64,000 bases of DNA, from positions 22,386 through 86,385 of the forward strand of contig CAZEBS010000007.1 in assembly GCA_964510635.1 (NCBI GenBank), in the 5' to 3' direction. The stretch comes from an uncultured Candidatus Bathyarchaeia archaeon (GTDB taxonomy: Archaea > Thermoproteota > Bathyarchaeia > Bathyarchaeales > Bathyarchaeaceae). The stretch's first letter is position 1. Each line of letters starts with the position of its first letter. The notes below the pieces were generated by a model. It saw nothing but the letters and a program-made list of their open reading frames with translations, was not told the origin of the DNA and searched no databases. Below, one piece after another: positions 1-64,000 of the stretch. The position numbers and the translations under genes were made by a program.

Positions 1-899
1 TTCACCAAACTTTGTGAGAAAAATAGTCCTAAACTGATTTCTAAGATGCCCTCCATGAGAATGGCGCCGCCAGTTCTAGCGCCAAAAAGGTATTGTGCGG
101 ACAACCCTCCTGCTCCGTGGCATAGGGGCATTCCGCCTATGAAGGGTGTTGTGATGTTCATTGCTCCCATGTTTTTGATAAGATTTCTTGCGGTAACGTC
201 TTTTCTTTCAGGAAACAGGTCATGAACTAAAGCCACCGTGGCTACAACCGCGTTTGTTAACGTTAGAAAAAGCTGCGCAAAACCTGCGTAAACAAAACCG
301 TAGAACATGTCATCGAGAGAGAACAGGGTAAGCTCGGGAAGTGAAAAACCCACGTTTATTTGGCTGAGGACCAAGTTTCCTGTGGCTATTGCGTAAATGA
401 AACCGAAAAGAATGAGAAATATGGCTGCGGGCAAAAACTTGTTTCTGAGAAGCAGAAACGCCACAACTATCAGCGGAATCGCTATCAGGAAATCGGGGTG
501 AATCATTTCGGCACCTGCAAGCGCCAACGTGAAAGCTAACCCAAGCTGAATGCCTCTGGTTACGCTTTTAGGAACCTTTTTCAGAATGCCGCTGAGCCTA
601 CTTGAGAATGAAAGAAGAACCCACACCAAGCCAACTGAAAAGCCTGCTCCAAGCACTGTATTTCTTGTCCATCGTTCAGCAAGGGCAACTGAGCCAATGG
701 TTTTTTGTGGTTGTACAGGCAAAGGCAGCCTGTAGATAAGTGCGAGAACAATGTTTGTGAGACCAATCCCCAAAAGAAGCCCAGTTGGATTAAACCCGCA
801 GATCACTATGTAACCAACAGTGAAAGGCAGCAACGTGCCGAAGTCCCCTAAGCTTCCAGCAAACTCTCTTACTGAAAACTCGAAGCCCTTTACCCTCAT
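1..899 (-). CDS. Polytopic membrane transporter, sulfate/molybdate-transporter-like. Only the N-terminal ~299 codons are present; the gene runs off the window start.
   Basis: My own translation of the minus strand from the ATG at 897-899 gives MRVKGFEFSVREFAGSLGDFGTLLPFTVGYIVICGFNPTGLLLGIGLTNIVLALIYRLPLPVQPQK... The FAGSLGDFGTLLP start and hydrophobic segments resemble the MOT2/SulP-related putative transporter family. It is absent from the ORF track because it has no stop codon in the window. Confidence 0.5.
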   Translation of the reverse strand, partial: MRVKGFEFSVREFAGSLGDFGTLLPFTVGYIVICGFNPTGLLLGIGLTNIVLALIYRLPLPVQPQKTIGSVALAERWTRNTVLGAGFSVGLVWVLLSFSSRLSGILKKVPKSVTRGIQLGLAFTLALAGAEMIHPDFLIAIPLIVVAFLLLRNKFLPAAIFLILFGFIYAIATGNLVLSQINVGFSLPELTLFSLDDMFYGFVYAGFAQLFLTLTNAVVATVALVHDLFPERKDVTARNLIKNMGAMNITTPFIGGMPLCHGAGGLSAQYLFGARTGGAILMEGILEISLGLFFSQSLV

Positions 900-954
900 G
901 TTTCGTCATATATATCGGGTTGTTATTTAATTATTTGCAGACTAGAAGCATAAT

Positions 955-1914
955 TTATGGTTTGTATCCGTTCAGGTTGTTTAGGGCTAGCACTGCCTCT
1001 GTTATGTCTGCTGTTGTTCCTGGACTCAGGTCATGGTCTGGGTCTCGTAGTTTGCTGTCAAGCTTCTGGAGCAGGTTTCTTCCCAGAGGCGTGGTTAAGC
1101 CCCCCTCCTTTAGAACCTGTGCTGCCTCGGCTGAGATGCTTTCCGCCTTAGCTTGACCCACTTTTCGGGAGATAAATGTGTCTGGGACTTCTGTGAGAAT
1201 CTTCAAAAACGCGTGGACAGTAGCCGTGTTAATGTCTCCTGTCTCCTCAAGCTCTTTAACGAAATATGGGTAGCCAAGATCAAAGGTGATGGGATAATTG
1301 TGAACCCACTCAGAAGCAATGGAATCGTAAGAGCTGGCAATCTCAAAAATGTCAAACAACGTGATGCCTTCATCCAGAATCTTCCTCTTTGAAGCAGGGT
1401 CATTCACATCCAGCTTCTTAGACTTGTTCAATCCTCCAGGATTAACGAGAGCTATCGCATCATAAACGTTCACTGCATCCTCTGGAGTCGTCGCTTCAAC
1501 AACTTTCTTAATGTTTTTACGGAGCCTAGGCAAAGAAAAGCTACCTCTAATCATTCCTGCCCCAGCCGCAATGGGCGCAAGCAAAATTATTGCACCCAAC
1601 AAAGTGTTGCCGCCGCCCTGACTCCCCAGCATACGGTCAACGCCATTCTTGATTACGTAACCGATTCCCACCTCAGAGACGTCTATCTCTTCATCCATCA
1701 CCTTGATTCCCTGCTCAGCTGCCCTCCGGAACGAAGGCGCTATCGCAACTGCAGACGCAAGATATTGTTCAAAGGTGGTTTCGGGAAAGTCTGCTGTTCT
1801 GTGGACGTTTCCAGGCTTCGGATATCCGCTGACTTCCAGAAGGATAGCGAGTTCTAGGCATCCGGAAATGCGTTCAGCCTTTTCTATGGATGAAATCTGA
1901 TTCATGGTTGACAA
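955..1914 (-). CDS. Triphosphoribosyl-dephospho-CoA synthase family protein (CitG-like)
   Basis: 319-aa ORF. The N-terminal LELAILLEVSGYPKPGNVHRTADF matches the CitG/MdcB family signature (E-V-x-x-x-PKPG-x-V). Long uninterrupted ORF. Confidence 0.65.
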   Translation of the reverse strand: MSTMNQISSIEKAERISGCLELAILLEVSGYPKPGNVHRTADFPETTFEQYLASAVAIAPSFRRAAEQGIKVMDEEIDVSEVGIGYVIKNGVDRMLGSQGGGNTLLGAIILLAPIAAGAGMIRGSFSLPRLRKNIKKVVEATTPEDAVNVYDAIALVNPGGLNKSKKLDVNDPASKRKILDEGITLFDIFEIASSYDSIASEWVHNYPITFDLGYPYFVKELEETGDINTATVHAFLKILTEVPDTFISRKVGQAKAESISAEAAQVLKEGGLTTPLGRNLLQKLDSKLRDPDHDLSPGTTADITEAVLALNNLNGYKP

Positions 1915-1996
1915 CCTGAAACCTTGTTCCCGTCATTTGATAAGAATGAACTATAATTACTTTGTGTAAAAAATTACATTCCAAGCCTATTCCCGT

Positions 1997-2050
1997 CATA
2001 TTTTGAGCCTAATAGCAGAATATTGTTGAAAACAATATTTTTCTGAAAAC
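1997..2050 (-). repeat. Copy A of a fixed-spacing tripartite element: TTTTCAACAAT-N6-CTATTAGG-N5-AATATG
   Basis: The minus strand reads ...ttttcagaaaaatattgTTTTCAACAATattctgCTATTAGGctcaaAATATG. It lies upstream of, and is co-oriented with, the CitG-like gene. Confidence 0.6.
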
Positions 2051-2127
2051 TCAGAGCAGCACCTCTGAATACTAACCGCTGTTCACTACTGTAGCGAACC
2101 AGAGACAAAGGCTCGGCAACAGGCAAA

Positions 2128-2577
2128 TCATAAATCAATTGAGCTGCTTATTCGGCGTTGACGATAGTTATCGTAGTCTGGAAGTTGTCTGTCATATTCC
2201 TTGTCCATCAGCGTCGAGGATACCAGAAAGTCTGCAGTGGAACGGTTACATGCCACAGGTATATTCCATACCACAGCCATGCGCAGGAGAGCCTTCACGT
2301 CTGGGTCATGGGGAAGAGACTCAAGGGGGTCCCAGAAAAAGATCAGAAAATCAATTTCGCCGTTTGCAATCTTGGCACCAATCTGCATGTCACCACCCAA
2401 AGGGCCACTCTTAAGCCTGGTCACATCCAGACCTGCCTTCTCGATAATCTTTCCTGTTGTTCCAGTTGCATAAAGTTCATGCAAACTCAAAAGATACTTG
2501 TTAAACTTCACCCACTCCAGCAAATCCTCCTTTTTGTGGTCATGGGCAACCAAAGCAATACGCTTTCTTTTTTTCAT
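2128..2577 (-). CDS. mgsA: Methylglyoxal synthase
   Basis: [19 protein letters not shown]...LYATGTTG...[27 protein letters not shown]...[26 protein letters not shown] is the MGS fold. I prefer the internal ATG at 2577 ([13 protein letters not shown]) because the track start at 2706 would overlap the upstream gene and add a non-homologous 43-aa leader. Confidence 0.75.
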
Positions 2578-2657
2578 CAAAACCTTTTCATCACTCACTT
2601 TTCTTACCTCTTTATCATCAGCACCTTCTGTTCGACGGAAAAAAATGTTTTGCAGCT

Positions 2658-4574
2658 TCAGCTCTGCCTCGTTCTGGAAGAAGCCTTCGGCTGGTAAACA
2701 CACCACGGATCAGCTGCCAAATAATCGCCCTGGGACGTTGTTGGCTCATGCAAAGCACCACAAAAGTCCATCTGGTCTGTAGTTACGCCATAGGCTCTGG
2801 CGCGGCATCCTCCACATACCTCACGGTGTTCGCATTGTCCACATTTTCCTTTCAGCTGGTCAAAGTTCCGGAGAGCCTTGAAGACCTCTGAGTTGAACCA
2901 AATATCCTTGAAGGACCTTTCCCTGATGTTCCCAAGATTAAGGGGCAGATACGGGCAAGGAGTAACCTCTCCTGAAGGATAGATGCGGCAGTAATAGAGG
3001 CCAGCCATGCAGCCTCGAACCCAACGGGACATGTCAACTCCCTGCTCCTTAGAAACACGCATAAACTGGGGGGCACAGGAAGGCTTCACATTCAGTTTGT
3101 ATTTAGTGATTTTGTTAAGTGTGCTCGAAATCATGTCTTCATACATTTGCGGTGTAATGTCTTCGATGTTGGTTCCTCTTCCAGTAGGCACCAGGAAAAA
3201 GAGGTGAAAATTGTCTACGCCCAACTCTTCTGCCAGCGCCATTATATCCTCTACTTCATCGTAGTTCTGCAGAGTCACTGTGCTGTTAACCTGAACCTCT
3301 ATCTTGCTCTTTTTGAGAGCCTTGATAGCGTCCACGGCACGTTGCCAGCAGCCTTTAACGCCACGGAACTCGTCATGCCGCTCGGGGGTACTTGAGTCTA
3401 GGCTGATTGCCACCGTTCCCATTCCAGCCTCTTCCAGTCTTCTTGTGACCTCGTCGTCGATGAGCATGCCATTGCTTCCCATGCCCATCCTTAAGCCGCG
3501 GTCTACACCATACCTGATGATTTCGTAGATGTCCTCTCTCAACAAGGGTTCGCCGCCGCTCAGTATCAACAGGGGTCTGCTAACCTCGGTAATCTGGTGG
3601 ATAAGCATCTTCGCCGCGTCCGTGCTCAATTCGTCACTCAATTCTGTTTCAGCCGCGTTGATGTAACAGTGGGCGCACTTCAGATTACACTTCAATGTAA
3701 CGTTCCATGACACAACCAACGGAACATACTTCTCGCTAGTGGGCGCAGCAGAAGTGGGAGCAATCTTGATACGGAACTCGCATTTTTCATCAGTTACCAT
3801 CCTCATGGGCTGGGTAACGGCTACTGGAAAGGGAATGAACTTTTCGAACATGGATTGGGCATGTGCCCTGCAGAAGCGTTTGCAGAACAGCTGGGATGTT
3901 TCCGTTTTTGTGCCCAGCTCCTTTTCTACGTATTTGTGGCTTCCGTGGATGGGGCAATTCAGGAATCGCATGAAGCCTCCCAGGTTCTTCATGTCCATTT
4001 TGTGTTCGATGAAATGGTCGCTAAGCATCAGTTTCTGCAGTTTTGCTTTCGGGATTCCAACCTTCAGGCTAACGTTGAAGGCGGAGTCAACTGTTTCGTC
4101 ACCAAACTTTTTCTGCACCCGCGCCATAGCTTGCTCAAGCTGCTCTACACCCAACTCGTCAGCCAACCGCTCCACAATCAAGAAACCCTTCAGTGTTTCA
4201 TACTCTTGCCGCAAACGCATCTCAACAACACGTTCAGTCCAATCAAAAAACACCCTCTGGAGCTGTTCCTTGGTTCCAGAATCCTTTCGGCTGAGCATCT
4301 CCTCAACTTCTCTGGTTCTGTCACTCAGACTCTTGAAGAGACGAATTTTTTCTTCAACCGCGGGAGCTTGCTTCGTAACGGACATAACTAAGCTGTCTTT
4401 CAGAGGCAAGATTTGACCCAAAAGCTCCTTGGCATCGGAAACGAAGTCGCTGTAAAAACGCCACAGCACTCTATCCACAGACGGAGCATCAACTTTCAGT
4501 TCTTCGAGAATAACTCTGGATTCGGCAGCCATCTTGCTAACCATCGCCATATGATACAGCAATGAGCCCTCCAT
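2658..4574 (-). CDS. Radical SAM/SPASM enzyme with a ~290-aa N-terminal extension of unknown function
   Basis: The central CNLKCAHCY motif (CxxxCxxC) is followed by [11 protein letters not shown]. The C-terminal region is Cys-rich and SPASM-like (CPYLP...[20 protein letters not shown]). The N-terminal half is helical and Cys-containing ([10 protein letters not shown]...[11 protein letters not shown]). Confidence 0.75.
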
Positions 4575-4930
4575 GCCTGCGTCGCTGTTTCTGCCAGAGG
4601 AACCATGAAAAACGTCAGAAACCAGATTTTTTGTTGTTTCAAAGTCTCCAGAGGATATAGCTTCTATTGCTTTGTCGATTTTCTGTTTTCTCTCCTTAAG
4701 CAGAAGAGCCCACTTGTGGCAATGTGCCTCATCAAACTTCGTTAAAGCTTCCCTCTCCGCTTGCGGTTTATGGCGTTAAGGCTTTGAGAGGTTATAAGTT
4801 CTTTGTTTTCTTTTATCTCGCGTTTTCTGGAACTTGATTTGGTTGCTCACGACAAGGATGTAAAGTAGACATTACTTAAAGTAAAGTTTATATTACATTT
4901 TACGATATAGGATTTACATAAGGAGCACCA

Positions 4931-5317
4931 ATGAAAAACCAAAAGCTAACCCTGTGCCGAATAATCATCTCAATTATTCTGGCATGCGTAGTTGCTTGGT
5001 CCATCTCAGTTGGAAACTCAATACTGGTCGTAATCGCAATCCTAATAGCACTAGCTGCAACAATTTTTCTAAGACGCAAAGACGAAAGAATCCTCGTAGA
5101 TGAACGAATCCAACTAATAAACGAGAAATCGTCCATAGCGACAGTCAGAGTTTTCATCATAGCATCGACTTTGGTTGGTGCAGCCCTGTTAGCCCTTGAC
5201 AACAGCGGTTTCGCTGACCTCTCTCAGTCAGGCTTTACTCTTCTCTACGCTTCCTGCGCGTTAATGATTTTGAACATGATTTTCGGAATTTACTACCGCC
5301 GAAAATATGGGGGTTAG
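4931..5317 (+). CDS. Small membrane protein, DUF2178-like
   Basis: 128 aa with 3-4 hydrophobic segments. It sits immediately upstream of a ~70-aa XRE-type HTH gene, which is the usual DUF2178 context. Confidence 0.5.
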   Translation: MKNQKLTLCRIIISIILACVVAWSISVGNSILVVIAILIALAATIFLRRKDERILVDERIQLINEKSSIATVRVFIIASTLVGAALLALDNSGFADLSQSGFTLLYASCALMILNMIFGIYYRRKYGG

Positions 5318-5323
5318 CCACAC

Positions 5324-5542
5324 GTGGAAACCAAACTCAAGGTGTATCGTGCCATGCATAACCTGACCCAAGAAGACCTTGCGAAAGCAATTGGAGTAAC
5401 CAGACAAACGGTTATTGCAATGGAGAAAGGCAAGTATAATCCATCCTTAGAGCTTGCCTTCAAAATAGCACGATACTTCAAAGTCAAAATTGAAGACGTT
5501 TTCATCTACGAAAAACTAGACAGAGGTCACCAAATTGAATGA
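5324..5542 (+). CDS. XRE-family helix-turn-helix transcriptional regulator
   Basis: LKVYRAMHNLTQEDLAKAIGVTRQTVIAMEKGKYNPSLELAFKIARYF is a canonical Cro/C1 HTH. GTG start. Confidence 0.8.
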   Translation: METKLKVYRAMHNLTQEDLAKAIGVTRQTVIAMEKGKYNPSLELAFKIARYFKVKIEDVFIYEKLDRGHQIE

Positions 5543-6311
5543 AACACAACCAGCAGTTAAACTAGAAAATGTGAATAAAAGCTTCGGAAACATTCAAGCC
5601 GTCAAAAACTTGGACCTACAAATCGGCGCTGGAACTGTTTTCGGTTTTCTCGGACCGAATGGTTCAGGCAAATCAACGACAATGAAGATAATAATGGGGC
5701 TCTTGAAGGCAGATTCTGGAAACTTGAATGTTAATGGAATCGACGTTTCAAGGAATCCTTGGGACGTCAAGAAGATCGTGGGTTATGTTCCCGAAAGCCC
5801 CCGACTATACGAGTTTCTCACTGGACTCGAATATCTGGACTTCATAGCCGACGTCTATGGCTTAACCGCAGAAACAAAAAAGACCCGAATAGAAGAATAC
5901 CTCGACGCTTTTGACTTGGAGAACCGCGAAAACGAGATGATCAGCGGCTACTCCCACGGTATGAAACAGAAAATCGCAATAATTGCCGCTCTACTGCACA
6001 AGCCTAAACTGTTAATCCTCGATGAACCCCTAAGCGGCTTAGACCCCAAATCCGCCAGAATCGTAAAAGACCTAATTCACAGGTTAGCAAGCGAGGGCGT
6101 AACAACCATCATAAGCACGCACGTTTTAGAGATTGCAGACGCAGTTTGCGACAGGATAGCAATCATGTATCAGGGAGGCAAGCTTGCGGAAGGCAAACCC
6201 ATAGAATTACGTAAGGAAGCTGAGATGCCTGACTCGACCCTTGAAGAAATCTTTCTGAAACTAACAGGAACAAACGACATAAAAGATATTGTTGAAGCCC
6301 TCGGAAAATGA
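5535..6311 (+). CDS. ABC transporter ATP-binding protein
   Basis: Walker A GPNGSGKST, signature LSGGMKQK-like (YSHGMKQKIAI) and Walker B LLILDEP. Overlaps its neighbours by a few nt, which suggests an operon. Confidence 0.85.
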   Translation: MNETQPAVKLENVNKSFGNIQAVKNLDLQIGAGTVFGFLGPNGSGKSTTMKIIMGLLKADSGNLNVNGIDVSRNPWDVKKIVGYVPESPRLYEFLTGLEYLDFIADVYGLTAETKKTRIEEYLDAFDLENRENEMISGYSHGMKQKIAIIAALLHKPKLLILDEPLSGLDPKSARIVKDLIHRLASEGVTTIISTHVLEIADAVCDRIAIMYQGGKLAEGKPIELRKEAEMPDSTLEEIFLKLTGTNDIKDIVEALGK

Positions 6312-7948
6312 GGAATACCCCATTGAACTTTAAACTAATCCTGCAAATGGCAAAAATCTTAGCCCTCTCTTCAGTGAGAGCAAAAAGAACAGCAGGTTCT
6401 GTTCCATCAGGCTTCGCAAAATCTCCAAAAATAAACATCATCGTCTTTCTAATCGCCTTTCCAGCTGCAGCCTTTTTAGTCAGCAACTTCGTCAGCGCGT
6501 TCCTCAATGACCTGAACATAAGCCAGTTCTTTTTCCAGATCGCAATCTTTCTTCCATCTTTGATGACTTTGTTTTCAGTAATGTACGGCTTGCTCTTTGA
6601 GTTCAGTCAGTCCTCGTCGGTGGGCTCTTCAGACATCATTAATTGGCTTCCCATCAGGGCGATAGAGTTTGTTCTTGCTTCAGTGCTTTCTATGATCTAC
6701 TTTTTGGCGCCATTACTTGGGATGATTTTTGGCGCAGCCTTCGGAATCTCCCTTTACGTCAACATGCTGCCTTTAGGCTTGATCAGCATGATCTTTGGTG
6801 TCTTAGGAATGTTCTTGGGCGCTTTTTTAATTGAAATAATCCGAGCAATAACAAATCGTGTATCAGCGTCATTCTACAAGCACAGCGGCAGAACAGCTGT
6901 TACCATAAGAATGGTCGTATCCCTGCTTGTTATGGTGACCTTCATCCTTGTCACGAACGCCAATTTTCTGTTCACAATTCTTCAACAGTTCATGGGAGGA
7001 ATAGGAAACGCATGGTTCATACCCATACTCTGGCCGTCCCTAGCTGTAATGAACTACCTAACTGCAGAACACCTACAGTTGCTCATGTATACCTTAGGAA
7101 GCCTAGGACTTGCAGTAGCCTTTCTCTGGGCAAGCATAAAACTGCGGCAAAAATATTGGGTTCCTGCCCCCTTCTCCATTAAGCTGAAGCCATCCCAATC
7201 ATACACGCCAAAGCGAGGCTTTCTTGGAAGCCTAGGATTCACTTCTGCTGAAGCGGCTTTGATACGAAAGGATTTGCGGGGCTTAACTAGACGTAAAGAG
7301 ATGATTATGTGGATTGCCGTGCCCTTGGCCATAAGTTTAATCTCTCTTTTCTCTTTCTCGTCTTCATGGGAAACCGCCACAGCTACAATCGATAAACTAG
7401 CGGTGTTCTGGGGTCCTCTAATGGGCGTGTTTATGTTCGCATTTTACATGGCATTAACTGGCATAGGACAAGAAGGAAGCGCCTTTCTGAACTTACAGAT
7501 TATCCCATTGAAAGAGAAAGAAGTGGCGAAATCAAAGATTGCATTAGCACTTTTTCCGTCAGTTTGTGCTCTAGTTGCTTTAACAGCCGTAATGCAGCTA
7601 ATGCTGGCGCTTCGACCAGAAGCTCTAATCACAATAACTGTGACCCTGTTTGCAGGACTCCTCGAGTGCATTTTTGTTGGTTTGGCAGTAGGCAGCCGCT
7701 TCCCAGACTTTACTGAAGTTCCAAGGGCGCGCTTCATTGACCAGAAGGGTGTATGGTTAGGAATGGTGATTATCGCCGTGTGCATGGTCGTCACGTTCCT
7801 GCCCCCATTCCTCTACAGTTTCCACATCTTAGGAGCCTTCCATATCCTCATTGCCCCCGTTCTATCAGCAACGGCGTGCACTTTGATATGTTATGCCAGT
7901 TACAGAGCAACATTGGGCAGTTTACGGAAGCTCACGCGTCAAAGTTGA
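6308..7948 (+). CDS. Large polytopic permease partner of the ABC ATPase (ABC-2-like)
   Basis: 546 aa and highly hydrophobic, with many predicted TM segments. Its start overlaps the stop of the ATPase gene. Confidence 0.6.
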   Translation: MRNTPLNFKLILQMAKILALSSVRAKRTAGSVPSGFAKSPKINIIVFLIAFPAAAFLVSNFVSAFLNDLNISQFFFQIAIFLPSLMTLFSVMYGLLFEFSQSSSVGSSDIINWLPIRAIEFVLASVLSMIYFLAPLLGMIFGAAFGISLYVNMLPLGLISMIFGVLGMFLGAFLIEIIRAITNRVSASFYKHSGRTAVTIRMVVSLLVMVTFILVTNANFLFTILQQFMGGIGNAWFIPILWPSLAVMNYLTAEHLQLLMYTLGSLGLAVAFLWASIKLRQKYWVPAPFSIKLKPSQSYTPKRGFLGSLGFTSAEAALIRKDLRGLTRRKEMIMWIAVPLAISLISLFSFSSSWETATATIDKLAVFWGPLMGVFMFAFYMALTGIGQEGSAFLNLQIIPLKEKEVAKSKIALALFPSVCALVALTAVMQLMLALRPEALITITVTLFAGLLECIFVGLAVGSRFPDFTEVPRARFIDQKGVWLGMVIIAVCMVVTFLPPFLYSFHILGAFHILIAPVLSATACTLICYASYRATLGSLRKLTRQS

Positions 7949-8091
7949 AGAAAAAATTTCATGGCTTGTTTGGCTGATGGGGCATTTCATGGGATACAGT
8001 TATTTACTGGCTTCTACATTTAAGAGGCAATACGCCCAGAACTCTTTAAATAACTCCACAAAAATGATGTTGGGTGTAAGGCGGATTTAAA

Positions 8092-8652
8092 ATGCCGAAT
8101 CTTAGAGATTCCATCCGAATCGAAAACGTGGTATCCTCTGTTACCTTAAATCAGAAAATCGACCTAAACGCCGTTGTTAAGGGGAATCCCTTGGTTGAGT
8201 ATCGTCCAGAAAAGTTTCCGGGATTAGTTTTCAGATTGAAGAAACCTAAGACAGCAATCCTAATCTTCAGCACAGGAAAGATGGTTTGCACCGGAGCCAA
8301 GTCTGAGAAGGAATCAAAAAGAGCGGTTATGAAGGTCGTAAAGGAACTGAAGAAAAGCGGAATAGTCATAGTTGGCAAACCTGAAATCAACGTAGTGAAC
8401 ATAGTTGCCTCAGCAAACCTTCTAGGAAGAATAGAGCTAGAGGACTGCGCTTACTCCCTCGGCAAAACCATGTATGAACCCGAACAGTTCCCAGGTCTCA
8501 TATACAGAATGGACGACCCAAAAGTTGTGATTCTCCTATTTGCAAGCGGAAAACTGGTTTGCACAGGAGCAACAAAAGAAGAAGACGTTTACATCGCAGT
8601 TGATAACCTTCACAAAGACCTTGAAGAAAAAGACCTGATATACTACGACTAA
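8092..8652 (+). CDS. tbp: TATA-box binding protein
   Basis: Two direct repeats of the TBP fold: IENVVSSVTL...EYRPEKFPGLVFRL..PKTAILIFSTGKMVCTGAKS and VNIVASANL...YEPEQFPGLIYRMDDPKVVILLFASGKLVCTGA. Confidence 0.95.
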   Translation: MPNLRDSIRIENVVSSVTLNQKIDLNAVVKGNPLVEYRPEKFPGLVFRLKKPKTAILIFSTGKMVCTGAKSEKESKRAVMKVVKELKKSGIVIVGKPEINVVNIVASANLLGRIELEDCAYSLGKTMYEPEQFPGLIYRMDDPKVVILLFASGKLVCTGATKEEDVYIAVDNLHKDLEEKDLIYYD

Positions 8653-8854
8653 ATGCCATGAAGCTGCCTATGCTCATCATCTGTACTTGATGGCGATTTT
8701 TGGGTGTTTTAGAAGTTCATTATTGACGCTATCGGGCTAGAATCATCTATTATTGCCTTGTTAGCCCATTTTTGGATTAAATTACTTCTAGATAATAAAT
8801 TTCCGAAAAGTTAAATAAGACTCCTCGTAATTCACCATCCTAGCTTACTCAAAG

Positions 8855-11212
8855 GTGAAAATACAATTGGCCAAAAAAGGTTTGCTTGTTAAAGCAAAAG
8901 AACTGAAAACAGATGTTGCAGTTGTGAAAGACTTGGAACTTTCCATCGGCAAGATTGTCGATGATTCTTGGGAAGAACCTATGGGTCCAACTCCATTCCC
9001 GAACATGGAGGATCTGAGAGATTGGGACTTCAAGCTTCTCAACAAATACAAGCCGTTCTATCTGCCCTTCTGTGATGTTTGTTGCCTCTGTACCTTCGGA
9101 AAATGTGACTTATCAGGAGACAAACGAGGAGCATGTGGACTAAACATGGCTGCCCAGCAGTCGAGGATCGTTCTCCTTGCCTGCTGTATCGGAGCAGCCA
9201 CACACATTGCACACGGCAGACACTTGATTGACCATCTTATAGAAAAATATGGACGAGACATTCCTCTTTCAGCGGGCGGCTTGAACATCGATGTTGAAGC
9301 TCCTGTAACTCGTCTAGTATGTGGAGTTAACCCCAAAACCATTCAAGATTTGGACGAAGTTCTAGAATGGTGTGAAGAACAAGTGACTAGTGTTCTTTCT
9401 GCTGCACACACTGGACAAGAGGGAAGCAACCTAGATTTTGAGTCGAAGGCTTTCCACGTTGGAATGGCAGATCAGGTAGGTATGGAAATTGCTGACCTCG
9501 CTCAGATATCAGTTCTTGATTTACCAAAAGCTGACCCTGAAGCCCCACTTGTTGAATTAGGCTTTGGAGTAGCTGACGTAAAGAAACCAACAATTCTCGT
9601 AATTGGCCACAACGTTCCATCAAGCGTTGGAATAATCGATTATCTTAAAGAAAAGAATATGTTGGGCAAAGTAGAAGTTGTGGGGATATGTTGCACTGCC
9701 CACGACCTAACTCGATATGAGCCTTCAGCCAAGGTTATTGGTCCAATTTCTTGGCAACTAAAATACATTAGAAGTGGACTAGCTGACCTGATCGTCGTTG
9801 ACGAGCAATGCATAAGAGCAGACGCTCTGGAAGAAGCAAAAAAAGTCAAAACCCCTGTAATTGCTTCTAGTCCGAAAAACTGTTTGGGTCTAAAAAACAG
9901 GACAAAGGAATCAACTGAAGTTCTTGTGAATGATTTGGTTGAAGGAAAAGTTCCTGGAGTGCTAATATTGGATCCTGACAAAGCTGGAGAAGTTGCTGTT
10001 GAAGCTGCAATAGGTGTTGCACCGAAAAGAAACAAGTTCAGCATAATTCCTGATATTGAAGCGATCAAAGCTGCAGGTGAAGCCTGTAGTGGTTGCAACG
10101 AATGTGTACGTGCATGTCCAAACAACCAACCTATACCTGAAGCAATGAAAGCCGCAGCAACAGGTGACCTTGATCCATTGGCAACAATTCTCGGCGAATG
10201 TGTTGGGTGTGCCAGATGTGACAGTGCATGTCCAAAAGACTTCCCGCTCCACAGTTACATGATAAAAGCTGGCGAAAGCAAACTCTGGGAAGAAAAGTAT
10301 ATGATGCGCTCTGGACGAGGCGCCATCTCTGACGTTGAAATCCGAAACGTTGGCGGTCCTATAGTTCTCGGAGAGATACCAGGCGTAGTTGCTATCGTTG
10401 GGTGCTCTAACTATCCTGAAGGCGGCGAAGCAGTAGCAGAAATTGCTGAAGAGTTCGCAAGACGCAGATTCATCGTTGTCCTATCTGGATGTGCAGCAAT
10501 GTCTGTTGCCACTGTAACAGATGAAGAAGGAAAATCCCTGTATGAAAGGTATCCTGGAGGCTTTGAAGCTGGAGCCATCCTGAACGTCGGTTCATGTGTC
10601 TCTAACTCACACATCGCTGGAGCAGCAATCAAAATCGCAAGCATCTTCGCAAAACGAAACCTACGTGCCAACTATGAGGAAATCGCTGACTACATCCACA
10701 ACCGTGTTGGAGCAGTTGGTCTCGCTTGGGGAGCATACTCCCAGAAAGCAGCTGCAATCGCTTCCGGTTTCTGGAGACTCGGTGTCCCAGTAGTGGTTGG
10801 TCCGCATGGATCAAAGTATCGGCGTATGCTTTTGGGAAGAGCAGACAAAAAAGATGACTGGTACGTTTACGACGCCCGAACTGGCGACAAAGTATACACT
10901 GGTCCCGCTCCCGAACATCTGTTCACAACCGCAGAATCAAAAGAAGAATGCATAGTTATGCTGATGAAACTCTGTATGCGACCAAACGACACAACTAAAG
11001 GACGCAGCATGAAATTGACCCACTACATTGACCTGCACAAACGATACTTTGGCACTATGCCCGACGACATACATCTATTCATCAGAAACAAGATGGATAT
11101 ACCAATCACCATGAAAACAGAAATCCTAAAAATCCTCGAAGAAAAGAACTGGAAAGAGACAAGAATTCCAGACCCAACATTACTTGAAAGAATGGTTAGG
11201 AAGAGAGGTTGA
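8855..11212 (+). CDS. cdhA: CODH/ACS (acetyl-CoA decarbonylase/synthase) alpha subunit, Ni-CO dehydrogenase
   Basis: 785 aa. N-terminal Cys cluster (CDVCCLCTFGKCDL...GACG), an inserted 2x[4Fe-4S] ferredoxin motif (CSGCNECVRACP / CVGCARCDSACP), and a C-cluster region. First gene of a cdh operon. GTG start preceded by GGTG. Confidence 0.9.
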   Translation: MKIQLAKKGLLVKAKELKTDVAVVKDLELSIGKIVDDSWEEPMGPTPFPNMEDLRDWDFKLLNKYKPFYLPFCDVCCLCTFGKCDLSGDKRGACGLNMAAQQSRIVLLACCIGAATHIAHGRHLIDHLIEKYGRDIPLSAGGLNIDVEAPVTRLVCGVNPKTIQDLDEVLEWCEEQVTSVLSAAHTGQEGSNLDFESKAFHVGMADQVGMEIADLAQISVLDLPKADPEAPLVELGFGVADVKKPTILVIGHNVPSSVGIIDYLKEKNMLGKVEVVGICCTAHDLTRYEPSAKVIGPISWQLKYIRSGLADLIVVDEQCIRADALEEAKKVKTPVIASSPKNCLGLKNRTKESTEVLVNDLVEGKVPGVLILDPDKAGEVAVEAAIGVAPKRNKFSIIPDIEAIKAAGEACSGCNECVRACPNNQPIPEAMKAAATGDLDPLATILGECVGCARCDSACPKDFPLHSYMIKAGESKLWEEKYMMRSGRGAISDVEIRNVGGPIVLGEIPGVVAIVGCSNYPEGGEAVAEIAEEFARRRFIVVLSGCAAMSVATVTDEEGKSLYERYPGGFEAGAILNVGSCVSNSHIAGAAIKIASIFAKRNLRANYEEIADYIHNRVGAVGLAWGAYSQKAAAIASGFWRLGVPVVVGPHGSKYRRMLLGRADKKDDWYVYDARTGDKVYTGPAPEHLFTTAESKEECIVMLMKLCMRPNDTTKGRSMKLTHYIDLHKRYFGTMPDDIHLFIRNKMDIPITMKTEILKILEEKNWKETRIPDPTLLERMVRKRG

Positions 11213-11763
11213 TTGAAATGAGCGCAAAAGCAGAATCTTGGCAAACAGCAGAAGTAGCTGGACCCAAAAAAGCTAAGGTTATTGTGAAACCTGAAGTAGC
11301 CGCAGCAATGGTAAAACGGGCAAAACGTCCGATTCTTGTTGTCGGATACTTGTCCACAAAAGCTGACAAAGACACAGGAAAGATGCTCGAGTATGCCATT
11401 CGCCTAAACAAAGCAATTGGAATCTCGATTGTTGCCACTGCACATACAATAAAGGGGTTCGTGAATCAAGGCTTCAATGATGCAGTTCAGATGTCCGCCA
11501 TGGATATTGGCAACAGGCTTAAAGACCCGACATGGACTGGCTTAGACGGAAAAGGCTCCTATGATGTTGCCTTATTCATGGGCTGGCCATTCTACATGGA
11601 GTATGTGATCTTGTCAGGGCTAAAGCACTTCTCTAAAAACCTTAAAACCATAAGCTTGGACAGATATTATAACCCGAATGCAAGCTGGTCCTTCCCCAAC
11701 CTCAAGGTTGAGGAATGGAATCAAAGTTTTGAAACAATAATAAAAACCTTAGGAGGAAAATAA
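11209..11763 (+). CDS. cdhB: CODH/ACS epsilon subunit
   Basis: ~180 aa, immediately after cdhA and overlapping it. Size and position fit archaeal CdhB. The start could be the TTG at 11209 or the ATG at 11218. Confidence 0.8.
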   Translation: MIEMSAKAESWQTAEVAGPKKAKVIVKPEVAAAMVKRAKRPILVVGYLSTKADKDTGKMLEYAIRLNKAIGISIVATAHTIKGFVNQGFNDAVQMSAMDIGNRLKDPTWTGLDGKGSYDVALFMGWPFYMEYVILSGLKHFSKNLKTISLDRYYNPNASWSFPNLKVEEWNQSFETIIKTLGGK

Positions 11764-11766
11764 AAA

Positions 11767-13152
11767 ATGTCAATGTTTGAAGACATCCCCGTGGATGTTG
11801 GAGTAATCTACGAAGGAGAAAGAATCCGAAGAAACAACATGCAAGTCGAATTAGGAGGACCAAAACAGCCAGCAAAGTTCGAACTAGTACGCGCAAAGAA
11901 GATGGACGAAGTCGAAGACGAAAAAGTAACCATTATTGGACCTGACCTCAAAGATTTGCCTGAAGGCGGCAACGTTCCTTTTGGCATTTACGTAGAGGTT
12001 GCAGGCAAAGACATTGAAGAAGACCTTGAAGGTGTAACCGAGCGCCGAATCCACGAATACCTTAACTTCATCGAAGGAATCATGCACCTAAACCAGCGCT
12101 ACGACATTTGGATACGTGTAAGCACGAAATCATTCCAGAAAGGACTTAACTCTTTCACATATGTCGGTAAAGTGTTGGCAAGACTCTACAAGAGCGAGCT
12201 GCCCTTCATCGAGAAAATCCAAATCACCTTCATAACTGACCCAGCGAAAGTCAAAGAAATGTATGACCAAGCAATGGAAATTTATGAAGCCCGAGACGCG
12301 AAAGCCAGAGGAATGAAAGACGACGAAGTTGACACATTCTATGGATGCACCCTGTGCCAATCCTTCGCGCCAACCCACATGTGCGTAATCACTCCCCAAA
12401 GATACTCAAACTGTGGCTCAATCAGCTGGTTCGACGGCAGAGCCTCTGCACAAGTCGACCCGAAAGGTCCAGTTTTCGCTATCGAAAAAGGAGAAATGCT
12501 TGACGCAGAAAAGGGAGAATTCTCTGGAATCAATGAATCCATCAAACAGAAGACTTTGGGCGCAGTTGACAAAGTCTGGATGTATACCGGCTTTGGTTAC
12601 CCACACACTTCATGTGGCTGCTTCGAGGCTCTGGCATTCTACATTCCAGAAGTCGAAGGCTACGGCATTGTTGACCGAGGCTTCAGAGGCGTAACAGTGA
12701 ACGGGCTGCCCTTCTCGACGCTAGCTGACTCTGGCGCAGGAGGCAGACAAGTAGACGGATTCCACGGAATATCCATTGAATACATGCGCTCACCCAAGTT
12801 CCTAGAAGCAGACGGCGGCTGGGACCGAGTAGTCTGGATGCCACAAAGCGTTAAAGACCGTGTCAAAGATTTCATGCCAGAAGCAGCAAAAACCAACGTA
12901 GCAACAGAAAACGACGCAAAAACAGTTGATGAACTTAAAGCCTTCCTGAAAGAGAAGAATCACCCTGTTGTCCAAAGATGGACTGAAGAAGCTGAAGAGG
13001 CACCTGCAGCTGAAGCAGAAGAAGCAGCAGAAGGAACAGTGTTTCCAGTTTCTACTGCAACTGTTGCCGCTGGCGGATTCAAGATAATCTTCAAAAACGC
13101 TAAAATCCACGCAGAAAAAGTAATCATTAAACGGGAAAAACCAAAAAGGTGA
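11767..13152 (+). CDS. cdhC: CODH/ACS beta subunit (acetyl-CoA synthase, A-cluster)
   Basis: The FYGCTLCQSFAPTHMCVITPQRYSNCGSISWFDGRA and HTSCGCFE motifs are typical of the ACS A-cluster domain. Acidic, Ala-rich C-terminal tail. Confidence 0.9.
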   Translation: MSMFEDIPVDVGVIYEGERIRRNNMQVELGGPKQPAKFELVRAKKMDEVEDEKVTIIGPDLKDLPEGGNVPFGIYVEVAGKDIEEDLEGVTERRIHEYLNFIEGIMHLNQRYDIWIRVSTKSFQKGLNSFTYVGKVLARLYKSELPFIEKIQITFITDPAKVKEMYDQAMEIYEARDAKARGMKDDEVDTFYGCTLCQSFAPTHMCVITPQRYSNCGSISWFDGRASAQVDPKGPVFAIEKGEMLDAEKGEFSGINESIKQKTLGAVDKVWMYTGFGYPHTSCGCFEALAFYIPEVEGYGIVDRGFRGVTVNGLPFSTLADSGAGGRQVDGFHGISIEYMRSPKFLEADGGWDRVVWMPQSVKDRVKDFMPEAAKTNVATENDAKTVDELKAFLKEKNHPVVQRWTEEAEEAPAAEAEEAAEGTVFPVSTATVAAGGFKIIFKNAKIHAEKVIIKREKPKR

Positions 13153-14363
13153 AGTTTATGCCCGAAAGGGCGGAAAAAGACTCTGACCTTAAACTTCCCC
13201 CCGAGCTCTTAGACCTCTTCACAGGTTTTGATGACCTGGAGCTTGAAGACGTCGACATCGAAGTGGATGAACTGGAGTTTGCGTATCAGCCAGGGTTCCT
13301 GCCTGCAATCAAAAGGATGGTTGCAGCAAGAGCCAAGCCAACATCTCTCTTAGATGCACCCTTTGCGCTTCCTGTACAGAAGTATCTAGGGCAAATCGTT
13401 GAAGTCACCCTTGGAGCCACAAAGAGTCAGGGCGGAACCCGTGGAAGGTCTATTGCCATCGGAGGAGAAAAGTCTCCTGCCTTCTACACTTTCGAGAATC
13501 CGACACTTAACTCGCCAATAATCTCTCTTGACGTATTCGACCAGAAAGTACCCATCCCCAAAGCAGTTCGAACCAACTTCAACGATGCAATAGAAGACCC
13601 TGTTTCGTGGGCAAAATTTGCTGTTGACAAGTTTGGAGCACAAATGATTACTCTCCATCTGGTCAGCATTGATCCACTGAACCCTAAGCCTTCAACACCT
13701 GCGGAAGCCGCAAAAACTGTTGAAGATGTTCTTCAGGCAGTTGATGTGCCCCTTGTTGTAGGCGGGTGTGGTGATCCTGAGAAGGACTTGGCGGTCTTTG
13801 AGAAAGTAACTGCTGCAGCTGAAGGAGAAAGACTCCTAATCAGCACTGTTACGTTAGACATGGATATAGAAAAGTCAGCTAAACTGATCAAGAAGCATGG
13901 ACATGTTGCCTTGGCGTTCTCTCCAATGGACCTGAACCAAGCAAGAGAACTGAACAGGCGCCTTCTCGAATATCTGCCAAAAGAGCAAATCATAATGGAC
14001 ACAACAACAGCGGCGCTAGGATATGGACTTGACTACGCCTACACCATCATGGAACGTGCACGATTAGCTGGTCTGATGGGGGACCCCGAGCTTCAGCAAC
14101 CCATGTCATCTGGAACAACCAACGCTTGGGCAGCAAGAGAAGCATGGAAGAAGATGGACCCACAATGGGGCGCTAGAGAACTCCGTGGACCTTTATGGGA
14201 AGCAGTGACTGGCTTAACCCTGTTGCTGGCTGGCGTTGACCTGTTCATGATGTTGCATCCTGCAGCCGTCAGAACTCTCAGAAACACCGTCAAAAGATTG
14301 ACAGAAAAACCGGGCACCGCAGATGCTGCAAAGTTTGCTAACTGGGTGTCAGCGAAATTCTAG
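13149..14363 (+). CDS. cdhD: CODH/ACS delta subunit (corrinoid Fe-S protein small subunit)
   Basis: 404 aa with TIM-barrel-like pterin-binding-type sequence. Its position between cdhC and cdhE supports the call. Start is GTG 13149 or ATG 13158. Confidence 0.8.
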   Translation: MKFMPERAEKDSDLKLPPELLDLFTGFDDLELEDVDIEVDELEFAYQPGFLPAIKRMVAARAKPTSLLDAPFALPVQKYLGQIVEVTLGATKSQGGTRGRSIAIGGEKSPAFYTFENPTLNSPIISLDVFDQKVPIPKAVRTNFNDAIEDPVSWAKFAVDKFGAQMITLHLVSIDPLNPKPSTPAEAAKTVEDVLQAVDVPLVVGGCGDPEKDLAVFEKVTAAAEGERLLISTVTLDMDIEKSAKLIKKHGHVALAFSPMDLNQARELNRRLLEYLPKEQIIMDTTTAALGYGLDYAYTIMERARLAGLMGDPELQQPMSSGTTNAWAAREAWKKMDPQWGARELRGPLWEAVTGLTLLLAGVDLFMMLHPAAVRTLRNTVKRLTEKPGTADAAKFANWVSAKF

Positions 14364-14376
14364 AAGGTGATATGGC

Positions 14377-15798
14377 ATGTCAGGAAAAGAAACTAAGGGC
14401 GGAATGAAACAACTCAGCCCAATCGACATTTACACTCTGCTTCCAAAAACAAACTGCAAAGAATGTGGAGAAGACAACTGTATGGCCTTTGCCACGAAAG
14501 TGGTGAACAGAGAAGTAAGCGTAGACCAGTGTCCTCCACTTTTGACCAAAAAGTTCGAAAAGAATTACCTGAAGCTCAAGGAGATGCTTAAGCCAGCAGT
14601 CAAAGAGGTGACTGTTGGTGCTGATGCCAGTGCAATCAAGGTCGGCGGAAAGCTGGTTATGTATCGTCACGAGTTCACATACTTCAATCCAACAGCCATT
14701 GCCATAGACGTGACAGACGAAATGTCTGACAAGGAACTGTCTGAACGCGTAAAGAAGACCCAAGAATTCACATACATATACATTGGTAATGACCTGAAGC
14801 TCCAAATGATTGCAGTCCGTTCCACTTCCGGCGACGCCGACAAATTCAAAGCCGCAGTTAAGAAGGTTGCAGACATAACTAAGCTGCCATTGATTCTGTG
14901 CTCCACCAACTCATCAGTCATGGAAGCTGGTTTGATGGCTATTCCTAAAGCTCGACCTCTCATCTACGCCGCCACAAAGGATAACTGGAAAGAAATGGCG
15001 GAGCTGGCATTGATGTATAATTGCCCGTTGACTGTTTCTGCTCCAAACAATCTTGATCTCCTCAGATCAATGGTTAAGACCATGAAGGAATACGGCGTCG
15101 AAGACCTAGTATTAGATCCAGGTACCTTCACCAGCGCAGGCCTTGGAGACACAATAAACAACTTCACTATGCTCCGCAGAGCAGCATGCGAAATGGGTGA
15201 CGAAATGGTAGGCTATCCGCTGATAGGAACTCCCATTACAGCATGGACTGAACCAGCAAACTCTCCGACAGTGAATGCTTGGAACGAAGCACATGTTGCT
15301 TCAATGCTCGTAACACGGTTCGCAGACATCCTCATCATGCATGGCACCGAAGGCTGGGCACTTCTCCCGCTGACTGTGCTAAGACAGAACATCTACACTG
15401 ACCCCCGAAAACCAGTTGCCGTAGAAGCAGGACTGAGAGCTATCGGAACTCCTGATGAAAACTCTCCAGTGCTAATGACATCAAACTTTGCGCTGACATA
15501 CTACACTGTAGAACAAGACATAGAATCCACAGGCAAGCCTGCATACCTTCTTGTCGTTGACTCTGAAGGAACAGCCATAGACAGTGGAGTCGCTGGCAGG
15601 AAACTGACTGCAGAAACTGTTGCGGATGCAATCAAAGAGAGCAACGTAGAAGAGAAGGTAAAGCACCGAAAACTGATAATTCCAGGTAAAGCAGCTCGCA
15701 TCAGCGGAGAAATCGAGGAACTGTCGAACTGGGAAGTTCTGGTTGGACCCCAAGACTCTTCAGGTATAGCTAAATTCCTTCAAGAGAAGTGGAAGTAA
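14377..15798 (+). CDS. cdhE: CODH/ACS gamma subunit (corrinoid Fe-S protein large subunit)
   Basis: N-terminal [4Fe-4S] motif NCKECGEDNCMAFATKVVNREVSVDQCP, 473 aa, last gene of the operon. A T-rich tract follows. Confidence 0.9.
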   Translation: MSGKETKGGMKQLSPIDIYTLLPKTNCKECGEDNCMAFATKVVNREVSVDQCPPLLTKKFEKNYLKLKEMLKPAVKEVTVGADASAIKVGGKLVMYRHEFTYFNPTAIAIDVTDEMSDKELSERVKKTQEFTYIYIGNDLKLQMIAVRSTSGDADKFKAAVKKVADITKLPLILCSTNSSVMEAGLMAIPKARPLIYAATKDNWKEMAELALMYNCPLTVSAPNNLDLLRSMVKTMKEYGVEDLVLDPGTFTSAGLGDTINNFTMLRRAACEMGDEMVGYPLIGTPITAWTEPANSPTVNAWNEAHVASMLVTRFADILIMHGTEGWALLPLTVLRQNIYTDPRKPVAVEAGLRAIGTPDENSPVLMTSNFALTYYTVEQDIESTGKPAYLLVVDSEGTAIDSGVAGRKLTAETVADAIKESNVEEKVKHRKLIIPGKAARISGEIEELSNWEVLVGPQDSSGIAKFLQEKWK

Positions 15799-15990
15799 CC
15801 TTCCACACCATCTCTCCTTTTTTGTTTCTGTTGTTTTTTCTTGCTTTACAGCTTAATATTAACTAGCTATGTTTCATGTCGATTGACGATGACATCCTCT
15901 TTCCAAAGCGTTGTTTAACTAAAATACATAATATTCTATAGGAAGAACGCAACTCTAGAACAATAGTAAAACATCGGAGAGGATTGTGGG

Positions 15991-16455
15991 TTGCCCAAAA
16001 AAAATGAGGAACCAAGTGTGAACATTTACGACCTCCTCTCCGACGAAGTTGATGATGTAAAAGAAGAAAAGAAAAGCAGACGAGCTGAGCTTCTGGAGTC
16101 CATAGGTGTAGAGGACCGTTTTGAAGAGGGAAGCATCAAGATTGACATGCGAACCTGCAGAGGAATAGAATGCAACTTATGCGTGAAAGCATGCCCCACC
16201 AACGCCCTCTACTGGAGAGCTGGAGAAATCGGAATCGAAGAAGACCTTTGTATCCATTGTACCGCCTGTGTCCTCAACTGCTGTGTAGACAACTGCATCA
16301 AAGTCACAAGAAAGCGTCCAGATGACAAAACAGAAACGTTCAGCACACCAAAGGAGGCACTTGAGGTAAACCGCATTGTTGCTGCCAAGAATAGGAAGGA
16401 ACGGGTGAAGACTCGTATCGAAAATCCTGAAGAATGCTACATAACCAAATATTGA
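15991..16455 (+). CDS. 2x[4Fe-4S]-type ferredoxin-domain protein
   Basis: CRGIECNLCVKACP and CIHCTACVLNCCVDNC motifs. TTG start. Lies downstream of the cdh operon. Confidence 0.6.
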   Translation: MPKKNEEPSVNIYDLLSDEVDDVKEEKKSRRAELLESIGVEDRFEEGSIKIDMRTCRGIECNLCVKACPTNALYWRAGEIGIEEDLCIHCTACVLNCCVDNCIKVTRKRPDDKTETFSTPKEALEVNRIVAAKNRKERVKTRIENPEECYITKY

Positions 16456-16483
16456 AACTGTAACTGGACGAAGTTTCTTTGGG

Positions 16484-17194
16484 TTAAGACCTTTTGGACC
16501 CAAGCATTTTCCTTCTACGGTCTTCTCCGGGCTTCACTGTGTCTTCTACCATCTTGTACTGTCTCTCGTAAATGTGGCAGTTCTTGCTATGGAAAATGAG
16601 TGTGCCCGCTTTTATGTTCATGTTTCCCCGTCGGTTAATTTCTGAAACGAGGGCTTCGTTGAATATCTGAATTCCAGCGATGTTGGCGGGCAGCCCTGCG
16701 TAGGCGTCCCATGAACGGAAGTAGCAGGTCAAATTCAGTTGGTTGTCCAGTATTTCGGTGTCGATTAAACTCAAGCATGGAGGTTCATGCTTTTTGTGAG
16801 ATGTTATGCTTTTTTTGATGTCTTCAGGTAGCCGAATCACAAAGGTTACCTGCCTGTCTCTTCGTTCCTCAACATATCTCTTTATGGCTTCTTCTACTTG
16901 GTCAACGGGCTCTCTCATGCGGCTCCCGTAAGTGTAAGTTTCTTCTTCTATTGCTCCAGACCACAGATACTTCAGAGCATACCAATTAACATATTTCATG
17001 TCACAGGGAGCCATGAAATCAACTAGAGGACGGTTAGCAGGGTTAGTAATCTCAATGCTCACATTCAGCTTCTTGGTCTCGGAAATCTCAGAGCCGTACC
17101 CAACCTCAAAACGGTCTCCATTGTACCAGATTTCATTCAAAACCTTGTACCAAGCATCTGGGCAATCAAAGGCTTTAAGTTTAACATACCTCAC
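16484..17194 (-). CDS. thyA: Thymidylate synthase, archaeal ThyA-like
   Basis: 236 aa. The PPCLSLID...FRSWDAYAGLPANIAGIQIF...HIY arrangement resembles the catalytic Cys loop and dUMP-binding segments of archaeal ThyA-type enzymes. GTG start with GGAGGT 8 nt upstream. Confidence 0.65.
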   Translation of the reverse strand: MRYVKLKAFDCPDAWYKVLNEIWYNGDRFEVGYGSEISETKKLNVSIEITNPANRPLVDFMAPCDMKYVNWYALKYLWSGAIEEETYTYGSRMREPVDQVEEAIKRYVEERRDRQVTFVIRLPEDIKKSITSHKKHEPPCLSLIDTEILDNQLNLTCYFRSWDAYAGLPANIAGIQIFNEALVSEINRRGNMNIKAGTLIFHSKNCHIYERQYKMVEDTVKPGEDRRRKMLGSKRS

Positions 17195-17329
17195 GATTGA
17201 ACCTCCAGTATGCTTACCCTATCATGCAACTCTTATAATTGCTTTTCACATTTCCCATGCGGGGGATGTAACAAAAAAATTGTGTAAAAAAGATTGAAAA
17301 AGTGAGAGTAGATTCCAGCTGATTACAGC

Positions 17330-17482
17330 TTAGTATCTATTTCTTCTCGGTGGTCTTCGTTTAGCATAACACTCTCTGCAGTATACGGGTCTGCTTGCGT
17401 CAGGCTTGAAGGGAACTTGACATTTTTGTCCACATTCAGCGCAGACTGCGTCGTGCATTTCTCGTGGTCTACCATAAGACAT
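17330..17482 (-). CDS. Small CxxC-x17-CxxC zinc-ribbon protein (50 aa)
   Basis: Not in the track because it is under 60 aa. My translation is MSYGRPREMHDAVCAECGQKCQVPFKPDASRPVYCRECYAKRRPPRRNRY. It has the characteristic CxxC-17-CxxC spacing and a basic tail. Confidence 0.55.
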   Translation of the reverse strand: MSYGRPREMHDAVCAECGQKCQVPFKPDASRPVYCRECYAKRRPPRRNRY

Positions 17483-17634
17483 TCGGATTGCACCTCCTAT
17501 CTATTAAGAGAATCAGTTTCTTCAGAACACTAATTCTGAACATCTTACATTAAAGTTACTTATAAACCTGTGCACAGGAATCAGAAAAAAATGAGCAAAA
17601 CTTTGAATCAGTTGAGCACAAGCACTGGATTTTT

Positions 17635-17847
17635 CTAGTTCAGGAAGCTAGTTTCCGTTTTTATTGGAACATTGCTTCCGCATTTTTTACATTTAACCTT
17701 AGAACTGGTCACAGAAATTAGCCTGAAAGGTATCATACGTCCACAATTCTGGCATTTAACAAAGCGGAGTTTTCCACGGTCTTTTTTGTGGATGCTTTCA
17801 AGCAACGCCGTGAAGATGTTATAATCTTGGTTTTGTGGGACCTGCAT
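17635..17847 (-). CDS. Hypothetical zinc-ribbon protein
   Basis: 70 aa with CQNCG...CKKCG. Lies 6 nt downstream of the wHTH gene on the same strand. Confidence 0.4.
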   Translation of the reverse strand: MQVPQNQDYNIFTALLESIHKKDRGKLRFVKCQNCGRMIPFRLISVTSSKVKCKKCGSNVPIKTETSFLN

Positions 17848-17853
17848 TAGGAA

Positions 17854-18165
17854 TTACCTCACCAACATCGGGGCTTCAGCAGGCTCTTCTGATCTGAGAA
17901 GGCTTGACATTTCCATGTAATTTTCGATGTAGCGCTCACCTTTGGCCGTTGTCTCGTAAAACTTCTGTCCATTAACTTCATTGACTCTCAGGAAACCCAT
18001 TTCAGTCAGGAATGAAAGATACTCGTTCAGTTGGCTGAAACTCAAATTTGCTCTGTACATAATCCGAGTCTTCAGCTGGCTTCCTTTTGTTATTTCCATT
18101 ATTTCTGCCATTATATGCAACCGATCTCTTCGGTCCCAAAGTGGTTGAGCATTGCAACAGTTCAA
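17854..18165 (-). CDS. Winged-helix DNA-binding protein
   Basis: IMEITKGSQLKTRIMYRANLSFSQLNEYLSFLTEMGFL...YETTAKGERYI fits the small archaeal wHTH (HTH_45-like) family. Confidence 0.6.
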   Translation of the reverse strand: MNCCNAQPLWDRRDRLHIMAEIMEITKGSQLKTRIMYRANLSFSQLNEYLSFLTEMGFLRVNEVNGQKFYETTAKGERYIENYMEMSSLLRSEEPAEAPMLVR

Positions 18166-18276
18166 TACAATTCCTCTCTAATCTAGTTCAGTACGTTTCT
18201 TCTGTACATCTATACCCCTAAAATACTGTGCTTCGTTAGAGAACATATTACGGTAAACAGAATATTACACAGGATA

Positions 18277-18834
18277 CTAAATGAATCCTAGATGTTCAAG
18301 GATTATTTTCAGTCCTATAGCAACTAGAATTATGCCGCCTAATGATTCAACTCTGCTTTTTAGGACACGCCCAAATCTGCCTCCAAGATAGACGCCAAAA
18401 AAAGACAGCGAAAACGTGACAACCCCGGTTACGATTGCGGGAGTTATGATTGAAACCTGTAGAATAGACAGGCTGAGCCCAACAGCCAAAGCGTCGATGC
18501 TTGTGGCAACCGACAATACTATTAGTACTTTGATGCTGAGAGAAGCAACGAAGGTATCAGATTTCTTTTTGATGGATTCGTAAATCATTCTGGAACCAAT
18601 AAGCGCAAGAAGAAAGAAAGCCACCCAATGATCATACTCTGCAATTAAGTCTATGACATGCACGCCAGCAAACCATCCAATGATGGGCATGATTCCTTGA
18701 AAGAATCCGAAGAAAACAGCTATTTTGAGGGCTTTAGTGGCTTGGAATGTTTTAGTTGCTAATCCGTTTGCTATAGCTACTGAAAACGAGTCCATTGCCA
18801 ATCCTAAAGCAATCAAAAATATTGTTATGTCCAT
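18277..18834 (-). CDS. mntP: Manganese efflux pump MntP family
   Basis: MDITIFLIALGLAMDSFSVAIANGL and the second-half repeat TSIDALAVGLS are the duplicated MntP/DUF204 motifs. 185 aa, 6 TM. Confidence 0.8.
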   Translation of the reverse strand: MDITIFLIALGLAMDSFSVAIANGLATKTFQATKALKIAVFFGFFQGIMPIIGWFAGVHVIDLIAEYDHWVAFFLLALIGSRMIYESIKKKSDTFVASLSIKVLIVLSVATSIDALAVGLSLSILQVSIITPAIVTGVVTFSLSFFGVYLGGRFGRVLKSRVESLGGIILVAIGLKIILEHLGFI

Positions 18835-18999
18835 TCGGCTTCACCTTCGGAAAGCTTATGCCTTTGAATGCAGATGTTCCTAAAAACATTTCTGAGAAGT
18901 CACGTTAAGCGTAAAAGTTGTTTCAGCTATAATCGCCACTAGGAATTCTGGTTGTTAGATGACAGAAAATGGGGGCAGTCTCCCGACTGACATGGTGGG

Positions 19000-19542
19000 C
19001 TATACAATATATCGGTAGGCTTCGTACTTTCCTGCAGTGGTGCTCTTTCTGATGACTCTAACTATGTCGCCTGGCTTGCCGCCCACAGCTATTATGGCAG
19101 GGTCGTGAGCGTTGATTCGAGGCAGCTGGTATGCTTGCACCTTATAGTCTTCCAGAAACTTCTCCTTTTCCTTAGGTGTGAGAAGTTCATGCTTCGACAC
19201 AAAATCGTGGTCGAAAATTTGGAAGGAGGGAAAGATTTTGGGTATCAGTTCTATTCCATTTTTTTTAGAGCGGGTCTTAGCTGTGTGAGTATATTTTCCG
19301 ATAGTTGTGATTATTCCTTTCTCAATTTCGGCGTCGTCCATGGCTTTTTTGAGTTGGGTAACATATGCGACGCCCACTGTTCCGTCTGTAGTAACAGCCC
19401 AAATAATCGCCTTCTTGCCATCCTTCATTTTGACCGTGAAGCTGATGGCATTCTTTATGTCTTCCTTTTTAAGTAGCTTGTAACCACGAAGTTTTATTAG
19501 AATCTTGGTTTTCTTCTCTACCAACGTTTCTTCAGAACTCAA
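19000..19542 (-). CDS. rpoH: DNA-directed RNA polymerase subunit H (Rpb5 homologue) with a long N-terminal domain
   Basis: The C-terminal HELLTPKEKEKFLEDYKVQAYQLPRINAHDPAIIAVGGKPGDIVRVIRKSTTAGKYEAYRYIV is a clear RpoH/Rpb5 C-domain. The protein is 180 aa, whereas typical archaeal RpoH is ~75-85 aa. See findings. Confidence 0.8.
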   Translation of the reverse strand: MSSEETLVEKKTKILIKLRGYKLLKKEDIKNAISFTVKMKDGKKAIIWAVTTDGTVGVAYVTQLKKAMDDAEIEKGIITTIGKYTHTAKTRSKKNGIELIPKIFPSFQIFDHDFVSKHELLTPKEKEKFLEDYKVQAYQLPRINAHDPAIIAVGGKPGDIVRVIRKSTTAGKYEAYRYIV

Positions 19543-19622
19543 CTATTCATTCCTCGAGCTAGACAGGTATTTAAAGGGAAAACTGTCTGCGAACCCTTAA
19601 ACTTTACGCTATTTCAGCTTGT

Positions 19623-19850
19623 TTACAGTTCAGTTACGGTGATTATGGATACGGGACATGAATCTTCTGCTTCTCTAGCGCTTTCAATCTCCTCATCGTC
19701 GAAGACTCCTGATGATGCATTAGCGTCAGTTTCTCCTCCGATCACGGTTGACTTTCCTTCATCGTCTGGTTCAAAGTGAGAAGGGTTCAGGCTGTAGCAT
19801 GTGCCGCAAGCGATGCAACCCCCGCGTTCAATCTCAATCTTATATTTCAT
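19623..19850 (-). CDS. Small ferredoxin (single-cluster type)
   Basis: 75 aa with CIACGTCY...C-terminal CP and an acidic middle region. Confidence 0.7.
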   Translation of the reverse strand: MKYKIEIERGGCIACGTCYSLNPSHFEPDDEGKSTVIGGETDANASSGVFDDEEIESAREAEDSCPVSIITVTEL

Positions 19851-20016
19851 GTAATCCCCCGCTTATCAGGTTCAGTGCTGAGGCAATAAATTTTTTTCTA
19901 TCCGAACAAAAACTGCTGTTCAAAGAATCTAGAGGGATTGTACGTGTTCATACAAACCATACAGAACGGTTATATGACTTTGTTTGTCCATAAGTGAAAA
20001 AGTAGAGTGAAGAACC

Positions 20017-20751
20017 ATGAAAACTATAGATGTTGCAATGATAGGAGTAAGCGCTGCCCTCTATGCAATAGTTGGAATGTTAACAAGCATGGGAATCATA
20101 GCACCCGTTTTCGGAGTGGTCAAATTTTGGCCAGCTGTTGTAGTTCCTGGAATTTTTGCTGTTCTTTTTGGTCGTTGGGTTGGAGGATTAGGCGCAGCAA
20201 TCGGAATCTTCGTCAGTGATGTGATAGCAGGTCATGGAAACGCTATTTTGAGCTTCACTATTGGGTGTACCTCAAATTTTGTTGCTTTCTATCTCGTAGG
20301 TTGGCTTTCGAGAAGAAACATGACGTGGCGTGACATGATTAGCCTATTGATTATTGGAAGTGCAGCGTTGACGGGAATGATTGGTTACCTGTTCTCAATT
20401 AATCAGTTGACTTCGGATGTGGTCGCCATGTTTCTGGGGGTCCTCTATGCCAGCGTTGCCATAGTAATCGGATTTGGGTTATGGAAGCCTGAATGGAAAA
20501 ACTATGGCTTAGCCTCGGTTATTGGACTTCTCGTGGGGAGTGCCATCATAGGTTTCGGTCTTTGGGCGTATAGCTACATTCTTCCATTACCCTTTACAGG
20601 GATGGAACGCAACGTCCCATTGTATGCAAGTTTCTCTTGGATGGTTTGGACCTTTGCCACTGAAATTCCGTTCCTCGTAGCCATTGTTCCTCCTGTTGTG
20701 AAAGTCTGCTACAGAGCTTTTCCGTTCCTAGAGCCTCCCAACATAGGGTAA
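20017..20751 (+). CDS. Integral membrane protein, ECF S-component-like (substrate unknown)
   Basis: 244 aa, ~6 TM, Gly-rich helices. Sits directly upstream of the CoA-pathway genes pantoate kinase and PPAT. Confidence 0.4.
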   Translation: MKTIDVAMIGVSAALYAIVGMLTSMGIIAPVFGVVKFWPAVVVPGIFAVLFGRWVGGLGAAIGIFVSDVIAGHGNAILSFTIGCTSNFVAFYLVGWLSRRNMTWRDMISLLIIGSAALTGMIGYLFSINQLTSDVVAMFLGVLYASVAIVIGFGLWKPEWKNYGLASVIGLLVGSAIIGFGLWAYSYILPLPFTGMERNVPLYASFSWMVWTFATEIPFLVAIVPPVVKVCYRAFPFLEPPNIG

Positions 20752-20763
20752 GAGGCGAATGAC

Positions 20764-21693
20764 GTGCCCAAGCGCGCCAGAGCTTTCAGTCCTGCGGGAA
20801 TAAGCAGCTTCTTCGAAATCTGCGACAGAACCCGTGATGGGATATTGATTACTGACCTTGAACGCGTTGGCTCTCGGGGTGGAGGCTTTTCTCCAGACAA
20901 AGGAGTCTCAACTGAAGTTACAGTGGCTGAGGCTGGGGAAGCTCAGGTTCAAGTGGTCATCAATGGGGAAAACTGTCCACAGGCTGCCACAACGAAATCT
21001 GTTGTTGAAATGCTGACCTCCAAGGTTTCTGAAAACTATGCAATAACCGTCATGCATCAGGTAGATGTCCCTGTTGGTGCGGGCTTCGGTTCTAGCGCTG
21101 CTGGTGCTTTAGGGGCTGCTTTGGCTCTGAGCAAAGCTTTGGGTCTTAACCTTACGTATAATCAGTTAGGCAGAATAGCTCACGTGGCTGAAGTGAAATG
21201 CAAAACAGGTTTAGGAACAGTAGGTCCATTATTGTTTGGAGGCTGTGGATTAACCCTTGAGCCGGGCGCACCAGGAATTGCCCGTCTAGATCGTATTCCT
21301 GTTTCCTCTGATCACAGACTGGTTGTGGGCACTTTCAGACCATACCCAACCAAGGAATTGCTTTCATCTCAAGAATCTCGGGAAGTAATTAACGAGTGGG
21401 GACGAAAGACCCTCAAACGAATTCTTGCTGGTCCATCTCTTGAGAATTTTATGGGCGCTTGTAAAGATTTTGCTGTGGGCACAGGTTTTGTTACAGATCG
21501 TGTTCAGAAGTTGATGGAGCTGGCTGAGAAAGCTGGGGCTGTTGGTGCGGCACAGAATATGCTGGGGGAGGCGGTTCATGCCGTGGTTACTGTTGAGAAG
21601 ATGGATGATGTTTATGATGCCTTCAGGAAAGTTTTGCCTGAAGAAAAGATTATTACCGCCAAAATTGACTTTCAAGGCGCACGTATTGGGTGA
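20764..21693 (+). CDS. Pantoate kinase (archaeal GHMP-family kinase)
   Basis: AFSPAGISSFFEI start and the GHMP motif PVGAGFGSSAAGALGAALAL. Adjacent to PPAT. GTG start. Confidence 0.7.
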   Translation: MPKRARAFSPAGISSFFEICDRTRDGILITDLERVGSRGGGFSPDKGVSTEVTVAEAGEAQVQVVINGENCPQAATTKSVVEMLTSKVSENYAITVMHQVDVPVGAGFGSSAAGALGAALALSKALGLNLTYNQLGRIAHVAEVKCKTGLGTVGPLLFGGCGLTLEPGAPGIARLDRIPVSSDHRLVVGTFRPYPTKELLSSQESREVINEWGRKTLKRILAGPSLENFMGACKDFAVGTGFVTDRVQKLMELAEKAGAVGAAQNMLGEAVHAVVTVEKMDDVYDAFRKVLPEEKIITAKIDFQGARIG

Positions 21694-21702
21694 TGAAACG
21701 TA

Positions 21703-22173
21703 GTGAAGAAAACGTTTGAGACCGTGGCTGTTGGCGGCACCTTTGATCTGTTTCATAGAGGACACCGAGCATTACTCCGGAAGGCCTTCAAGGTTGGAAA
21801 CCGTGTTCTCATAGGTGTGTGTTCAGACGATTTTGTGAAGAAAATGAGGAAACCTCACGGAATCGCATCCTACGCTAAACGTCTTGAAGAGCTGGAAAAG
21901 CTACTAAAAAAGAAAGGCGTGTTGGAGAGGGCGGAGATTTCGCCCTTAGATGATGAGTATGGACTCACGTTGTCAGATACGCGGATTGACGCCATAGTTG
22001 TGAGCGCGGAAACGGAGCCGCGGGCTCACAAGATTAACGAAAAACGTAAGAGTCTTGGGATGGCGCCTCTGCCGATTGTTGTTGTGAAGATGGTTCTTTC
22101 TGAAGACCTTTATCCGATTTCGTCCACCCGCATCTGGTTCGAGGAAATCGACAGGGAAGGAAATCTGCTCTAA
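21703..22173 (+). CDS. coaD: Phosphopantetheine adenylyltransferase (archaeal cytidylyltransferase-family PPAT)
   Basis: VAVGGTFDLFHRGHRALL carries the (H/T)xGH nucleotidyltransferase motif. 156 aa. Confidence 0.75.
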   Translation: MKKTFETVAVGGTFDLFHRGHRALLRKAFKVGNRVLIGVCSDDFVKKMRKPHGIASYAKRLEELEKLLKKKGVLERAEISPLDDEYGLTLSDTRIDAIVVSAETEPRAHKINEKRKSLGMAPLPIVVVKMVLSEDLYPISSTRIWFEEIDREGNLL

Positions 22174-22237
22174 TTTTTCTTCTACAAGAAAAAGGAGATT
22201 GTTTTAAGCCGCTTTTTGTATCTATCTAGGTTAGAGA

Positions 22238-23365
22238 ATGGGTTGTGCCTTGAAGAGAACAGGGGTTACGAGTCTTCCGCTTCATTACGGTAAAGCGCCG
22301 AGATGGCTTGTTTTTCGAATGCAGAGACTCGCCAACGAGATGGTTACTATAATGGTGGATGAGTATGGCGTGGACATGTTCCTTAGGCGCGTCTCGGACC
22401 CATTCTGGTTTCAGGCCTTAGGCTGCGTCTTGGGGTATGACTGGCACTCGTCTGGCGTCACCACTGTCTTAACAGGCGTTCTAAAAACTGCAATAAACAA
22501 GATGGAACTGGGAGTGACTGTTTGTGGTGGCAAGGGCAAAACCTCTCGTAAAACTCCTGAAGAAATTGATCAGCTTGGAGAAAAGTACGGTTTTTCGGAA
22601 GGCAAGCTCGACAGTTTGCTGTATGCCAGTAAAATGAGCGCAAAGGTTGACAGCACTGCAGTTCAGGCAGGTTATCCTCTTTATCATCATGCCTTTTTTG
22701 TTACGGAAGGGGGGGAATGGGCTGTGGTTCAGCAGGGAATAAACGCTAATGACAAGTCGGCGCGGAGGTATCATTGGTTATCCGAGAATGTGAAAGATTT
22801 TGTTGTTGAGCCTCATGACGCCGTGGTTGGCGACATGAAAAAGGATGTGGTGCTGGACATGACTGCACGAGAAAGTGAAGGCTGCCGAAAGACTTCCACT
22901 GACATCGTCAAGGAGAATCCTAAGAAGTTGAGGAAGACCATTCTTTCTATTCGTCCTGTCCATCAGAAGTCTCTACAGGAGTGGATTCCCCAGCCTCTAG
23001 GAAAAGAGTACGCTGTTGATGCTTTTTCGTTGCCTCGTAACCTTAACTGGAATACGGTTAAGAGGGTGTACGATTTTCAGCCCAAAAACTATGAGGAACT
23101 ACTGGGCATTAGGGGAGTGGGTCCTGCAACTGTCAGAGCTTTAGCTTTAGTGTCTGAGATGGTCTACGGCGAGAAACCATGCTGGGAAGATCCCATAAAA
23201 TACAGTTTCTGTGTGGGCGGAAAGGATGGAGTTCCTTATCCCGTGGATAGGGCAACCTACGATGAGACTATAGAGATTTTGGGAAGCGCAATAAAACAAG
23301 CCAAAGTTGGCAACAAAGAGAGACTTAATGCGGTGAAGAGGCTGCGGACTCTCACAAATCAGTGA
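22238..23365 (+). CDS. DUF763-family protein
   Basis: TSLPLHYGKAPRWLVFRMQRLA...RVSDPFWFQALGCVLGYDWHSSGVTTV matches my memory of the conserved DUF763 N-terminus. Confidence 0.65.
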   Translation: MGCALKRTGVTSLPLHYGKAPRWLVFRMQRLANEMVTIMVDEYGVDMFLRRVSDPFWFQALGCVLGYDWHSSGVTTVLTGVLKTAINKMELGVTVCGGKGKTSRKTPEEIDQLGEKYGFSEGKLDSLLYASKMSAKVDSTAVQAGYPLYHHAFFVTEGGEWAVVQQGINANDKSARRYHWLSENVKDFVVEPHDAVVGDMKKDVVLDMTARESEGCRKTSTDIVKENPKKLRKTILSIRPVHQKSLQEWIPQPLGKEYAVDAFSLPRNLNWNTVKRVYDFQPKNYEELLGIRGVGPATVRALALVSEMVYGEKPCWEDPIKYSFCVGGKDGVPYPVDRATYDETIEILGSAIKQAKVGNKERLNAVKRLRTLTNQ

Positions 23366-23480
23366 GATACGAATTGTTTTTGTGGATTTGGCGGGATTTT
23401 GAGTCAGACTTATATGATTGACTGTCGGTATCATATATCTTAATCGTTCAGATTACATGGTTTCACAGGCTGGATGGTCT

Positions 23481-23702
23481 ATGGTTAAAAAAATTCACAT
23501 TATAGTCAACTTGCTACCCGAAGCATGCGAGGTTTCAACTGGCCAGATTGAGGAAAAGATACGGAATGAAGCAAAAATTCCTTGGTGCAAAAGCATCGAG
23601 GAAGTGTCGATTGAGGATGCTGAAGAGTCCATCCGGAATCTGAAAAAGCAGGGAGTTTCTAGTAACGTAGCAAGAAATCTTGTAGGCCTTTACACTGAAT
23701 GA
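23481..23702 (+). CDS. Hypothetical small protein
   Basis: ORF from the ATG at 23481 (MVKKIHIIVNLL...). No recognisable motif. The track start at 23418 is a TTG in what looks like non-coding sequence. Confidence 0.3.
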   Translation: MVKKIHIIVNLLPEACEVSTGQIEEKIRNEAKIPWCKSIEEVSIEDAEESIRNLKKQGVSSNVARNLVGLYTE

Positions 23703-23714
23703 CAATCGATGCAA

Positions 23715-24764
23715 TTATTTTGCCAATATCATGTGATCAGAGGGTTTGCTTCCCAGCAGCAACCTGAAGTGGTCACGTTTTCCTTCTTGTTGAACGCGTT
23801 CAAGTTTTCCTTCTGCAATCACTGTTTCACCACTTTTTGCTTGTTCACAGAATCTTCCTCGAAAGGACACGATCTCTTCAATTGGTTTAGTTTTGTTGCC
23901 TTCAAGTGTTTGCACGTTGGCGAGTTTGTATGTGCATGGCGTGAAGAGGGCTTCTGAGTCGTCGGCAATTGTGGCTTTTATTTTTGCATTGCCTTCGGGC
24001 TTGTAGATGATGCTGCCGTATTGTTCACTGATTTCGTTCCGGTCTTTCACGAAGCGGATAAAGAAGTGTTTGTTCATGAATTTGCCGTGAGAAACTTTTC
24101 GGGAGTCGGTTCGAACAAAATCTTCGAAAGTTACGTTGGTGTCCTTCGAACGGAAATCGAACAACTCTTTTAATCCATCATGGTTGTAGGCTTCGAATGG
24201 GCTGGCTTCGTCTTCCAGCAGTTTCTTCATTGTTTCTGCTACCCTGTAGCCTGTTTTGGTTCCGTAAACAACGAGATCAATGTCTGAGGCTGGCTCCTGA
24301 AGCCTGACTAGGATTGACCCTGAAACGCCCAGCTTGCTCCATTGAACCCCCGATTTTTCCTTTAGAAGTTCCATGAACCGTAAAGCCGCTGTTTCTGCCT
24401 CATCCAAGTTGTTTCTGTTTCGTAGCTCCTGCAACCCCTGAGCTGGCTGGTAATGGGTTTTTATGTCTTCGTGGGGGACTTCGCATAGTAGCGTGTTGAA
24501 GACTGTGTCCTCGACGAGGTATTGGGGGTATTTCTGTTTCAGTAGGGCGTAGCGTTCGGAGAGGTTGTAGAATTTGCTGTATCGTCTTCCATCTCTTTCT
24601 CGGCTGCCCGTTGGGTCAGGAACGTAACGAATGAAGGCAACCACCCTGTCCGGAGGATGAACTAACCCCTTAACATCAAAAACGATGCCGTCCACTGATT
24701 CTATGAGGTCGCCTTCTCTAAACCTGATGTCCAGTTTTTGGTTTTCTCCTTTCTGAGCATTCAA
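23715..24764 (-). CDS. Predicted Pol-beta-superfamily nucleotidyltransferase with a C-terminal OB-like domain
   Basis: GVSGSILVRLQEPASDIDLVVYG carries the G-S...D-x-D minimal nucleotidyltransferase motif. 349 aa. The C-terminal beta-rich segment is only presumed to be OB-like. Confidence 0.5.
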   Translation of the reverse strand: MNAQKGENQKLDIRFREGDLIESVDGIVFDVKGLVHPPDRVVAFIRYVPDPTGSRERDGRRYSKFYNLSERYALLKQKYPQYLVEDTVFNTLLCEVPHEDIKTHYQPAQGLQELRNRNNLDEAETAALRFMELLKEKSGVQWSKLGVSGSILVRLQEPASDIDLVVYGTKTGYRVAETMKKLLEDEASPFEAYNHDGLKELFDFRSKDTNVTFEDFVRTDSRKVSHGKFMNKHFFIRFVKDRNEISEQYGSIIYKPEGNAKIKATIADDSEALFTPCTYKLANVQTLEGNKTKPIEEIVSFRGRFCEQAKSGETVIAEGKLERVQQEGKRDHFRLLLGSKPSDHMILAK

Positions 24765-24766
24765 CT

Positions 24767-25513
24767 CTACTTTTGTTTCGGCATTAATTTAGATTGCAGA
24801 TAATCTACAGCTGTTATTCTTATACCGCTTCTCTTCAATGCTATGAGGACACCACTGCCAATAATTGCCCCCATAAGACAATTCAAGGAATCTGCTATTG
24901 CGTAATACACGGTCAAAGGCGCCCAGAACGCATACAAGTCGGGGATTCCCCAGCCCAATACCCAGACGGCAATATTGTTACCTGTAATCACATCACCGCC
25001 TATACGGGCTATCCAAGCTAAACACCAAAGAGCTATTGGTAGGTATTTCTTGTTTCTGGTGACAATAGTGTTAACGATCCATTTCCTTACTGGAGGAATA
25101 ACGATAAGCGCTAGGACAAGCCAGTATTCCCATGTGATGATAGGCATTTGTTCATACCAAGCAAATGGGTGAAGGAACCATATCACAAGCTGACCAAGAA
25201 GTATCAATGTGGCTTCTTTCCATCGATTGAATAAAACGAGTCCACTCATTAATGCTGCCAGTGTTGGAGCTAGAAATGTTAGTACTCCGATTGAGGTTGC
25301 TGGGTTAACAATAGGAACTGCCCAGCCGAAGATTAAACCCGAGACTGTTCCATATATTGGACCTAACAAGGGTGCTGTTAAGCTTGAAAGTAAAACGCTG
25401 GAAACTGTTATTTGAGCAGAAGTTCCTGCAATGGGATAAACTGGCCAGAAGCTAACTGCAAGGAGAAGGGCAGTCCAGATAGCGATTAGGGCTATGTTGA
25501 TGCTACTGAACAT
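24767..25513 (-). CDS. Integral membrane protein (transporter S-component-like)
   Basis: Hydrophobic from MFSSINIALIAIW onward. I use the ATG at 25513. The track N-terminal extension to 25657 covers a conserved non-coding repeat and looks non-coding. Confidence 0.5.
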   Translation of the reverse strand: MFSSINIALIAIWTALLLAVSFWPVYPIAGTSAQITVSSVLLSSLTAPLLGPIYGTVSGLIFGWAVPIVNPATSIGVLTFLAPTLAALMSGLVLFNRWKEATLILLGQLVIWFLHPFAWYEQMPIITWEYWLVLALIVIPPVRKWIVNTIVTRNKKYLPIALWCLAWIARIGGDVITGNNIAVWVLGWGIPDLYAFWAPLTVYYAIADSLNCLMGAIIGSGVLIALKRSGIRITAVDYLQSKLMPKQK

Positions 25514-25629
25514 GCTTTTTTCTTTTGTTTCAACCAATATTTTTGCCTCAATGAGAGTTTGTTCGCTGTGTAATTTTTTACACTCTATCCCTGCCTCTGT
25601 ATATAAGATTAACTCTTTTTTTCGGCAGT

Positions 25630-25683
25630 TTTTCTGAAAAAATACTGTTTTCAACAATGTACCTCTATTAGGAGTCTAATATG
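25630..25683 (+). repeat. Copy B of the tripartite element
   Basis: tttttctgaaaaaatactgTTTTCAACAATgtacctCTATTAGGagtctAATATG. The blocks are at 25648-25658, 25665-25672 and 25678-25683. Confidence 0.6.
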
Positions 25684-25717
25684 CTGACAGTTATGAGAAG
25701 CAGATAGTTCCAGTGTG

Positions 25718-25774
25718 CAGAAAAACAGAAAAACCATTTTTTCAACAATCTGCTGCTATTAGGTTCCTAATATG
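25718..25774 (+). repeat. Copy C of the tripartite element
   Basis: cagaaaaacagaaaaaccatTTTTCAACAATctgctgCTATTAGGttcctAATATG. The blocks are at 25739-25749, 25756-25763 and 25769-25774, 91 nt downstream of copy B. Confidence 0.6.
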
Positions 25775-25944
25775 TTCTGGTTCTTTCCGTCGCTTTTGTG
25801 TTTGTAATGATTGTGTTTATTTGGTTGTGTGTGTTGTTTTGGAATTGTATTGGATTTTTCTTGTTTATTTTTTGATGCTTTTTTTTGTTTGGTTTGACTG
25901 TTTGATTACTTTGTTTTGGCTAAACGTTGTTTTAGGTGGTAAAA

Positions 25945-26054
25945 TGAACAAACATTCACTTCGTAGAAACTAAATAAATATATGTTCAGTAAAAAGAAAA
26001 GGTTTATATACAAATAGTCAATATTCATCAGATTAATTGAATAAGAGGTGTTCA
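25945..26054 (+). promoter_or_regulatory. Promoter module of KaiC-like gene 1: upstream site TGAACAAACATTCA, TATA block TTTATATACAAA, AATATTC box, and SD AGAGGTG
   Basis: TGAACAAACATTCA at 25945-25958, then 44 nt, then TTTATATACAAA at 26003-26014, then 5 nt, then AATATTC at 26020-26026, with AGAGGTG at 26044-26050. The same architecture occurs at 27107-27219 and on the minus strand at 42463-42563. Confidence 0.65.
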
Positions 26055-26800
26055 GTGTGACGATTCCAAAAACAAGAACCATCGAATGGATTGACATAGG
26101 AGTAAAGGGACTGACAGATTTCATTCCTGGACTACCAAAAGGCGACGCAATTCTGATCCGAGGTGAACCAGGTACTGGGAAAACAATCTGCTGTCTACAA
26201 TTCCTTCATAAAGGAGCAGAACTAGGCGAAAAATGTCTATACATTACCACAGAAGAAACTCCCGAATCAGTAATGCGAACTGGAGCAGAACTCTGGTCCG
26301 ACTTCCCCGACCTGATCAGAGACGGAACAATACAGGTCATCAACATGTCCATAAGCGCAGAATACGCCAGCGAATACGGCATACTTGAAAAAGCAGAAGC
26401 AATGACTATTGCCGAAAAAGGATTTGCTGCACAACCCAAAGCAACCAGAATCGTAATCGACTCACTATCTTCCCTTGAGAGGCGCCTGTCTGATTATGAA
26501 GAATTCCGAGAAGTCTTTATGAGGTTGCTACTGGAAACCAAACGCAAAGGAGCAACTGTGATGCTTACCGCCGAAGGTATCCCCCTGACTCCGGACATCA
26601 CTGAATATCTCGTAGACCACTTGATATACCTTGACTACCGAAAACAAGACAATGAATGGACACGCGTGTACATTCTCCGAAAGTCACGAAGCGTACCCCT
26701 GAAACCTCAGATACTCAAGCTAGACATCAAACCAGGCGGTCTATCAGTCGAAGAAACACCATTCGCACTAAATCCTGTGTGGTTCCAAAGCAAAATCTAA
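26055..26800 (+). CDS. KaiC/RecA-superfamily ATPase, single-domain (paralogue 1)
   Basis: Walker A GEPGTGKTICCLQF, LYITTEETP, and Walker B RIVIDSLSSL. I place the start at GTG 26055, which aligns with the ATG of the paralogue behind the same AAGAGGTG-N6 context. Confidence 0.8.
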
Positions 26801-26816
26801 GCAAAGAATTGCTGCG

Positions 26817-26860
26817 CCTCACATCAACTGTGAGGACTACCCTTTTTTCTTCCTTTTTCT
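26817..26860 (+). terminator. Hairpin plus T-run terminator after KaiC-like gene 1
   Basis: CCTCACA-tcaac-TGTGAGG (26817-26835), followed by cccTTTTTTcTTccTTTTT. Confidence 0.5.
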
Positions 26861-27106
26861 AACTTAGTACAGTTGTTAAAAGTAAATCGTTAAGCAGGCG
26901 CTTTTATGTACATTGAGTTTGCTGTCGCTTGTTCGCTCCCGCCCCTTTTTTTGGGATTTTCGAGAGTGCATGAATGTGTATATTTTGTCCGCTGGGTGTT
27001 CTTGAGTTTAACAGGATTTTTCTGGGTTTGTTTTTTAGCAATAAATCACGTCTTAATTAATTAATTAAAAACTTTCTGGATTGAAATTTAATTTTTAATA
27101 ACATAT

Positions 27107-27219
27107 TGAACAAACATTCAGAGTTTAGAGAGTTACTAAATAAATATTCAGTAAAAAGAAAACATTTATATACAAATAGTCAATATTCTGCTGTTTAATT
27201 GAATAAGAGGTGATTCAGT
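27107..27219 (+). promoter_or_regulatory. Promoter module of KaiC-like gene 2 / amt; a duplicate of the 25945-26054 module
   Basis: TGAACAAACATTCA at 27107-27120, then 44 nt, then TTTATATACAAA at 27165-27176, then tagtc, then AATATTC at 27182-27188, followed by TTAATTGAATAAGAGGTG before the ATG at 27220. Confidence 0.65.
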
Positions 27220-27960
27220 ATGGCTATGCAGAAAACATCAAACATCGAATGGATCGACATCGGATTGGATGGCTTGGAGAAATTTATTCCCGGCATTCCA
27301 AAAGGCGACGCAATACTAGTGCGAGGTGAACCTGGCACAGGCAAAACGATCTGCTGTCTACAATTCCTCTACAGAGGAGCAAAACAAGGCGAGAAATGCC
27401 TGTACATTACCACGGAAGAAACCCCTGAAACAGTAATGCGCACTGGAGGAGAACTCTGGTCCGACTTTCCTAAACTGATAAGAAATGGAACAATAAAGGT
27501 CGTTAACCTTTCAATCACTGCAAGCTACGCCAGCGAATACTGTCTAGTAGACAAAACAGAAGCCATGGACATCGTTTTTAAAGGCTTGAGGGCACAACCC
27601 AATGCCTCAAGAATTGTAATCGACTCGTTATCTTCACTGTCTAGGCGGTTATCTGACTCTGAACAATTCCGCCAAGTCTTCATGAAAATACTGATGGAAA
27701 CCAAAGGCAGAGGAGCAACAACACTATTCAGCGCCGAAGGAATTCCCCCAACTCCTGGAATCACCGAATACCTTGTAGACCACTTGATATACCTTGACTA
27801 CCGAAAACACGACGTGGTCTGGACACGCGTTTTCCTTCTACGGAAGGCACGAAGCGTACCCATGAAACCTCAAGTATTGAAACTGAACATCAAGGCAGGT
27901 GGACTCTCAGTAGAAGAGATACCCTTCTCGCTGAAGCCTGTTTGGTTCGGCAGTGAATAG
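27220..27960 (+). CDS. KaiC/RecA-superfamily ATPase, single-domain (paralogue 2)
   Basis: Collinear with paralogue 1 and highly similar by eye over the full length (IEWIDIG..GL..FIPG.PKGDAIL.RGEPGTGKTICCLQFL...EYLVDHLIYLDYRK). Ends 11 nt before amt. Confidence 0.8.
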   Translation: MAMQKTSNIEWIDIGLDGLEKFIPGIPKGDAILVRGEPGTGKTICCLQFLYRGAKQGEKCLYITTEETPETVMRTGGELWSDFPKLIRNGTIKVVNLSITASYASEYCLVDKTEAMDIVFKGLRAQPNASRIVIDSLSSLSRRLSDSEQFRQVFMKILMETKGRGATTLFSAEGIPPTPGITEYLVDHLIYLDYRKHDVVWTRVFLLRKARSVPMKPQVLKLNIKAGGLSVEEIPFSLKPVWFGSE

Positions 27961-27971
27961 AAAGGTGATTA

Positions 27972-29294
27972 ATGATGACATTAGATCCAGCAACTGAAGC
28001 ATGGGCAGCGTTCCAGCAGAACTTCTTCGTAGGATGGGCACCCGTAGCCATCTTCATCATGGCAACTGCAGGTTTCGCCCTGTTCTATGCAGGAATGGTC
28101 CGCAAAAAGAACGTTACCCACACGATACTTCAAATCAACGTAGGATGGACACTAGCCTTTGTGGTCTACTTCCTCATCGGCTTCCCACTCGCATACTATG
28201 TATCGGCTCCAGTACTCGGGTTACCACAGTTCGTTCCCACAATAGCTAACCCACTGCCGCCATTGCTGTCTGAAACAGGCGCTTATGGCATAGCCGCAAG
28301 CCCCTCTGGCCTCGGTGACCTGGCAACATGGTTCAAAATGGCAATGTTCGCTATCACAGTCGTTGGCATCGTTCCCGGAGGCATGGCAGAACGTGACAAG
28401 TTCTGGGGCTGGATCCTAGCAACAATAGGTATCGCAGGTTTCATCTATCCCGTGGTTGAACACTGGGTTTGGGGTGGAGGCTGGCTATCTGAACTTGGTT
28501 TCATAGATTACGCAGGTTCAGGTGTAGTCCACCTTGTTGGAGGAACACTTGCACTAACTGGAGCGTATGTCATTGGTCCAAGGATCGGAAAGTTCGTCGG
28601 TGATAAAAAATTACCAAGAACATTCTTCGGACACAGTATTCCGCTATCTGTAATCGGTGCATGGCTACTGGCCTTCGGATGGTTCGGCTTCAACGTCGGC
28701 TCAAGCGTAGCCGGAGATGCAATGACAATCAACGTAGAACTCGCATGGGTCTCACTAACCACAGCAATGTGCATGGCTGGAGGCATGTTCGGTGCAGCAA
28801 TTACCTCAAGGGGTCACGTGCTAACAAGCATGGTTGGCTTGCTTGCAGGCGCTGTCGCAATATGTTCCGGAGCCGCAATCGTTCATCCACTAGCAGGCTT
28901 CGTAATCGGCATAATCGCGGGAGTAATCACAACCTTCACCATCGGATTAATGGAACACAAGCTGCACATCGACGACGCCTTGGGATGTTTCCCAGTTCAC
29001 GCAGCATGTGGAATCTGGGGACTACTCGCAACAGGAATCTTCGGTTACGCAGCTCTTGGAGCACATCCAATCTATGGATTCGCCGACATAGGAACATGGG
29101 TCAGCCAAATCGGAATTCAGGCAATCGGTGCAGTATCAATACTCGCCTGGGCGGGTGCAATGGGACTGATAATGTTCAGTGTGTTGAAGAAGCTTAACCT
29201 GCTAAGGGCTACAAGAGACCAAGAACTATACGGACTGGACATCGCAATACACAAGACGCTAGCATACCCCGAAGACATGATGGAAGACAAATAA
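27972..29294 (+). CDS. amt: Ammonium transporter
   Basis: 440 aa, ~11 TM. Carries AGFALFYAGMVRKKN, DYAGSGVVHLVGG, and the twin-His region FPVHAACGIWG typical of Amt/MEP. Confidence 0.9.
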   Translation: MMTLDPATEAWAAFQQNFFVGWAPVAIFIMATAGFALFYAGMVRKKNVTHTILQINVGWTLAFVVYFLIGFPLAYYVSAPVLGLPQFVPTIANPLPPLLSETGAYGIAASPSGLGDLATWFKMAMFAITVVGIVPGGMAERDKFWGWILATIGIAGFIYPVVEHWVWGGGWLSELGFIDYAGSGVVHLVGGTLALTGAYVIGPRIGKFVGDKKLPRTFFGHSIPLSVIGAWLLAFGWFGFNVGSSVAGDAMTINVELAWVSLTTAMCMAGGMFGAAITSRGHVLTSMVGLLAGAVAICSGAAIVHPLAGFVIGIIAGVITTFTIGLMEHKLHIDDALGCFPVHAACGIWGLLATGIFGYAALGAHPIYGFADIGTWVSQIGIQAIGAVSILAWAGAMGLIMFSVLKKLNLLRATRDQELYGLDIAIHKTLAYPEDMMEDK

Positions 29295-29302
29295 ACTCCA
29301 TA

Positions 29303-29338
29303 GCGCCATAACGGCGCAACCCTTTTTCTTCTTTTTTC
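29303..29338 (+). terminator. Hairpin plus T-run terminator after amt
   Basis: GCGCC-ataac-GGCGC (29303-29317), then aacccTTTTTcTTcTTTTTT. Confidence 0.5.
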
Positions 29339-29425
29339 CAAAATTTCTTCTCGAAGACATCTTTCCGAAGCTCTTAAATATCCTTTTAATGATGCTAAAC
29401 TTCAATCTGGTGAGTTGATAATCCT

Positions 29426-32167
29426 TTGGTCTCTCAATCAGCTAGAAGTAAACTAAAAATTGCCTTTTTTGTTAACATAATAATTGTTGCTGTCGCAATT
29501 CCTAGCTACTTCTATGCTGGGTCACAAATTCCCGACCCCGCCCACTTCCAAGTGACCAATTTGGTCCTTGATTCTGATTTGATTCAAGTTGGGGAATCGG
29601 TGCAAGTGTCTGTTAACGTAACTAATCTTGGAGACCAGACGGGTAATCATTCTATAACTCTAACTATTGATGGTGAGCCAATAACAACTAAAACGGTTCA
29701 GCTTTCAGGGTCAGAAAGCGTAGCAGTGGATTTCACTGCGACAATACTGACTGAAGGCAATCACACTGTTCAGGTGGGAGATTTAATCGACTCGGTCAAA
29801 GCTACGTTGGATGCACCATCCAGACCAGCTGAAATGCGAGTAACTGATTTGGGAGTCAGCCGAGCCGTTGCTGAGGCTGGAGAAACCATAGTTGTTTCGG
29901 CTACGGTAACCAACATTGGAGATGAGAGCGGCAGTTTTGATTTGGACCTTTTTGTTAATGACGAAAAACGGGACACCCAAAGCATTCAACTCGAGAGTAA
30001 AGAGACCACAACCATACAATTCGAAGTCACTGAAGACGCTGAAGGAACTTACGTGGTTAAGGTGGGCGATTTAACTAAATCCTTCGAAATCAGTTCTAAT
30101 GCCCAGCCTGCTAAACCAGCCGAGTTCCAAGTAACCGACTTAACAATTAATCCTTCCTCAGTAATGTCTGGTGAAAGTGTGGCAATCTCGGTTAAGGTAA
30201 CTAATGTTGGAGAGGAATCTGGAACCTATATTGTGAACCTCGAAATTGACGGCACAGCAGCAGACACAAGAGAAGTCACATTGGCTGGCGGCTCAACCAA
30301 GATTGCAGAATTTAGTGTAACTGAAACAACCGCCGGCACCCACACTGTTGAAGTCGGCGGTCAATCAGGAACTTTCACTGTTGAAGCCCCAGTTGTTGCA
30401 TCAGACAAAATCGACTTGCTGAGGATTTTTGTGAACCCCTATGAAGTGACGGAGGGGGATACAGTAATCATCATAGTAAAAGCCAACAACATGGCAAACG
30501 AGGAGGCCGTCCTTGGTGCAAGGCTTCTTGTCGCTGGCGAAGTTGCAGACACAAAGACTGCTACCTTGCCTCCAGGTGAATCTGAAGAAGCCCTTGAATT
30601 CACTTGCACAGCGGGTCCAGCAAACGCTGAAACAGTAAAAGGTTACTCCGTCGAGGTGATAAACCTCGGTAATCAAAGCGACAAATTGAAAGGTTATTTC
30701 ACAGTTGTCCCTGACGGTTTCCACACTTTTTCATTCTCTACAAATGCTATTGGTTTGGAATTCACTATTAACGGCGTGACTGAGCCTGTGCCATATAGTA
30801 AACTCTTGCCAGAGGGAACCTACACCATAACCATACCTGATGGCATTGAAGGCGGAGGCACCTTCTGGAACTTCACCAACTGGAATGATGGACCAACAGA
30901 CCTCACTAGAACCATAATCTTAGACCGTCGGATTTCTCTTATCGCCAATTTCATGAACTGCAAATCTTGTCCTTCATTATATGTTTGGAATGGAGCCGAA
31001 TATGTATACACCGCCGAAATCTCCGACGGCACAGGATACTTAGGAATTTTTGACTACTTCCGCGAAGACGGAAGTCTGTCCTTCCTTTATAGTGTTCCAT
31101 GGGACTACGTCAAGTTAGATGCGAGCGCACTCCAACTGAATGATGGATACTATGACATGACTATCAGACAAAACTGGGATGAAATCGCCTATGTGGATTC
31201 TGCATCATTAGTGATTGTGGAGCACTCGCCTGATGTGGATGTGTATTCAACTAAAGCCACATACCTGTATGAGCCTGAAGGACAAGGAACAATCTATACT
31301 GTCAGCAAAAATCCTGATTCCCCCGTCTCCTGCGTCAACGGGACAGGACATGATGTTCTGCCTTTAGTCTTAGAACGTGACGGAATCACCACCCTAGGCA
31401 ACGAATTCACATGGGACACCCTAGAGCTAAACTTAGGCGACCTCTCTGACGCAGAAGAAATCAAGCTCGTAGTCGCTGGAACAATAATCTACTCTACAGG
31501 TGAAGAACAGGGCGCATGGGCTGGACAGTTCTGGGACAAACCTGGTGAGCAGCCGTTTCCGCCTCCCTACATGGAAGTTAAGGACGCTGAAGGCAACTGG
31601 GTTCCAGTTCCAGATAACAGGCAATTCCCGTTGCTGGATGTTACGCCAGAATGCTTCGTTGTGAACTTGACTGGAGTCTTCCCGACGGATGATTACTCCC
31701 TCAGGATACATACTTTCTTCAACACCAGATTCGATTACATAGGAGTGGACACAACATCCCAGCAGGATGTAACGATCCGAGAGGTGACAGTTTCCTCTGC
31801 AACTTTGTCCCAAGCTTTCGTAGCCGAGTCCACATCAACAGGCAATTTCACCCGATACGGGGACGTAACCGAGCTAATGGGCGCTCCAGACGACATGTTT
31901 GTGATAATGCGTCAAGGCGACGAAATACGGGTCATGTTCTCCGCTGATGTGGATGCTGTTCCAGAAGGCATGGAACGCGACTTCTTCTTGTTTGCCAGTG
32001 TCTGGTTCAAAGTTGATGGGCTTCCCTATGTGCCCTTCACTGTAGACCCGTTGCCCTTCCATGACATGACCTGCTTCCCATACCCGCAAACAGAAGGCTA
32101 CCCCTACGATGCAGCCCATCTAACCTATCTCGCAGAATACAACACTAGAATAGTAACTGCCCCATAA
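29426..32167 (+). CDS. Large N-terminally anchored cell-surface protein with CARDB-type repeats
   Basis: 913 aa with an N-terminal TM (IAFFVNIIIVAVAIPSYF). Three clear and one degenerate ~98-aa repeats of the type FQVT(N/D)L...G(E)SV..SV.VTN.G..(S/T)G.......(I)DG........V.L..G.S.....F.VT....G.H.V.VG, roughly 29546-30640. The C-terminal ~450 aa are of unknown function. TTG start. Confidence 0.65.
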   Translation: MVSQSARSKLKIAFFVNIIIVAVAIPSYFYAGSQIPDPAHFQVTNLVLDSDLIQVGESVQVSVNVTNLGDQTGNHSITLTIDGEPITTKTVQLSGSESVAVDFTATILTEGNHTVQVGDLIDSVKATLDAPSRPAEMRVTDLGVSRAVAEAGETIVVSATVTNIGDESGSFDLDLFVNDEKRDTQSIQLESKETTTIQFEVTEDAEGTYVVKVGDLTKSFEISSNAQPAKPAEFQVTDLTINPSSVMSGESVAISVKVTNVGEESGTYIVNLEIDGTAADTREVTLAGGSTKIAEFSVTETTAGTHTVEVGGQSGTFTVEAPVVASDKIDLLRIFVNPYEVTEGDTVIIIVKANNMANEEAVLGARLLVAGEVADTKTATLPPGESEEALEFTCTAGPANAETVKGYSVEVINLGNQSDKLKGYFTVVPDGFHTFSFSTNAIGLEFTINGVTEPVPYSKLLPEGTYTITIPDGIEGGGTFWNFTNWNDGPTDLTRTIILDRRISLIANFMNCKSCPSLYVWNGAEYVYTAEISDGTGYLGIFDYFREDGSLSFLYSVPWDYVKLDASALQLNDGYYDMTIRQNWDEIAYVDSASLVIVEHSPDVDVYSTKATYLYEPEGQGTIYTVSKNPDSPVSCVNGTGHDVLPLVLERDGITTLGNEFTWDTLELNLGDLSDAEEIKLVVAGTIIYSTGEEQGAWAGQFWDKPGEQPFPPPYMEVKDAEGNWVPVPDNRQFPLLDVTPECFVVNLTGVFPTDDYSLRIHTFFNTRFDYIGVDTTSQQDVTIREVTVSSATLSQAFVAESTSTGNFTRYGDVTELMGAPDDMFVIMRQGDEIRVMFSADVDAVPEGMERDFFLFASVWFKVDGLPYVPFTVDPLPFHDMTCFPYPQTEGYPYDAAHLTYLAEYNTRIVTAP

Positions 32168-32202
32168 ACTATGGAGTCTGATTAGCGAGGAGGAAAAATG
32201 GA

Positions 32203-33207
32203 ATGTGGGAGCTAATAACTCAAATACTCCTGGCAATAATCGCTGGAGGGCTGGTTTCGGCGGGAATACTGGCGATACTGATTTGGGTAAGAAACCTGAC
32301 CCGAAAAATGAGCATTCTTCGCCTCTTCGTTCAGATAGTAGCTACCGTCGCAATTTTTGTGATACTACTTTTCTGGCCTCTTCCATGGAACCCCATACTT
32401 TCGGGTCTCGTTTTCTCCATAGCATTACGGCTAACAGCCGTCTTTATCCTGATTATCGTCAGTACTCTTATTATTGGGCGCTTCTTCTGCGGATGGCTTT
32501 GCCCCTATGCCTTGTATATGGACCTCCTAACTCGCCTCAGAAAGGCGCTACGTATACCGTACCTGAATCTTCCTGAAAAACTCAACAATTACCTCAATAT
32601 CTTCAGGTACCTGCTTTTGGCTGCCATGCTAGTTATGGCCCTTGTTTTAGGTCCCTTAAACCCCGACTTGTGGCGTTTCATTATAATGTTTATGGGTCCC
32701 TTCAAGTCTCTAATCATCGTTTTCCTGAGTCCCGTGGAACCCTACGTTACCCAAGTAGGCGACGCATTAGGATTCCCTGTTTGGGGCACCAGCTTTCATG
32801 ACCTCAGCGGAACAATACACTACTTTAACGGCGACCAGCTCATTCTCATCACATGGATTGTCTTCTTTGTATTCACGGCAGGCGCCTTCATGGTGAGGCT
32901 GCTTTGGTGCCGATTCTGTCCAGTAGGCGTGACCCTTTCCATCCTGAACAGGCTTAAGCTCTTCAAGTGGGCGCCCCTCCTTCGCATAAACAAGGTGGAA
33001 GAAAAGTGCACAAAATGTGGAATCTGCAAAAGAGTATGCCCAACCCAAGTCACGGAGGTATATGACGAAAAGGGCGGAAACATCGCTTCCTCAAAGTGCA
33101 TGCTCTGTATCAGATGCGTAGAAATGTGCCCATACGAAGACTGCCTAAAGCTAGACTTTGCGGGCAAAACAATCTACAAATCTAAAAACTGGCTAGAACC
33201 AGAATAA
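32203..33207 (+). CDS. Membrane-bound 4Fe-4S protein (NapH/MauN-like polyferredoxin)
   Basis: Several TM segments, FFCGWLCPY and WCRFCPVG motifs, and a C-terminal CTKCGICKRVCP / CMLCIRCVEMCP. Confidence 0.65.
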   Translation: MWELITQILLAIIAGGLVSAGILAILIWVRNLTRKMSILRLFVQIVATVAIFVILLFWPLPWNPILSGLVFSIALRLTAVFILIIVSTLIIGRFFCGWLCPYALYMDLLTRLRKALRIPYLNLPEKLNNYLNIFRYLLLAAMLVMALVLGPLNPDLWRFIIMFMGPFKSLIIVFLSPVEPYVTQVGDALGFPVWGTSFHDLSGTIHYFNGDQLILITWIVFFVFTAGAFMVRLLWCRFCPVGVTLSILNRLKLFKWAPLLRINKVEEKCTKCGICKRVCPTQVTEVYDEKGGNIASSKCMLCIRCVEMCPYEDCLKLDFAGKTIYKSKNWLEPE

Positions 33208-33212
33208 GCCAA

Positions 33213-33536
33213 TCAGCTGGTCCTTGTCTTTTCGGATAACGCCTTCAACGTTCCAGAGACACCCAACACATGAATGGCTCCAGCCTTTCCATCTATTACA
33301 GTGGTTGAAGCGATAGCAGCTCTAACCTGCTCAAGGGCTTTGTGGGAACAGCAGACAACAATTTGTTCCCTCTCTGGAGGTTTTTTTATCAGTTTCAGGT
33401 TTGCTTTGCTGGCGCCGTATTCGCCGAAGAGTCTGTGAAGTGATGCTTGAACCGCATCCAACACTGCTTGCTCATTAGGGGGCTGTTCGCCTGCAACTGT
33501 TAGCGCCAAGTAGCGTCTTTTTTCTCGTTTAAGCAC
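33213..33536 (-). CDS. rnp2: RNase P protein component 2 (Pop5 homologue)
   Basis: 107 aa. EKRRYLALTV start, with size and position directly downstream of the Rpp30 homologue. Confidence 0.65.
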   Translation of the reverse strand: MLKREKRRYLALTVAGEQPPNEQAVLDAVQASLHRLFGEYGASKANLKLIKKPPEREQIVVCCSHKALEQVRAAIASTTVIDGKAGAIHVLGVSGTLKALSEKTRTS

Positions 33537-34284
33537 CTGCTCTCCTTCCTACAACGTGTATTCCCGGAGCCACATAATCTGCACTCAACTTCTTTCTGTT
33601 TCGTTGAACTATGCTCCATGGATTGTCTGACAATGTTCCTAAAGCGGATGATGATTGCATATCAAAGAGGGTTGTCAAGGCGGCGTAGTCTTGGGGTCCT
33701 CGCATGAGGAGTTCGTCTGTGGCGCCGCTGGAAACTGTGATTGGCACCTTGAACCGTGTTGCCGTTGCCACTTCCTTTCTTAGGCAGGATAGGAGGCGGA
33801 CTCGAGAATAACTTGTTAGCTGCAACATGGGCGCCAGTTCGATTTCAAGGGATGCAAGAGCTTGTGATGCTAGTTCTGCTTCTGCTTCATCAAAGAATCT
33901 TTTGCGGAGGCTTGTGACCGAAAACTGGAGCAAATCCACGCGTCTGTCCTTGGCTGCCTGCCTAGCCACCTCTTTTGTGTCACATCTTACGGCTATGACC
34001 TCAAATTTTCTTCGGTAACGGCGCAGACTCTGGAGAAGCTCGTTAGAGTTTCTGGGAGCAAAAGTCACTCTTGTGGCAAAGTCCAGTTTTGCTTCGCTGC
34101 AGATGCTTCTGAGCTGGATGACCTGTTCTTTGGATGCGTTAGACGGGAGAGGTATGGCGACTAGACTGTAGCCTAGCTCCGAGGCTTTCCTGACCATACT
34201 CTCTGTTTTTTTCATGTCTTCAGTTGGCGCCCTGAGATTCAGATCAGCGAACCGTTTCATGCTATCATCCCAATTTCTTTGCAA
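33529..34284 (-). CDS. rnp3: RNase P protein component 3 (Rpp30 homologue)
   Basis: 251 aa. FADLNLRAP start and TIM-barrel-like pattern. Conserved neighbourhood with Pop5 and L15e. Confidence 0.65.
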   Translation of the reverse strand: MQRNWDDSMKRFADLNLRAPTEDMKKTESMVRKASELGYSLVAIPLPSNASKEQVIQLRSICSEAKLDFATRVTFAPRNSNELLQSLRRYRRKFEVIAVRCDTKEVARQAAKDRRVDLLQFSVTSLRKRFFDEAEAELASQALASLEIELAPMLQLTSYSRVRLLSCLRKEVATATRFKVPITVSSGATDELLMRGPQDYAALTTLFDMQSSSALGTLSDNPWSIVQRNRKKLSADYVAPGIHVVGRRAGA

Positions 34285-34700
34285 GCATCGATTACGTCTT
34301 CGGTTTTGGATTTCCTGAATCTTATGCGTATGCGGATAGGGTCTGATGTGACCAGTTTGGTTTTGCCTTTGAAGGCAGCCTGCTTGTCAAGTCTGATGTA
34401 TAGGCTGCCCTTCTCAACGCAACGATGTATTGTTCTGTCCAGTTCATCCTTATCCAAGACACTGAGGTTGGCTGCAAGTTGCTCGACTAACGCTTTGACT
34501 GTTTTCTTGTCTTTGATTCTGGTTTCGAAAAAGGTTATGGGGTTGCCGTAATGCCCCTCTAAACTGCTTCGGTTAAATGTTATCTCTTCAAGATACTCGT
34601 TTGGAAGAATGTTCTGAACTGCCTCCATGACCTTGTCCAAGTCTTCGGTGGCGTGGGCACAGAAACGAACATCAACATAGGCTATGGGCAGCTGAGACAA
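34257..34700 (-). CDS. Predicted RNA-binding protein (COG1325-like, 'predicted exosome subunit')
   Basis: 147 aa. IAYVDVRFCAHATEDLDKVMEAV start. Conserved archaeal neighbourhood between L15e and the RNase P subunits. Confidence 0.5.
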   Translation of the reverse strand: MSQLPIAYVDVRFCAHATEDLDKVMEAVQNILPNEYLEEITFNRSSLEGHYGNPITFFETRIKDKKTVKALVEQLAANLSVLDKDELDRTIHRCVEKGSLYIRLDKQAAFKGKTKLVTSDPIRIRIRFRKSKTEDVIDACKEIGMIA

Positions 34701-34820
34701 AACCTACCTCACACTCTTTCTGAACTCTATTACACACAACTTGATATAAATATGTCAAGTGCCCCGCAGCGCAAGAACATCCAAAAAGGGATTTATTGTG
34801 GGTTCTTTGATGAACTACGT

Positions 34821-35384
34821 CTATTGCTTATTTCTTCGTTTCACAACTGCGTTGCGGCTTGGTCGGAATTTCTCTGCTCCTAATCCTCTGTTGTGGAGTC
34901 CCCGCACTTCTCTGCCTGCGCTAGTTATACCACGGAATGCTCGTCCTGTCTGGTTTGCTATGGGGTGGTCAGGCAGAATCGCTGGGTCAACCATGATAAC
35001 TTCGTACCATTTGAAGCGTCCATCCTCCCAAACCCAGTACGAGTTTAGAACTTCTAGGTTCGGGAACTTTCTGGCTGTTCGCTCCTCTGCGATTAGTCTC
35101 ATGTTTTTGGAAAGTTTGATTTTGTTGACTCCCAACCTTTTCTGTCTGCGTCCGCCGGTTGGTCTTGTTTTTCTGAAGCCTGAACGTCTGACTCGCACCC
35201 GAGCCAAAACAATGCCCTGCTTAGCCTTGTAGCCGAGGTTTCTTGCTCTGTCCAGTCGGGTTGGTCTTTCGATTCTTACAATAGAGTCTTGTTTGCGCCA
35301 AGTTATGGCTCTTTGCCACATTAGCTCCTTGACAAACGATTCATTCGGCTTTTTCCAAGCCTTTGCAATATACTTGTATGCCAT
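34821..35384 (-). CDS. rpl15e: 50S ribosomal protein L15e
   Basis: [13 protein letters not shown]...[30 protein letters not shown]...[10 protein letters not shown] is a clear L15e sequence. Confidence 0.9.
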
Positions 35385-35500
35385 TCTTCATTCCTCGTAT
35401 TCGTTCGGTTCAACCCTTGTTAGGGTCACATCCCATAGGAACTTGTAGCAAAGAAACAAAGAATGGTTAATAAACCTTTTCAGCCTCTTGACTGTGTTTG

Positions 35501-35989
35501 TTAGATTGAGCTTATCTCTGTTCGGGAGCCGTTTTCGAGATATTCAGAATCAACGGTCTTCACTTTACATTTTTGTATATCTTGGAATAGTGCCATGGCA
35601 ATCAAAGCAAAGGGGCATATCAACTCTTTTGGTTTCAACCTTTTGTGTATGTGCGGAGCCCAAATGCAACCGTTGACATGCAGAACATACTTTTTTGGTG
35701 CAATCTTCTCAAATCGAAACTCTTCGACTATTCCAGAGTTTAAGAAAGCTTTTGACAAAATCCCAAAGATTTCCTGGAGGTCGTTTCCTTCGGTTAAATT
35801 CTTTCTCGCCTCTTTGTTGATTCTGTTGATGATATCTAGAGTTGGATGAAGGAAAACTGCAGACCCCGAACCTAAAATTTCTCTCATAGATTTCTGGTAT
35901 GCAAACAGAATTTCATGCATGAACATCGCGATTTTCTCGCCCCTGATTGCAAACAATTCACCTTCAGAAGCGGGATTATTCTCACTCAT
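35501..35989 (-). CDS. Hypothetical protein, possibly V4R (hydrocarbon-binding-like) domain
   Basis: 162 aa. The weak pattern GCIWAPH...ICPFALIAMALF is reminiscent of V4R domains. Assignment is tentative. Confidence 0.35.
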   Translation of the reverse strand: MSENNPASEGELFAIRGEKIAMFMHEILFAYQKSMREILGSGSAVFLHPTLDIINRINKEARKNLTEGNDLQEIFGILSKAFLNSGIVEEFRFEKIAPKKYVLHVNGCIWAPHIHKRLKPKELICPFALIAMALFQDIQKCKVKTVDSEYLENGSRTEISSI

Positions 35990-36123
35990 TTTGCTTCAGG
36001 ATAAAATATTTCAATATTGTTGATAAGTTTTCTGAATTGTAAATACAATAAACGATATTCTGAATCAGAACAGAAACATGCTTGGTGAATAGTTATCATG
36101 GATATAATATGCGACTAGTGTCT

Positions 36124-36798
36124 TTAGTCTTTGTTTACAAGCCTTAGTTTTTTGATGATAAGAACTCCGCTGTTGTTTTCGTAGTTTTTTTCAGCCTCTA
36201 TTATTTCGAGGCGTTTTTTGAAGATTGGAGCATCCAAAACAAGTGACTCATATTCGCCGCCTTCGCCAACCAAACTGATCTGATATTTTTCATGTAGTTC
36301 CACAAGCTTCTCTAACGTTTCTGTGTTTATTTCTCGCCCCAACCATGTTTGGTCCAAACCGTAAGCATACACTCCGACCATTATTACCTTGAATTTGAGG
36401 CGGAGCAGCTCTTTCATTATTTCCAGCGGGTCTTGGTGCCAAAGGGGCGCAACAGACTTGAGTCCCAGTTCATTGCATAATTGATCGATTCGTTCCTTCT
36501 GGTACGAGGACAACACAGCCCCAGTTACGACGCCATCCACATCAAGGGACGCAAGCAACTTCTTGAGGTCTTCAAGTTCCTTCTCTTTTATTCCCGAGGT
36601 TTCAGCTTTCACCAACGGAATCTCAAGCGCCCGGGCTATGTGGTCTGTCAAGTGAATGTTGGGAAAATGGAACATGTAGCTGTCAGAGCGTTTAGGAATC
36701 ATGGTGCCTAAAACTTCGATGGTGTGTCCCATCTGTTGTGCTCGATAAAGAGCAAGAATCGAATCCTTTCCGCCAGTAACTAATGCTGCCAACCGCAA
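36124..36798 (-). CDS. Diphthine-ammonia ligase (Dph6 / MJ0570-family PP-loop ATPase)
   Basis: MRLAALVTGGKDSILAL carries the PP-loop SGGKDS variant. 224 aa. Confidence 0.7.
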   Translation of the reverse strand: MRLAALVTGGKDSILALYRAQQMGHTIEVLGTMIPKRSDSYMFHFPNIHLTDHIARALEIPLVKAETSGIKEKELEDLKKLLASLDVDGVVTGAVLSSYQKERIDQLCNELGLKSVAPLWHQDPLEIMKELLRLKFKVIMVGVYAYGLDQTWLGREINTETLEKLVELHEKYQISLVGEGGEYESLVLDAPIFKKRLEIIEAEKNYENNSGVLIIKKLRLVNKD

Positions 36799-36829
36799 CT
36801 TCTACGCACTCGACTGCCCATTTTTCGGC

Positions 36830-38188
36830 TTACATCTTTTTTGCTTTCTCAATTATCTGACTGGATTTCTTTTCCCACTCCTCAAGTCCTTCAGGAGTGG
36901 TCGGATAGTTCCTGTACAGTTCCTTAATTTCCCTCATGAGTTTGGCTGTGGTATTCAGTTTTCTGAGAAGAGACAAACTTCCAAGACCCTTGAAGAGCCT
37001 ACTCGTCTTTTCAGTTATGTTAAGTTTCAGCTCCTCACCCATGCTTGTCTTAAGCAGGTCATCGTCCGTGATCAGGTGATGTTGCATACCATAATTCATT
37101 TCCTTGTTGGTCAACCGCTGAAGAAGCATACGGAAAATGTCCAGCCCAGCCTGTTTAGCACCATACAATTCCATGAACATGCCCGTGTAAGGCCAAAGAA
37201 CTTCTCGGCTCACGTCTCCCTTCTCTAATGCACCGATGATGATTTCTGCGGCTTTCACTCCGCCCATCATCGAGGAGCCTATTCCGCCGCCGTGAATCGG
37301 ATTAACTTGGCAAGCCGCATCGCCAATAATGATGATTCCGTTTGCTACCATGGGGCTTATGGGTCTTCGGGTTGGAACAAGGCCTCCGCCGCCAGTTAAG
37401 GCCCGTGAATTTTTGAAGAGTGGTCTAGACAAAACGTGTTCATGATACAATTGTTTTGGGTTAGGGAAACCTTTGGTCATGGCTACGCCTAAGCCCGCGT
37501 TAACCGTGCTTGAGTTTTTGGGAAAAATCCAGCAGTATCCTCCTGGAAAACGCTGCAGGTCAAGGTAGATTTTACAGAAGCTAAGCTCAGAAATCGGCTC
37601 TTTTACTTCACGGATTTCGCGGTAACAAACCTCTACATCCTCATCTGCAACTTCTGTTTCAATGCCAAACTCTGGAGGAAGCCTCTTTCTTAAAACTGCT
37701 GAATGTCCACTTGCATCCACAACAACCTGAGCAGGTATTTCGTTGATTTGGCCCGTTTCTGTGTCTTTAGTTGAGACGCCGGCGACAAATCCATCCTTTA
37801 TGATTGGTTTCGTCACCATGGTTGCGTCCATCAGGGTTGCCCCTGCATCCTTCGCCTCTTTTAATAGTCTCTGACCAAAAAGTTGGCGATTAACTAGATA
37901 CCCGTGGACTCCCTCGCCCTGAACAGTAACGACGGTTTCCATGTCCGGCGAATAGACTTTAATTCCATCTATTTTCTGTTCCAGTTCCTTTCCTGAGGGA
38001 GGCGCCAACTTTATGGTGTCAAAGTGGTGTCTTCCTATGGCGTCCCCGCAGACCTTGTCTCCTATCTTCTGCTCTGGCTTTTGATCGATCATGCAGACCT
38101 CAAGTCCGGCTTCGGCAACAGTTTTGGCTGTCAGGCAGCCTCCTGTTCCGGCGCCAACAACTATAACATCAAATTTCTTCAATGGCAT
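36830..38188 (-). CDS. Geranylgeranyl reductase family flavoprotein (digeranylgeranylglycerophospholipid reductase-like)
   Basis: FDVIVVGAGTGGCLTAKTVAEAG (FAD GxGxxG), CGDAI, and the later GDAACQVNPIHGGGIG motif. Confidence 0.8.
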   Translation of the reverse strand: MPLKKFDVIVVGAGTGGCLTAKTVAEAGLEVCMIDQKPEQKIGDKVCGDAIGRHHFDTIKLAPPSGKELEQKIDGIKVYSPDMETVVTVQGEGVHGYLVNRQLFGQRLLKEAKDAGATLMDATMVTKPIIKDGFVAGVSTKDTETGQINEIPAQVVVDASGHSAVLRKRLPPEFGIETEVADEDVEVCYREIREVKEPISELSFCKIYLDLQRFPGGYCWIFPKNSSTVNAGLGVAMTKGFPNPKQLYHEHVLSRPLFKNSRALTGGGGLVPTRRPISPMVANGIIIIGDAACQVNPIHGGGIGSSMMGGVKAAEIIIGALEKGDVSREVLWPYTGMFMELYGAKQAGLDIFRMLLQRLTNKEMNYGMQHHLITDDDLLKTSMGEELKLNITEKTSRLFKGLGSLSLLRKLNTTAKLMREIKELYRNYPTTPEGLEEWEKKSSQIIEKAKKM

Positions 38189-38338
38189 TTTTCTCCAGTT
38201 TCTAGTTTGTTATTCTGCCTGAAAAGGTCTTCATAACTTTTGCGATACTTGGGGAGCATCTTGAAGGATTAAATTAAGTCTTTTAGCTGGTTAGATGCTC
38301 ATAGAAATGGTTTCAGTCGAGTTGTATCTTGTTTGAGG

Positions 38339-38379
38339 CTAAAAAAGGGATGTAGCTTGGACTCTTTCAGTTGAGTCCA
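38339..38379 (-). terminator. Hairpin plus T-run terminator (minus strand) after the 38403-38882 gene
   Basis: TGGACTC-8nt-GAGTCCA at 38358-38379. The minus strand then reads cccTTTTTT (the plus-strand A-run at 38341-38346). Confidence 0.45.
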
Positions 38380-38402
38380 GTCTGGGCTGGTGAATTCGTG
38401 GG

Positions 38403-38882
38403 TTACATCCAGTTTTTATAGTTCTGTTCTTCCCACACTTTAGTGACTTCGATGTGTACTTCTTTTTCATAGAAGTCGTTATTGAAGATGTTGAGGTACC
38501 ACACCATGTCCACGTTTTCTGGGTCCACACTCCAATTGACAACTTCGCCGTTTGTGTCACATATCCATCTCTGGACCTTTCCCATCATCTTGTCGCCTAC
38601 TTTGCAGGGGAACCATCCAAGAGTGTCTTCAAACATGACCGCAGAGTGGGGAGTCCACTTTATCGTTCCCTTTGAAACAGTCATCTTCACTTCAAAGAAT
38701 TCTGCTGGCGCAGACAGATAGAACGCTCTGAACTTCACTTCCTTGCCTTCGATTGTTATAGTGTTACTATAGATCAGTTCTCGTTTCTCGCTGTAAGCCA
38801 AAGCATACATTACGCTAGCCAAGCTTCCAACAAACATCAGCAAACCGAGCATGCCAATCTTAATTGCTTTTCTCCTCTGCAT
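38403..38882 (-). CDS. Hypothetical membrane-anchored protein
   Basis: 159 aa with an N-terminal TM (IGMLGLLMFVGSLASVMYALA). No recognised motif. Confidence 0.4.
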   Translation of the reverse strand: MQRRKAIKIGMLGLLMFVGSLASVMYALAYSEKRELIYSNTITIEGKEVKFRAFYLSAPAEFFEVKMTVSKGTIKWTPHSAVMFEDTLGWFPCKVGDKMMGKVQRWICDTNGEVVNWSVDPENVDMVWYLNIFNNDFYEKEVHIEVTKVWEEQNYKNWM

Positions 38883-39012
38883 TTTCCATCATGGCGCAAT
38901 TCTACTTAACAAAATATTACTTCTAGTGTTGTGAGGGATGCGACAGACAACTACTCAAATACAGATTTCTTCTGTAAACACAAAAAAGCAGTTGCCTGAA
39001 TGGGAAACCATG

Positions 39013-39894
39013 TTAAGATGAGCAGTTTTCGTCGCACTTATTTGCTTTGAATTTGTCCCAGCAGTGCACTATATCCCGCATCAGTTCTGGCTGCAGATCA
39101 TAGAATTCGTTTATTCTTCCCTCTGGAAAGAACATTCTGACGCTAACTTCTCGCCCAAGCCTATCCATAGTTAGCATACTTGCCTCAGGCTTCTTTGATA
39201 GAACATCCTTGTATTTTTCGTAAAATTTGTCGATTGTTGGCTTAATGCAGTCCTCGATCATTTGCTTGTTTGTTCTGTGATCGAGATGTGGGAAGCCCAT
39301 CTTGAAGGAGTAGTCGATTATGTCCTTTCTTCCGGAGTAGTTGAGTATGATACTATCTAGCACTTTTTTGTTGGGTATTTCTGTGATGTTGTATGTTGGC
39401 GTGTAGATTTTGGTGTAGTTGATAGTTATCTCTTTAACTTCGCCCTCAACATCTCCGATTTTCACGTAGTCTCTAACCATAAACGGTCGGGAAATCATTA
39501 TGTAGAAACCCGCCAAGAAGTTACCTACGGTCTGAGTTGAAGCAAAACCTATGGCTGTTCCTGTTAAAGCTCCGCCTGCAAGAAACAAGTCGGTAGGTAC
39601 ATTGAACAGAACCAAAACCGAAATCACGGCGCCTGTAGCAACAAGCAATCTGACAACTAACTTCATAATGTTGATTGCATGAGGCTCCATGTCCACCCGT
39701 TTTCCATACTTGCCTATTGAACTGCGAAGAACCTTGTCAAGAACAAAAGCAATGACAACAATGGCTAGAACTAAGCCTACATCAAGAATCAGTTGCTCGG
39801 TTGCTGTTAAAGAAGGAAACAATTGAGCCAAGAAACCCTCGTTTGAGGTTGAGTTGTCTGCTGTTAGGAACATAGGAACTTTGATACACTCCAT
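39013..39894 (-). CDS. Mechanosensitive ion channel, MscS family
   Basis: GNFLAGFYIMISRPFMVRDYVKIGDVEGEVKEITINYTKI is the MscS pore-helix/beta-domain junction. Three N-terminal TM segments. Confidence 0.75.
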   Translation of the reverse strand: MECIKVPMFLTADNSTSNEGFLAQLFPSLTATEQLILDVGLVLAIVVIAFVLDKVLRSSIGKYGKRVDMEPHAINIMKLVVRLLVATGAVISVLVLFNVPTDLFLAGGALTGTAIGFASTQTVGNFLAGFYIMISRPFMVRDYVKIGDVEGEVKEITINYTKIYTPTYNITEIPNKKVLDSIILNYSGRKDIIDYSFKMGFPHLDHRTNKQMIEDCIKPTIDKFYEKYKDVLSKKPEASMLTMDRLGREVSVRMFFPEGRINEFYDLQPELMRDIVHCWDKFKANKCDENCSS

Positions 39895-40021
39895 ATGACG
39901 AAAACTGTGAGACTTTGGTTAAACAAAAACCTTTCTATGTCCAAACGAAAAGATTACAAAAGAAAAAAGCAACAATTAAGACCCAGTGAATTATAAACTC
40001 AGGTGAAAGAGAGACAAAACC

Positions 40022-40342
40022 ATGCCAGAAACGCTTCGCGTAAAAACGTGGCAACAATTTAAGGAGTTAGCCCACGAAAAGAACGCCACAACTGTTGTTT
40101 ACGTTATCGCCCAGAGCATCCCAGCCAGAAACCACACTGGACTAAAACTCATCCTACCTGTCGAAGGTGCCCAGTACATCTTCACAGACTCAGCTAAAGG
40201 CGACAAAATGAGAAGAACAGGAATACCCGTCCGCACAGGCAGCAAAGGAAACCGTTTCCTCACAGATCAGGATGTAATCAGCTTTCTTAGAACACAAATG
40301 GAAATAAGCGGACTAAAAATTTTCTCGTACTGGACAGCCTAA
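40022..40342 (+). CDS. Hypothetical protein
   Basis: 106-aa ORF with no recognisable motif. A convergent hairpin TCGGGTC-7nt-GACCCGA follows at about 40391-40411. Confidence 0.35.
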   Translation: MPETLRVKTWQQFKELAHEKNATTVVYVIAQSIPARNHTGLKLILPVEGAQYIFTDSAKGDKMRRTGIPVRTGSKGNRFLTDQDVISFLRTQMEISGLKIFSYWTA

Positions 40343-40455
40343 AAAAACTGCTGTATTCAGAAAACAATAAAAAATAAAAAGAATGGTTGTCGGGTCGATC
40401 GTTGACCCGATTATGCTACTGTCTGTTGAGCGTTGTTTCGTCCAGTTGGAACTCG

Positions 40456-40716
40456 TTACGGAATGAACATCGACAGCAAAGTTTCTGTGCGAACCACGCT
40501 GGGATGCTTTTCAATCATCTCGTAGATAATCTGTGTCAGCTGCTCGGAATCGTCTGCTTCGATTATGGCAATCGCATCGAATCTTCCTAGAACCGAATTA
40601 GCCAGGGTTACGCCCTTTATCTTTCTGGACTGAACGATCTCCTCTGACGTTCCGGGTCTCATGGTCAAGAGTACGAAAGCCCTTATCTTCTTGCTACGGA
40701 GATCTTTTGGAGCCAC
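40456..40716 (-). CDS. Stand-alone Lrp/AsnC ligand-binding (RAM) domain protein
   Basis: 86 aa. AFVLLTMRPGTSEEIV...VLGRFDAIAIIEADDSEQL fits the RAM/ACT-like fold pattern. No HTH. Confidence 0.65.
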   Translation of the reverse strand: MAPKDLRSKKIRAFVLLTMRPGTSEEIVQSRKIKGVTLANSVLGRFDAIAIIEADDSEQLTQIIYEMIEKHPSVVRTETLLSMFIP

Positions 40717-40731
40717 TGTGTTTCTCTCCTT

Positions 40732-40962
40732 TTAGAAGAGCGTGATCGCAGTTTCGGTGTGGACGATGTTGGGGTCCTTCTCGATTACTTTGTATACAAA
40801 GTCGTTGAGTGTTTCTAGGTCTGGAGCTTCTAAGACAACTATGACGTCGTGTCTGCCGTAAACGGAGTCGGCATGTAGAACGTTTTCGAACCTCATTCGG
40901 ATAGCTTTAACTACGTCTTCAGATGTTCCAGGTCGGGTTTCAATCAGCAGGTATGCTTTCAT
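40732..40962 (-). CDS. Stand-alone Lrp/AsnC ligand-binding (RAM) domain protein
   Basis: 76 aa. MKAYLLIETRPGTSEDVVKAI...VYGRHDVIVVLEAPDLETLNDFV. A paralogue of the adjacent gene, 30 nt downstream of glnA. Confidence 0.7.
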   Translation of the reverse strand: MKAYLLIETRPGTSEDVVKAIRMRFENVLHADSVYGRHDVIVVLEAPDLETLNDFVYKVIEKDPNIVHTETAITLF

Positions 40963-40992
40963 GCTTATTCACCTCTCTCCATATTCTACATT

Positions 40993-42462
40993 TTAATAGT
41001 CTAGATATTTCATTATTTCCCACGGAGTGACATAGAGGCAGTACTGGTTCCAGTCATTGGTCTTGTAGTCTATGAAGGCATCGAATATGTGACTTCCAAG
41101 TGTCTCATGAATAACTTCGTCGCTCTGCATAGCCTCCAAAGCGTCTCTCAATGTTGTCGGCAACTCTTTAATGCCCAGTGCACGTCTCCTTTCAGGGCTC
41201 AACTCGTAAACGTCTTCGTCAACGGGGTCTCCGGGATCAATTTTCTTCTTTATTCCGTCAAGCCCAGCCATCAGTATGCACGCAAAGCCTAGGTATGAGT
41301 TGCATGATGGATCAGCAGAACGTAATTCGGCGCGTTTGGCTGCAGCATGCTCTGGTCCTTTGAAGTATACGGGAACACGTACCATGGCTGACCGGTTGCG
41401 GCGGGACCACATTATGTAAATGGGAGCTTCAAAACCTGGCACGAGTCGTTTGTAGGAGTTTACTGTTGGGCAGTTTATGGCGGTTATAGCTCTGGCGTGT
41501 TCTAGTAAGCCTCCGATGAAGTATCTGCCTGTCTGGCTCAACTCTGCGTAATCGTCAGCTTGGTCATACATTGCGTTCTTTGTTCCTTTCCATAGGGATG
41601 CATGAACGTGCATGCCGCTGGCGTTGTCAAGATAAACGGGCTTAGGCATGAAAGTTGCAATTAATCCATGCTTCTTTGCGATGTTTTTGGCTACGAACTT
41701 GTAATAGAGTGTCCTGTCAGCTGTTTTCACTAATTCGCCATATTTGAAGTCGATTTCAATTTGTCCTGCAGTGGCAACTTCGTGGTGGTGCATTTCAATT
41801 TCTGTGTCAAAGTTTTCTTCCAGCAGTGAGGCAACTTCGTTTCGGTACTCAACAGTTGTGTCCTCTGGTGGTGGTCTGAAGTATGCTTCTTTCGGTCTTA
41901 ATGTGTGGCTACCTGGAGTGGTTTCTGGGGACTTTGGCACAACTCGGGGTGCTCCCCATGAGTCTCCTGCGCCGCCTTTTGGACTAACCCACATGTCCCA
42001 AACAAGGTTTGTAGGGTCTATGGAGCTGAAGACGAAATATTCCAGTTCTGGACCGAATAAGCCTTTGTAGCCCATGTCTGCTGCTGCTTTGACTGCTCTT
42101 TTAGCTACGTATCCTCTTGGGTCTACGTCAGAAGGTTCTGAGCCTCCGTAAGCTTCATAGACATCTCCTATGATTATGGCACTTCTCTGCATATCATCGG
42201 TTGTCCATGGTATGATAGCTAGCGTGTCAGGGTTTGGTTTGAGAATCATGTCTGATTCTTCGATGGTTTTGAATCCTCGTACTGATGATCCGTCGAAGCC
42301 GATGCCGGCGGTTAGGGCTTGTCCCTCCGTGTAGTGTTTTGCGGGTATCACTACGTCCTGCATTAGACCTCGGATGTCTACGAAGGCTGTGTGTACCCAC
42401 CTGATTTTGTTTTTCTTTAGAGTTTCTCTGGCTTTTGTAATGGCCTCCATGTTATTCACCAT
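40993..42462 (-). CDS. glnA: Glutamine synthetase, type I
   Basis: 489 aa. FDGSS..GF, GPELEYF, NASGMHVHASLW, and NSYKRLVPGFEAP...WSRRNRSAMVRVP are all GS-I signatures. Confidence 0.9.
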   Translation of the reverse strand: MVNNMEAITKARETLKKNKIRWVHTAFVDIRGLMQDVVIPAKHYTEGQALTAGIGFDGSSVRGFKTIEESDMILKPNPDTLAIIPWTTDDMQRSAIIIGDVYEAYGGSEPSDVDPRGYVAKRAVKAAADMGYKGLFGPELEYFVFSSIDPTNLVWDMWVSPKGGAGDSWGAPRVVPKSPETTPGSHTLRPKEAYFRPPPEDTTVEYRNEVASLLEENFDTEIEMHHHEVATAGQIEIDFKYGELVKTADRTLYYKFVAKNIAKKHGLIATFMPKPVYLDNASGMHVHASLWKGTKNAMYDQADDYAELSQTGRYFIGGLLEHARAITAINCPTVNSYKRLVPGFEAPIYIMWSRRNRSAMVRVPVYFKGPEHAAAKRAELRSADPSCNSYLGFACILMAGLDGIKKKIDPGDPVDEDVYELSPERRRALGIKELPTTLRDALEAMQSDEVIHETLGSHIFDAFIDYKTNDWNQYCLYVTPWEIMKYLDY

Positions 42463-42564
42463 TCATTCAACTTAATGTGAGAATATTACAAGTTTGTATA
42501 TAAATCTTTCTAATGTGCTGAAGGAAAGCTTATATACATCTTCCGTTAATGAACAAGTGTTCAT
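42463..42564 (-). promoter_or_regulatory. glnA promoter module plus the perfect palindrome ATGAACA-AG-TGTTCAT, shared with the divergent lrp promoter
   Basis: The minus strand reads TGAACACTTGTTCA (42563-42550), then 45 nt, then TTTATATACAAA (42504-42493), then cttgt, then AATATTC (42487-42481), then 18 nt, then ATG. The palindrome at 42549-42564 is a 7-2-7 perfect inverted repeat. It lies 13 nt downstream of a plus-strand TATA (CTTATATA, 42529-42536) that serves lrp. Confidence 0.65.
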
Positions 42565-42590
42565 GGTGAGACAAAAAACTAAAAAGTGTC

Positions 42591-43091
42591 ATGACCAATT
42601 ATTCAATAAAAGGAGGAAATACTAAACTGAATTACGATTCACCCCACAAAGTAGATGAAGTCGACCAGAAAATAATCCGCCTGCTACAAGAGGATGCCAG
42701 AAAAAGCTTCAACAAGATAGCTGACAGCCTCGGAATAGCAGTTGGAACAGCCTACAACCGCGTAAAGAACTTAGAGGACAGAGGAATCCTGAAGGGTTAC
42801 ACTATAATGTTGGATTCCGCTAAACTTGGTTACGGCCTGACTGCCCTGATACTTATTGAGGCAGAGGGACGGTTTCTTCCCGAAGTTGAGAAGGGGCTTG
42901 CCAAGCTAGATGAGGTTATATGCATTTATGACATCACTGGCGACTATGACATTGCTGTGGTTGCGAGGTTCAAGGACAGAACTGCATTGAACAGCTTCAT
43001 CAAGTCGGCATTGAAAATGCCCCATGTGAGCAGAACGGTAACAAACGTTGTGCTCAATGTTGTCAAGGAAGACTTCAGAGTAAAGGTGTAG
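42591..43091 (+). CDS. Lrp/AsnC-family transcriptional regulator (full length, HTH plus RAM)
   Basis: VDEVDQKIIRLLQEDARKSFNKIADSLGIAVGTAYNRVKNLEDRGIL (HTH_AsnC) plus a C-terminal RAM domain. Divergent from glnA. Confidence 0.8.
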   Translation: MTNYSIKGGNTKLNYDSPHKVDEVDQKIIRLLQEDARKSFNKIADSLGIAVGTAYNRVKNLEDRGILKGYTIMLDSAKLGYGLTALILIEAEGRFLPEVEKGLAKLDEVICIYDITGDYDIAVVARFKDRTALNSFIKSALKMPHVSRTVTNVVLNVVKEDFRVKV

Positions 43092-43282
43092 TCTACTGCG
43101 GCTCAGGCATCCAGCCGCATAACTCGATTTCTTCCACACGCTCCTACTTGACTATATCTTTCTCTTTACATAGAAACTCTTGATTGACCAATTAAGAGTT
43201 AAAATTTAACCCCAAACCCAAACGTACTTACTTGTGCTTGCACTCGTTCTCTCTTACCTACACCCCCCTCATGTGTGAAACC

Positions 43283-43340
43283 CACACGCACACACGCGCA
43301 CGCACAAAGAAATAGATTATAACCAGTTATGCGCGCGCAT
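43283..43340. repeat. Alternating pyrimidine-purine (Z-DNA-prone) tracts
   Basis: 43283-43306 is CACACGCACACACGCGCACGCACA, 24 nt of strictly alternating Y-R. 43329-43340 is ATGCGCGCGCAT, a 12-nt perfect palindrome that also alternates. Both sit in a 576-nt intergenic region. Confidence 0.7.
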
Positions 43341-43667
43341 TATTCATTAATAATCAGCGTAATATGTAGTCTGTGGCCTTCATATATTACCTGCTTCAAA
43401 TCTTAGTTCTGCAACCTTCATGGCATCAATAAGTTAACAAGTCTTACAAAATGTTATATGCAAAACGGATGGAATTATACTTCAAGAGTGACGGTTGCCA
43501 ACAGCGGTCATTCGCAACAACAGAAGGTCTGTTATGTCTTGGTGGTTCGGAATGCGTTCGCATTCAAAAGTAAGAACACTGGTTTCGGTGAATCTAAAAT
43601 CTATTGAATGGACTGCTGAAAGTAATCAGAACTCGATTAAAACTAAAAACAAAAAGGAAATGAGAAA

Positions 43668-46397
43668 ATGAAGAACAAAATATCTATCGCAATTACAATG
43701 CTAATTACGCTTTTACTGGCAAGTTCAACTCTTGTAACTATTGCCTTCTGCCCCTTTCCACCATCAGGAACCGAAGTCCCAACATACAGCAAAATCCTTG
43801 TTAGCCCTAACCCTGTTGGCGTCAACCAGCAAGTTACCATCAACATATTCAATGCCATACCCACACTCACCAGCGAACCCTACTATAATATGACAGTTGA
43901 AGTAACAGACCCTACTGGGCACACCACCACACTGGGCCCCTATAACAGCGACACCACCGGAGGCACTTTCACTAACTTTGAACCTGACCAAGTCGGTATC
44001 TGGGAATTCCAAATGTTCTATCCAGGCCAAACACTATCTAGGGGTTGGATCCAATTACCTGGCGAAAGCGAAGTTTTTCAACTAACAGTACAGGAAGAAC
44101 CAGTAGGACGAGAAAGCTTTCCATCTCCCCCGGGTCCAGAAAGCTATTGGGAGACTCCAGTTAACGCAATGAATGCTGAAAAATGGTGTGACCACATGGG
44201 AGAATGGTGGGGTCTTAGCGGTATAACTTTTGAACAAACTGGTGCAAACTATCATGGCGGAAACTATAATCCATACACTGACTCGGTTTATGCTGGTCAC
44301 ATTCTCTGGACAAAGCCATGGGGTGCAGGTGGTGTAGCTGGTGGTGAATCAGGTATTGATGAAGTTACAGGACACTTCTGGACCACTAGGCAGTATCAAC
44401 CCCAATATGCACCGATAATATTGGAGGGTGTAATGTATTCCGTTCTGTGGACAACATCAATGAGGAGTGCAGCACATAACGGCATTGTCGCAACTGACCT
44501 GTTCACTGGAGAAACTCTCTGGACGATAGAAGACACCCAAGAACGGTTGAGAGTAGGCTGGTCGCCTACTTGGCACAACCTTAACGAATACGGAACATTA
44601 GGTCCCTACATCATAACCACAGGTACACACCCAGGAGTTACATCTAGTGGAACAGCGTACCACATTTACGATGCCACCACTGGCAAATACATGGCAAGCA
44701 TCATTAACGGCCAGAGCATGACCCTCACTATAGACGATGACCGAGACTTGGTTGGCTACTATCAAGAAGTCAGTGGTAGTGACCGCCGTCTGGTCCGTTG
44801 GGACATGACCGAATGTGTGGGAATGACAAGCAATGGCGAACCTGCTTTCGGATGGGGTCTGAACCAAGACGCACAATACCAGTTTGACCGTGGAGTAGAA
44901 TTCTCTGAACCAATATTCAATTTCGCCGAGATTGATGGAGTAACCGATGCTTCACTTCTTACAGGAGGCGGCTTTATGGGACAGCCATTCGCAATAAATG
45001 AAATAACTAACGATGAAGTAGTGTTCACTGGTGGTTTCACCTGGGGACAAGGATTTGGAGGAACAACAAACGGATGGCTAGTTGTAGGAGCCATGGACAA
45101 AAACACTGGAGCGCAGTTGTGGGCTAGAAACATCACATACACAGAATCTGAAACCATGTTGCCATACACAAGAACGGAAATGGGTATACAAGACGGGTTA
45201 TGGATCAACGCCAACATGCAGAACTTCATAGTTGAAGCTTGGGATACAAGAACAGGAGTGAAAGCATGGACATCAAAACTAACAGGCGATAACGGTGGCC
45301 CACCGCATTACTTCGACCAATTTAACCTCCGCTGGTCGCCTGGAGATGAGGGTATATCCTTCTACAGAGGCCATGGAGGAGACATATGGTGTATCGAACA
45401 TGAGGACGGAAACGTACGATGGTACACTAACACAACTAAACTCGTTGGCCCACCAGGAGCTGAAAGCCCATACGATATTTGGCCGCTATGGGTTTTCGAG
45501 TGCGACTGTATAACCAACAACGTGGCATACTTCCCCATTGGTGCCGAATATAACCCACCACTGTTCCCTGGAGCACAAATGTGTGCAGTAAACGTCACTG
45601 ATGGCTCTCTAGTGTGGTCCGAATTGGGTTTCTATATTAGATCCACATCGTGTGCATATGATATTCTGTTATCGCTGAATGCGTACGACAACCAGATATA
45701 CGCCTGGGGCAAAGGAGCAAGTGCAACTTCAGTCGCAGCATCACCAAAAGTTACAGTAAACGGAAATAGTGTAATAATTGAAGGTACAGTCATTGACGTT
45801 TCTGCAGGCACAAAACGGAACGATGTTGCAGCAAACTTCCCGAATGGTCTTCCATGCGTTTCTGATGCGAGTATGAGCAAATGGATGGAATACGCCTATA
45901 TGCAGCAGGCAAAGCCTGAAGATGTTGAAGGCGTTGAAGTATTCATAAAAGTCCAAGATCCTAATGGCGACTATTACTCAACCTATGTTACAACCGACGA
46001 GAATGGTGTATTTAGCCACATGTGGGCTCCATCCTTTGTAGGCGAATACCAGGTCACTGTGCTGTTCGAAGGCTCCAACTCCTATTGGCCTTCACAGGCA
46101 ACAACCACCTTCGGCGTAGACGAAGCTGCTGCCGCAGCAGATTTTCCGAGCGCAGAAGAGATTGCTGCTGATGCTGCTCAGAGGGTTATTGCCATGCTTC
46201 CACCGTATCCTGATGTTCCAACACAAGAGGAGATTGCTGCTGATGCCGCTCAAAGGACTATCAACATGCTTCCACAGTACCCAGAATACACTGCAACTGA
46301 AATACCTGCATACCAAACAATCGACATTGTCATCATCGTGCTCGTTGTTGTCGCTATAATCATCGGGCTGTACAGTATCTTCAGAAAACAAAAATAA
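43668..46397 (+). CDS. Large secreted surface protein with PQQ-like beta-propeller repeats and a C-terminal TM anchor
   Basis: 909 aa. N-terminal signal/TM (ISIAITMLITLLLASSTLV). Trp/Gly-rich repeats (...LWT..., ...AWT.KL.G...) are typical of PQQ-like propellers. The C-terminal anchor is IVIIVLVVVAIIIGLYSIFRKQK. Confidence 0.55.
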   Translation: MKNKISIAITMLITLLLASSTLVTIAFCPFPPSGTEVPTYSKILVSPNPVGVNQQVTINIFNAIPTLTSEPYYNMTVEVTDPTGHTTTLGPYNSDTTGGTFTNFEPDQVGIWEFQMFYPGQTLSRGWIQLPGESEVFQLTVQEEPVGRESFPSPPGPESYWETPVNAMNAEKWCDHMGEWWGLSGITFEQTGANYHGGNYNPYTDSVYAGHILWTKPWGAGGVAGGESGIDEVTGHFWTTRQYQPQYAPIILEGVMYSVLWTTSMRSAAHNGIVATDLFTGETLWTIEDTQERLRVGWSPTWHNLNEYGTLGPYIITTGTHPGVTSSGTAYHIYDATTGKYMASIINGQSMTLTIDDDRDLVGYYQEVSGSDRRLVRWDMTECVGMTSNGEPAFGWGLNQDAQYQFDRGVEFSEPIFNFAEIDGVTDASLLTGGGFMGQPFAINEITNDEVVFTGGFTWGQGFGGTTNGWLVVGAMDKNTGAQLWARNITYTESETMLPYTRTEMGIQDGLWINANMQNFIVEAWDTRTGVKAWTSKLTGDNGGPPHYFDQFNLRWSPGDEGISFYRGHGGDIWCIEHEDGNVRWYTNTTKLVGPPGAESPYDIWPLWVFECDCITNNVAYFPIGAEYNPPLFPGAQMCAVNVTDGSLVWSELGFYIRSTSCAYDILLSLNAYDNQIYAWGKGASATSVAASPKVTVNGNSVIIEGTVIDVSAGTKRNDVAANFPNGLPCVSDASMSKWMEYAYMQQAKPEDVEGVEVFIKVQDPNGDYYSTYVTTDENGVFSHMWAPSFVGEYQVTVLFEGSNSYWPSQATTTFGVDEAAAAADFPSAEEIAADAAQRVIAMLPPYPDVPTQEEIAADAAQRTINMLPQYPEYTATEIPAYQTIDIVIIVLVVVAIIIGLYSIFRKQK
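46155..46298 (+). repeat. 72-nt tandem duplication inside the surface-protein gene (a 24-aa unit, EEIAADAAQR.I.MLP.YP...)
   Basis: Unit 1 at 46155-46226 (gaagagattgctgctgatgctgctcagagg...). Unit 2 at 46227-46298 (gaggagattgctgctgatgccgctcaaagg...). Confidence 0.75.
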
Positions 46398-46936
46398 TCA
46401 AACCAATTTCCCTTCCTTCTTTTTTTGGGAGTAAAACTTCAGACGAAGAAAAGGGGGCTGAATAGGCTCATGCACGGAATGAAATTCGCAAAAAGCAATA
46501 GTGGTAGATATGTTCCATTGTTTTTCATTCCCCAAAGTTTTGACACCGTGCAAGAGCCTCAGCAAACCCACTTTCTTCACAATGAAGATGTGTTGATTAA
46601 ATGAAAGGGGGCTGAGTGGGCTTTGGAAAGTTTCACTTTCCACAAGGATGTGCAGGTTTGTTCATCTTCACCCTGCCTCTTTCTTTCCGAAGCCCCAGCA
46701 AACACTTACTAGGTTACAGCAAGTCTAGGAATCCATTTTTTCTCATTTCATATAATATTTTGCGTGAACACAAAATTTTTTCATATCTGGGACATCAGAT
46801 AACTTGCCCCACATCAAACTACGAAAAAGTTCACTCCCAAACCCAACTGTGTCCCCTTCTGGACTTTGTTCTCCAAATTTTTAATAATATAGACATTGTA
46901 TTCAGGGTAAGAAATCTTGAAGGGGCCAAACAGTTC

Positions 46937-48040
46937 GTGAATAAACTGCTTGTCATAGGATCTGCATCTCCCGACAAAGTGGACAGCCTTGAATGGACAC
47001 AACCTTTTCCAGACATGGGAAACTATGACGCCCTAATACTTGACCTAGCCTCGTTTCCGAAGGACTATCCTCGAACACTCTTCACCAACATAGGCGTGTT
47101 GAAACGGACAGCCCGCATCTTCATCAGGGACAACAAAGAAATTTTTTGCATACTGGACAAACGCTTCAAAGTTCCCTTCAAAAAAATTCCCCTGAACTAC
47201 GCGTGGATTCCGTATCCCGAAAAATTCAGAATTAATCCCATGTTGCTGGGAAAATCAAAAAAGCTCTGTGATGAACGGTTCTCTGAGTACATGGAGAATG
47301 TCGAAAAATGGTATAGTGAGCTGTTCTGGGAAGATACGGCTAACTGCAGTTTCGACGCTATTGCCGTTAACAAACGCCAAAATGCCATAGCTGCCACCCT
47401 CACAATAAACGGTAGAGGAAAAATACATTTCTTGCCAAAAGCAACAAGAATCAGCTCCTCTGAGGCTATAACGCTTTTGATTGGTTTAGCCAAAGAAGAA
47501 GCACCAACGCATATTCCGTGGTTAACTTCAGTAGAAATTCCGCATGTGCTTCAAGCTGAAAACCAGTGGAACAGGAGCATTGCCCCTGAGAAGTACCGTA
47601 ACTTGTTCTCGTTAGACCGCAAGAAGTTCGTGAAGGCGGTTCAGTTGATGCTGGAGGATTTGGGTATACAGACTCTTCCAAATGCCGCGTTGGATCTGGT
47701 AGGCTTGAAGAGCAACATTGTAGTTAAAACTGCCTCAATGGACGGAAAAGTTGAAGCCCAAAACACCCAAGTCAGTCAAGTGGCAAAGTTTGTGGAAAAC
47801 CCGAAAAGAAACGAGAAGGTCATCTTTGTAGCAAACACTTACAGGAACTTGCCTATCAATGAACGAGCAGGCAAGGAGCAAGTTGATTTTCCGATGAAAC
47901 TGTTTTTTGAAACACACAACGTGGCATTCTTGACAACTTTGAGCCTCTATAATCTCTGGAAAAAGGTCATTACATACCAAATCAGCCCTCAAGAAGCCTC
48001 CTTCCTACTCCACAACGAAAAAGGCGAAATAACAGTATAA
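46937..48040 (+). CDS. Hypothetical protein (367 aa), with a possible C-terminal PD-(D/E)xK-like nuclease fold
   Basis: I start at the in-frame GTG at 46937 (..NKLLVIGSASPDK..), which follows a GAAGGGG SD-like site and the TATA-like TTTTTAATAATATAG at ~46878-46892. The track's upstream extension to 46616 reads as non-coding. The C-terminal LEDLGIQTLPNAALDLVGLKSNIVVKTAS resembles the D...(V/I)xK nuclease core. This is weak. Confidence 0.45.
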   Translation: MNKLLVIGSASPDKVDSLEWTQPFPDMGNYDALILDLASFPKDYPRTLFTNIGVLKRTARIFIRDNKEIFCILDKRFKVPFKKIPLNYAWIPYPEKFRINPMLLGKSKKLCDERFSEYMENVEKWYSELFWEDTANCSFDAIAVNKRQNAIAATLTINGRGKIHFLPKATRISSSEAITLLIGLAKEEAPTHIPWLTSVEIPHVLQAENQWNRSIAPEKYRNLFSLDRKKFVKAVQLMLEDLGIQTLPNAALDLVGLKSNIVVKTASMDGKVEAQNTQVSQVAKFVENPKRNEKVIFVANTYRNLPINERAGKEQVDFPMKLFFETHNVAFLTTLSLYNLWKKVITYQISPQEASFLLHNEKGEITV

Positions 48041-48072
48041 CCCACAATTAGAGCAAGCTTGTCACAGTTTTG

Positions 48073-48891
48073 TTATTCTAGTTTTCTGTATGCTGCTGTG
48101 AAGAGAAAGATTGCTGCTGCAGTGAAGACTATGACTCCGCTTGTTGCCACGTTATAGATTGCTGAAAGGAATATGCCCATTGTCATGCTGAGTACCCCGA
48201 AACATATGGCAGCCAACGTTGTTCCCTTAAAGGAAAGATTCAGTTGAAGGGCAGAGAGGGCAGGCAACACCAACAGGGCAACCACAAGAATCACCCCAAT
48301 CACCTTTATCGAAAGCACAATCGTTATCGCCACCAACAAATTGAAGGCTAACGACAGCAATCTGACAGGAATGCCCATCAACCGGGCGCCTTCTTCGTCA
48401 AAGGTGATGGACAGCAGCTCCTTGTAGAAGACTCCCAGAACAATTATGGTTGATACTCCAAGAATCGACACGATGATGAGATCGGTTTGGTCAATGGTCA
48501 GAATTGAGCCGAAAAGAAAACTGAAAAGCTCAACATTGAATCCGCCAGCCAAACTTATTATTATCAGGCCCGCGGAGAACCCCACAGCCAGCATCACGGC
48601 TATGGCGGAGTCGGATTGAGCCAACCTCTTCCGTCTCATGTAAGAGATGCCCAAAACAGCTAGAACCGAAACCAGCAACGAAGTCAACAGCGGATTAATG
48701 CCCAGAAGCAGCCCCAAAGCAATGCCTCCAAAGGCGGTGTGGGCTATTCCATCGCCAATCATAGCCTCTTTTCGCAGTATCAGAAAGAGCCCGACCCATG
48801 CACAAGCCAACGCGGCTATGGTTCCGCCTAGCAGCGCGTTCTGGAAGAACTGGAAACCAAAAAGCCTGAAGACGTCAATCAGTTCATTCAT
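48073..48891 (-). CDS. Metal ABC transporter permease (ABC-3 / ZnuB-TroCD family)
   Basis: Hydrophobic, 8-9 TM. FFQNALLGG...GDGIAHTAFGGIALG pattern. I start at the ATG at 48891, which overlaps the ATPase stop by 8 nt. Confidence 0.8.
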   Translation of the reverse strand: MNELIDVFRLFGFQFFQNALLGGTIAALACAWVGLFLILRKEAMIGDGIAHTAFGGIALGLLLGINPLLTSLLVSVLAVLGISYMRRKRLAQSDSAIAVMLAVGFSAGLIIISLAGGFNVELFSFLFGSILTIDQTDLIIVSILGVSTIIVLGVFYKELLSITFDEEGARLMGIPVRLLSLAFNLLVAITIVLSIKVIGVILVVALLVLPALSALQLNLSFKGTTLAAICFGVLSMTMGIFLSAIYNVATSGVIVFTAAAIFLFTAAYRKLE

Positions 48892-49693
48892 CTTGGAAAA
48901 CCCGCCTGCATTCATGCTTGTGGAAGACAAAATGGAAGTGGTCGCCATAGGCTTTCCTTAGAACCTCTTCAGGTTCCAATGATTCGTTTATTTCAGACAC
49001 GTTAACTAAACGGTTTATACACATAACCTTGGACATTCTACAGAAAACAGCAGTCAAGTCATGGGTCACCAGCAGAATGGTTATTCCCTTTTCAACATTG
49101 AGGTCGCTGAGTTTCTTGTAGAACTTCTCTTGAGTCTCTGCATCCACGCCAACTATAGGTTCATCCAACAAGATTATTTCAGGCTTCCTAACCAAGGCTT
49201 TAGCCACGAAAACCCGCTGCTTTTGTCCCCCAGACAGCTGTCCAATCCTTTTGCTTGCAACATCAGAGATTCCCATGAACTCCAGAACATCATCCACAGC
49301 CTCCCAATCAGCTCCCTTCAGGGTTCTTCCCAGGTTGCTCCGGTTCACTCTGCCCAATGCCACCAGCTCTCTAACCGATAACGGAAACTGAGGATCAAAA
49401 TTGATGGCATTCTGAGGCACGTACGCAACTTTTTCCCAATCCGAGAAGGTTCCAATGTCTTGATCAAAAAGTCGGATGGTTCCTTTTGTTCTCGGCAGAA
49501 TGTTCAGGAGCGCCAGAATAAGGGTGGTTTTGCCTCCGCCGTTGGGACCAACCAAGCCAACGTAGTCGCCTCTGTTGATTGTGAAGTTGGCGTGTTCGAT
49601 AACCACAGAATTTGACCTATTTACGTGAAGGTCGGAAACTTCGAGGATTGGAGTTTTATTTTTCATGGTACCCACATGAGTATATTCTGACAT
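48884..49693 (-). CDS. Metal ABC transporter ATP-binding protein (ZnuC/TroB-like)
   Basis: Walker A GPNGGGKTT, signature LSGGQKQRV, Walker B IILLDEP. Confidence 0.8.
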   Translation of the reverse strand: MSEYTHVGTMKNKTPILEVSDLHVNRSNSVVIEHANFTINRGDYVGLVGPNGGGKTTLILALLNILPRTKGTIRLFDQDIGTFSDWEKVAYVPQNAINFDPQFPLSVRELVALGRVNRSNLGRTLKGADWEAVDDVLEFMGISDVASKRIGQLSGGQKQRVFVAKALVRKPEIILLDEPIVGVDAETQEKFYKKLSDLNVEKGITILLVTHDLTAVFCRMSKVMCINRLVNVSEINESLEPEEVLRKAYGDHFHFVFHKHECRRVFQDE

Positions 49694-49709
49694 CTCATTT
49701 CACCTTTTC

Positions 49710-50660
49710 TTATTCTGTTGATGCTTCCAGCCCTATCTTCAGGTTTTCCAAGTTTCTCGTCTGCTGCTCAAAATAATCTAAATCATCTATGGCGCCGAGC
49801 ATAAAGTAGAGCTCCAGAATCTCCACGTCTTGGCCAGAAAGACGCTGCAACTCATTTTTGAGGGTTTGGGCGGATTCGTCTGCGTAGACGGGGTCCACAT
49901 ACACCACATACGTTTCATGTTCTATCATCATGTCTACGAGGTTTGCGTAAACTGTGGCGCTTGGTTGCTCATCTGCGGAGATGCCTATAACGCCATGCTG
50001 CTCAAAGTCGTACCGGTCAGCAAGATACCCGAAGGCAGAATGGGCAACAAACACCTCATTCCTGCCTTTAGTTGAGAGCCCAGACATGTAATCATTGTCC
50101 ACTGTTTCGAACCGTGTCTTCAAGTGCTGCCAACGCTCACTATAGTATCCCTGATTGTCGGGGTCTTTTTGGACAAGAGCCTCGTAAATCTTCTGAGCCT
50201 GCTGCTTCGCTATGTAGGGGCTTATCCAAGTGTGAGGATCATAAAGGCCTTCAAGTTCGTGGTCGCCGGTTTCCTGTTCAGTTTCAAGAAGCTGTAGTCC
50301 CTCCGTGGTTTCTACAACGACTTTGTTGCCTGAATCAACTATGGACAGTACGTCATCCTCGAACCAGTGGTCAAGAGATGCACCATTATAAATTAACACG
50401 TCAGCCTCTTCTACTGCCAAAATGTCACCGAATGACGGCTGCCACGTATGCACCTCAGTGTTGTCGGGTATAAGCTGCTTGACCGTCACTTTTTCTCCGC
50501 CGATTTCTTGGGTGAAGAAGGCGAGGGGATAGAAGCTTGCCACAACCTTCAGTCGGTTTTCAGCTGTTTTGTTCTGGAGTGCGTAGAAAACCGTTGCAAA
50601 TACTGCGGCGGAGATTATTATGGCTGTTGTGATAACAAAGAGTTTTTGGCGTTTGTTCAT
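49710..50660 (-). CDS. Metal-binding lipoprotein/SBP of the TroA/ZnuA cluster A-I family
   Basis: N-terminal TM/signal. Carries ASFYPLAFF, DPHTWISP, and AHSAFGYLADRY motifs. Confidence 0.8.
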   Translation of the reverse strand: MNKRQKLFVITTAIIISAAVFATVFYALQNKTAENRLKVVASFYPLAFFTQEIGGEKVTVKQLIPDNTEVHTWQPSFGDILAVEEADVLIYNGASLDHWFEDDVLSIVDSGNKVVVETTEGLQLLETEQETGDHELEGLYDPHTWISPYIAKQQAQKIYEALVQKDPDNQGYYSERWQHLKTRFETVDNDYMSGLSTKGRNEVFVAHSAFGYLADRYDFEQHGVIGISADEQPSATVYANLVDMMIEHETYVVYVDPVYADESAQTLKNELQRLSGQDVEILELYFMLGAIDDLDYFEQQTRNLENLKIGLEASTE

Positions 50661-50765
50661 TGTGCTGTACCTTTTTTGTTATTTAGTTTATACTCCAATA
50701 AATTTATTAAATTTTTGCTATTTTTTAATAAAATATATTTAAATGTGGGTGTAGATTTTAATAAC

Positions 50766-51203
50766 TTGGTGCGTGACGTGACAGTCATAAGCGTTTCAGT
50801 TCCAGAAAAACTCCTAGAACTTGTCGAAAACTCCATCGAGGAACAGGGGTTTGCCAACAGATCAGAGATAGTCAGGCAAGCTTTGCGAACCTTCATCAGG
50901 GAAAGCAAAAGCCTCAGGGAACTTGAGGGACAAATCGCAGCATCCATAACAATAATCTATGAAAGAGGAGCAAGAAAAGAACAGATATCTGAAATACAGC
51001 ACAGCTTCGGAAGCATAATCTCAACCTATCTTCACGCTCACATAGACGAAGACTACTGCATAGAAGTAATTGTGGTGAACGGAGAAGCAGAAAGGATCAG
51101 GAAACTGGTGGAAGCGTTCCGAACCAATGAGCAGATCAACCAGATCAAGGTCTCTATACTGAAAACGCCAAAAAGACCGGCAATAAAAAAGGCCATGACT
51201 TGA
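50766..51203 (+). CDS. nikR: NikR-type nickel-responsive regulator (RHH plus ACT-like metal-binding domain)
   Basis: VISVSVPEKLLELVENSIEEQGFANRSEIVRQALRTFI (RHH), followed by ITIIYERG...HAHIDEDYCIEVIVVNGEAERIRKL. The start is uncertain (TTG 50766, GTG 50769 or GTG 50778). The track extension to 50448 is antisense to the SBP gene. A TATA-like AAAATATATTTAAA lies at ~50730-50743. Confidence 0.75.
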   Translation: MVRDVTVISVSVPEKLLELVENSIEEQGFANRSEIVRQALRTFIRESKSLRELEGQIAASITIIYERGARKEQISEIQHSFGSIISTYLHAHIDEDYCIEVIVVNGEAERIRKLVEAFRTNEQINQIKVSILKTPKRPAIKKAMT

Positions 51204-51465
51204 TAAGTTTGAAGAGTTGAAGATTTCATAATGTCGTGTGCCCAAAGCGCATGAAACGTTTGGGTAATCAACGGCAACTGATTGTGGAATTAGTTTCTGG
51301 GCGGGTTTTTCTAGGCTGATTTTTTGGTTTTTACTGGTTGAGTTAATGCGGTTAGGGTTTTGGAATGTGGTTGAAGATTCGGTGGTTTATGTTGTTTTTG
51401 CTGAATTAACAATATGAATTAGCAATATTTATTAAGTCGTAAGTCTCAATATTCGCTACGTCTTT

Positions 51466-51771
51466 GTGGGGCTCGTCCACCCCGTGCCACAACAAAAGAC
51501 AAAAACAAAAGAAAGAAGGAAAGAAAGATTGAAAGCAGTAAAAAGTATCAAAGACAAGGATGAGCCATTTTTCTACATGGCTTTCGTGTTGAAAGGCACG
51601 GCAGAGCAATACTTAGACCTATTGAATTACGCCAAAGACCAGAATGGCGCGAAAATAATCTACCAAAACAGATCACTGACTTACCTTTATATCTCCAACA
51701 AAGACCCAAAGAAATCCAAAACGGCGCCTCCAGAGTTTCCGGCGGAACTAGCTTCTCCTAAAAATTTATAG
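51466..51771 (+). CDS. Hypothetical small basic protein
   Basis: 101-aa ORF with a GTG start. Lys-rich N-terminus, no motif. Ends 11 nt before the pilin-like gene, whose SD AGGAGG lies within its 3' end. Confidence 0.3.
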   Translation: MGLVHPVPQQKTKTKERRKERLKAVKSIKDKDEPFFYMAFVLKGTAEQYLDLLNYAKDQNGAKIIYQNRSLTYLYISNKDPKKSKTAPPEFPAELASPKNL

Positions 51772-51782
51772 GAGGCCTCTGG

Positions 51783-52349
51783 ATGAGGAGACTTCTCAAG
51801 AATAAGTTGGCTTTGAGTACTGTAGTGGCTAGCTTGGTTCTTCTAGTAGTTTCTGTGATGCTAGCTGGTATAGCATCATACTTCGCTCTCAACGTTGCAG
51901 GGTCACGAGTACAGCAAGAAAAGCTGTATCTGTCGAACGTTGCTGTATGGTACGAAAACGACACTAGTACTCTTGGCGGCCTAGTCGTAACTAACACAGG
52001 AGAAACAGACATCGTCCTTAGCAAAGTCACAATCAAAGGTCAAGAAAGCCCATGGAACGGAACATCAAGTTACGTCCTATACACAAAAACCGAGGGAATC
52101 TTATCCACTAGCTTGCAGTTTATTTCAACATTCAATCAAACTGGTACAAACACCCTCACTCTGGAAGGAACAACCTATGATTTCACTGTAGTCTCAGAAA
52201 ACTTGATTCTTCAGTCAGGATGGACCATGGTGTTCTTTGTTGTCAACCCAGCGAACCTCATAGTTTACGACGTAGGTACACCTATCCGAGTTACGATTTC
52301 CACAGGTCAAGCCCTTTACGCAACCGAAACCATCATGAAGGCCGTTTGA
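51783..52349 (+). CDS. Archaeal type IV pilin-like protein (class III signal peptide)
   Basis: MRRLLKNKLALSTVVASLVLLVVSVMLAGIASYF has a basic n-region, a K-x-A/L-S-like prepilin peptidase site, and a long hydrophobic helix, as in archaeal pilins and flagellin-N-like domains. Confidence 0.55.
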   Translation: MRRLLKNKLALSTVVASLVLLVVSVMLAGIASYFALNVAGSRVQQEKLYLSNVAVWYENDTSTLGGLVVTNTGETDIVLSKVTIKGQESPWNGTSSYVLYTKTEGILSTSLQFISTFNQTGTNTLTLEGTTYDFTVVSENLILQSGWTMVFFVVNPANLIVYDVGTPIRVTISTGQALYATETIMKAV

Positions 52350-52378
52350 TCCGATTCACAAAAACCCTTTAATTCACA

Positions 52379-52414
52379 AAGAGGACCGTGTCCTCTTTCC
52401 CCTTTTTTGTTTTC
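52379..52414 (+). terminator. Hairpin plus T-run terminator after the pilin-like gene
   Basis: AAGAGGAC-cgt-GTCCTCTT (52379-52397), then ccccTTTTTTgTTTT. Confidence 0.5.
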
Positions 52415-52465
52415 ATGTCTTTAACGCTAAGTCTGAGTTATAGAAAAGGAAGATGAAGAAATTTT

Positions 52466-52876
52466 CTAGCAGATGTATCTTAGTTGTAGAGGCTTTTGTA
52501 GTTTCTCTTTGTAGCTGTTCGCTGCTGTGTCGCCCCACATTAAAACCCAGCTGTCTGCTGCTGGTGTTTCCCTAGCCATGATGATTTTGTTAAAGCCTGC
52601 CGCCTTGGCTTGAATTCGTTGAGTTAATAAGTTTTGTAAGAGTTGTTCGTTCCAGTTGCATAGGATGTAGGCTTGTCGGTTGTTCACGTCAACTGCCAGG
52701 ATGCGGAAGAAGTAGTCGCCTATTGGGATGTCTTTGATTTGGCAAGAGTCGTCTGTTTTCTGTATTATTTCGATTGTGTGGACTAGAACGCCTGTTTCGC
52801 CAGATCTGATTATCAGGTAGAAGTCTCCTCCTACGAATGTGCTTGCGAAGTTTTTCATCAGGTCTAGTTTGCTCAT
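52466..52876 (-). CDS. Hypothetical protein
   Basis: 136-aa ORF divergent from ftsZ. No recognisable motif. Confidence 0.4.
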   Translation of the reverse strand: MSKLDLMKNFASTFVGGDFYLIIRSGETGVLVHTIEIIQKTDDSCQIKDIPIGDYFFRILAVDVNNRQAYILCNWNEQLLQNLLTQRIQAKAAGFNKIIMARETPAADSWVLMWGDTAANSYKEKLQKPLQLRYIC

Positions 52877-53069
52877 GTTGCTTGCCTCAAAAACTAGTTT
52901 ATGGTCTCTTAAGATTTAACGAAAATTCTTGATGGTGAATTATGTCGAAACACGATACATATCAAACTTTTCAGTTTAGTAAGTCGTAAATCTTAATACA
53001 CAATACTTATATTCGGCATCCCCCCTTTATAATACAATAAAACAAAAAAACAATTGTGGGTGGGACACT

Positions 53070-54167
53070 ATGTCACAATCAACACATGAAATGAAAGAAT
53101 TAGAAAGACAGTTGATTCTCGCGCGTGCAAACATGCGTGCAGATCAAGAAAAATTAGAATCATTAGCGGCGGCTTCAAAGCCTTCCGTCATGGCGGTGGG
53201 CATTGGAGGAGCCGGATGTAACATCATCACTTGGGTGAAACAAGAGGGGGTAACTGGCGGCAGGCTCATTTCTGTTAACACTGACGCAACCCACCTAGCA
53301 ATTAGCGAAGCTGACAGACGAATTTTGATAGGCGAAAAAACCTGTAAAGGTCTTGGATGTGGAGGCTACCCAAAAGTTGGAGAACAAGCGATGGCTGAAA
53401 GCATTCAAGAAGTCTTCGGTGAAATTTCTAAAGCAAACATTCTATTTATTGTAGCTGGTTTAGGTGGAGGCACTGGAACAGGGGGCGTCGTTGAACTAGC
53501 AAGAGAATTACGCAAAAGATTCGCAAATGACCCAATTCCACGTTTAGTTATTGGTGTAGCAACACTTCCGTTCCAGATTGAAACTGCAAGAATGAGCGCG
53601 GCAAAAGCCGCGATAGGGCAACTTAAACAATACTGTGACACAGTTGTTATAATCGACAACGATAGGCTTAATCATCTTGCAGGTGGCCTGCCGTTCAAGG
53701 AAGCTTTGGGTGTAGCCAACACAACTATCGGAAAATTCGTTAAGGGAGTAACTGAAACCATCACCACTGCGAGCCTAATCAACCTCGACTACGCTGACTT
53801 GAGGGCAATTATGCACGATGCAGGGCTTGCCTCTATCGGAATCGGCCAAGGAAAAGATGACGGCAAAGTAGAGCATGCTGTTGAAAGAGCTTTGAATGAA
53901 CGCCTGCTTGACGTTGAAGACATCACAAAGGCTCGTGGAGTATTGATACACATCTCAGGTGGAGATGACATGACCCTTGAAGAAGTGCACCGTGGAGGAG
54001 AACTGATTAAACGATATATGCCACCCAACTCGAAAGTCATCTGGGGCGCAAAGGTTGATCCAAACTTGAAAGGTAGCGCTAACGTCATGGTAGTCATAAC
54101 CGGAGTAGACAGCGCATTCCTTAAAACTCAGAAAAAACGTCTTGGTGGTTTCAAACTACCCTGGTAA
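53070..54167 (+). CDS. ftsZ: Cell division GTPase FtsZ (tubulin/FtsZ family)
   Basis: GIGGAGCN, the signature AGLGGGTGTGG, and the T7-loop NLDYADLRAIM, with an N-terminal coiled-coil-like 40-aa extension. It differs by eye from the one haloarchaeal FtsZ1 I compared it with from memory (for example a KGLGCGGYP loop). Confidence 0.85.
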   Translation: MSQSTHEMKELERQLILARANMRADQEKLESLAAASKPSVMAVGIGGAGCNIITWVKQEGVTGGRLISVNTDATHLAISEADRRILIGEKTCKGLGCGGYPKVGEQAMAESIQEVFGEISKANILFIVAGLGGGTGTGGVVELARELRKRFANDPIPRLVIGVATLPFQIETARMSAAKAAIGQLKQYCDTVVIIDNDRLNHLAGGLPFKEALGVANTTIGKFVKGVTETITTASLINLDYADLRAIMHDAGLASIGIGQGKDDGKVEHAVERALNERLLDVEDITKARGVLIHISGGDDMTLEEVHRGGELIKRYMPPNSKVIWGAKVDPNLKGSANVMVVITGVDSAFLKTQKKRLGGFKLPW

Positions 54168-54372
54168 ACACCAAAAACTGAAATCTCGAACCGTTTATGA
54201 GGCTCCTTTGGGTCTCATCCCTTTTTTCAATAAAACGCGACAAATTTTCTTTCTTTCTGTTTCACCCTCAAGACACAATAAAACAGCTCAATATCTTGCA
54301 GGGTGTCTTATAGCAACCTTAATAGCCATAATAGGACCTACGTACAGAACTTACTGGTTGGTGTGATTTGCT

Positions 54373-55416
54373 TTGAACCGAAAATTTATGTTACCACTAT
54401 TTCTTGTGCTTGTTGTCACGCTTTTTTCAGGTGTAGAATTTGCTTCAGCTGCAGGAAACGTTGGCGTAGTTATGGGGCAGACCGCTGAATACACCTACGC
54501 TATCAGTGGAACTATACGGGACAGTAACGGTAGCTTAACTGAGTCAATGCCCTTCAATGTTGCTTACATTGAGAAGATCACGATTGTGCAGGTCACTGGG
54601 ACCAATGTTACTTTTCAGTTTGAAAGGGATATGCTTAATGGAACTACTGAGTCAGGCACGTCGTGGGTGGATGTGAGTAATGGAAACGGCACTGGATATT
54701 TTGTTGTTGTTTCAGCAAACGCTGGTGCAGGTGACATGTTGTATCCAAATTGGGTGAATAGTGAGCTAACTACCGAGGGAGCCCCAGTGGTTAACGAAAC
54801 TGTTTCCTTGATGTATAGGGGTGAGGCTATAGAAGCCTGTCATCTAAGTTATGTGTATGATATTGAGGATCAGACCTATTCTGAAGACTATTATTGGGAG
54901 AAGTCGACGGGGTTAATGCTTAAATGGGAATTAAAGGGTTCAGAAGTTGTTGATGACTCGTTGGAAACTTTGAACATTCATTTTCAGAAAATTGGTCTAG
55001 AGAATGAATTCTGTCCCTTCATTGACGACGAAGAATATCAAGTGAAGGTGGACAGCGGCTCCACCATATTAGGGTTCGAGTTTAATCAAACCGAGAAAAA
55101 GATGAGCTTGAATGTGAGCGGGTTGAGCGGAACCTCTGGATATTGTGATGTTTGGGTTCCTGAGGGTTTGCTTTGGGGCACTTTCTCCTTGAAGATGGAT
55201 GGATACCCCTTAGTGGAAGGTGATAACTATAACATAACACATGAAGGAGCATATTACAAGTTTGACATCGCTTATATTCACAGTAGCCACAGCATCGAAA
55301 TCGTAGGCTCTCAGGTTATTCCCGAGTTTCAGGCATGGATGGTTCTGCCCCTGTTCATTGCAGCAACGTTAATGGCGGTTATGCTCTATCGGAAACGGCT
55401 TCAGGTCCGGCAGTAG
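54373..55416 (+). CDS. Secreted protein with a PEF-CTERM-like archaeosortase sorting signal
   Basis: N-terminal signal peptide (LPLFLVLVVTLFSGVEFASA). The C-terminus VIPEFQAWMVLPLFIAATLMAVMLYRKRL consists of P-E-F, a TM helix and a basic tail. TTG start. Confidence 0.55.
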   Translation: MNRKFMLPLFLVLVVTLFSGVEFASAAGNVGVVMGQTAEYTYAISGTIRDSNGSLTESMPFNVAYIEKITIVQVTGTNVTFQFERDMLNGTTESGTSWVDVSNGNGTGYFVVVSANAGAGDMLYPNWVNSELTTEGAPVVNETVSLMYRGEAIEACHLSYVYDIEDQTYSEDYYWEKSTGLMLKWELKGSEVVDDSLETLNIHFQKIGLENEFCPFIDDEEYQVKVDSGSTILGFEFNQTEKKMSLNVSGLSGTSGYCDVWVPEGLLWGTFSLKMDGYPLVEGDNYNITHEGAYYKFDIAYIHSSHSIEIVGSQVIPEFQAWMVLPLFIAATLMAVMLYRKRLQVRQ

Positions 55417-55498
55417 AAAATCTTGAGGACAAAGTAGCCGCTGTTTACTCCACAACATTGGAGCATCACAAGGAACTCGCCTAAAGTGGCGTTCAGTT

Positions 55499-56116
55499 TC
55501 ATTTTTCGTTTACTAATTCGGTGATGCCGCTCTTCCATGCTTGCGCAGTCTTTTCATTGATGGCTGTTTCGTCAAGTTCTGGAAAAATGCCGTGCAACAG
55601 TTGATGGACTAAAGTGTACATTATTTCAAGAAGCCCCATTGGCGGAGGCGCCTCCTGATTCAGTGCGCCATCAAAGTATTTTTTTGATATTCGAATCTGA
55701 CCCTTCCTGTTAATGTGGGCTCCGCCATCTTTTTGGCATTCTTCGCATGTGCACAGATTACATGAAAAGTAGTAGAGTGCACGAGTTTTCAGTTCACTGT
55801 CCAGTTGTGGTGTCGAATCCAAAACAGCTAGGGCTGAATCGTAAAGGGTGTCCAGAATCTCTTCATCGCTTCGTGCAATCTGGGAAGAATCCAGTAGCCT
55901 GTATAATGCCTTGATGTCCTTGTCAACATTGTGTTTTTCGGTGTAGCTTAACCAGTTTTTGTGGAGGGATTCAGCTGTTTCGAATTCATTTTTTTTCGTT
56001 CTTTCCCACTCCAGTAAAGCATCTTTTTGTTTAACGGCGCGCCTTTTTTGCCAACTCTCTTGTGAAGCATTCTGGGCAAGTATCCAAAGGAAACACTTCA
56101 CAAGACCCATCCTCAA
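55499..56116 (-). CDS. Hypothetical protein. Probably the C-terminal part of a frameshifted gene (see 56031-56183).
   Basis: 205-aa ORF with a TTG start. Its first ~28 codons (CFLWILAQNASQ...) look non-genuine and overlap the zinc-ribbon ORF. Contains CNLCTCEECQ and HQLLHG. Confidence 0.4.
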   Translation of the reverse strand: MRMGLVKCFLWILAQNASQESWQKRRAVKQKDALLEWERTKKNEFETAESLHKNWLSYTEKHNVDKDIKALYRLLDSSQIARSDEEILDTLYDSALAVLDSTPQLDSELKTRALYYFSCNLCTCEECQKDGGAHINRKGQIRISKKYFDGALNQEAPPPMGLLEIMYTLVHQLLHGIFPELDETAINEKTAQAWKSGITELVNEK

Positions 56117-56183
56117 GCATTATCTTCATAACATCATCGTCGCCCAACTCTGCGCCACAGCAGACACACTTACGCTTACCCAA
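56031..56183 (-). CDS. Small zinc-ribbon ORF (50 aa), possibly the N-terminus of the downstream ORF
   Basis: My translation from the TTG at 56183 is (M)GKRKCVCCGAELGDDDVMKIMLEDGSCEVFPLDTCPECFTRELAKKARR*. It carries CxxC...CxxC. It lies just 3' of tRNA-Gln on the same strand and overlaps the 205-aa ORF by 86 nt in another frame. Confidence 0.35.
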   Translation of the reverse strand: MGKRKCVCCGAELGDDDVMKIMLEDGSCEVFPLDTCPECFTRELAKKARR

Positions 56184-56223
56184 ACCAAATAACCCCAAAT
56201 ATTCCTTTAACTTGTGAATCAGT

Positions 56224-56299
56224 TGGTAGCCCGGGGGAGATTCGAACTCCCGTCAGGGGCTCCAGAGGCCCCCATGATTGACCGCTACACCACCGGGCT
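56224..56299 (-). tRNA. tRNA-Gln (anticodon CUG), CCA encoded
   Basis: The minus strand reads AGCCCGG-UG-GUGUAGCGGUCAAUCAU-G-GGGGC-CUCUGGA-GCCCC-UGAC-GGGAG-UUCGAAU-CUCCC-CCGGGCU-A-CCA. It has a 7-bp acceptor stem with A1:U72, a 5-bp anticodon stem, anticodon CUG, and the T-loop UUCGAAU. Length is 76 nt. Confidence 0.85.
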
Positions 56300-56584
56300 A
56301 TGTTTTTGCCATCCTACAGGAAAAGTTCGGTTCTCACTAATAAATCTCTCATCCCATTTTATGGAAAAACAGGTGAAAACTGAGGTCTGTGTACATATTA
56401 TTTTACTTGATAGCACGTACTGGATGACAAATCGTAATGCTTATATATTAAGTCATAACCTCAGGGTATCTACGGCGGGTCCAGATGCACGTTTCTGAAC
56501 CCTAAATGGAAGGCAAATCACGCTAGAAACGGAATTCTCGCCAGAAAAAAAGCCGAGAGGCGATAAGCAACGCAAAAAAAGGAT

Positions 56585-57502
56585 ATTTCCCATAGAACAA
56601 ACGAAAAATGTCCAGAATGTGGAAGTCCTAATCTTATCCACGACTATGATACGGGAGAAACCATCTGCGGAGGCTGCGGTCTGGTTGTTCGGGAACAAAT
56701 GATGGACAAAGGTCCAGAATGGCGAGCCTTTACTCAAGAAGAAAAAGCCTCCAGAAGCCGTGTAGGCGTACCCACATCATATTCTGTTCATGACAAAGGA
56801 TTATCCACAGCCATAGGACGAGTGGACAGGGACGCCTTCGGACGCAAACTTCCTCTCTCCACGAGACTGCAGATGTGGAGACTACGGAAGTGGCAGATAC
56901 GATCACGTGTTCACTCTTCTATAGACAGGAATCTTGCCCAAGCCATGGCAGAACTGGATCGTCTTTCCGACAAATCATACATTCCAGGTCCAGTAAAAGA
57001 GAAAGCCGCAATCATCTACCGCAAGGCTTTAGACAAGGGTTTGGTGCGGGGCAGATCAATTGCAGCCATCGCCGCTGCCTCACTGTATGCTGCCTGCAGA
57101 ACCACTGGAACCCCCAGAACTCTACGGGAGATAGCTGAAGCCAGTTTTGTGGACAAAAAAGATGTGGCTCGCTGCTACCGTCTGCTACTCAGAGAACTGA
57201 ACGTTCAGATGCCAATCGCTAACCCTCTCACATACGTTTCTAAAATCGCTGAGAGAACAGGCATATCAGGTCAGACTCAGGGTCATGCAATCAAGATTCT
57301 TCATGAAGCTAGGAAAAAACGTGCAGCCGCTGGAAAAGATCCTATGGGGTTGGCTGCTGCTGCATTGTATATTGCGTGTCTTGTGAAGAATGAGAAAAAG
57401 ACTCAGAAGGATATTGCTGAGGCTGCTGGCGTAACTGAGGTTACTGTCCGGAACAGGTACAAGAGTTTGAGAAGACAACTGGGCATAGAGTTGCCCGATT
57501 AG
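56585..57502 (+). CDS. tfb: Transcription initiation factor B (TFIIB homologue). The start codon is non-canonical or unresolved.
   Basis: Zn ribbon CPECGSPNLIHDYDTGETICGGCGLVV (from 56609), B-reader/linker DKGPEWRAF, and two cyclin-fold repeats (RGRSIAAIAAASLYAACR / PMGLAAAALYIACL). The first in-frame ATG (56699) lies after the ribbon. I provisionally place the 5' end at the in-frame ATT at 56585. See findings. Confidence 0.85.
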   Translation: MSHRTNEKCPECGSPNLIHDYDTGETICGGCGLVVREQMMDKGPEWRAFTQEEKASRSRVGVPTSYSVHDKGLSTAIGRVDRDAFGRKLPLSTRLQMWRLRKWQIRSRVHSSIDRNLAQAMAELDRLSDKSYIPGPVKEKAAIIYRKALDKGLVRGRSIAAIAAASLYAACRTTGTPRTLREIAEASFVDKKDVARCYRLLLRELNVQMPIANPLTYVSKIAERTGISGQTQGHAIKILHEARKKRAAAGKDPMGLAAAALYIACLVKNEKKTQKDIAEAAGVTEVTVRNRYKSLRRQLGIELPD

Positions 57503-57735
57503 CTCTCTTTTTCGTCTTTTGTTTTTGTTTGCTCCATCACTATTGGTCCAGTGTAGCCGCATTCTGGACAAATGTATTGGCTAGGAGCTATTCCGTACAG
57601 TCCAGGGTATGTGCTGAGGCTGCTGAGGTATATTTTTTTGCTTCCACATTTGGGGCAAATGTTGATTGTTTCTTCGCCTCGTTCTTTATGTTTCAGTTCC
57701 TTGATTACTTCACGAAAATCGGATAGACGTCCCAT
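57499..57735 (-). CDS. Hypothetical double zinc-ribbon protein
   Basis: 78 aa with CPKCGS...CPECG. Convergent with tfb, with a 4-nt overlap. Confidence 0.45.
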   Translation of the reverse strand: MGRLSDFREVIKELKHKERGEETINICPKCGSKKIYLSSLSTYPGLYGIAPSQYICPECGYTGPIVMEQTKTKDEKES

Positions 57736-57750
57736 CTTGAATCTCTCAGC

Positions 57751-58059
57751 CTATTGGACTTCAACGTTTTCTTCTGGATACCCTTGACGGATAAGGTATT
57801 CCCTTACTTTGTCTCGGTGATCACCCTGCAGAATGATTTCCTCATTTTTTGCGGTTCCGCCGCAGGCACAGAAAGATTTGAGTTTTTGAGCTAACCTGCT
57901 CAGGTTTGCTTCTTTTTCGTTGATGCCGTCGACGATGGTTACCGCTTTTCCCCATTTTCTTGTTTCTAAGCGCACTCGTATTCGTTGTTGCTCTTTCCCT
58001 ATTTCTTCGCAGACACAAATGTCTGAGGGTAGTCCACAGGTTGGGCAAATTTCAGCCAT
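57751..58059 (-). CDS. Translation initiation factor aSUI1 (eIF1 homologue)
   Basis: MAEICPTCGLPSDICVCEE...IRVRLETRKWGKAVTIVDGI...LKSFCACGGTAKNEEIILQGDHRDKV is the SUI1 fold with the archaeal N-terminal Zn knuckle. I prefer the ATG at 58059 over the track TTG at 58068. Confidence 0.85.
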   Translation of the reverse strand: MAEICPTCGLPSDICVCEEIGKEQQRIRVRLETRKWGKAVTIVDGINEKEANLSRLAQKLKSFCACGGTAKNEEIILQGDHRDKVREYLIRQGYPEENVEVQ

Positions 58060-58089
58060 GATACTCAACTAGAAAGGTCCACATTGGGG

Positions 58090-58102
58090 TATATAAGATT
58101 TT
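58090..58102 (-). promoter_or_regulatory. Putative BRE/TATA of the aSUI1 promoter
   Basis: The minus strand reads gAAAATCTTATATAcccc. The TATA (CTTATATA, plus 58090-58097) ends 30 nt upstream of the ATG at 58059, preceded by a purine-rich BRE-like AAAAT (58098-58102). Confidence 0.5.
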
Positions 58103-58111
58103 CAATGTTAT
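58103..58111. repeat. Target-site duplication, left copy (CAATGTTAT)
   Basis: Identical 9-mer in direct orientation at 63766-63774. Each copy abuts the outer end of a terminal inverted repeat. Confidence 0.8.
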
Positions 58112-58135
58112 GATACTGTTAAGTTATTTGTGATG
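58112..58135. repeat. Left terminal inverted repeat GATACTGTTAAGTTATTTGTGATG
   Basis: A 24/24 match to the reverse complement of 63742-63765 (CATCACAAATAACTTAACAGTATC). Confidence 0.85.
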
Positions 58136-58236
58136 AACTAAAGTCTATTGAACCTGTTAACCATTGGGATTTTTTTATTGTGTGACCTTAAGCTTAAATT
58201 TGGTTAATGTAAATAGGACATAAAGGGTATTGTCTG

Positions 58237-58785
58237 TTGGAAGAGAAAGTTCCAGAGAAAGATGTTCTTTGGCGTTTGTATGACGTTGCTTTGAATTTAT
58301 ACAAGTACGTGCATTCAGATGTTTGGGTTGGGCAGAAATATTACACCACTTTGAACATTGGAATAATAAGCATAGCCATTGCGCTGTTAGGGATTCCCCA
58401 CATTCTAGAGGGACCTTATTGGGTCGTAATAATACTCTTTGCAATAGGTATGATAACATCTATATTTGGTTATTTTAGCATTAGGAAATTGCGAGAAGCT
58501 TTTCTGAGTAACATCGCATTTAAAACCATCGTAGAATACTTGTTAAAGGATGAACTCGAATTAAAGAAAAATGATGTATCAGAAAAGCATCAATTGACAC
58601 CATTTTATAGCCTTCCAGAAGAGGATGTTTCTAGTATTCTTAAGTGTCCTGACCTTTGGAAAAAACAAAACATTTTCAGACTTGGTGGTGTTAGTTGTTT
58701 CTTCCTTTTGCTTCAACTAATTTTTGTTATAGTTAACCTTTTTGGGATTTTATTGACTCTCTTGCTGTATTTTGGTTATGTTTGA
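58237..58785 (+). CDS. Hypothetical membrane protein (transposon passenger)
   Basis: 182 aa, TTG start, 3-4 TM (IGIISIAIALLGI, VVIILFAIGMITSIFGYF, and C-terminal VSCFFLLLQLIFVIVNLFGILLTLLLYF). No recognised family. Confidence 0.45.
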   Translation: MEEKVPEKDVLWRLYDVALNLYKYVHSDVWVGQKYYTTLNIGIISIAIALLGIPHILEGPYWVVIILFAIGMITSIFGYFSIRKLREAFLSNIAFKTIVEYLLKDELELKKNDVSEKHQLTPFYSLPEEDVSSILKCPDLWKKQNIFRLGGVSCFFLLLQLIFVIVNLFGILLTLLLYFGYV

Positions 58786-58843
58786 TTAGGTTACGCAAGC
58801 TTTTTGATGGACTAAACTGTCTATCAAACAAGTAACTATGCCT

Positions 58844-60556
58844 TTATTTTGGAACAAGAGCCCATGTTTTCATGGCTATTTTTGCTAGTTGATTTTGTCG
58901 TTCATTAATGTCTTTTGCATCCCACAATGTTTCGTGGTTTGTCATGTCATAGATGCCCTTTGTGATGAGAAGTGGGGATTTTTTAAATTCTACTCGTTTA
59001 GATTGGAAATTAGAATTACCAAAAGTTGAATTAACCTTTGTATTTAGCAATGTCATGTTTCCAATTCTTTTGTGATATGACTCGAAAGTTTCAACATCAA
59101 TATGTGACCAGTTGCTTCCTTTTTCTCGTGGTAAAATATGCTCCAGATTAAGAAAGCTAGTGTCTTCAGAAGGTACCAGTTCTGGCTCTTGGTCTTTCCG
59201 AAGTTGACGTTCCATCGCACGTAAATAATACCTTGCAAGACTGTGTCGAGATACTCTAGCAGTTTCAAATGCTAACTTAAACTCGCCATCTCTTGGAATA
59301 ATATTTGATAAAGCATTCAATAATTCGTTCGTGGTCTTAATTTCACCTAAATATACATCATGTGCTTTTTCTCCATAGGCATCTTCTAATGCACCACCTC
59401 GCATTCCACCCGCTATCAAGAACCTCACCGTCCAAGAAACAAAAGAACGAAACGCTTTTTCCAATTCTTTTGGTTCAAAATGTTGAGCAACAGCAAGCAT
59501 TAAGGGCTGTATTTGGCGTACTTTTAACTCTCTCATTATGTTTATAGCGGTTGGAATTTTTGTTGAAAGACCACTCCATCTTGGATGGGTTGGAGTTACT
59601 ATTGCAACATAAGTGTCGGCGTAATCAGAAATCTTTTCTAGAAAACTGAGTGTGTTGGTTTTACCCCGTACTTCTTTCTTTATTTTTTCGAAAATTTCCT
59701 TTTCTCTTGTTGGACCAAACAAGGTGATAGCTAAATGTCGTAAATACGTCATTACCATGTCTTCTGCCCATGCTGTTTCCAATATGTTTGTCATCTTAGA
59801 CCATTTTGATTGTGCCTCGTTCACTCGAGTACCCGCCTCGCTAAAAAGATAATTCTTCACCAAGTCTGCTTGAGACGTTTTCAGTCCTCTGTCGTTGAGC
59901 GTTTCAAACATCGTAAAAGCGCTTACTTCATCTGGAACTGTAAGAAGAATAATTGTTGCTTTGTTTTCAATGAATTTTGACCATGCAATTAGTGTGTGTT
60001 TTATGTTTTCATCATTCAGTCCACGTATTATGTCTTGAACCAATGTTTCTGCTTTTTGGGCAGCAATATTTATTCTTCTGTGAGATTCTTTTTTCTCTTC
60101 TATATTTTGCCTTTCAGGTCTATTAGGAAGTGCAATAATGCGATTTTTAAAATATTCATTATCATCCATGTTAAGAGTTAATTTTGGAACCACTGTCTCT
60201 TGTTCGAGGTCATATTCACAAAGAAATTGACTCTCAATAGATGTTTGGGCTCGTTCTTGATTTTTGTGAAAATAGTAATCTCTAATTGCAGCCAGCAAAA
60301 TAGTAGTAGTGGCTAATCTCTGTTGCCCATCAACTACAACAGGTATATCTTCAGTTCCTTTTGAAACAACAATTGTACCCAAAAAATAACTTGGCAAGTT
60401 ATTTGTTATAGCACTTCGAAAATCTTGGAATAATTCATCAATTTGTTTATCTCCCCAAGAATACTCACGTTGATTTAGTGGAATCTTAAGCTGTTGCGCT
60501 TTTAACAAAGCGCCAATGCCTTTAAATTCGAAAGGTGGAGGTTGCATAACGTGCAT
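58844..60556 (-). CDS. DUF262 plus DUF1524 protein (GmrSD-like type IV restriction / ParB-like NTPase plus His-Me nuclease)
   Basis: N-terminal IPLNQREYSWGDKQIDELFQDF and VVDGQQRLATTTILLAAI are the DUF262 motifs. C-terminal NLEHILPRE...IGNMTLL...N is the DUF1524 HNH-like motif. 570 aa. Confidence 0.8.
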   Translation of the reverse strand: MHVMQPPPFEFKGIGALLKAQQLKIPLNQREYSWGDKQIDELFQDFRSAITNNLPSYFLGTIVVSKGTEDIPVVVDGQQRLATTTILLAAIRDYYFHKNQERAQTSIESQFLCEYDLEQETVVPKLTLNMDDNEYFKNRIIALPNRPERQNIEEKKESHRRINIAAQKAETLVQDIIRGLNDENIKHTLIAWSKFIENKATIILLTVPDEVSAFTMFETLNDRGLKTSQADLVKNYLFSEAGTRVNEAQSKWSKMTNILETAWAEDMVMTYLRHLAITLFGPTREKEIFEKIKKEVRGKTNTLSFLEKISDYADTYVAIVTPTHPRWSGLSTKIPTAINIMRELKVRQIQPLMLAVAQHFEPKELEKAFRSFVSWTVRFLIAGGMRGGALEDAYGEKAHDVYLGEIKTTNELLNALSNIIPRDGEFKLAFETARVSRHSLARYYLRAMERQLRKDQEPELVPSEDTSFLNLEHILPREKGSNWSHIDVETFESYHKRIGNMTLLNTKVNSTFGNSNFQSKRVEFKKSPLLITKGIYDMTNHETLWDAKDINERQNQLAKIAMKTWALVPK

Positions 60557-60560
60557 TCAA

Positions 60561-60785
60561 TCATCCCATCTTTATTTTTTTAAAAAACTCTATTGGATGT
60601 CCAACGGCTTCCAAATCTTTAATGGCTGCTTGTCTTAGTCTTTGACGTGCCCATGTAGACAGGGGTGTTCCTAAAATTTTAGCTGCGTCTTGAAATGTTT
60701 GCTTTTCGTCACTGTCAAGTCTTATCAGTAGAGTTTCTATCTTTTTGTCTTCTGTCTTTTTTGTTGGTCTTCCTCGTCCAGCCAT
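60561..60785 (-). CDS. Ribbon-helix-helix protein (DUF1778/CopG-like antitoxin-type), upstream partner of the GmrSD-like gene
   Basis: GRPTKK...TLLIRLDSDEKQTFQDAAKILGTPLSTWARQRLRQAA follows the RHH pattern. A perfect SD GGAGGTGA lies 6 nt upstream. Its stop is 4 nt before the GmrSD-like start. Confidence 0.6.
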   Translation of the reverse strand: MAGRGRPTKKTEDKKIETLLIRLDSDEKQTFQDAAKILGTPLSTWARQRLRQAAIKDLEAVGHPIEFFKKIKMG

Positions 60786-61022
60786 TTCTTTTCACCTCCA
60801 AATATTTGTATATTTAACTAATATACTTTTTCTAACTCAAAAGTTTATTGTATAATTTTTAGGCATACAAAAAAGGGATTTTATCACTTTATTTTGATGT
60901 TACCCTTTATTTTGTGTTCCCATTCTTCTTGAGTGATTACACCTTTTTCTTCCAACAATTCAACGAGACTAGTAAGCATTGTATCTAACAAATCAATTTC
61001 AGATGCTAAATCACGTTTGATT

Positions 61023-61187
61023 TTATTCTTCACATTTACCACCTTTATTGAGATAACCTTTCTCAGATAACCAATTCATAATGATTGTGCGAAGTGTATC
61101 TGAGTACCCTTCACCAAGTGTACCTATAAGGTCTTTGTCTATGAGGTCAACGATATTGGCTGGTAAGGCTACGAGTATTTTTCTCAT
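61023..61187 (-). CDS. CopG-type ribbon-helix-helix protein (54 aa), translationally coupled to the transposase
   Basis: Not in the track. My translation is MRKILVALPANIVDLIDKDLIGTLGEGYSDTLRTIIMNWLSEKGYLNKGGKCEE. Its ATG (61187-61185) overlaps the transposase TGA (61186-61184) as ATGA. Confidence 0.5.
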   Translation of the reverse strand: MRKILVALPANIVDLIDKDLIGTLGEGYSDTLRTIIMNWLSEKGYLNKGGKCEE

Positions 61188-62092
61188 TTTGCTATCACCA
61201 CCATCTTGTTCTTTTCTTTGTTATTATTTTGGTTTGTGACTCTAGCCAATAGCTCTGCTTCATATTTTGTGGCTTCCTCAATCAACCCCTTCCAGTTGTC
61301 AGGTGCGTTTGTTCTTGCAGCTTGAGCAGGAGTTTTTCCAATGCTTTGATGTTCTCTTACGAAGTTGTAGTGAACTGTGTATCCTTCTAGTATTGCGTTT
61401 GTGGATTCAAAGCCTTTTAGTCCTCTCATGGGCTTTGTTCGGTCTTTGAGTGTACCGTGTAGTCGTTCTACGATGTTGTTTGTTTCTCTTGTTCTGATTC
61501 CTACTCTTTGAACTAGTTCTACTTTGTCGGCTTTATATCTGGAATAGAAAACTTTGTTGAAGGCTCTTTGGTATGAATTGCATCCATCAACGAAAACTGC
61601 TCTAAGTTTTACTTTGCTTTGGTCTAGTCCTTTTTGGAAGATTGCGATTGTGTCTTTTAGAGTTCTAGTGTTTGAGAGGTGTGAGCTTACTATGAATTTG
61701 GTGTCTTCGTCGATCATTTCCCAGAACCATACATTGCGTCCTTCGCAACGGACAACTGTTTCGTCTTCATGCCATAGACCCGAAAGCTGAGGAACTAATG
61801 TGTTAACGTATTCCTTGACTAGAATTGAGTATTTCTTTATCCAGTCCAGAATTGTTACTTGGCTCACGGTTTTTCCGAATATCTGCTTTAGGTTTCTTTG
61901 GGTTTTGCGGAGAGATAAACCGTCAAAGTATAGATTAAGTGCTGTTACTATGATGTGTTTGTCAGTTCTCATTTTGGCGAATTTTCCGTTCATGTAGAAG
62001 CGTTTCTTACATACTTTGCATCTGTAGAGTTGTTTGCCTTTGACTTTGCCGTCTTTCACGAGTTTTTTGGAGCCACAATATTTGCATTGCAT
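61184..62092 (-). CDS. DDE transposase with N-terminal zinc ribbon and HTH (IS1/IS6-like by motif)
   Basis: MQCKYCGSKKLVKDGKVKGKQLYRCKVCKKRF (CxxC...CxxC), the HTH region LSLRKTQRNLKQIFGKTVSQVTILDWIKKY, and a DDE core WHEDETVV...FVDGCNSY...NNIVERLHGTLKDRTKPMRGLKGF. I start at the ATG at 62092. The track start at 62152 adds 20 unlikely residues. Confidence 0.8.
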   Translation of the reverse strand: MQCKYCGSKKLVKDGKVKGKQLYRCKVCKKRFYMNGKFAKMRTDKHIIVTALNLYFDGLSLRKTQRNLKQIFGKTVSQVTILDWIKKYSILVKEYVNTLVPQLSGLWHEDETVVRCEGRNVWFWEMIDEDTKFIVSSHLSNTRTLKDTIAIFQKGLDQSKVKLRAVFVDGCNSYQRAFNKVFYSRYKADKVELVQRVGIRTRETNNIVERLHGTLKDRTKPMRGLKGFESTNAILEGYTVHYNFVREHQSIGKTPAQAARTNAPDNWKGLIEEATKYEAELLARVTNQNNNKEKNKMVVIAK

Positions 62093-62209
62093 TGGTATCT
62101 CACAGCTATACTGTAAGTAATATGTGGTATATATAGCTTGTGGGTATACCACAAGACATCTAGAAACATGATAAAATAGTTAAAGCAATAAACAGAAACA
62201 GATAGTAGT

Positions 62210-63739
62210 ATGACATCTCAAAGCTACTTTCAACCCAACACTATCTACTGTGGCGATTGTCTTGAAGTAATGACAAACCACATTCCTTCCAACATCATCG
62301 ATTTAATCTATGTAGACCCACCATTTGGAAGCGGAGAAGAATATGAAATTGTATTCAAAGACGGTGTTGAAGTACGCCATTTTACAGACCGATGGATTGG
62401 TGGAAAAGAGGGATATATTAATTGGATAAAACCCCGCATAAGAGACATTCATAGAGTTCTAAAAGATACTGGTTCATTCTATCTCCATTGCGATTATCAT
62501 TTAAATGCTTACTTACGGATTGCTTGTGATGAAATTTTTGGTGAAGCAAATTTCAATAATGAAATAATATGGAAAAGAAAAGATGCGCAAAGTTCTGTTA
62601 AGAAATACGGTATCAATAATGATACAATCCTTTTCTATTCAAAAACAAAGGATTTTACATTCAACAAACTTTACACGCCTCTAAGCAAAAAGACCCAAGA
62701 CACATGGTATAAAAAAACTGAAGTGGCAACCAAAGATTTAGTGAATAAAAGAGGAAAAAAAATTCCAAAAGGTACAGTTAGACGATATAATTTAGGTGAT
62801 GTCTCAGCTTCTGGTTCTAGAGTAGGAACACGAGCACATTACAAGTGGAAAGGGAAATTTCCCCGAAATGGGTCGCATTGGCGATATGTAAAAGAAAAAA
62901 TGGAAGAACTTGAGAAAGAAGGTCGTCTTTATCATTCAAAATCTAATACACCATATGAAAAACGATATTTGGATGAGTCTAAAGGAACCACTCTACAGAC
63001 TATATGGACTGACATTCCAATGTTGAGAGGAATATTCAAACATACAAAGAAATCTGAATATCTAGGATACCCAACTCAAAAACCCGTTACGTTGCTTGAA
63101 AGAATAATTGAAGCTTCTAGCAATGAAGGTGATATTGTTCTTGACCCAATGTGTGGATGTGGTACTGCCGTTGTTGCTGCTCAAAATTTAGGTAGAAATT
63201 GGATAGGTATTGACATTAGTCCTACGGCTTGTAAGATTATGGTTAAACGATTGAGAAGCAAAAATGTGCAAATAGGTATTGACGATATAGTTGATTTGCC
63301 AAGACGGATTGATGCTATTAAAAAAATGGTGAATTTAGACCCGATTGAATTTCAAAATTGGGTTTGTGAAAGACTTGGTGCTGTTTCAACAACAAGAAGG
63401 GGAAGAAAACCTAAAGCAGATGGCAATGTTGATGGATGGATTATGAGCAGTATTCCAATACAAGTTAAAGGTTCGGAAAGTATTGGATACTCAGAAATTG
63501 AACGGTTTGAAAAAACAGTTGAAAAACGTAAATTGAAGAACGGTTTGTTTGTGGCGTTCTCTTTCAGCAAGCTAGCATATGAAGAAGCAATGCGAGCAAG
63601 AAACGAGGATGGAATTGATATTGACTTAATAGAGTTGGAAGAACGCCTTACTCCAAATCCTAAATTTTCAGGGCATCCCGAATATCACACGGTTCTTACA
63701 TCTAAAATGACAAAAAGAGTGTGGGGAGAAAAAACCTAA
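62210..63739 (+). CDS. Beta-class N6A/N4C DNA methyltransferase fused to a C-terminal Mrr-like (PD-(D/E)xK) domain
   Basis: Motif IV IYVDPPFG lies near the N-terminus and motif I VLDPMCGCGT lies later, which is the beta-class order (N6_N4_Mtase). The C-terminal FQNWVCERLGA...ADGNVDGWI...IQVKGS..IGYSEIERF matches the Mrr_cat pattern (D-G-x-D-G ... Q-x-K). The stop lies 2 nt before the right TIR. Confidence 0.8.
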   Translation: MTSQSYFQPNTIYCGDCLEVMTNHIPSNIIDLIYVDPPFGSGEEYEIVFKDGVEVRHFTDRWIGGKEGYINWIKPRIRDIHRVLKDTGSFYLHCDYHLNAYLRIACDEIFGEANFNNEIIWKRKDAQSSVKKYGINNDTILFYSKTKDFTFNKLYTPLSKKTQDTWYKKTEVATKDLVNKRGKKIPKGTVRRYNLGDVSASGSRVGTRAHYKWKGKFPRNGSHWRYVKEKMEELEKEGRLYHSKSNTPYEKRYLDESKGTTLQTIWTDIPMLRGIFKHTKKSEYLGYPTQKPVTLLERIIEASSNEGDIVLDPMCGCGTAVVAAQNLGRNWIGIDISPTACKIMVKRLRSKNVQIGIDDIVDLPRRIDAIKKMVNLDPIEFQNWVCERLGAVSTTRRGRKPKADGNVDGWIMSSIPIQVKGSESIGYSEIERFEKTVEKRKLKNGLFVAFSFSKLAYEEAMRARNEDGIDIDLIELEERLTPNPKFSGHPEYHTVLTSKMTKRVWGEKT

Positions 63740-63741
63740 TC

Positions 63742-63765
63742 CATCACAAATAACTTAACAGTATC
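63742..63765. repeat. Right terminal inverted repeat CATCACAAATAACTTAACAGTATC
   Basis: Exact reverse complement of 58112-58135. Confidence 0.85.
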
Positions 63766-63774
63766 CAATGTTAT
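63766..63774. repeat. Target-site duplication, right copy (CAATGTTAT)
   Basis: Identical to 58103-58111, in direct orientation, abutting the right TIR. Confidence 0.8.
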
Positions 63775-64000
63775 TCGGGTTGATTTTTGGACAGTTTTTA
63801 ACGTTAAAAGCTGTTGCTGGATTATGATATTTGGGTTTTTGACGGATGGTTTTGTTTGTAATGTTTCTTCCTTTAGCTGTGGTTTCCATGAAGTTAGGCA
63901 CCATTGGCTTGGTTTCTCAGGCCTGTGGACAAGACTGTATCGTGAACAGCCGTAACTCATGGGGCTTCAGGTCACTTCGTATCTTCGACCACTATCATTG

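Follow-up and report, generated by a model that had tools for sequence, protein, structure and literature searches.

An RHH-led operon for a HEC-06-type restriction nuclease on an IS6-like archaeal transposon: a candidate autorepressed defence cassette

The 64,000-nucleotide stretch of Bathyarchaeia DNA analysed here (the window) carries a type IV restriction nuclease gene that is led by a small RHH gene and rides on a transposon. The reading that we favour as a whole, with a probability of roughly 0.6, is that of an IS6-like transposon with a constant RHH-nuclease operon, in which the nuclease is a type IV enzyme of the HEC-06 type and the RHH protein is an autorepressor acting at paired palindromes. 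The small RHH protein would most likely act to shut down the cassette, and the membrane gene next to it is most likely cargo unconnected with the module. The operon and its surroundings comprise the following features:

58237 to 58785, plus strand: membrane ORF (182 aa), variable cargo outside the RHH-nuclease module
58844 to 60556, minus strand: HEC-06-type GmrSD-like type IV restriction nuclease (570 aa), with DUF262 NTPase and DUF1524 HNH domains
60561 to 60785, minus strand: RHH protein (74 aa), proposed autorepressor of the operon, from its homologues, AF2 model, Foldseek matches and position 5' of the GmrSD gene
60792 to 60799, minus strand: Shine-Dalgarno sequence GGAGGTGA of the RHH gene, by direct reading

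An ORF check of the window recovered the 182-aa, 570-aa and 74-aa ORFs exactly where they had previously been placed. The strong Shine-Dalgarno sequence and the AT-rich promoter that the first-pass annotation had noted before the RHH gene can both be read: GGAGGTGA, at 60799-60792, lies 6 nt 5' of the RHH ATG, and the region upstream is AT-rich. Scans for sigma-70 promoters and terminators gave no usable signal, as expected with an archaeal host. The gap of 4 nt between the RHH stop codon and the nuclease ATG is likewise exact, and the single transcription unit that had been deduced from it agrees with what is found elsewhere, where the pair is a conserved, translationally coupled operon. Conservation of the pairing in other genomes, on which the earlier proposal had been made to depend, was assessed in 80 HEC-06 loci found with the GmrSD profile. 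An RHH gene lies directly upstream and on the same strand in 33 of them, spread over many bacterial phyla and Bathyarchaeota, and the distance between both genes falls between -20 and +12 nt in 65 of 66 pairs (most commonly -4, -8 or -1). Distances among the RHH proteins correlate with those among their GmrSD partners (Mantel r 0.457, the highest permutation reaching 0.152). RHH is absent from the other 47 of the 80 loci, in which no substitute upstream gene was found, and its presence switches about 15 times on a 75-taxon tree. A literature search for a published RHH-GmrSD pair found nothing relevant. RHH and the HEC-06-type nuclease constitute a conserved two-gene, translationally coupled cassette on bacterial and archaeal transposons.

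The earlier identification of the larger gene as GmrSD-like, with DUF262 and DUF1524 domains, is borne out by Pfam matches to GmrSD_N (PF03235, 4.6e-31) and GmrSD_C (PF07510, 6.4e-24), as well as by a PADLOC match to HEC-06 (PDLC04157, 3.3e-175) that spans the full length of the protein (residues 9-566). SspE models reach 1e-19 at best and with partial coverage only, so the full-length profile match is to HEC-06, not to BrxU or SspE. Both the DGQQR NTPase motif (D76, G77, Q78, Q79 and R80) and the His-Me/HNH nuclease motif (E472, H473, N500 and N509) are invariant in a 31-sequence alignment (A2). HEC-06 (Hma-embedded candidate 06; Payne et al.) is also a GmrSD-like type IV restriction enzyme, of about 560 aa (10.1101/2024.01.29.577857; HEC-06Bact, PMC12366544); residues essential for it include E471/H472, and the DGQQR at 76-80 and E-H at 472-473 of the window protein occupy positions shown to be essential there. 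It has been demonstrated that HEC-06 homologues protect E. coli as single genes, also from an inducible promoter (10.1101/2024.01.29.577857; PMC12366544), and that they block T4 but not T4-GT7, the control phage that reveals modification-dependent defence; HEC-06 and its Bacteroides homologue, produced in E. coli with no partner gene, are active solely against phage whose DNA is modified. By profile and motifs, the 570-aa protein belongs over its full length to the GmrSD-like nucleases of the HEC-06 type, which are validated as modification-dependent defences that work as single genes, and homology suggests that the window enzyme would itself depend on modification. Unlike HEC-06, which was described and tested as a lone gene inside Hma or type I R-M loci (10.1101/2024.01.29.577857), the window nuclease gene is transposon-borne and comes second, after the RHH gene, in an operon that has its own operators, an arrangement shared by about 40% of the sampled HEC-06 family loci.

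The product of the upstream gene had been labelled RHH/DUF1778-like. The sub-threshold matches of the 74-aa protein are all to RHH families (DUF6290 1.6e-4, RelB 1.3e-3, NikA-like 0.019, TacA1/DUF1778 0.083), none of them exceeding a curated threshold; therefore the RHH part of the label stands, while membership of DUF1778 (PF08681; 13.3 bits against a cut-off of 21, E 0.083) does not. The family profile matches the PDB entry for AtaR with an E of 0.82. The AF2 model, of low confidence (pLDDT 63.6), places helices at 25-38, 42-61 and 66-70, with ETLLIRL preceding the first two, and in Foldseek all top matches of this same model (CopA_SO, TacA1, AtaR, Arc and CopG) are RHH proteins, with TM up to 0.84, rmsd of 1.1-1.3 A and an E of about 0.4 that reflects the small size of the domain. 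The protein probably has the RHH fold and stands outside every curated family. Eighteen close homologues share a conserved GRGRP N-terminus and a VGHPIxxF tail, and, clustered at 50% identity, the uncharacterised family to which the protein belongs has about 930 representatives. In L109 and L107, IS1-like elements harbour a sister RHH subfamily together with other cargo.

At the regulation level, the promoter of the RHH gene contains two candidate operators:

60808 to 60826, minus strand: proximal operator O2, GTATAttagttaaaTATAC, a perfect palindrome at -41 to -23 from the RHH ATG
60850 to 60868, minus strand: distal operator O1, GTATGcctaaaaatTATAC, with 1 mismatch, 42 nt 5' of O2 and overlapping a TATA-like TAAAAATTATA

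Defined as a 19-bp GTAnn-N9-nnTAC with at most 1 mismatch, the operator is present in 33 of 54 RHH-bearing upstream regions (with shuffled sequences, 2.85 loci on average and 7 at most) and in only 2 of 47 RHH-less ones; under this definition, 21 of the 54 RHH-bearing promoters are without it. Several alphaproteobacterial RHH promoters carry instead a differently spaced palindrome such as TGTGGCCACA. Enrichment is seen only at the 9-nt spacer. The palindrome usually comes in two copies, and 11 of 13 intervals in loci with two or more sites measure 42 +/- 1 nt. A flanking T and A that the search did not impose are conserved in 37 and 40 of 45 sites, respectively, giving the consensus ATTGTAY...RTACAAT, and the variable half-site bases covary across the arms (GTACC/GGTAC, GTACG/CGTAC, GTATA/TATAC). 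The hexamer TACAAT, as a -10 box, stops about 6 nt ahead of the ATG in many bacterial elements, so that their RHH mRNA is predicted to be leaderless. The window operators, at -83 and -41 from the RHH ATG, are two of only three operator matches in 64 kb, and the O2 site is conserved in loci L006, L008, L089, L136 and L138 as well. The third match (62131-62149), considered as a possible RHH control site of the window transposase, was discarded: it is not conserved under the operator definition and forms part of another palindrome, itself conserved, in the transposase promoter. The conserved double palindromic operator of RHH-bearing promoters points to transcriptional autoregulation, and, since the operator is limited to RHH-bearing loci and the window has both copies, RHH is read as an autorepressor rather than an antitoxin.

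According to this autorepressor model, the HEC-06-type nuclease would, by homology, cut invading DNA with hypermodified bases, that is, perform type IV restriction. RHH dimers would bind the two 19-bp palindromes (GTATR-N9-TATAC), which are 42 bp apart and therefore on the same helix face, over the operon's own promoter, and this binding would repress transcription of both the RHH and the nuclease genes, while tight translational coupling would set the ratio of regulator to nuclease. A transposon-borne nuclease gene that repeatedly enters new hosts would in this way bring along its own dosage or establishment control, with a logic that would resemble that of the controller (C) proteins of mobile restriction-modification systems. 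C proteins such as C.PvuII and C.AhdI, which belong to mobile type II R-M systems, are helix-turn-helix proteins that time the nuclease relative to its partner methylase. Like the 74-aa RHH protein, they are small DNA-binding proteins encoded upstream of the nuclease, co-transcribed with it, provided with paired palindromes in their own promoter and part of a mobile system. In contrast to their Xre-type helix-turn-helix, the predicted fold of the 74-aa protein is RHH, and its type IV enzyme has no partner methylase. The C-protein layout, with a regulator upstream of the nuclease and two promoter palindromes, is found here and the Xre-type fold is not; therefore the RHH protein is an analogue of the C proteins and not a member of the group.

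The mobile element in which the first-pass annotation had placed the genes is now delimited as an IS6-like transposon of 5,654 bp (58112-63765), bounded by terminal inverted repeats (TIRs) of 29 nt and flanked by a target duplication of 9 bp. Beyond the operon it is made up of:

58103 to 58111, no strand: left target-site duplication CAATGTTAT (9 bp), just outside the TIRs and identical to 63766-63774
58112 to 58140, plus strand: left TIR GATACTGTTAAGTTATTTGTGATGAACTA, a 29-nt arm 93% complementary to 63737-63765
60884 to 61042, minus strand: transposase-module ORF of 52 aa, conserved with the transposase in L002-5, L008, L136, L138 and L140
61023 to 61187, minus strand: transposase-module ORF of 54 aa, RHH-like by sequence pattern only and with no Pfam match
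61184 to 62152, minus strand: IS6-family DDE transposase, with a likely true start at 62092 that gives 302 aa
62210 to 63739, plus strand: N6/N4 DNA methyltransferase with a C-terminal Mrr_cat, variable cargo (N6_N4_Mtase 3.1e-49, Mrr_cat 6.3e-6)
63737 to 63765, minus strand: right TIR, pairing with the left one
63766 to 63774, no strand: right target-site duplication CAATGTTAT (9 bp), copy of 58103-58111

A 24-nt core of the TIR occurs exactly twice in the 64 kb, with 0 occurrences expected. The same TIR bounds elements in L006, L008, L136 and L140, and the 9-bp target duplication is present in all five complete archaeal elements. At the left end of the transposon G+C drops from about 0.45 to about 0.35. 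An empty insertion site was sought by looking up the flanking SUI1 protein, for which the same contig was the only match. The transposase scores 141 bits against the NCBIfam transpos_IS6 model (NF033587, cut-off 125) and 7.8e-21 against Pfam DDE_Tnp_IS240 (PF13610), and has homologues of its 302-aa form in L136 and L140; the 54-aa ORF is conserved with it, its start overlapping the transposase stop. Whereas the methyltransferase-Mrr_cat cargo is shared with L002/L003 and L138 and absent from L006, L136 and L140, the RHH-nuclease cassette is constant and also present in four further Bathyarchaeia-type elements. Like the IS6 family (PMC7986276), the window-type elements encode a transposase above the NCBIfam cut-off and have the cTGTt motif in the TIR; unlike it, they show a GA instead of a GG tip and a 9-bp instead of an 8-bp duplication, and their transposase is always co-encoded with two small ORFs. 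They measure 4.5-6 kb and carry 4 to 6 passenger genes, whereas the 2021 review of the family lists one passenger-carrying member, ISDsp3, and describes such elements as almost unknown (PMC7986276).

In bacteria the RHH-nuclease cassettes ride IS1-family transposons, of which 18 are flanked by perfect duplications of 8 bp; counting archaeal and bacterial carriers, clean inverted repeats and target duplications are found at 23 independent sites. Like IS1-family elements (IS1/tIS), the bacterial carriers encode a transposase that passes the Pfam threshold for DDE_Tnp_IS1 and that plasmid records annotate as 'IS1 family transposase'; their TIRs begin with GGTAGTG and their duplications are of 8 bp. 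They differ from IS1/tIS in their size of 3.2-5.4 kb and in the RHH-nuclease operon that runs divergently from the transposase. ISMhu11 represents a large-element subgroup of IS1, and a literature search on it found nothing relevant. A search of the literature for GmrSD as a passenger of insertion sequences found no published description of such cargo. That RHH might be a universal backbone gene of IS1-like elements was considered and rejected, because plasmid-borne elements whose transposase is of the same family lack RHH and have different genes in the divergent position.

The first-pass annotation had proposed an autoregulated toxic nuclease in a toxin-antitoxin-like arrangement, possibly for abortive defence. 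The double operator supports the autoregulation; the toxin-antitoxin part is not supported, given the 47 loci without RHH and the homologues that work alone, and neither is the abortive reading, in view of those loci, the single-gene defence in E. coli and an RHH tail that is kept without a nuclease. As a full hypothesis, an RHH antitoxin would repress the operon and neutralise the nuclease via its C-terminal tail, so that the nuclease would be released, in an abortive or addictive manner, once the labile RHH disappears in the course of infection or when the transposon is lost; we regard this hypothesis as unlikely. The predicted fold is in line with it, since antitoxins such as TacA/AtaR/KacA of DUF1778, CopA_SO and RelB have an N-terminal RHH fold, antitoxin RHH domains are the nearest structural matches and RelB, TacA1 and DUF6290 give weak profile matches, although the thresholds of these curated families are not reached. 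An upstream small gene that overlaps a larger one, with palindromic operators, is a layout shared with type II systems, a conserved tail follows the RHH core, and only the mobile form of the nuclease gene, for which addiction would be advantageous, is accompanied by RHH. However, the partner is no dedicated toxin but a restriction enzyme of 570 aa that occurs and functions in the absence of RHH. Also against the hypothesis are the RHH-less loci, the repeated changes of RHH presence on the tree, and HEC-06 and its Bacteroides homologue, which as lone genes act on modified-DNA phage only. Antitoxins usually evolve faster than their toxins, and in the archaeal clade RHH (69-86% identity) is more conserved than the nuclease (54-65%). 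Furthermore, a sister subfamily without any nuclease partner still has the (R/H)P(V/I)AFL motif of the tail. The strongly conserved VGHPIxxF tail, which has no role in the autorepressor model, could be a protein-contact motif.

Another possibility, which we judge equally improbable, is that RHH is mainly a transposon regulator that represses a divergent transposase promoter and limits transposition, the nuclease being a mere passenger. IS1-like transposases lie upstream of 21 of 32 RHH-bearing but 0 of 40 RHH-less loci, in bacterial elements the operators fall in the 50-150 nt that separate the RHH gene from the divergently oriented transposase gene, and the sister subfamily resides in IS1-like elements with other cargo. 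Against this, in the window and in L003, L008 and L136 the transposase is co-directional and has a separate promoter about 1.3 kb away, with palindromes of its own (CTTGTGGTATACCACAAG and GGTAT-N8-ATACC) and no RHH-type site. RHH and its operators are also kept in the transposase-less L006, after the replacement of an IS1-like by an IS6-like transposase (the two are only 25% identical) and in either orientation, while other plasmid IS1-like elements of the same transposase family are devoid of RHH. The earlier caveat that RHH might prove to be a transposon factor unrelated to the nuclease is relevant in part: RHH accompanies the nuclease gene only where a transposon carries it, but it stays with the nuclease across two transposase families.

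Because the bacterial operators lie in a region shared with the divergent transposase, RHH may regulate transposition as much as the nuclease. It might then be a shared switch for defence and mobility, derepression on entry into a naive cell or during infection firing nuclease and transposition together from the divergent promoters between which the bacterial operators lie; we hold this for doubtful, on a par with the two preceding alternatives. If true, an insertion-sequence family present across bacteria and archaea would have coupled its own dissemination to a gene for type IV restriction. The nuclease might then benefit the element, by acting against rival mobile DNA that carries modifications, no less than it benefits the host.

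HEC-06, whose homologues fall into more than 4,700 clusters, is among the commoner recently validated single-gene defences, and in archaea it has been reported as a likely bacterial import. New in this respect is that about two fifths of the loci sampled from the family have a two-gene operon headed by an RHH protein of an uncharacterised family, and that transposons of the IS1 and IS6 types carry the RHH-bearing form of the nuclease as a dedicated passenger. Such elements offer a concrete means by which a type IV restriction gene could have spread so patchily and crossed from bacteria into archaea. The RHH family also has a well-defined, directly testable candidate operator, a 25-bp palindrome present twice, 42 bp apart. 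Known regulators of defence systems include the C proteins and the WYL-domain BrxR/CapW family, a short list to which RHH would add a class.

The remaining proposal of the first-pass annotation was a three-part system with a membrane effector, which can be framed as RHH, the nuclease and the convergent 182-aa membrane protein acting jointly, the last of them as sensor or effector. The description of the ORF itself was accurate: it is a membrane ORF of no recognised family that converges on the 3' end of the nuclease gene within the transposon, its only family match being to 8xMP (PF24838) over residues 13-101, with 20.6 bits against a cut-off of 30. Searches for a PDB relative and for literature on 8xMP found none and nothing useful, respectively. 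Adjacency within the same transposon and the weak 8xMP resemblance are consistent with a joint function, but a search of 5.8 billion proteins yields just two homologues of the ORF, none of the 134 related loci in which it was sought has it, it would not fit in four other archaeal elements, where the right TIR lies about 50-190 nt past the nuclease gene, and its 64%-identical homologue (L142) adjoins an unrelated membrane ORF and not a GmrSD gene; the three-part idea is therefore unsupported and we consider it highly improbable. By eye, the hydrophobic stretches of the protein cover approximately residues 37-54, 60-80 and 150-180, and its homologue P0140 has the same weak match to 8xMP.

Between positions 58237 and 60785 of the window, all three open reading frames (ORFs) called by the first-pass annotation were recovered:

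58237-58785, plus strand: membrane ORF, 182 aa
58844-60556, minus strand: GmrSD-like nuclease gene, 570 aa
60561-60785, minus strand: small ribbon-helix-helix (RHH) gene, 74 aa

The favoured reading of the last two is a translationally coupled operon that represses itself, with the RHH protein as controller of a mobile type IV restriction gene; we assign this interpretation a probability of about 60%. The RHH protein would repress its own operon, nuclease gene included, and translational coupling would link the expression of both proteins. We place the host among Bathyarchaeia-type archaea; the clusters at 90% identity that contain its TFB and FtsZ proteins have named members from Candidatus Bathyarchaeota or Bathyarchaeum.

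The nuclease matches GmrSD_N (4.6e-31) and GmrSD_C (6.4e-24) in Pfam, and the PADLOC model of HEC-06 (Hma-embedded candidate 06) covers residues 9-566 (3.3e-175), which bears out the initial DUF262/DUF1524 call. In an alignment of 31 nuclease homologues, D76-G77-Q78-Q79-R80 and E472-H473 are invariant. HEC-06 itself is an E. coli gene located inside an Hma system and was tested singly; mutation of Q79, R80, E471 or H472 abolished its phage resistance (10.1101/2024.01.29.577857). A Bacteroides homologue (22% identity), classed by its authors as a modification-dependent nuclease, blocked T4 relative to the T4-GT7 control when placed under an inducible promoter (PMC12366544). Given these profile matches, invariant motifs and tested homologues, the window nuclease belongs, intact, to a defence family already known and validated.

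At the RHH gene, the Shine-Dalgarno sequence GGAGGTGA lies 6 nt upstream of the ATG in AT-rich surroundings, and 4 nt separate its stop codon from the nuclease ATG, both as first described. Its product has 18 close homologues (59-86% identity) that share a GRGRP N-terminus, a predicted strand, two helices and the tail VGHPIxxFKKxxW. Its HMM matches are all sub-threshold and fall exclusively in RHH families (DUF6290, NikA-like, TacA1/DUF1778, RelB), and an RHH profile run against PDB sequences reached AtaR with E 0.82. The AF2 model, of modest confidence (pLDDT 63.6), places helices at 25-38, 42-61 and 66-70, and its best Foldseek matches are all RHH proteins (CopA_SO, TacA1, AtaR, KacA, Arc, CopG, AmrZ), with target-normalised TM up to 0.84 and rmsd of ~1.2 A but E ~0.4. 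The original label "RHH/DUF1778-like" thus stands for the fold; DUF1778 membership is rejected because the TacA1/DUF1778 match is below threshold. Across 1.84 billion representatives, a complete HMMER scan found 929 RHH relatives with E <= 1e-3, of which 176 had E <= 1e-10; among the best 150 of the 929, nearly all are small proteins, mostly of 60-150 aa.

The pairing is kept in other genomes. Among 80 loci from species-representative genomes found with the GmrSD profile, 33 have an RHH homologue as the next gene upstream, in the same orientation (Acidobacteriota, Planctomycetota, Alphaproteobacteria, Chloroflexota, Nitrospirota, Actinomycetota, Bacteroidota, Bathyarchaeota), and the other 47 show neither RHH nor any recurring upstream gene. 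The reverse search from RHH yielded 48 metagenome loci, most with GmrSD directly downstream. In 65 of 66 pairs the two genes are separated by -20 to +12 nt, the commonest spacings (-4, -8, -1) being those that typify translational coupling. The two proteins also show correlated pairwise distances (Mantel r 0.457, against at most 0.152 in 999 permutations). When RHH presence is mapped on a neighbour-joining tree of 75 nucleases, 15 changes are needed, against a shuffled-label mean of 23.6 (minimum 17), so RHH is inherited with the nuclease yet often gained or lost. The archaeal nuclease clade nests among RHH-bearing bacterial sequences, in agreement with the published inference that HEC-06 reached archaea from bacteria. 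That the RHH protein is an antitoxin of the nuclease, as in the toxin-antitoxin arrangement initially entertained, is unlikely: many nuclease relatives have no RHH gene, homologues display published single-gene activity, and the tail motif is retained in a subfamily without a nuclease.

Support for a controller comes from recurring palindromes upstream of the RHH genes, first noticed by inspection. Two lie in the window:

60808-60826: proximal putative operator, perfect, at -41 from the RHH ATG
60850-60868: distal putative operator, one mismatch, at -83 from the RHH ATG

A comparison was made of 54 non-redundant RHH-bearing upstream regions with 47 upstream of RHH-less nuclease genes. The perfect pattern GTAnn-N9-nnTAC occurs in 23/54 and 2/47, respectively (shuffled mean 0.03 sites per region), and with at most one mismatch in 33/54 versus 2/47 (shuffle mean 2.85 loci, maximum 7). 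The putative operator goes with the RHH gene rather than with the nuclease gene in itself. Of 28 perfect-palindrome sites, 25 have a spacer of exactly 9 nt; spacers of 5-8 and 10-13 nt gave no comparable enrichment in the same upstream regions with one mismatch allowed. Regions with at least two sites show a spacing of 42 +/- 1 nt for 11 of the 13 intervals between neighbours. Outside the searched pattern, T at -1 (37/45 sites) and A at +19 (40/45) are conserved, which extends the consensus to ATTGTAY-N-RTACAAT; the 9-nt spacer has an A+T content of 0.69 versus 0.59 in its surroundings, and the variable inner bases of both arms covary between loci. Elsewhere in the 64-kb window there is one further match only. 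The distal site overlaps the TATA-like TAAAAATTATA; for many bacterial elements, we read the proximal site's right arm (GTACAAT) as coinciding with a -10 hexamer 17 nt after a TTGAC -35. This putative double-palindrome promoter layout is that expected of an autorepressor.

In many bacterial elements (loci L013, L015, L083, L092, L096, L102 and L108, in each the 20 nt before the RHH ATG) the -10-like TACAAT ends ~6 nt before the RHH start and no Shine-Dalgarno sequence is present, which suggests a leaderless RHH mRNA; archaeal copies, unlike these, have the strong GGAGGTGA. Six mostly alphaproteobacterial loci (L057, L061, L077, L110, L128, L131) lack the N9 palindrome upstream of RHH and have a spacerless short palindrome, TGTGGCCACA or TGTAGCTACA, followed by GGTACACAAGTC, which may be a diverged operator form missed by the N9 criterion.

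The cassette is carried by transposons in both domains. In bacteria, one gene family lies immediately upstream and divergent in 27 of the 49 RHH-bearing pairs whose upstream sequence was long enough; it exceeds the Pfam DDE_Tnp_IS1 threshold, and plasmid records annotate it as 'IS1 family transposase'. Among genome-derived loci, this transposase is upstream in 21 with RHH and missing from 11; for loci without RHH the numbers are 0 and 40. GGTAGTG-type terminal inverted repeats (TIRs), identical at 16-20 of 20 positions, bracket 19 pairs in elements of 3.16-5.35 kb, 18 of them with perfect 8-bp target-site duplications. These comprise 17 distinct sequences, since the loci L094 and L095 hold copies of one element. 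On plasmids, further IS1-like elements with a transposase of this family have no RHH, and their divergent cargo is unrelated.

The archaeal elements share the TIR GATACTGTTAAGT(T/G)ATTTGTG, and each of the four complete ones outside the window has a different perfect 9-bp duplication:

Window, 58112-58140 and 63737-63765: TIRs of 29 nt, 93% complementary, bracketing all seven genes; direct 9-bp repeat CAATGTTAT
Element at locus L008: 5,391 bp; duplication CTCTTAGAG; transposase present
Element at locus L136: 5,979 bp; duplication GGTGATGGC; transposase present
Element at locus L140: 4,479 bp; duplication TGTGTATGC; transposase present
Element at locus L006, L006:7333-10030: 2,698 bp; duplication GTTTGGACA; transposase absent

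The 24-nt TIR core has exactly two copies in the window, where none is expected, and G+C falls at the left boundary. The tRNA-Gln(CTG) gene (56224-56299, minus strand), ~1.8 kb from the transposon, is not the insertion site. RHH-GmrSD is aboard all five complete elements. That of L006, with the same TIRs and a perfect duplication, holds only a 144-aa hydrophobic ORF besides the pair and is a non-autonomous mobile insertion cassette, presumably served by a transposase in trans. One end evidently swaps cargo freely: a fusion of an N6/N4 DNA methyltransferase with a C-terminal, nuclease-like Mrr_cat domain (window 62210-63739; also L003 and L138) is replaced in the Bathyarchaeota element of L136 (L136:2850-5292) by a UPF0175/DUF3368 (antitoxin/PIN-like) pair and a 401-aa ORF, and L140 contains a DUF3800-annotated ORF call. 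The fusion shares the window transposon with a predicted modification-dependent nuclease.

The archaeal transposase exceeds the NCBIfam IS6 cut-off. Its elements are atypical for that family, for which a review gives 8-bp duplications, GG tips and one known member with a passenger gene (PMC7986276). Typical IS6 elements encode a transposase alone. Here the transposase gene always has two small ORFs directly behind it, of ~55 and ~50 aa (54 and 52 aa, overlapping, at window 60884-61187), and this three-gene block occurs in both orientations with respect to the cassette. Archaeal and bacterial transposases are only 25% identical over 169 residues, so the cassette is carried by two transposase lineages, and it retains its operators with both. 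The bacterial geometry fits an RHH protein that regulates transposition, a role we consider improbable given that the archaeal transposase has a separate promoter, where the conserved palindromes are CTTGTGGTATACCACAAG and GGTATCTTATAGTATACC, unlike the RHH operator (window 62100-62160; L136 ~5360-5450; L008 ~4300-4400; L140 6609-6700). A candidate to act at these palindromes is the 54-aa protein whose gene directly follows that of the transposase; it is RHH-like by eye and has no Pfam match.

The TIRs enclose both membrane ORF and nuclease gene, so the two do belong to the same mobile element, as the first-pass annotation held. Its three-part system with a membrane effector fared worse: a partnership of this protein with the RHH-nuclease pair is very improbable, as it has two homologues only (64% and 48% identity), none among the related loci, and the closer one (locus L142:740-1108) adjoins another membrane ORF instead of a nuclease gene. 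Even together with all roles not considered, the idea retains a slight share of probability. In the four complete elements outside the window, the right TIR lies ~50-190 nt from the end of the nuclease gene; only in the window does the membrane ORF intervene. We regard the ORF as probably genuine and as independent cargo; DNA similarity to L142 begins ~50 bp upstream of it. The second membrane ORF of L142 is convergent with the homologue and of similar general appearance, and such genes may be paired elsewhere.

Prior work already covers the nuclease family, insertion sequences that carry passengers, and regulators of defence as a class. A literature search found no published description of an RHH partner of GmrSD/HEC-06, of the RHH operator, or of HEC-06 as dedicated transposon cargo in both domains.

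A sister RHH subfamily, with the tail (R/H)P(V/I)AFL, precedes a conserved basic ORF of ~50 aa (MIKPKYPKRADLSQLARxIVEHATG...) at L107:6001-7327 and L109:1277-3494, and also at L105, L115, L116, L119, L121 and L129. A 208-305-aa membrane protein comes next in at least L107, L109, L115, L119 and L121. In L109 the set lies with an IS1-like transposase between IS1-type TIRs, and in L107 the right TIR directly follows the membrane gene; the set may represent another kind of transposon-borne module. At L107:7321-7342, two IS1-type TIRs in opposite orientation are 8 bp apart, so that two family members either adjoin there or lie one within the other.
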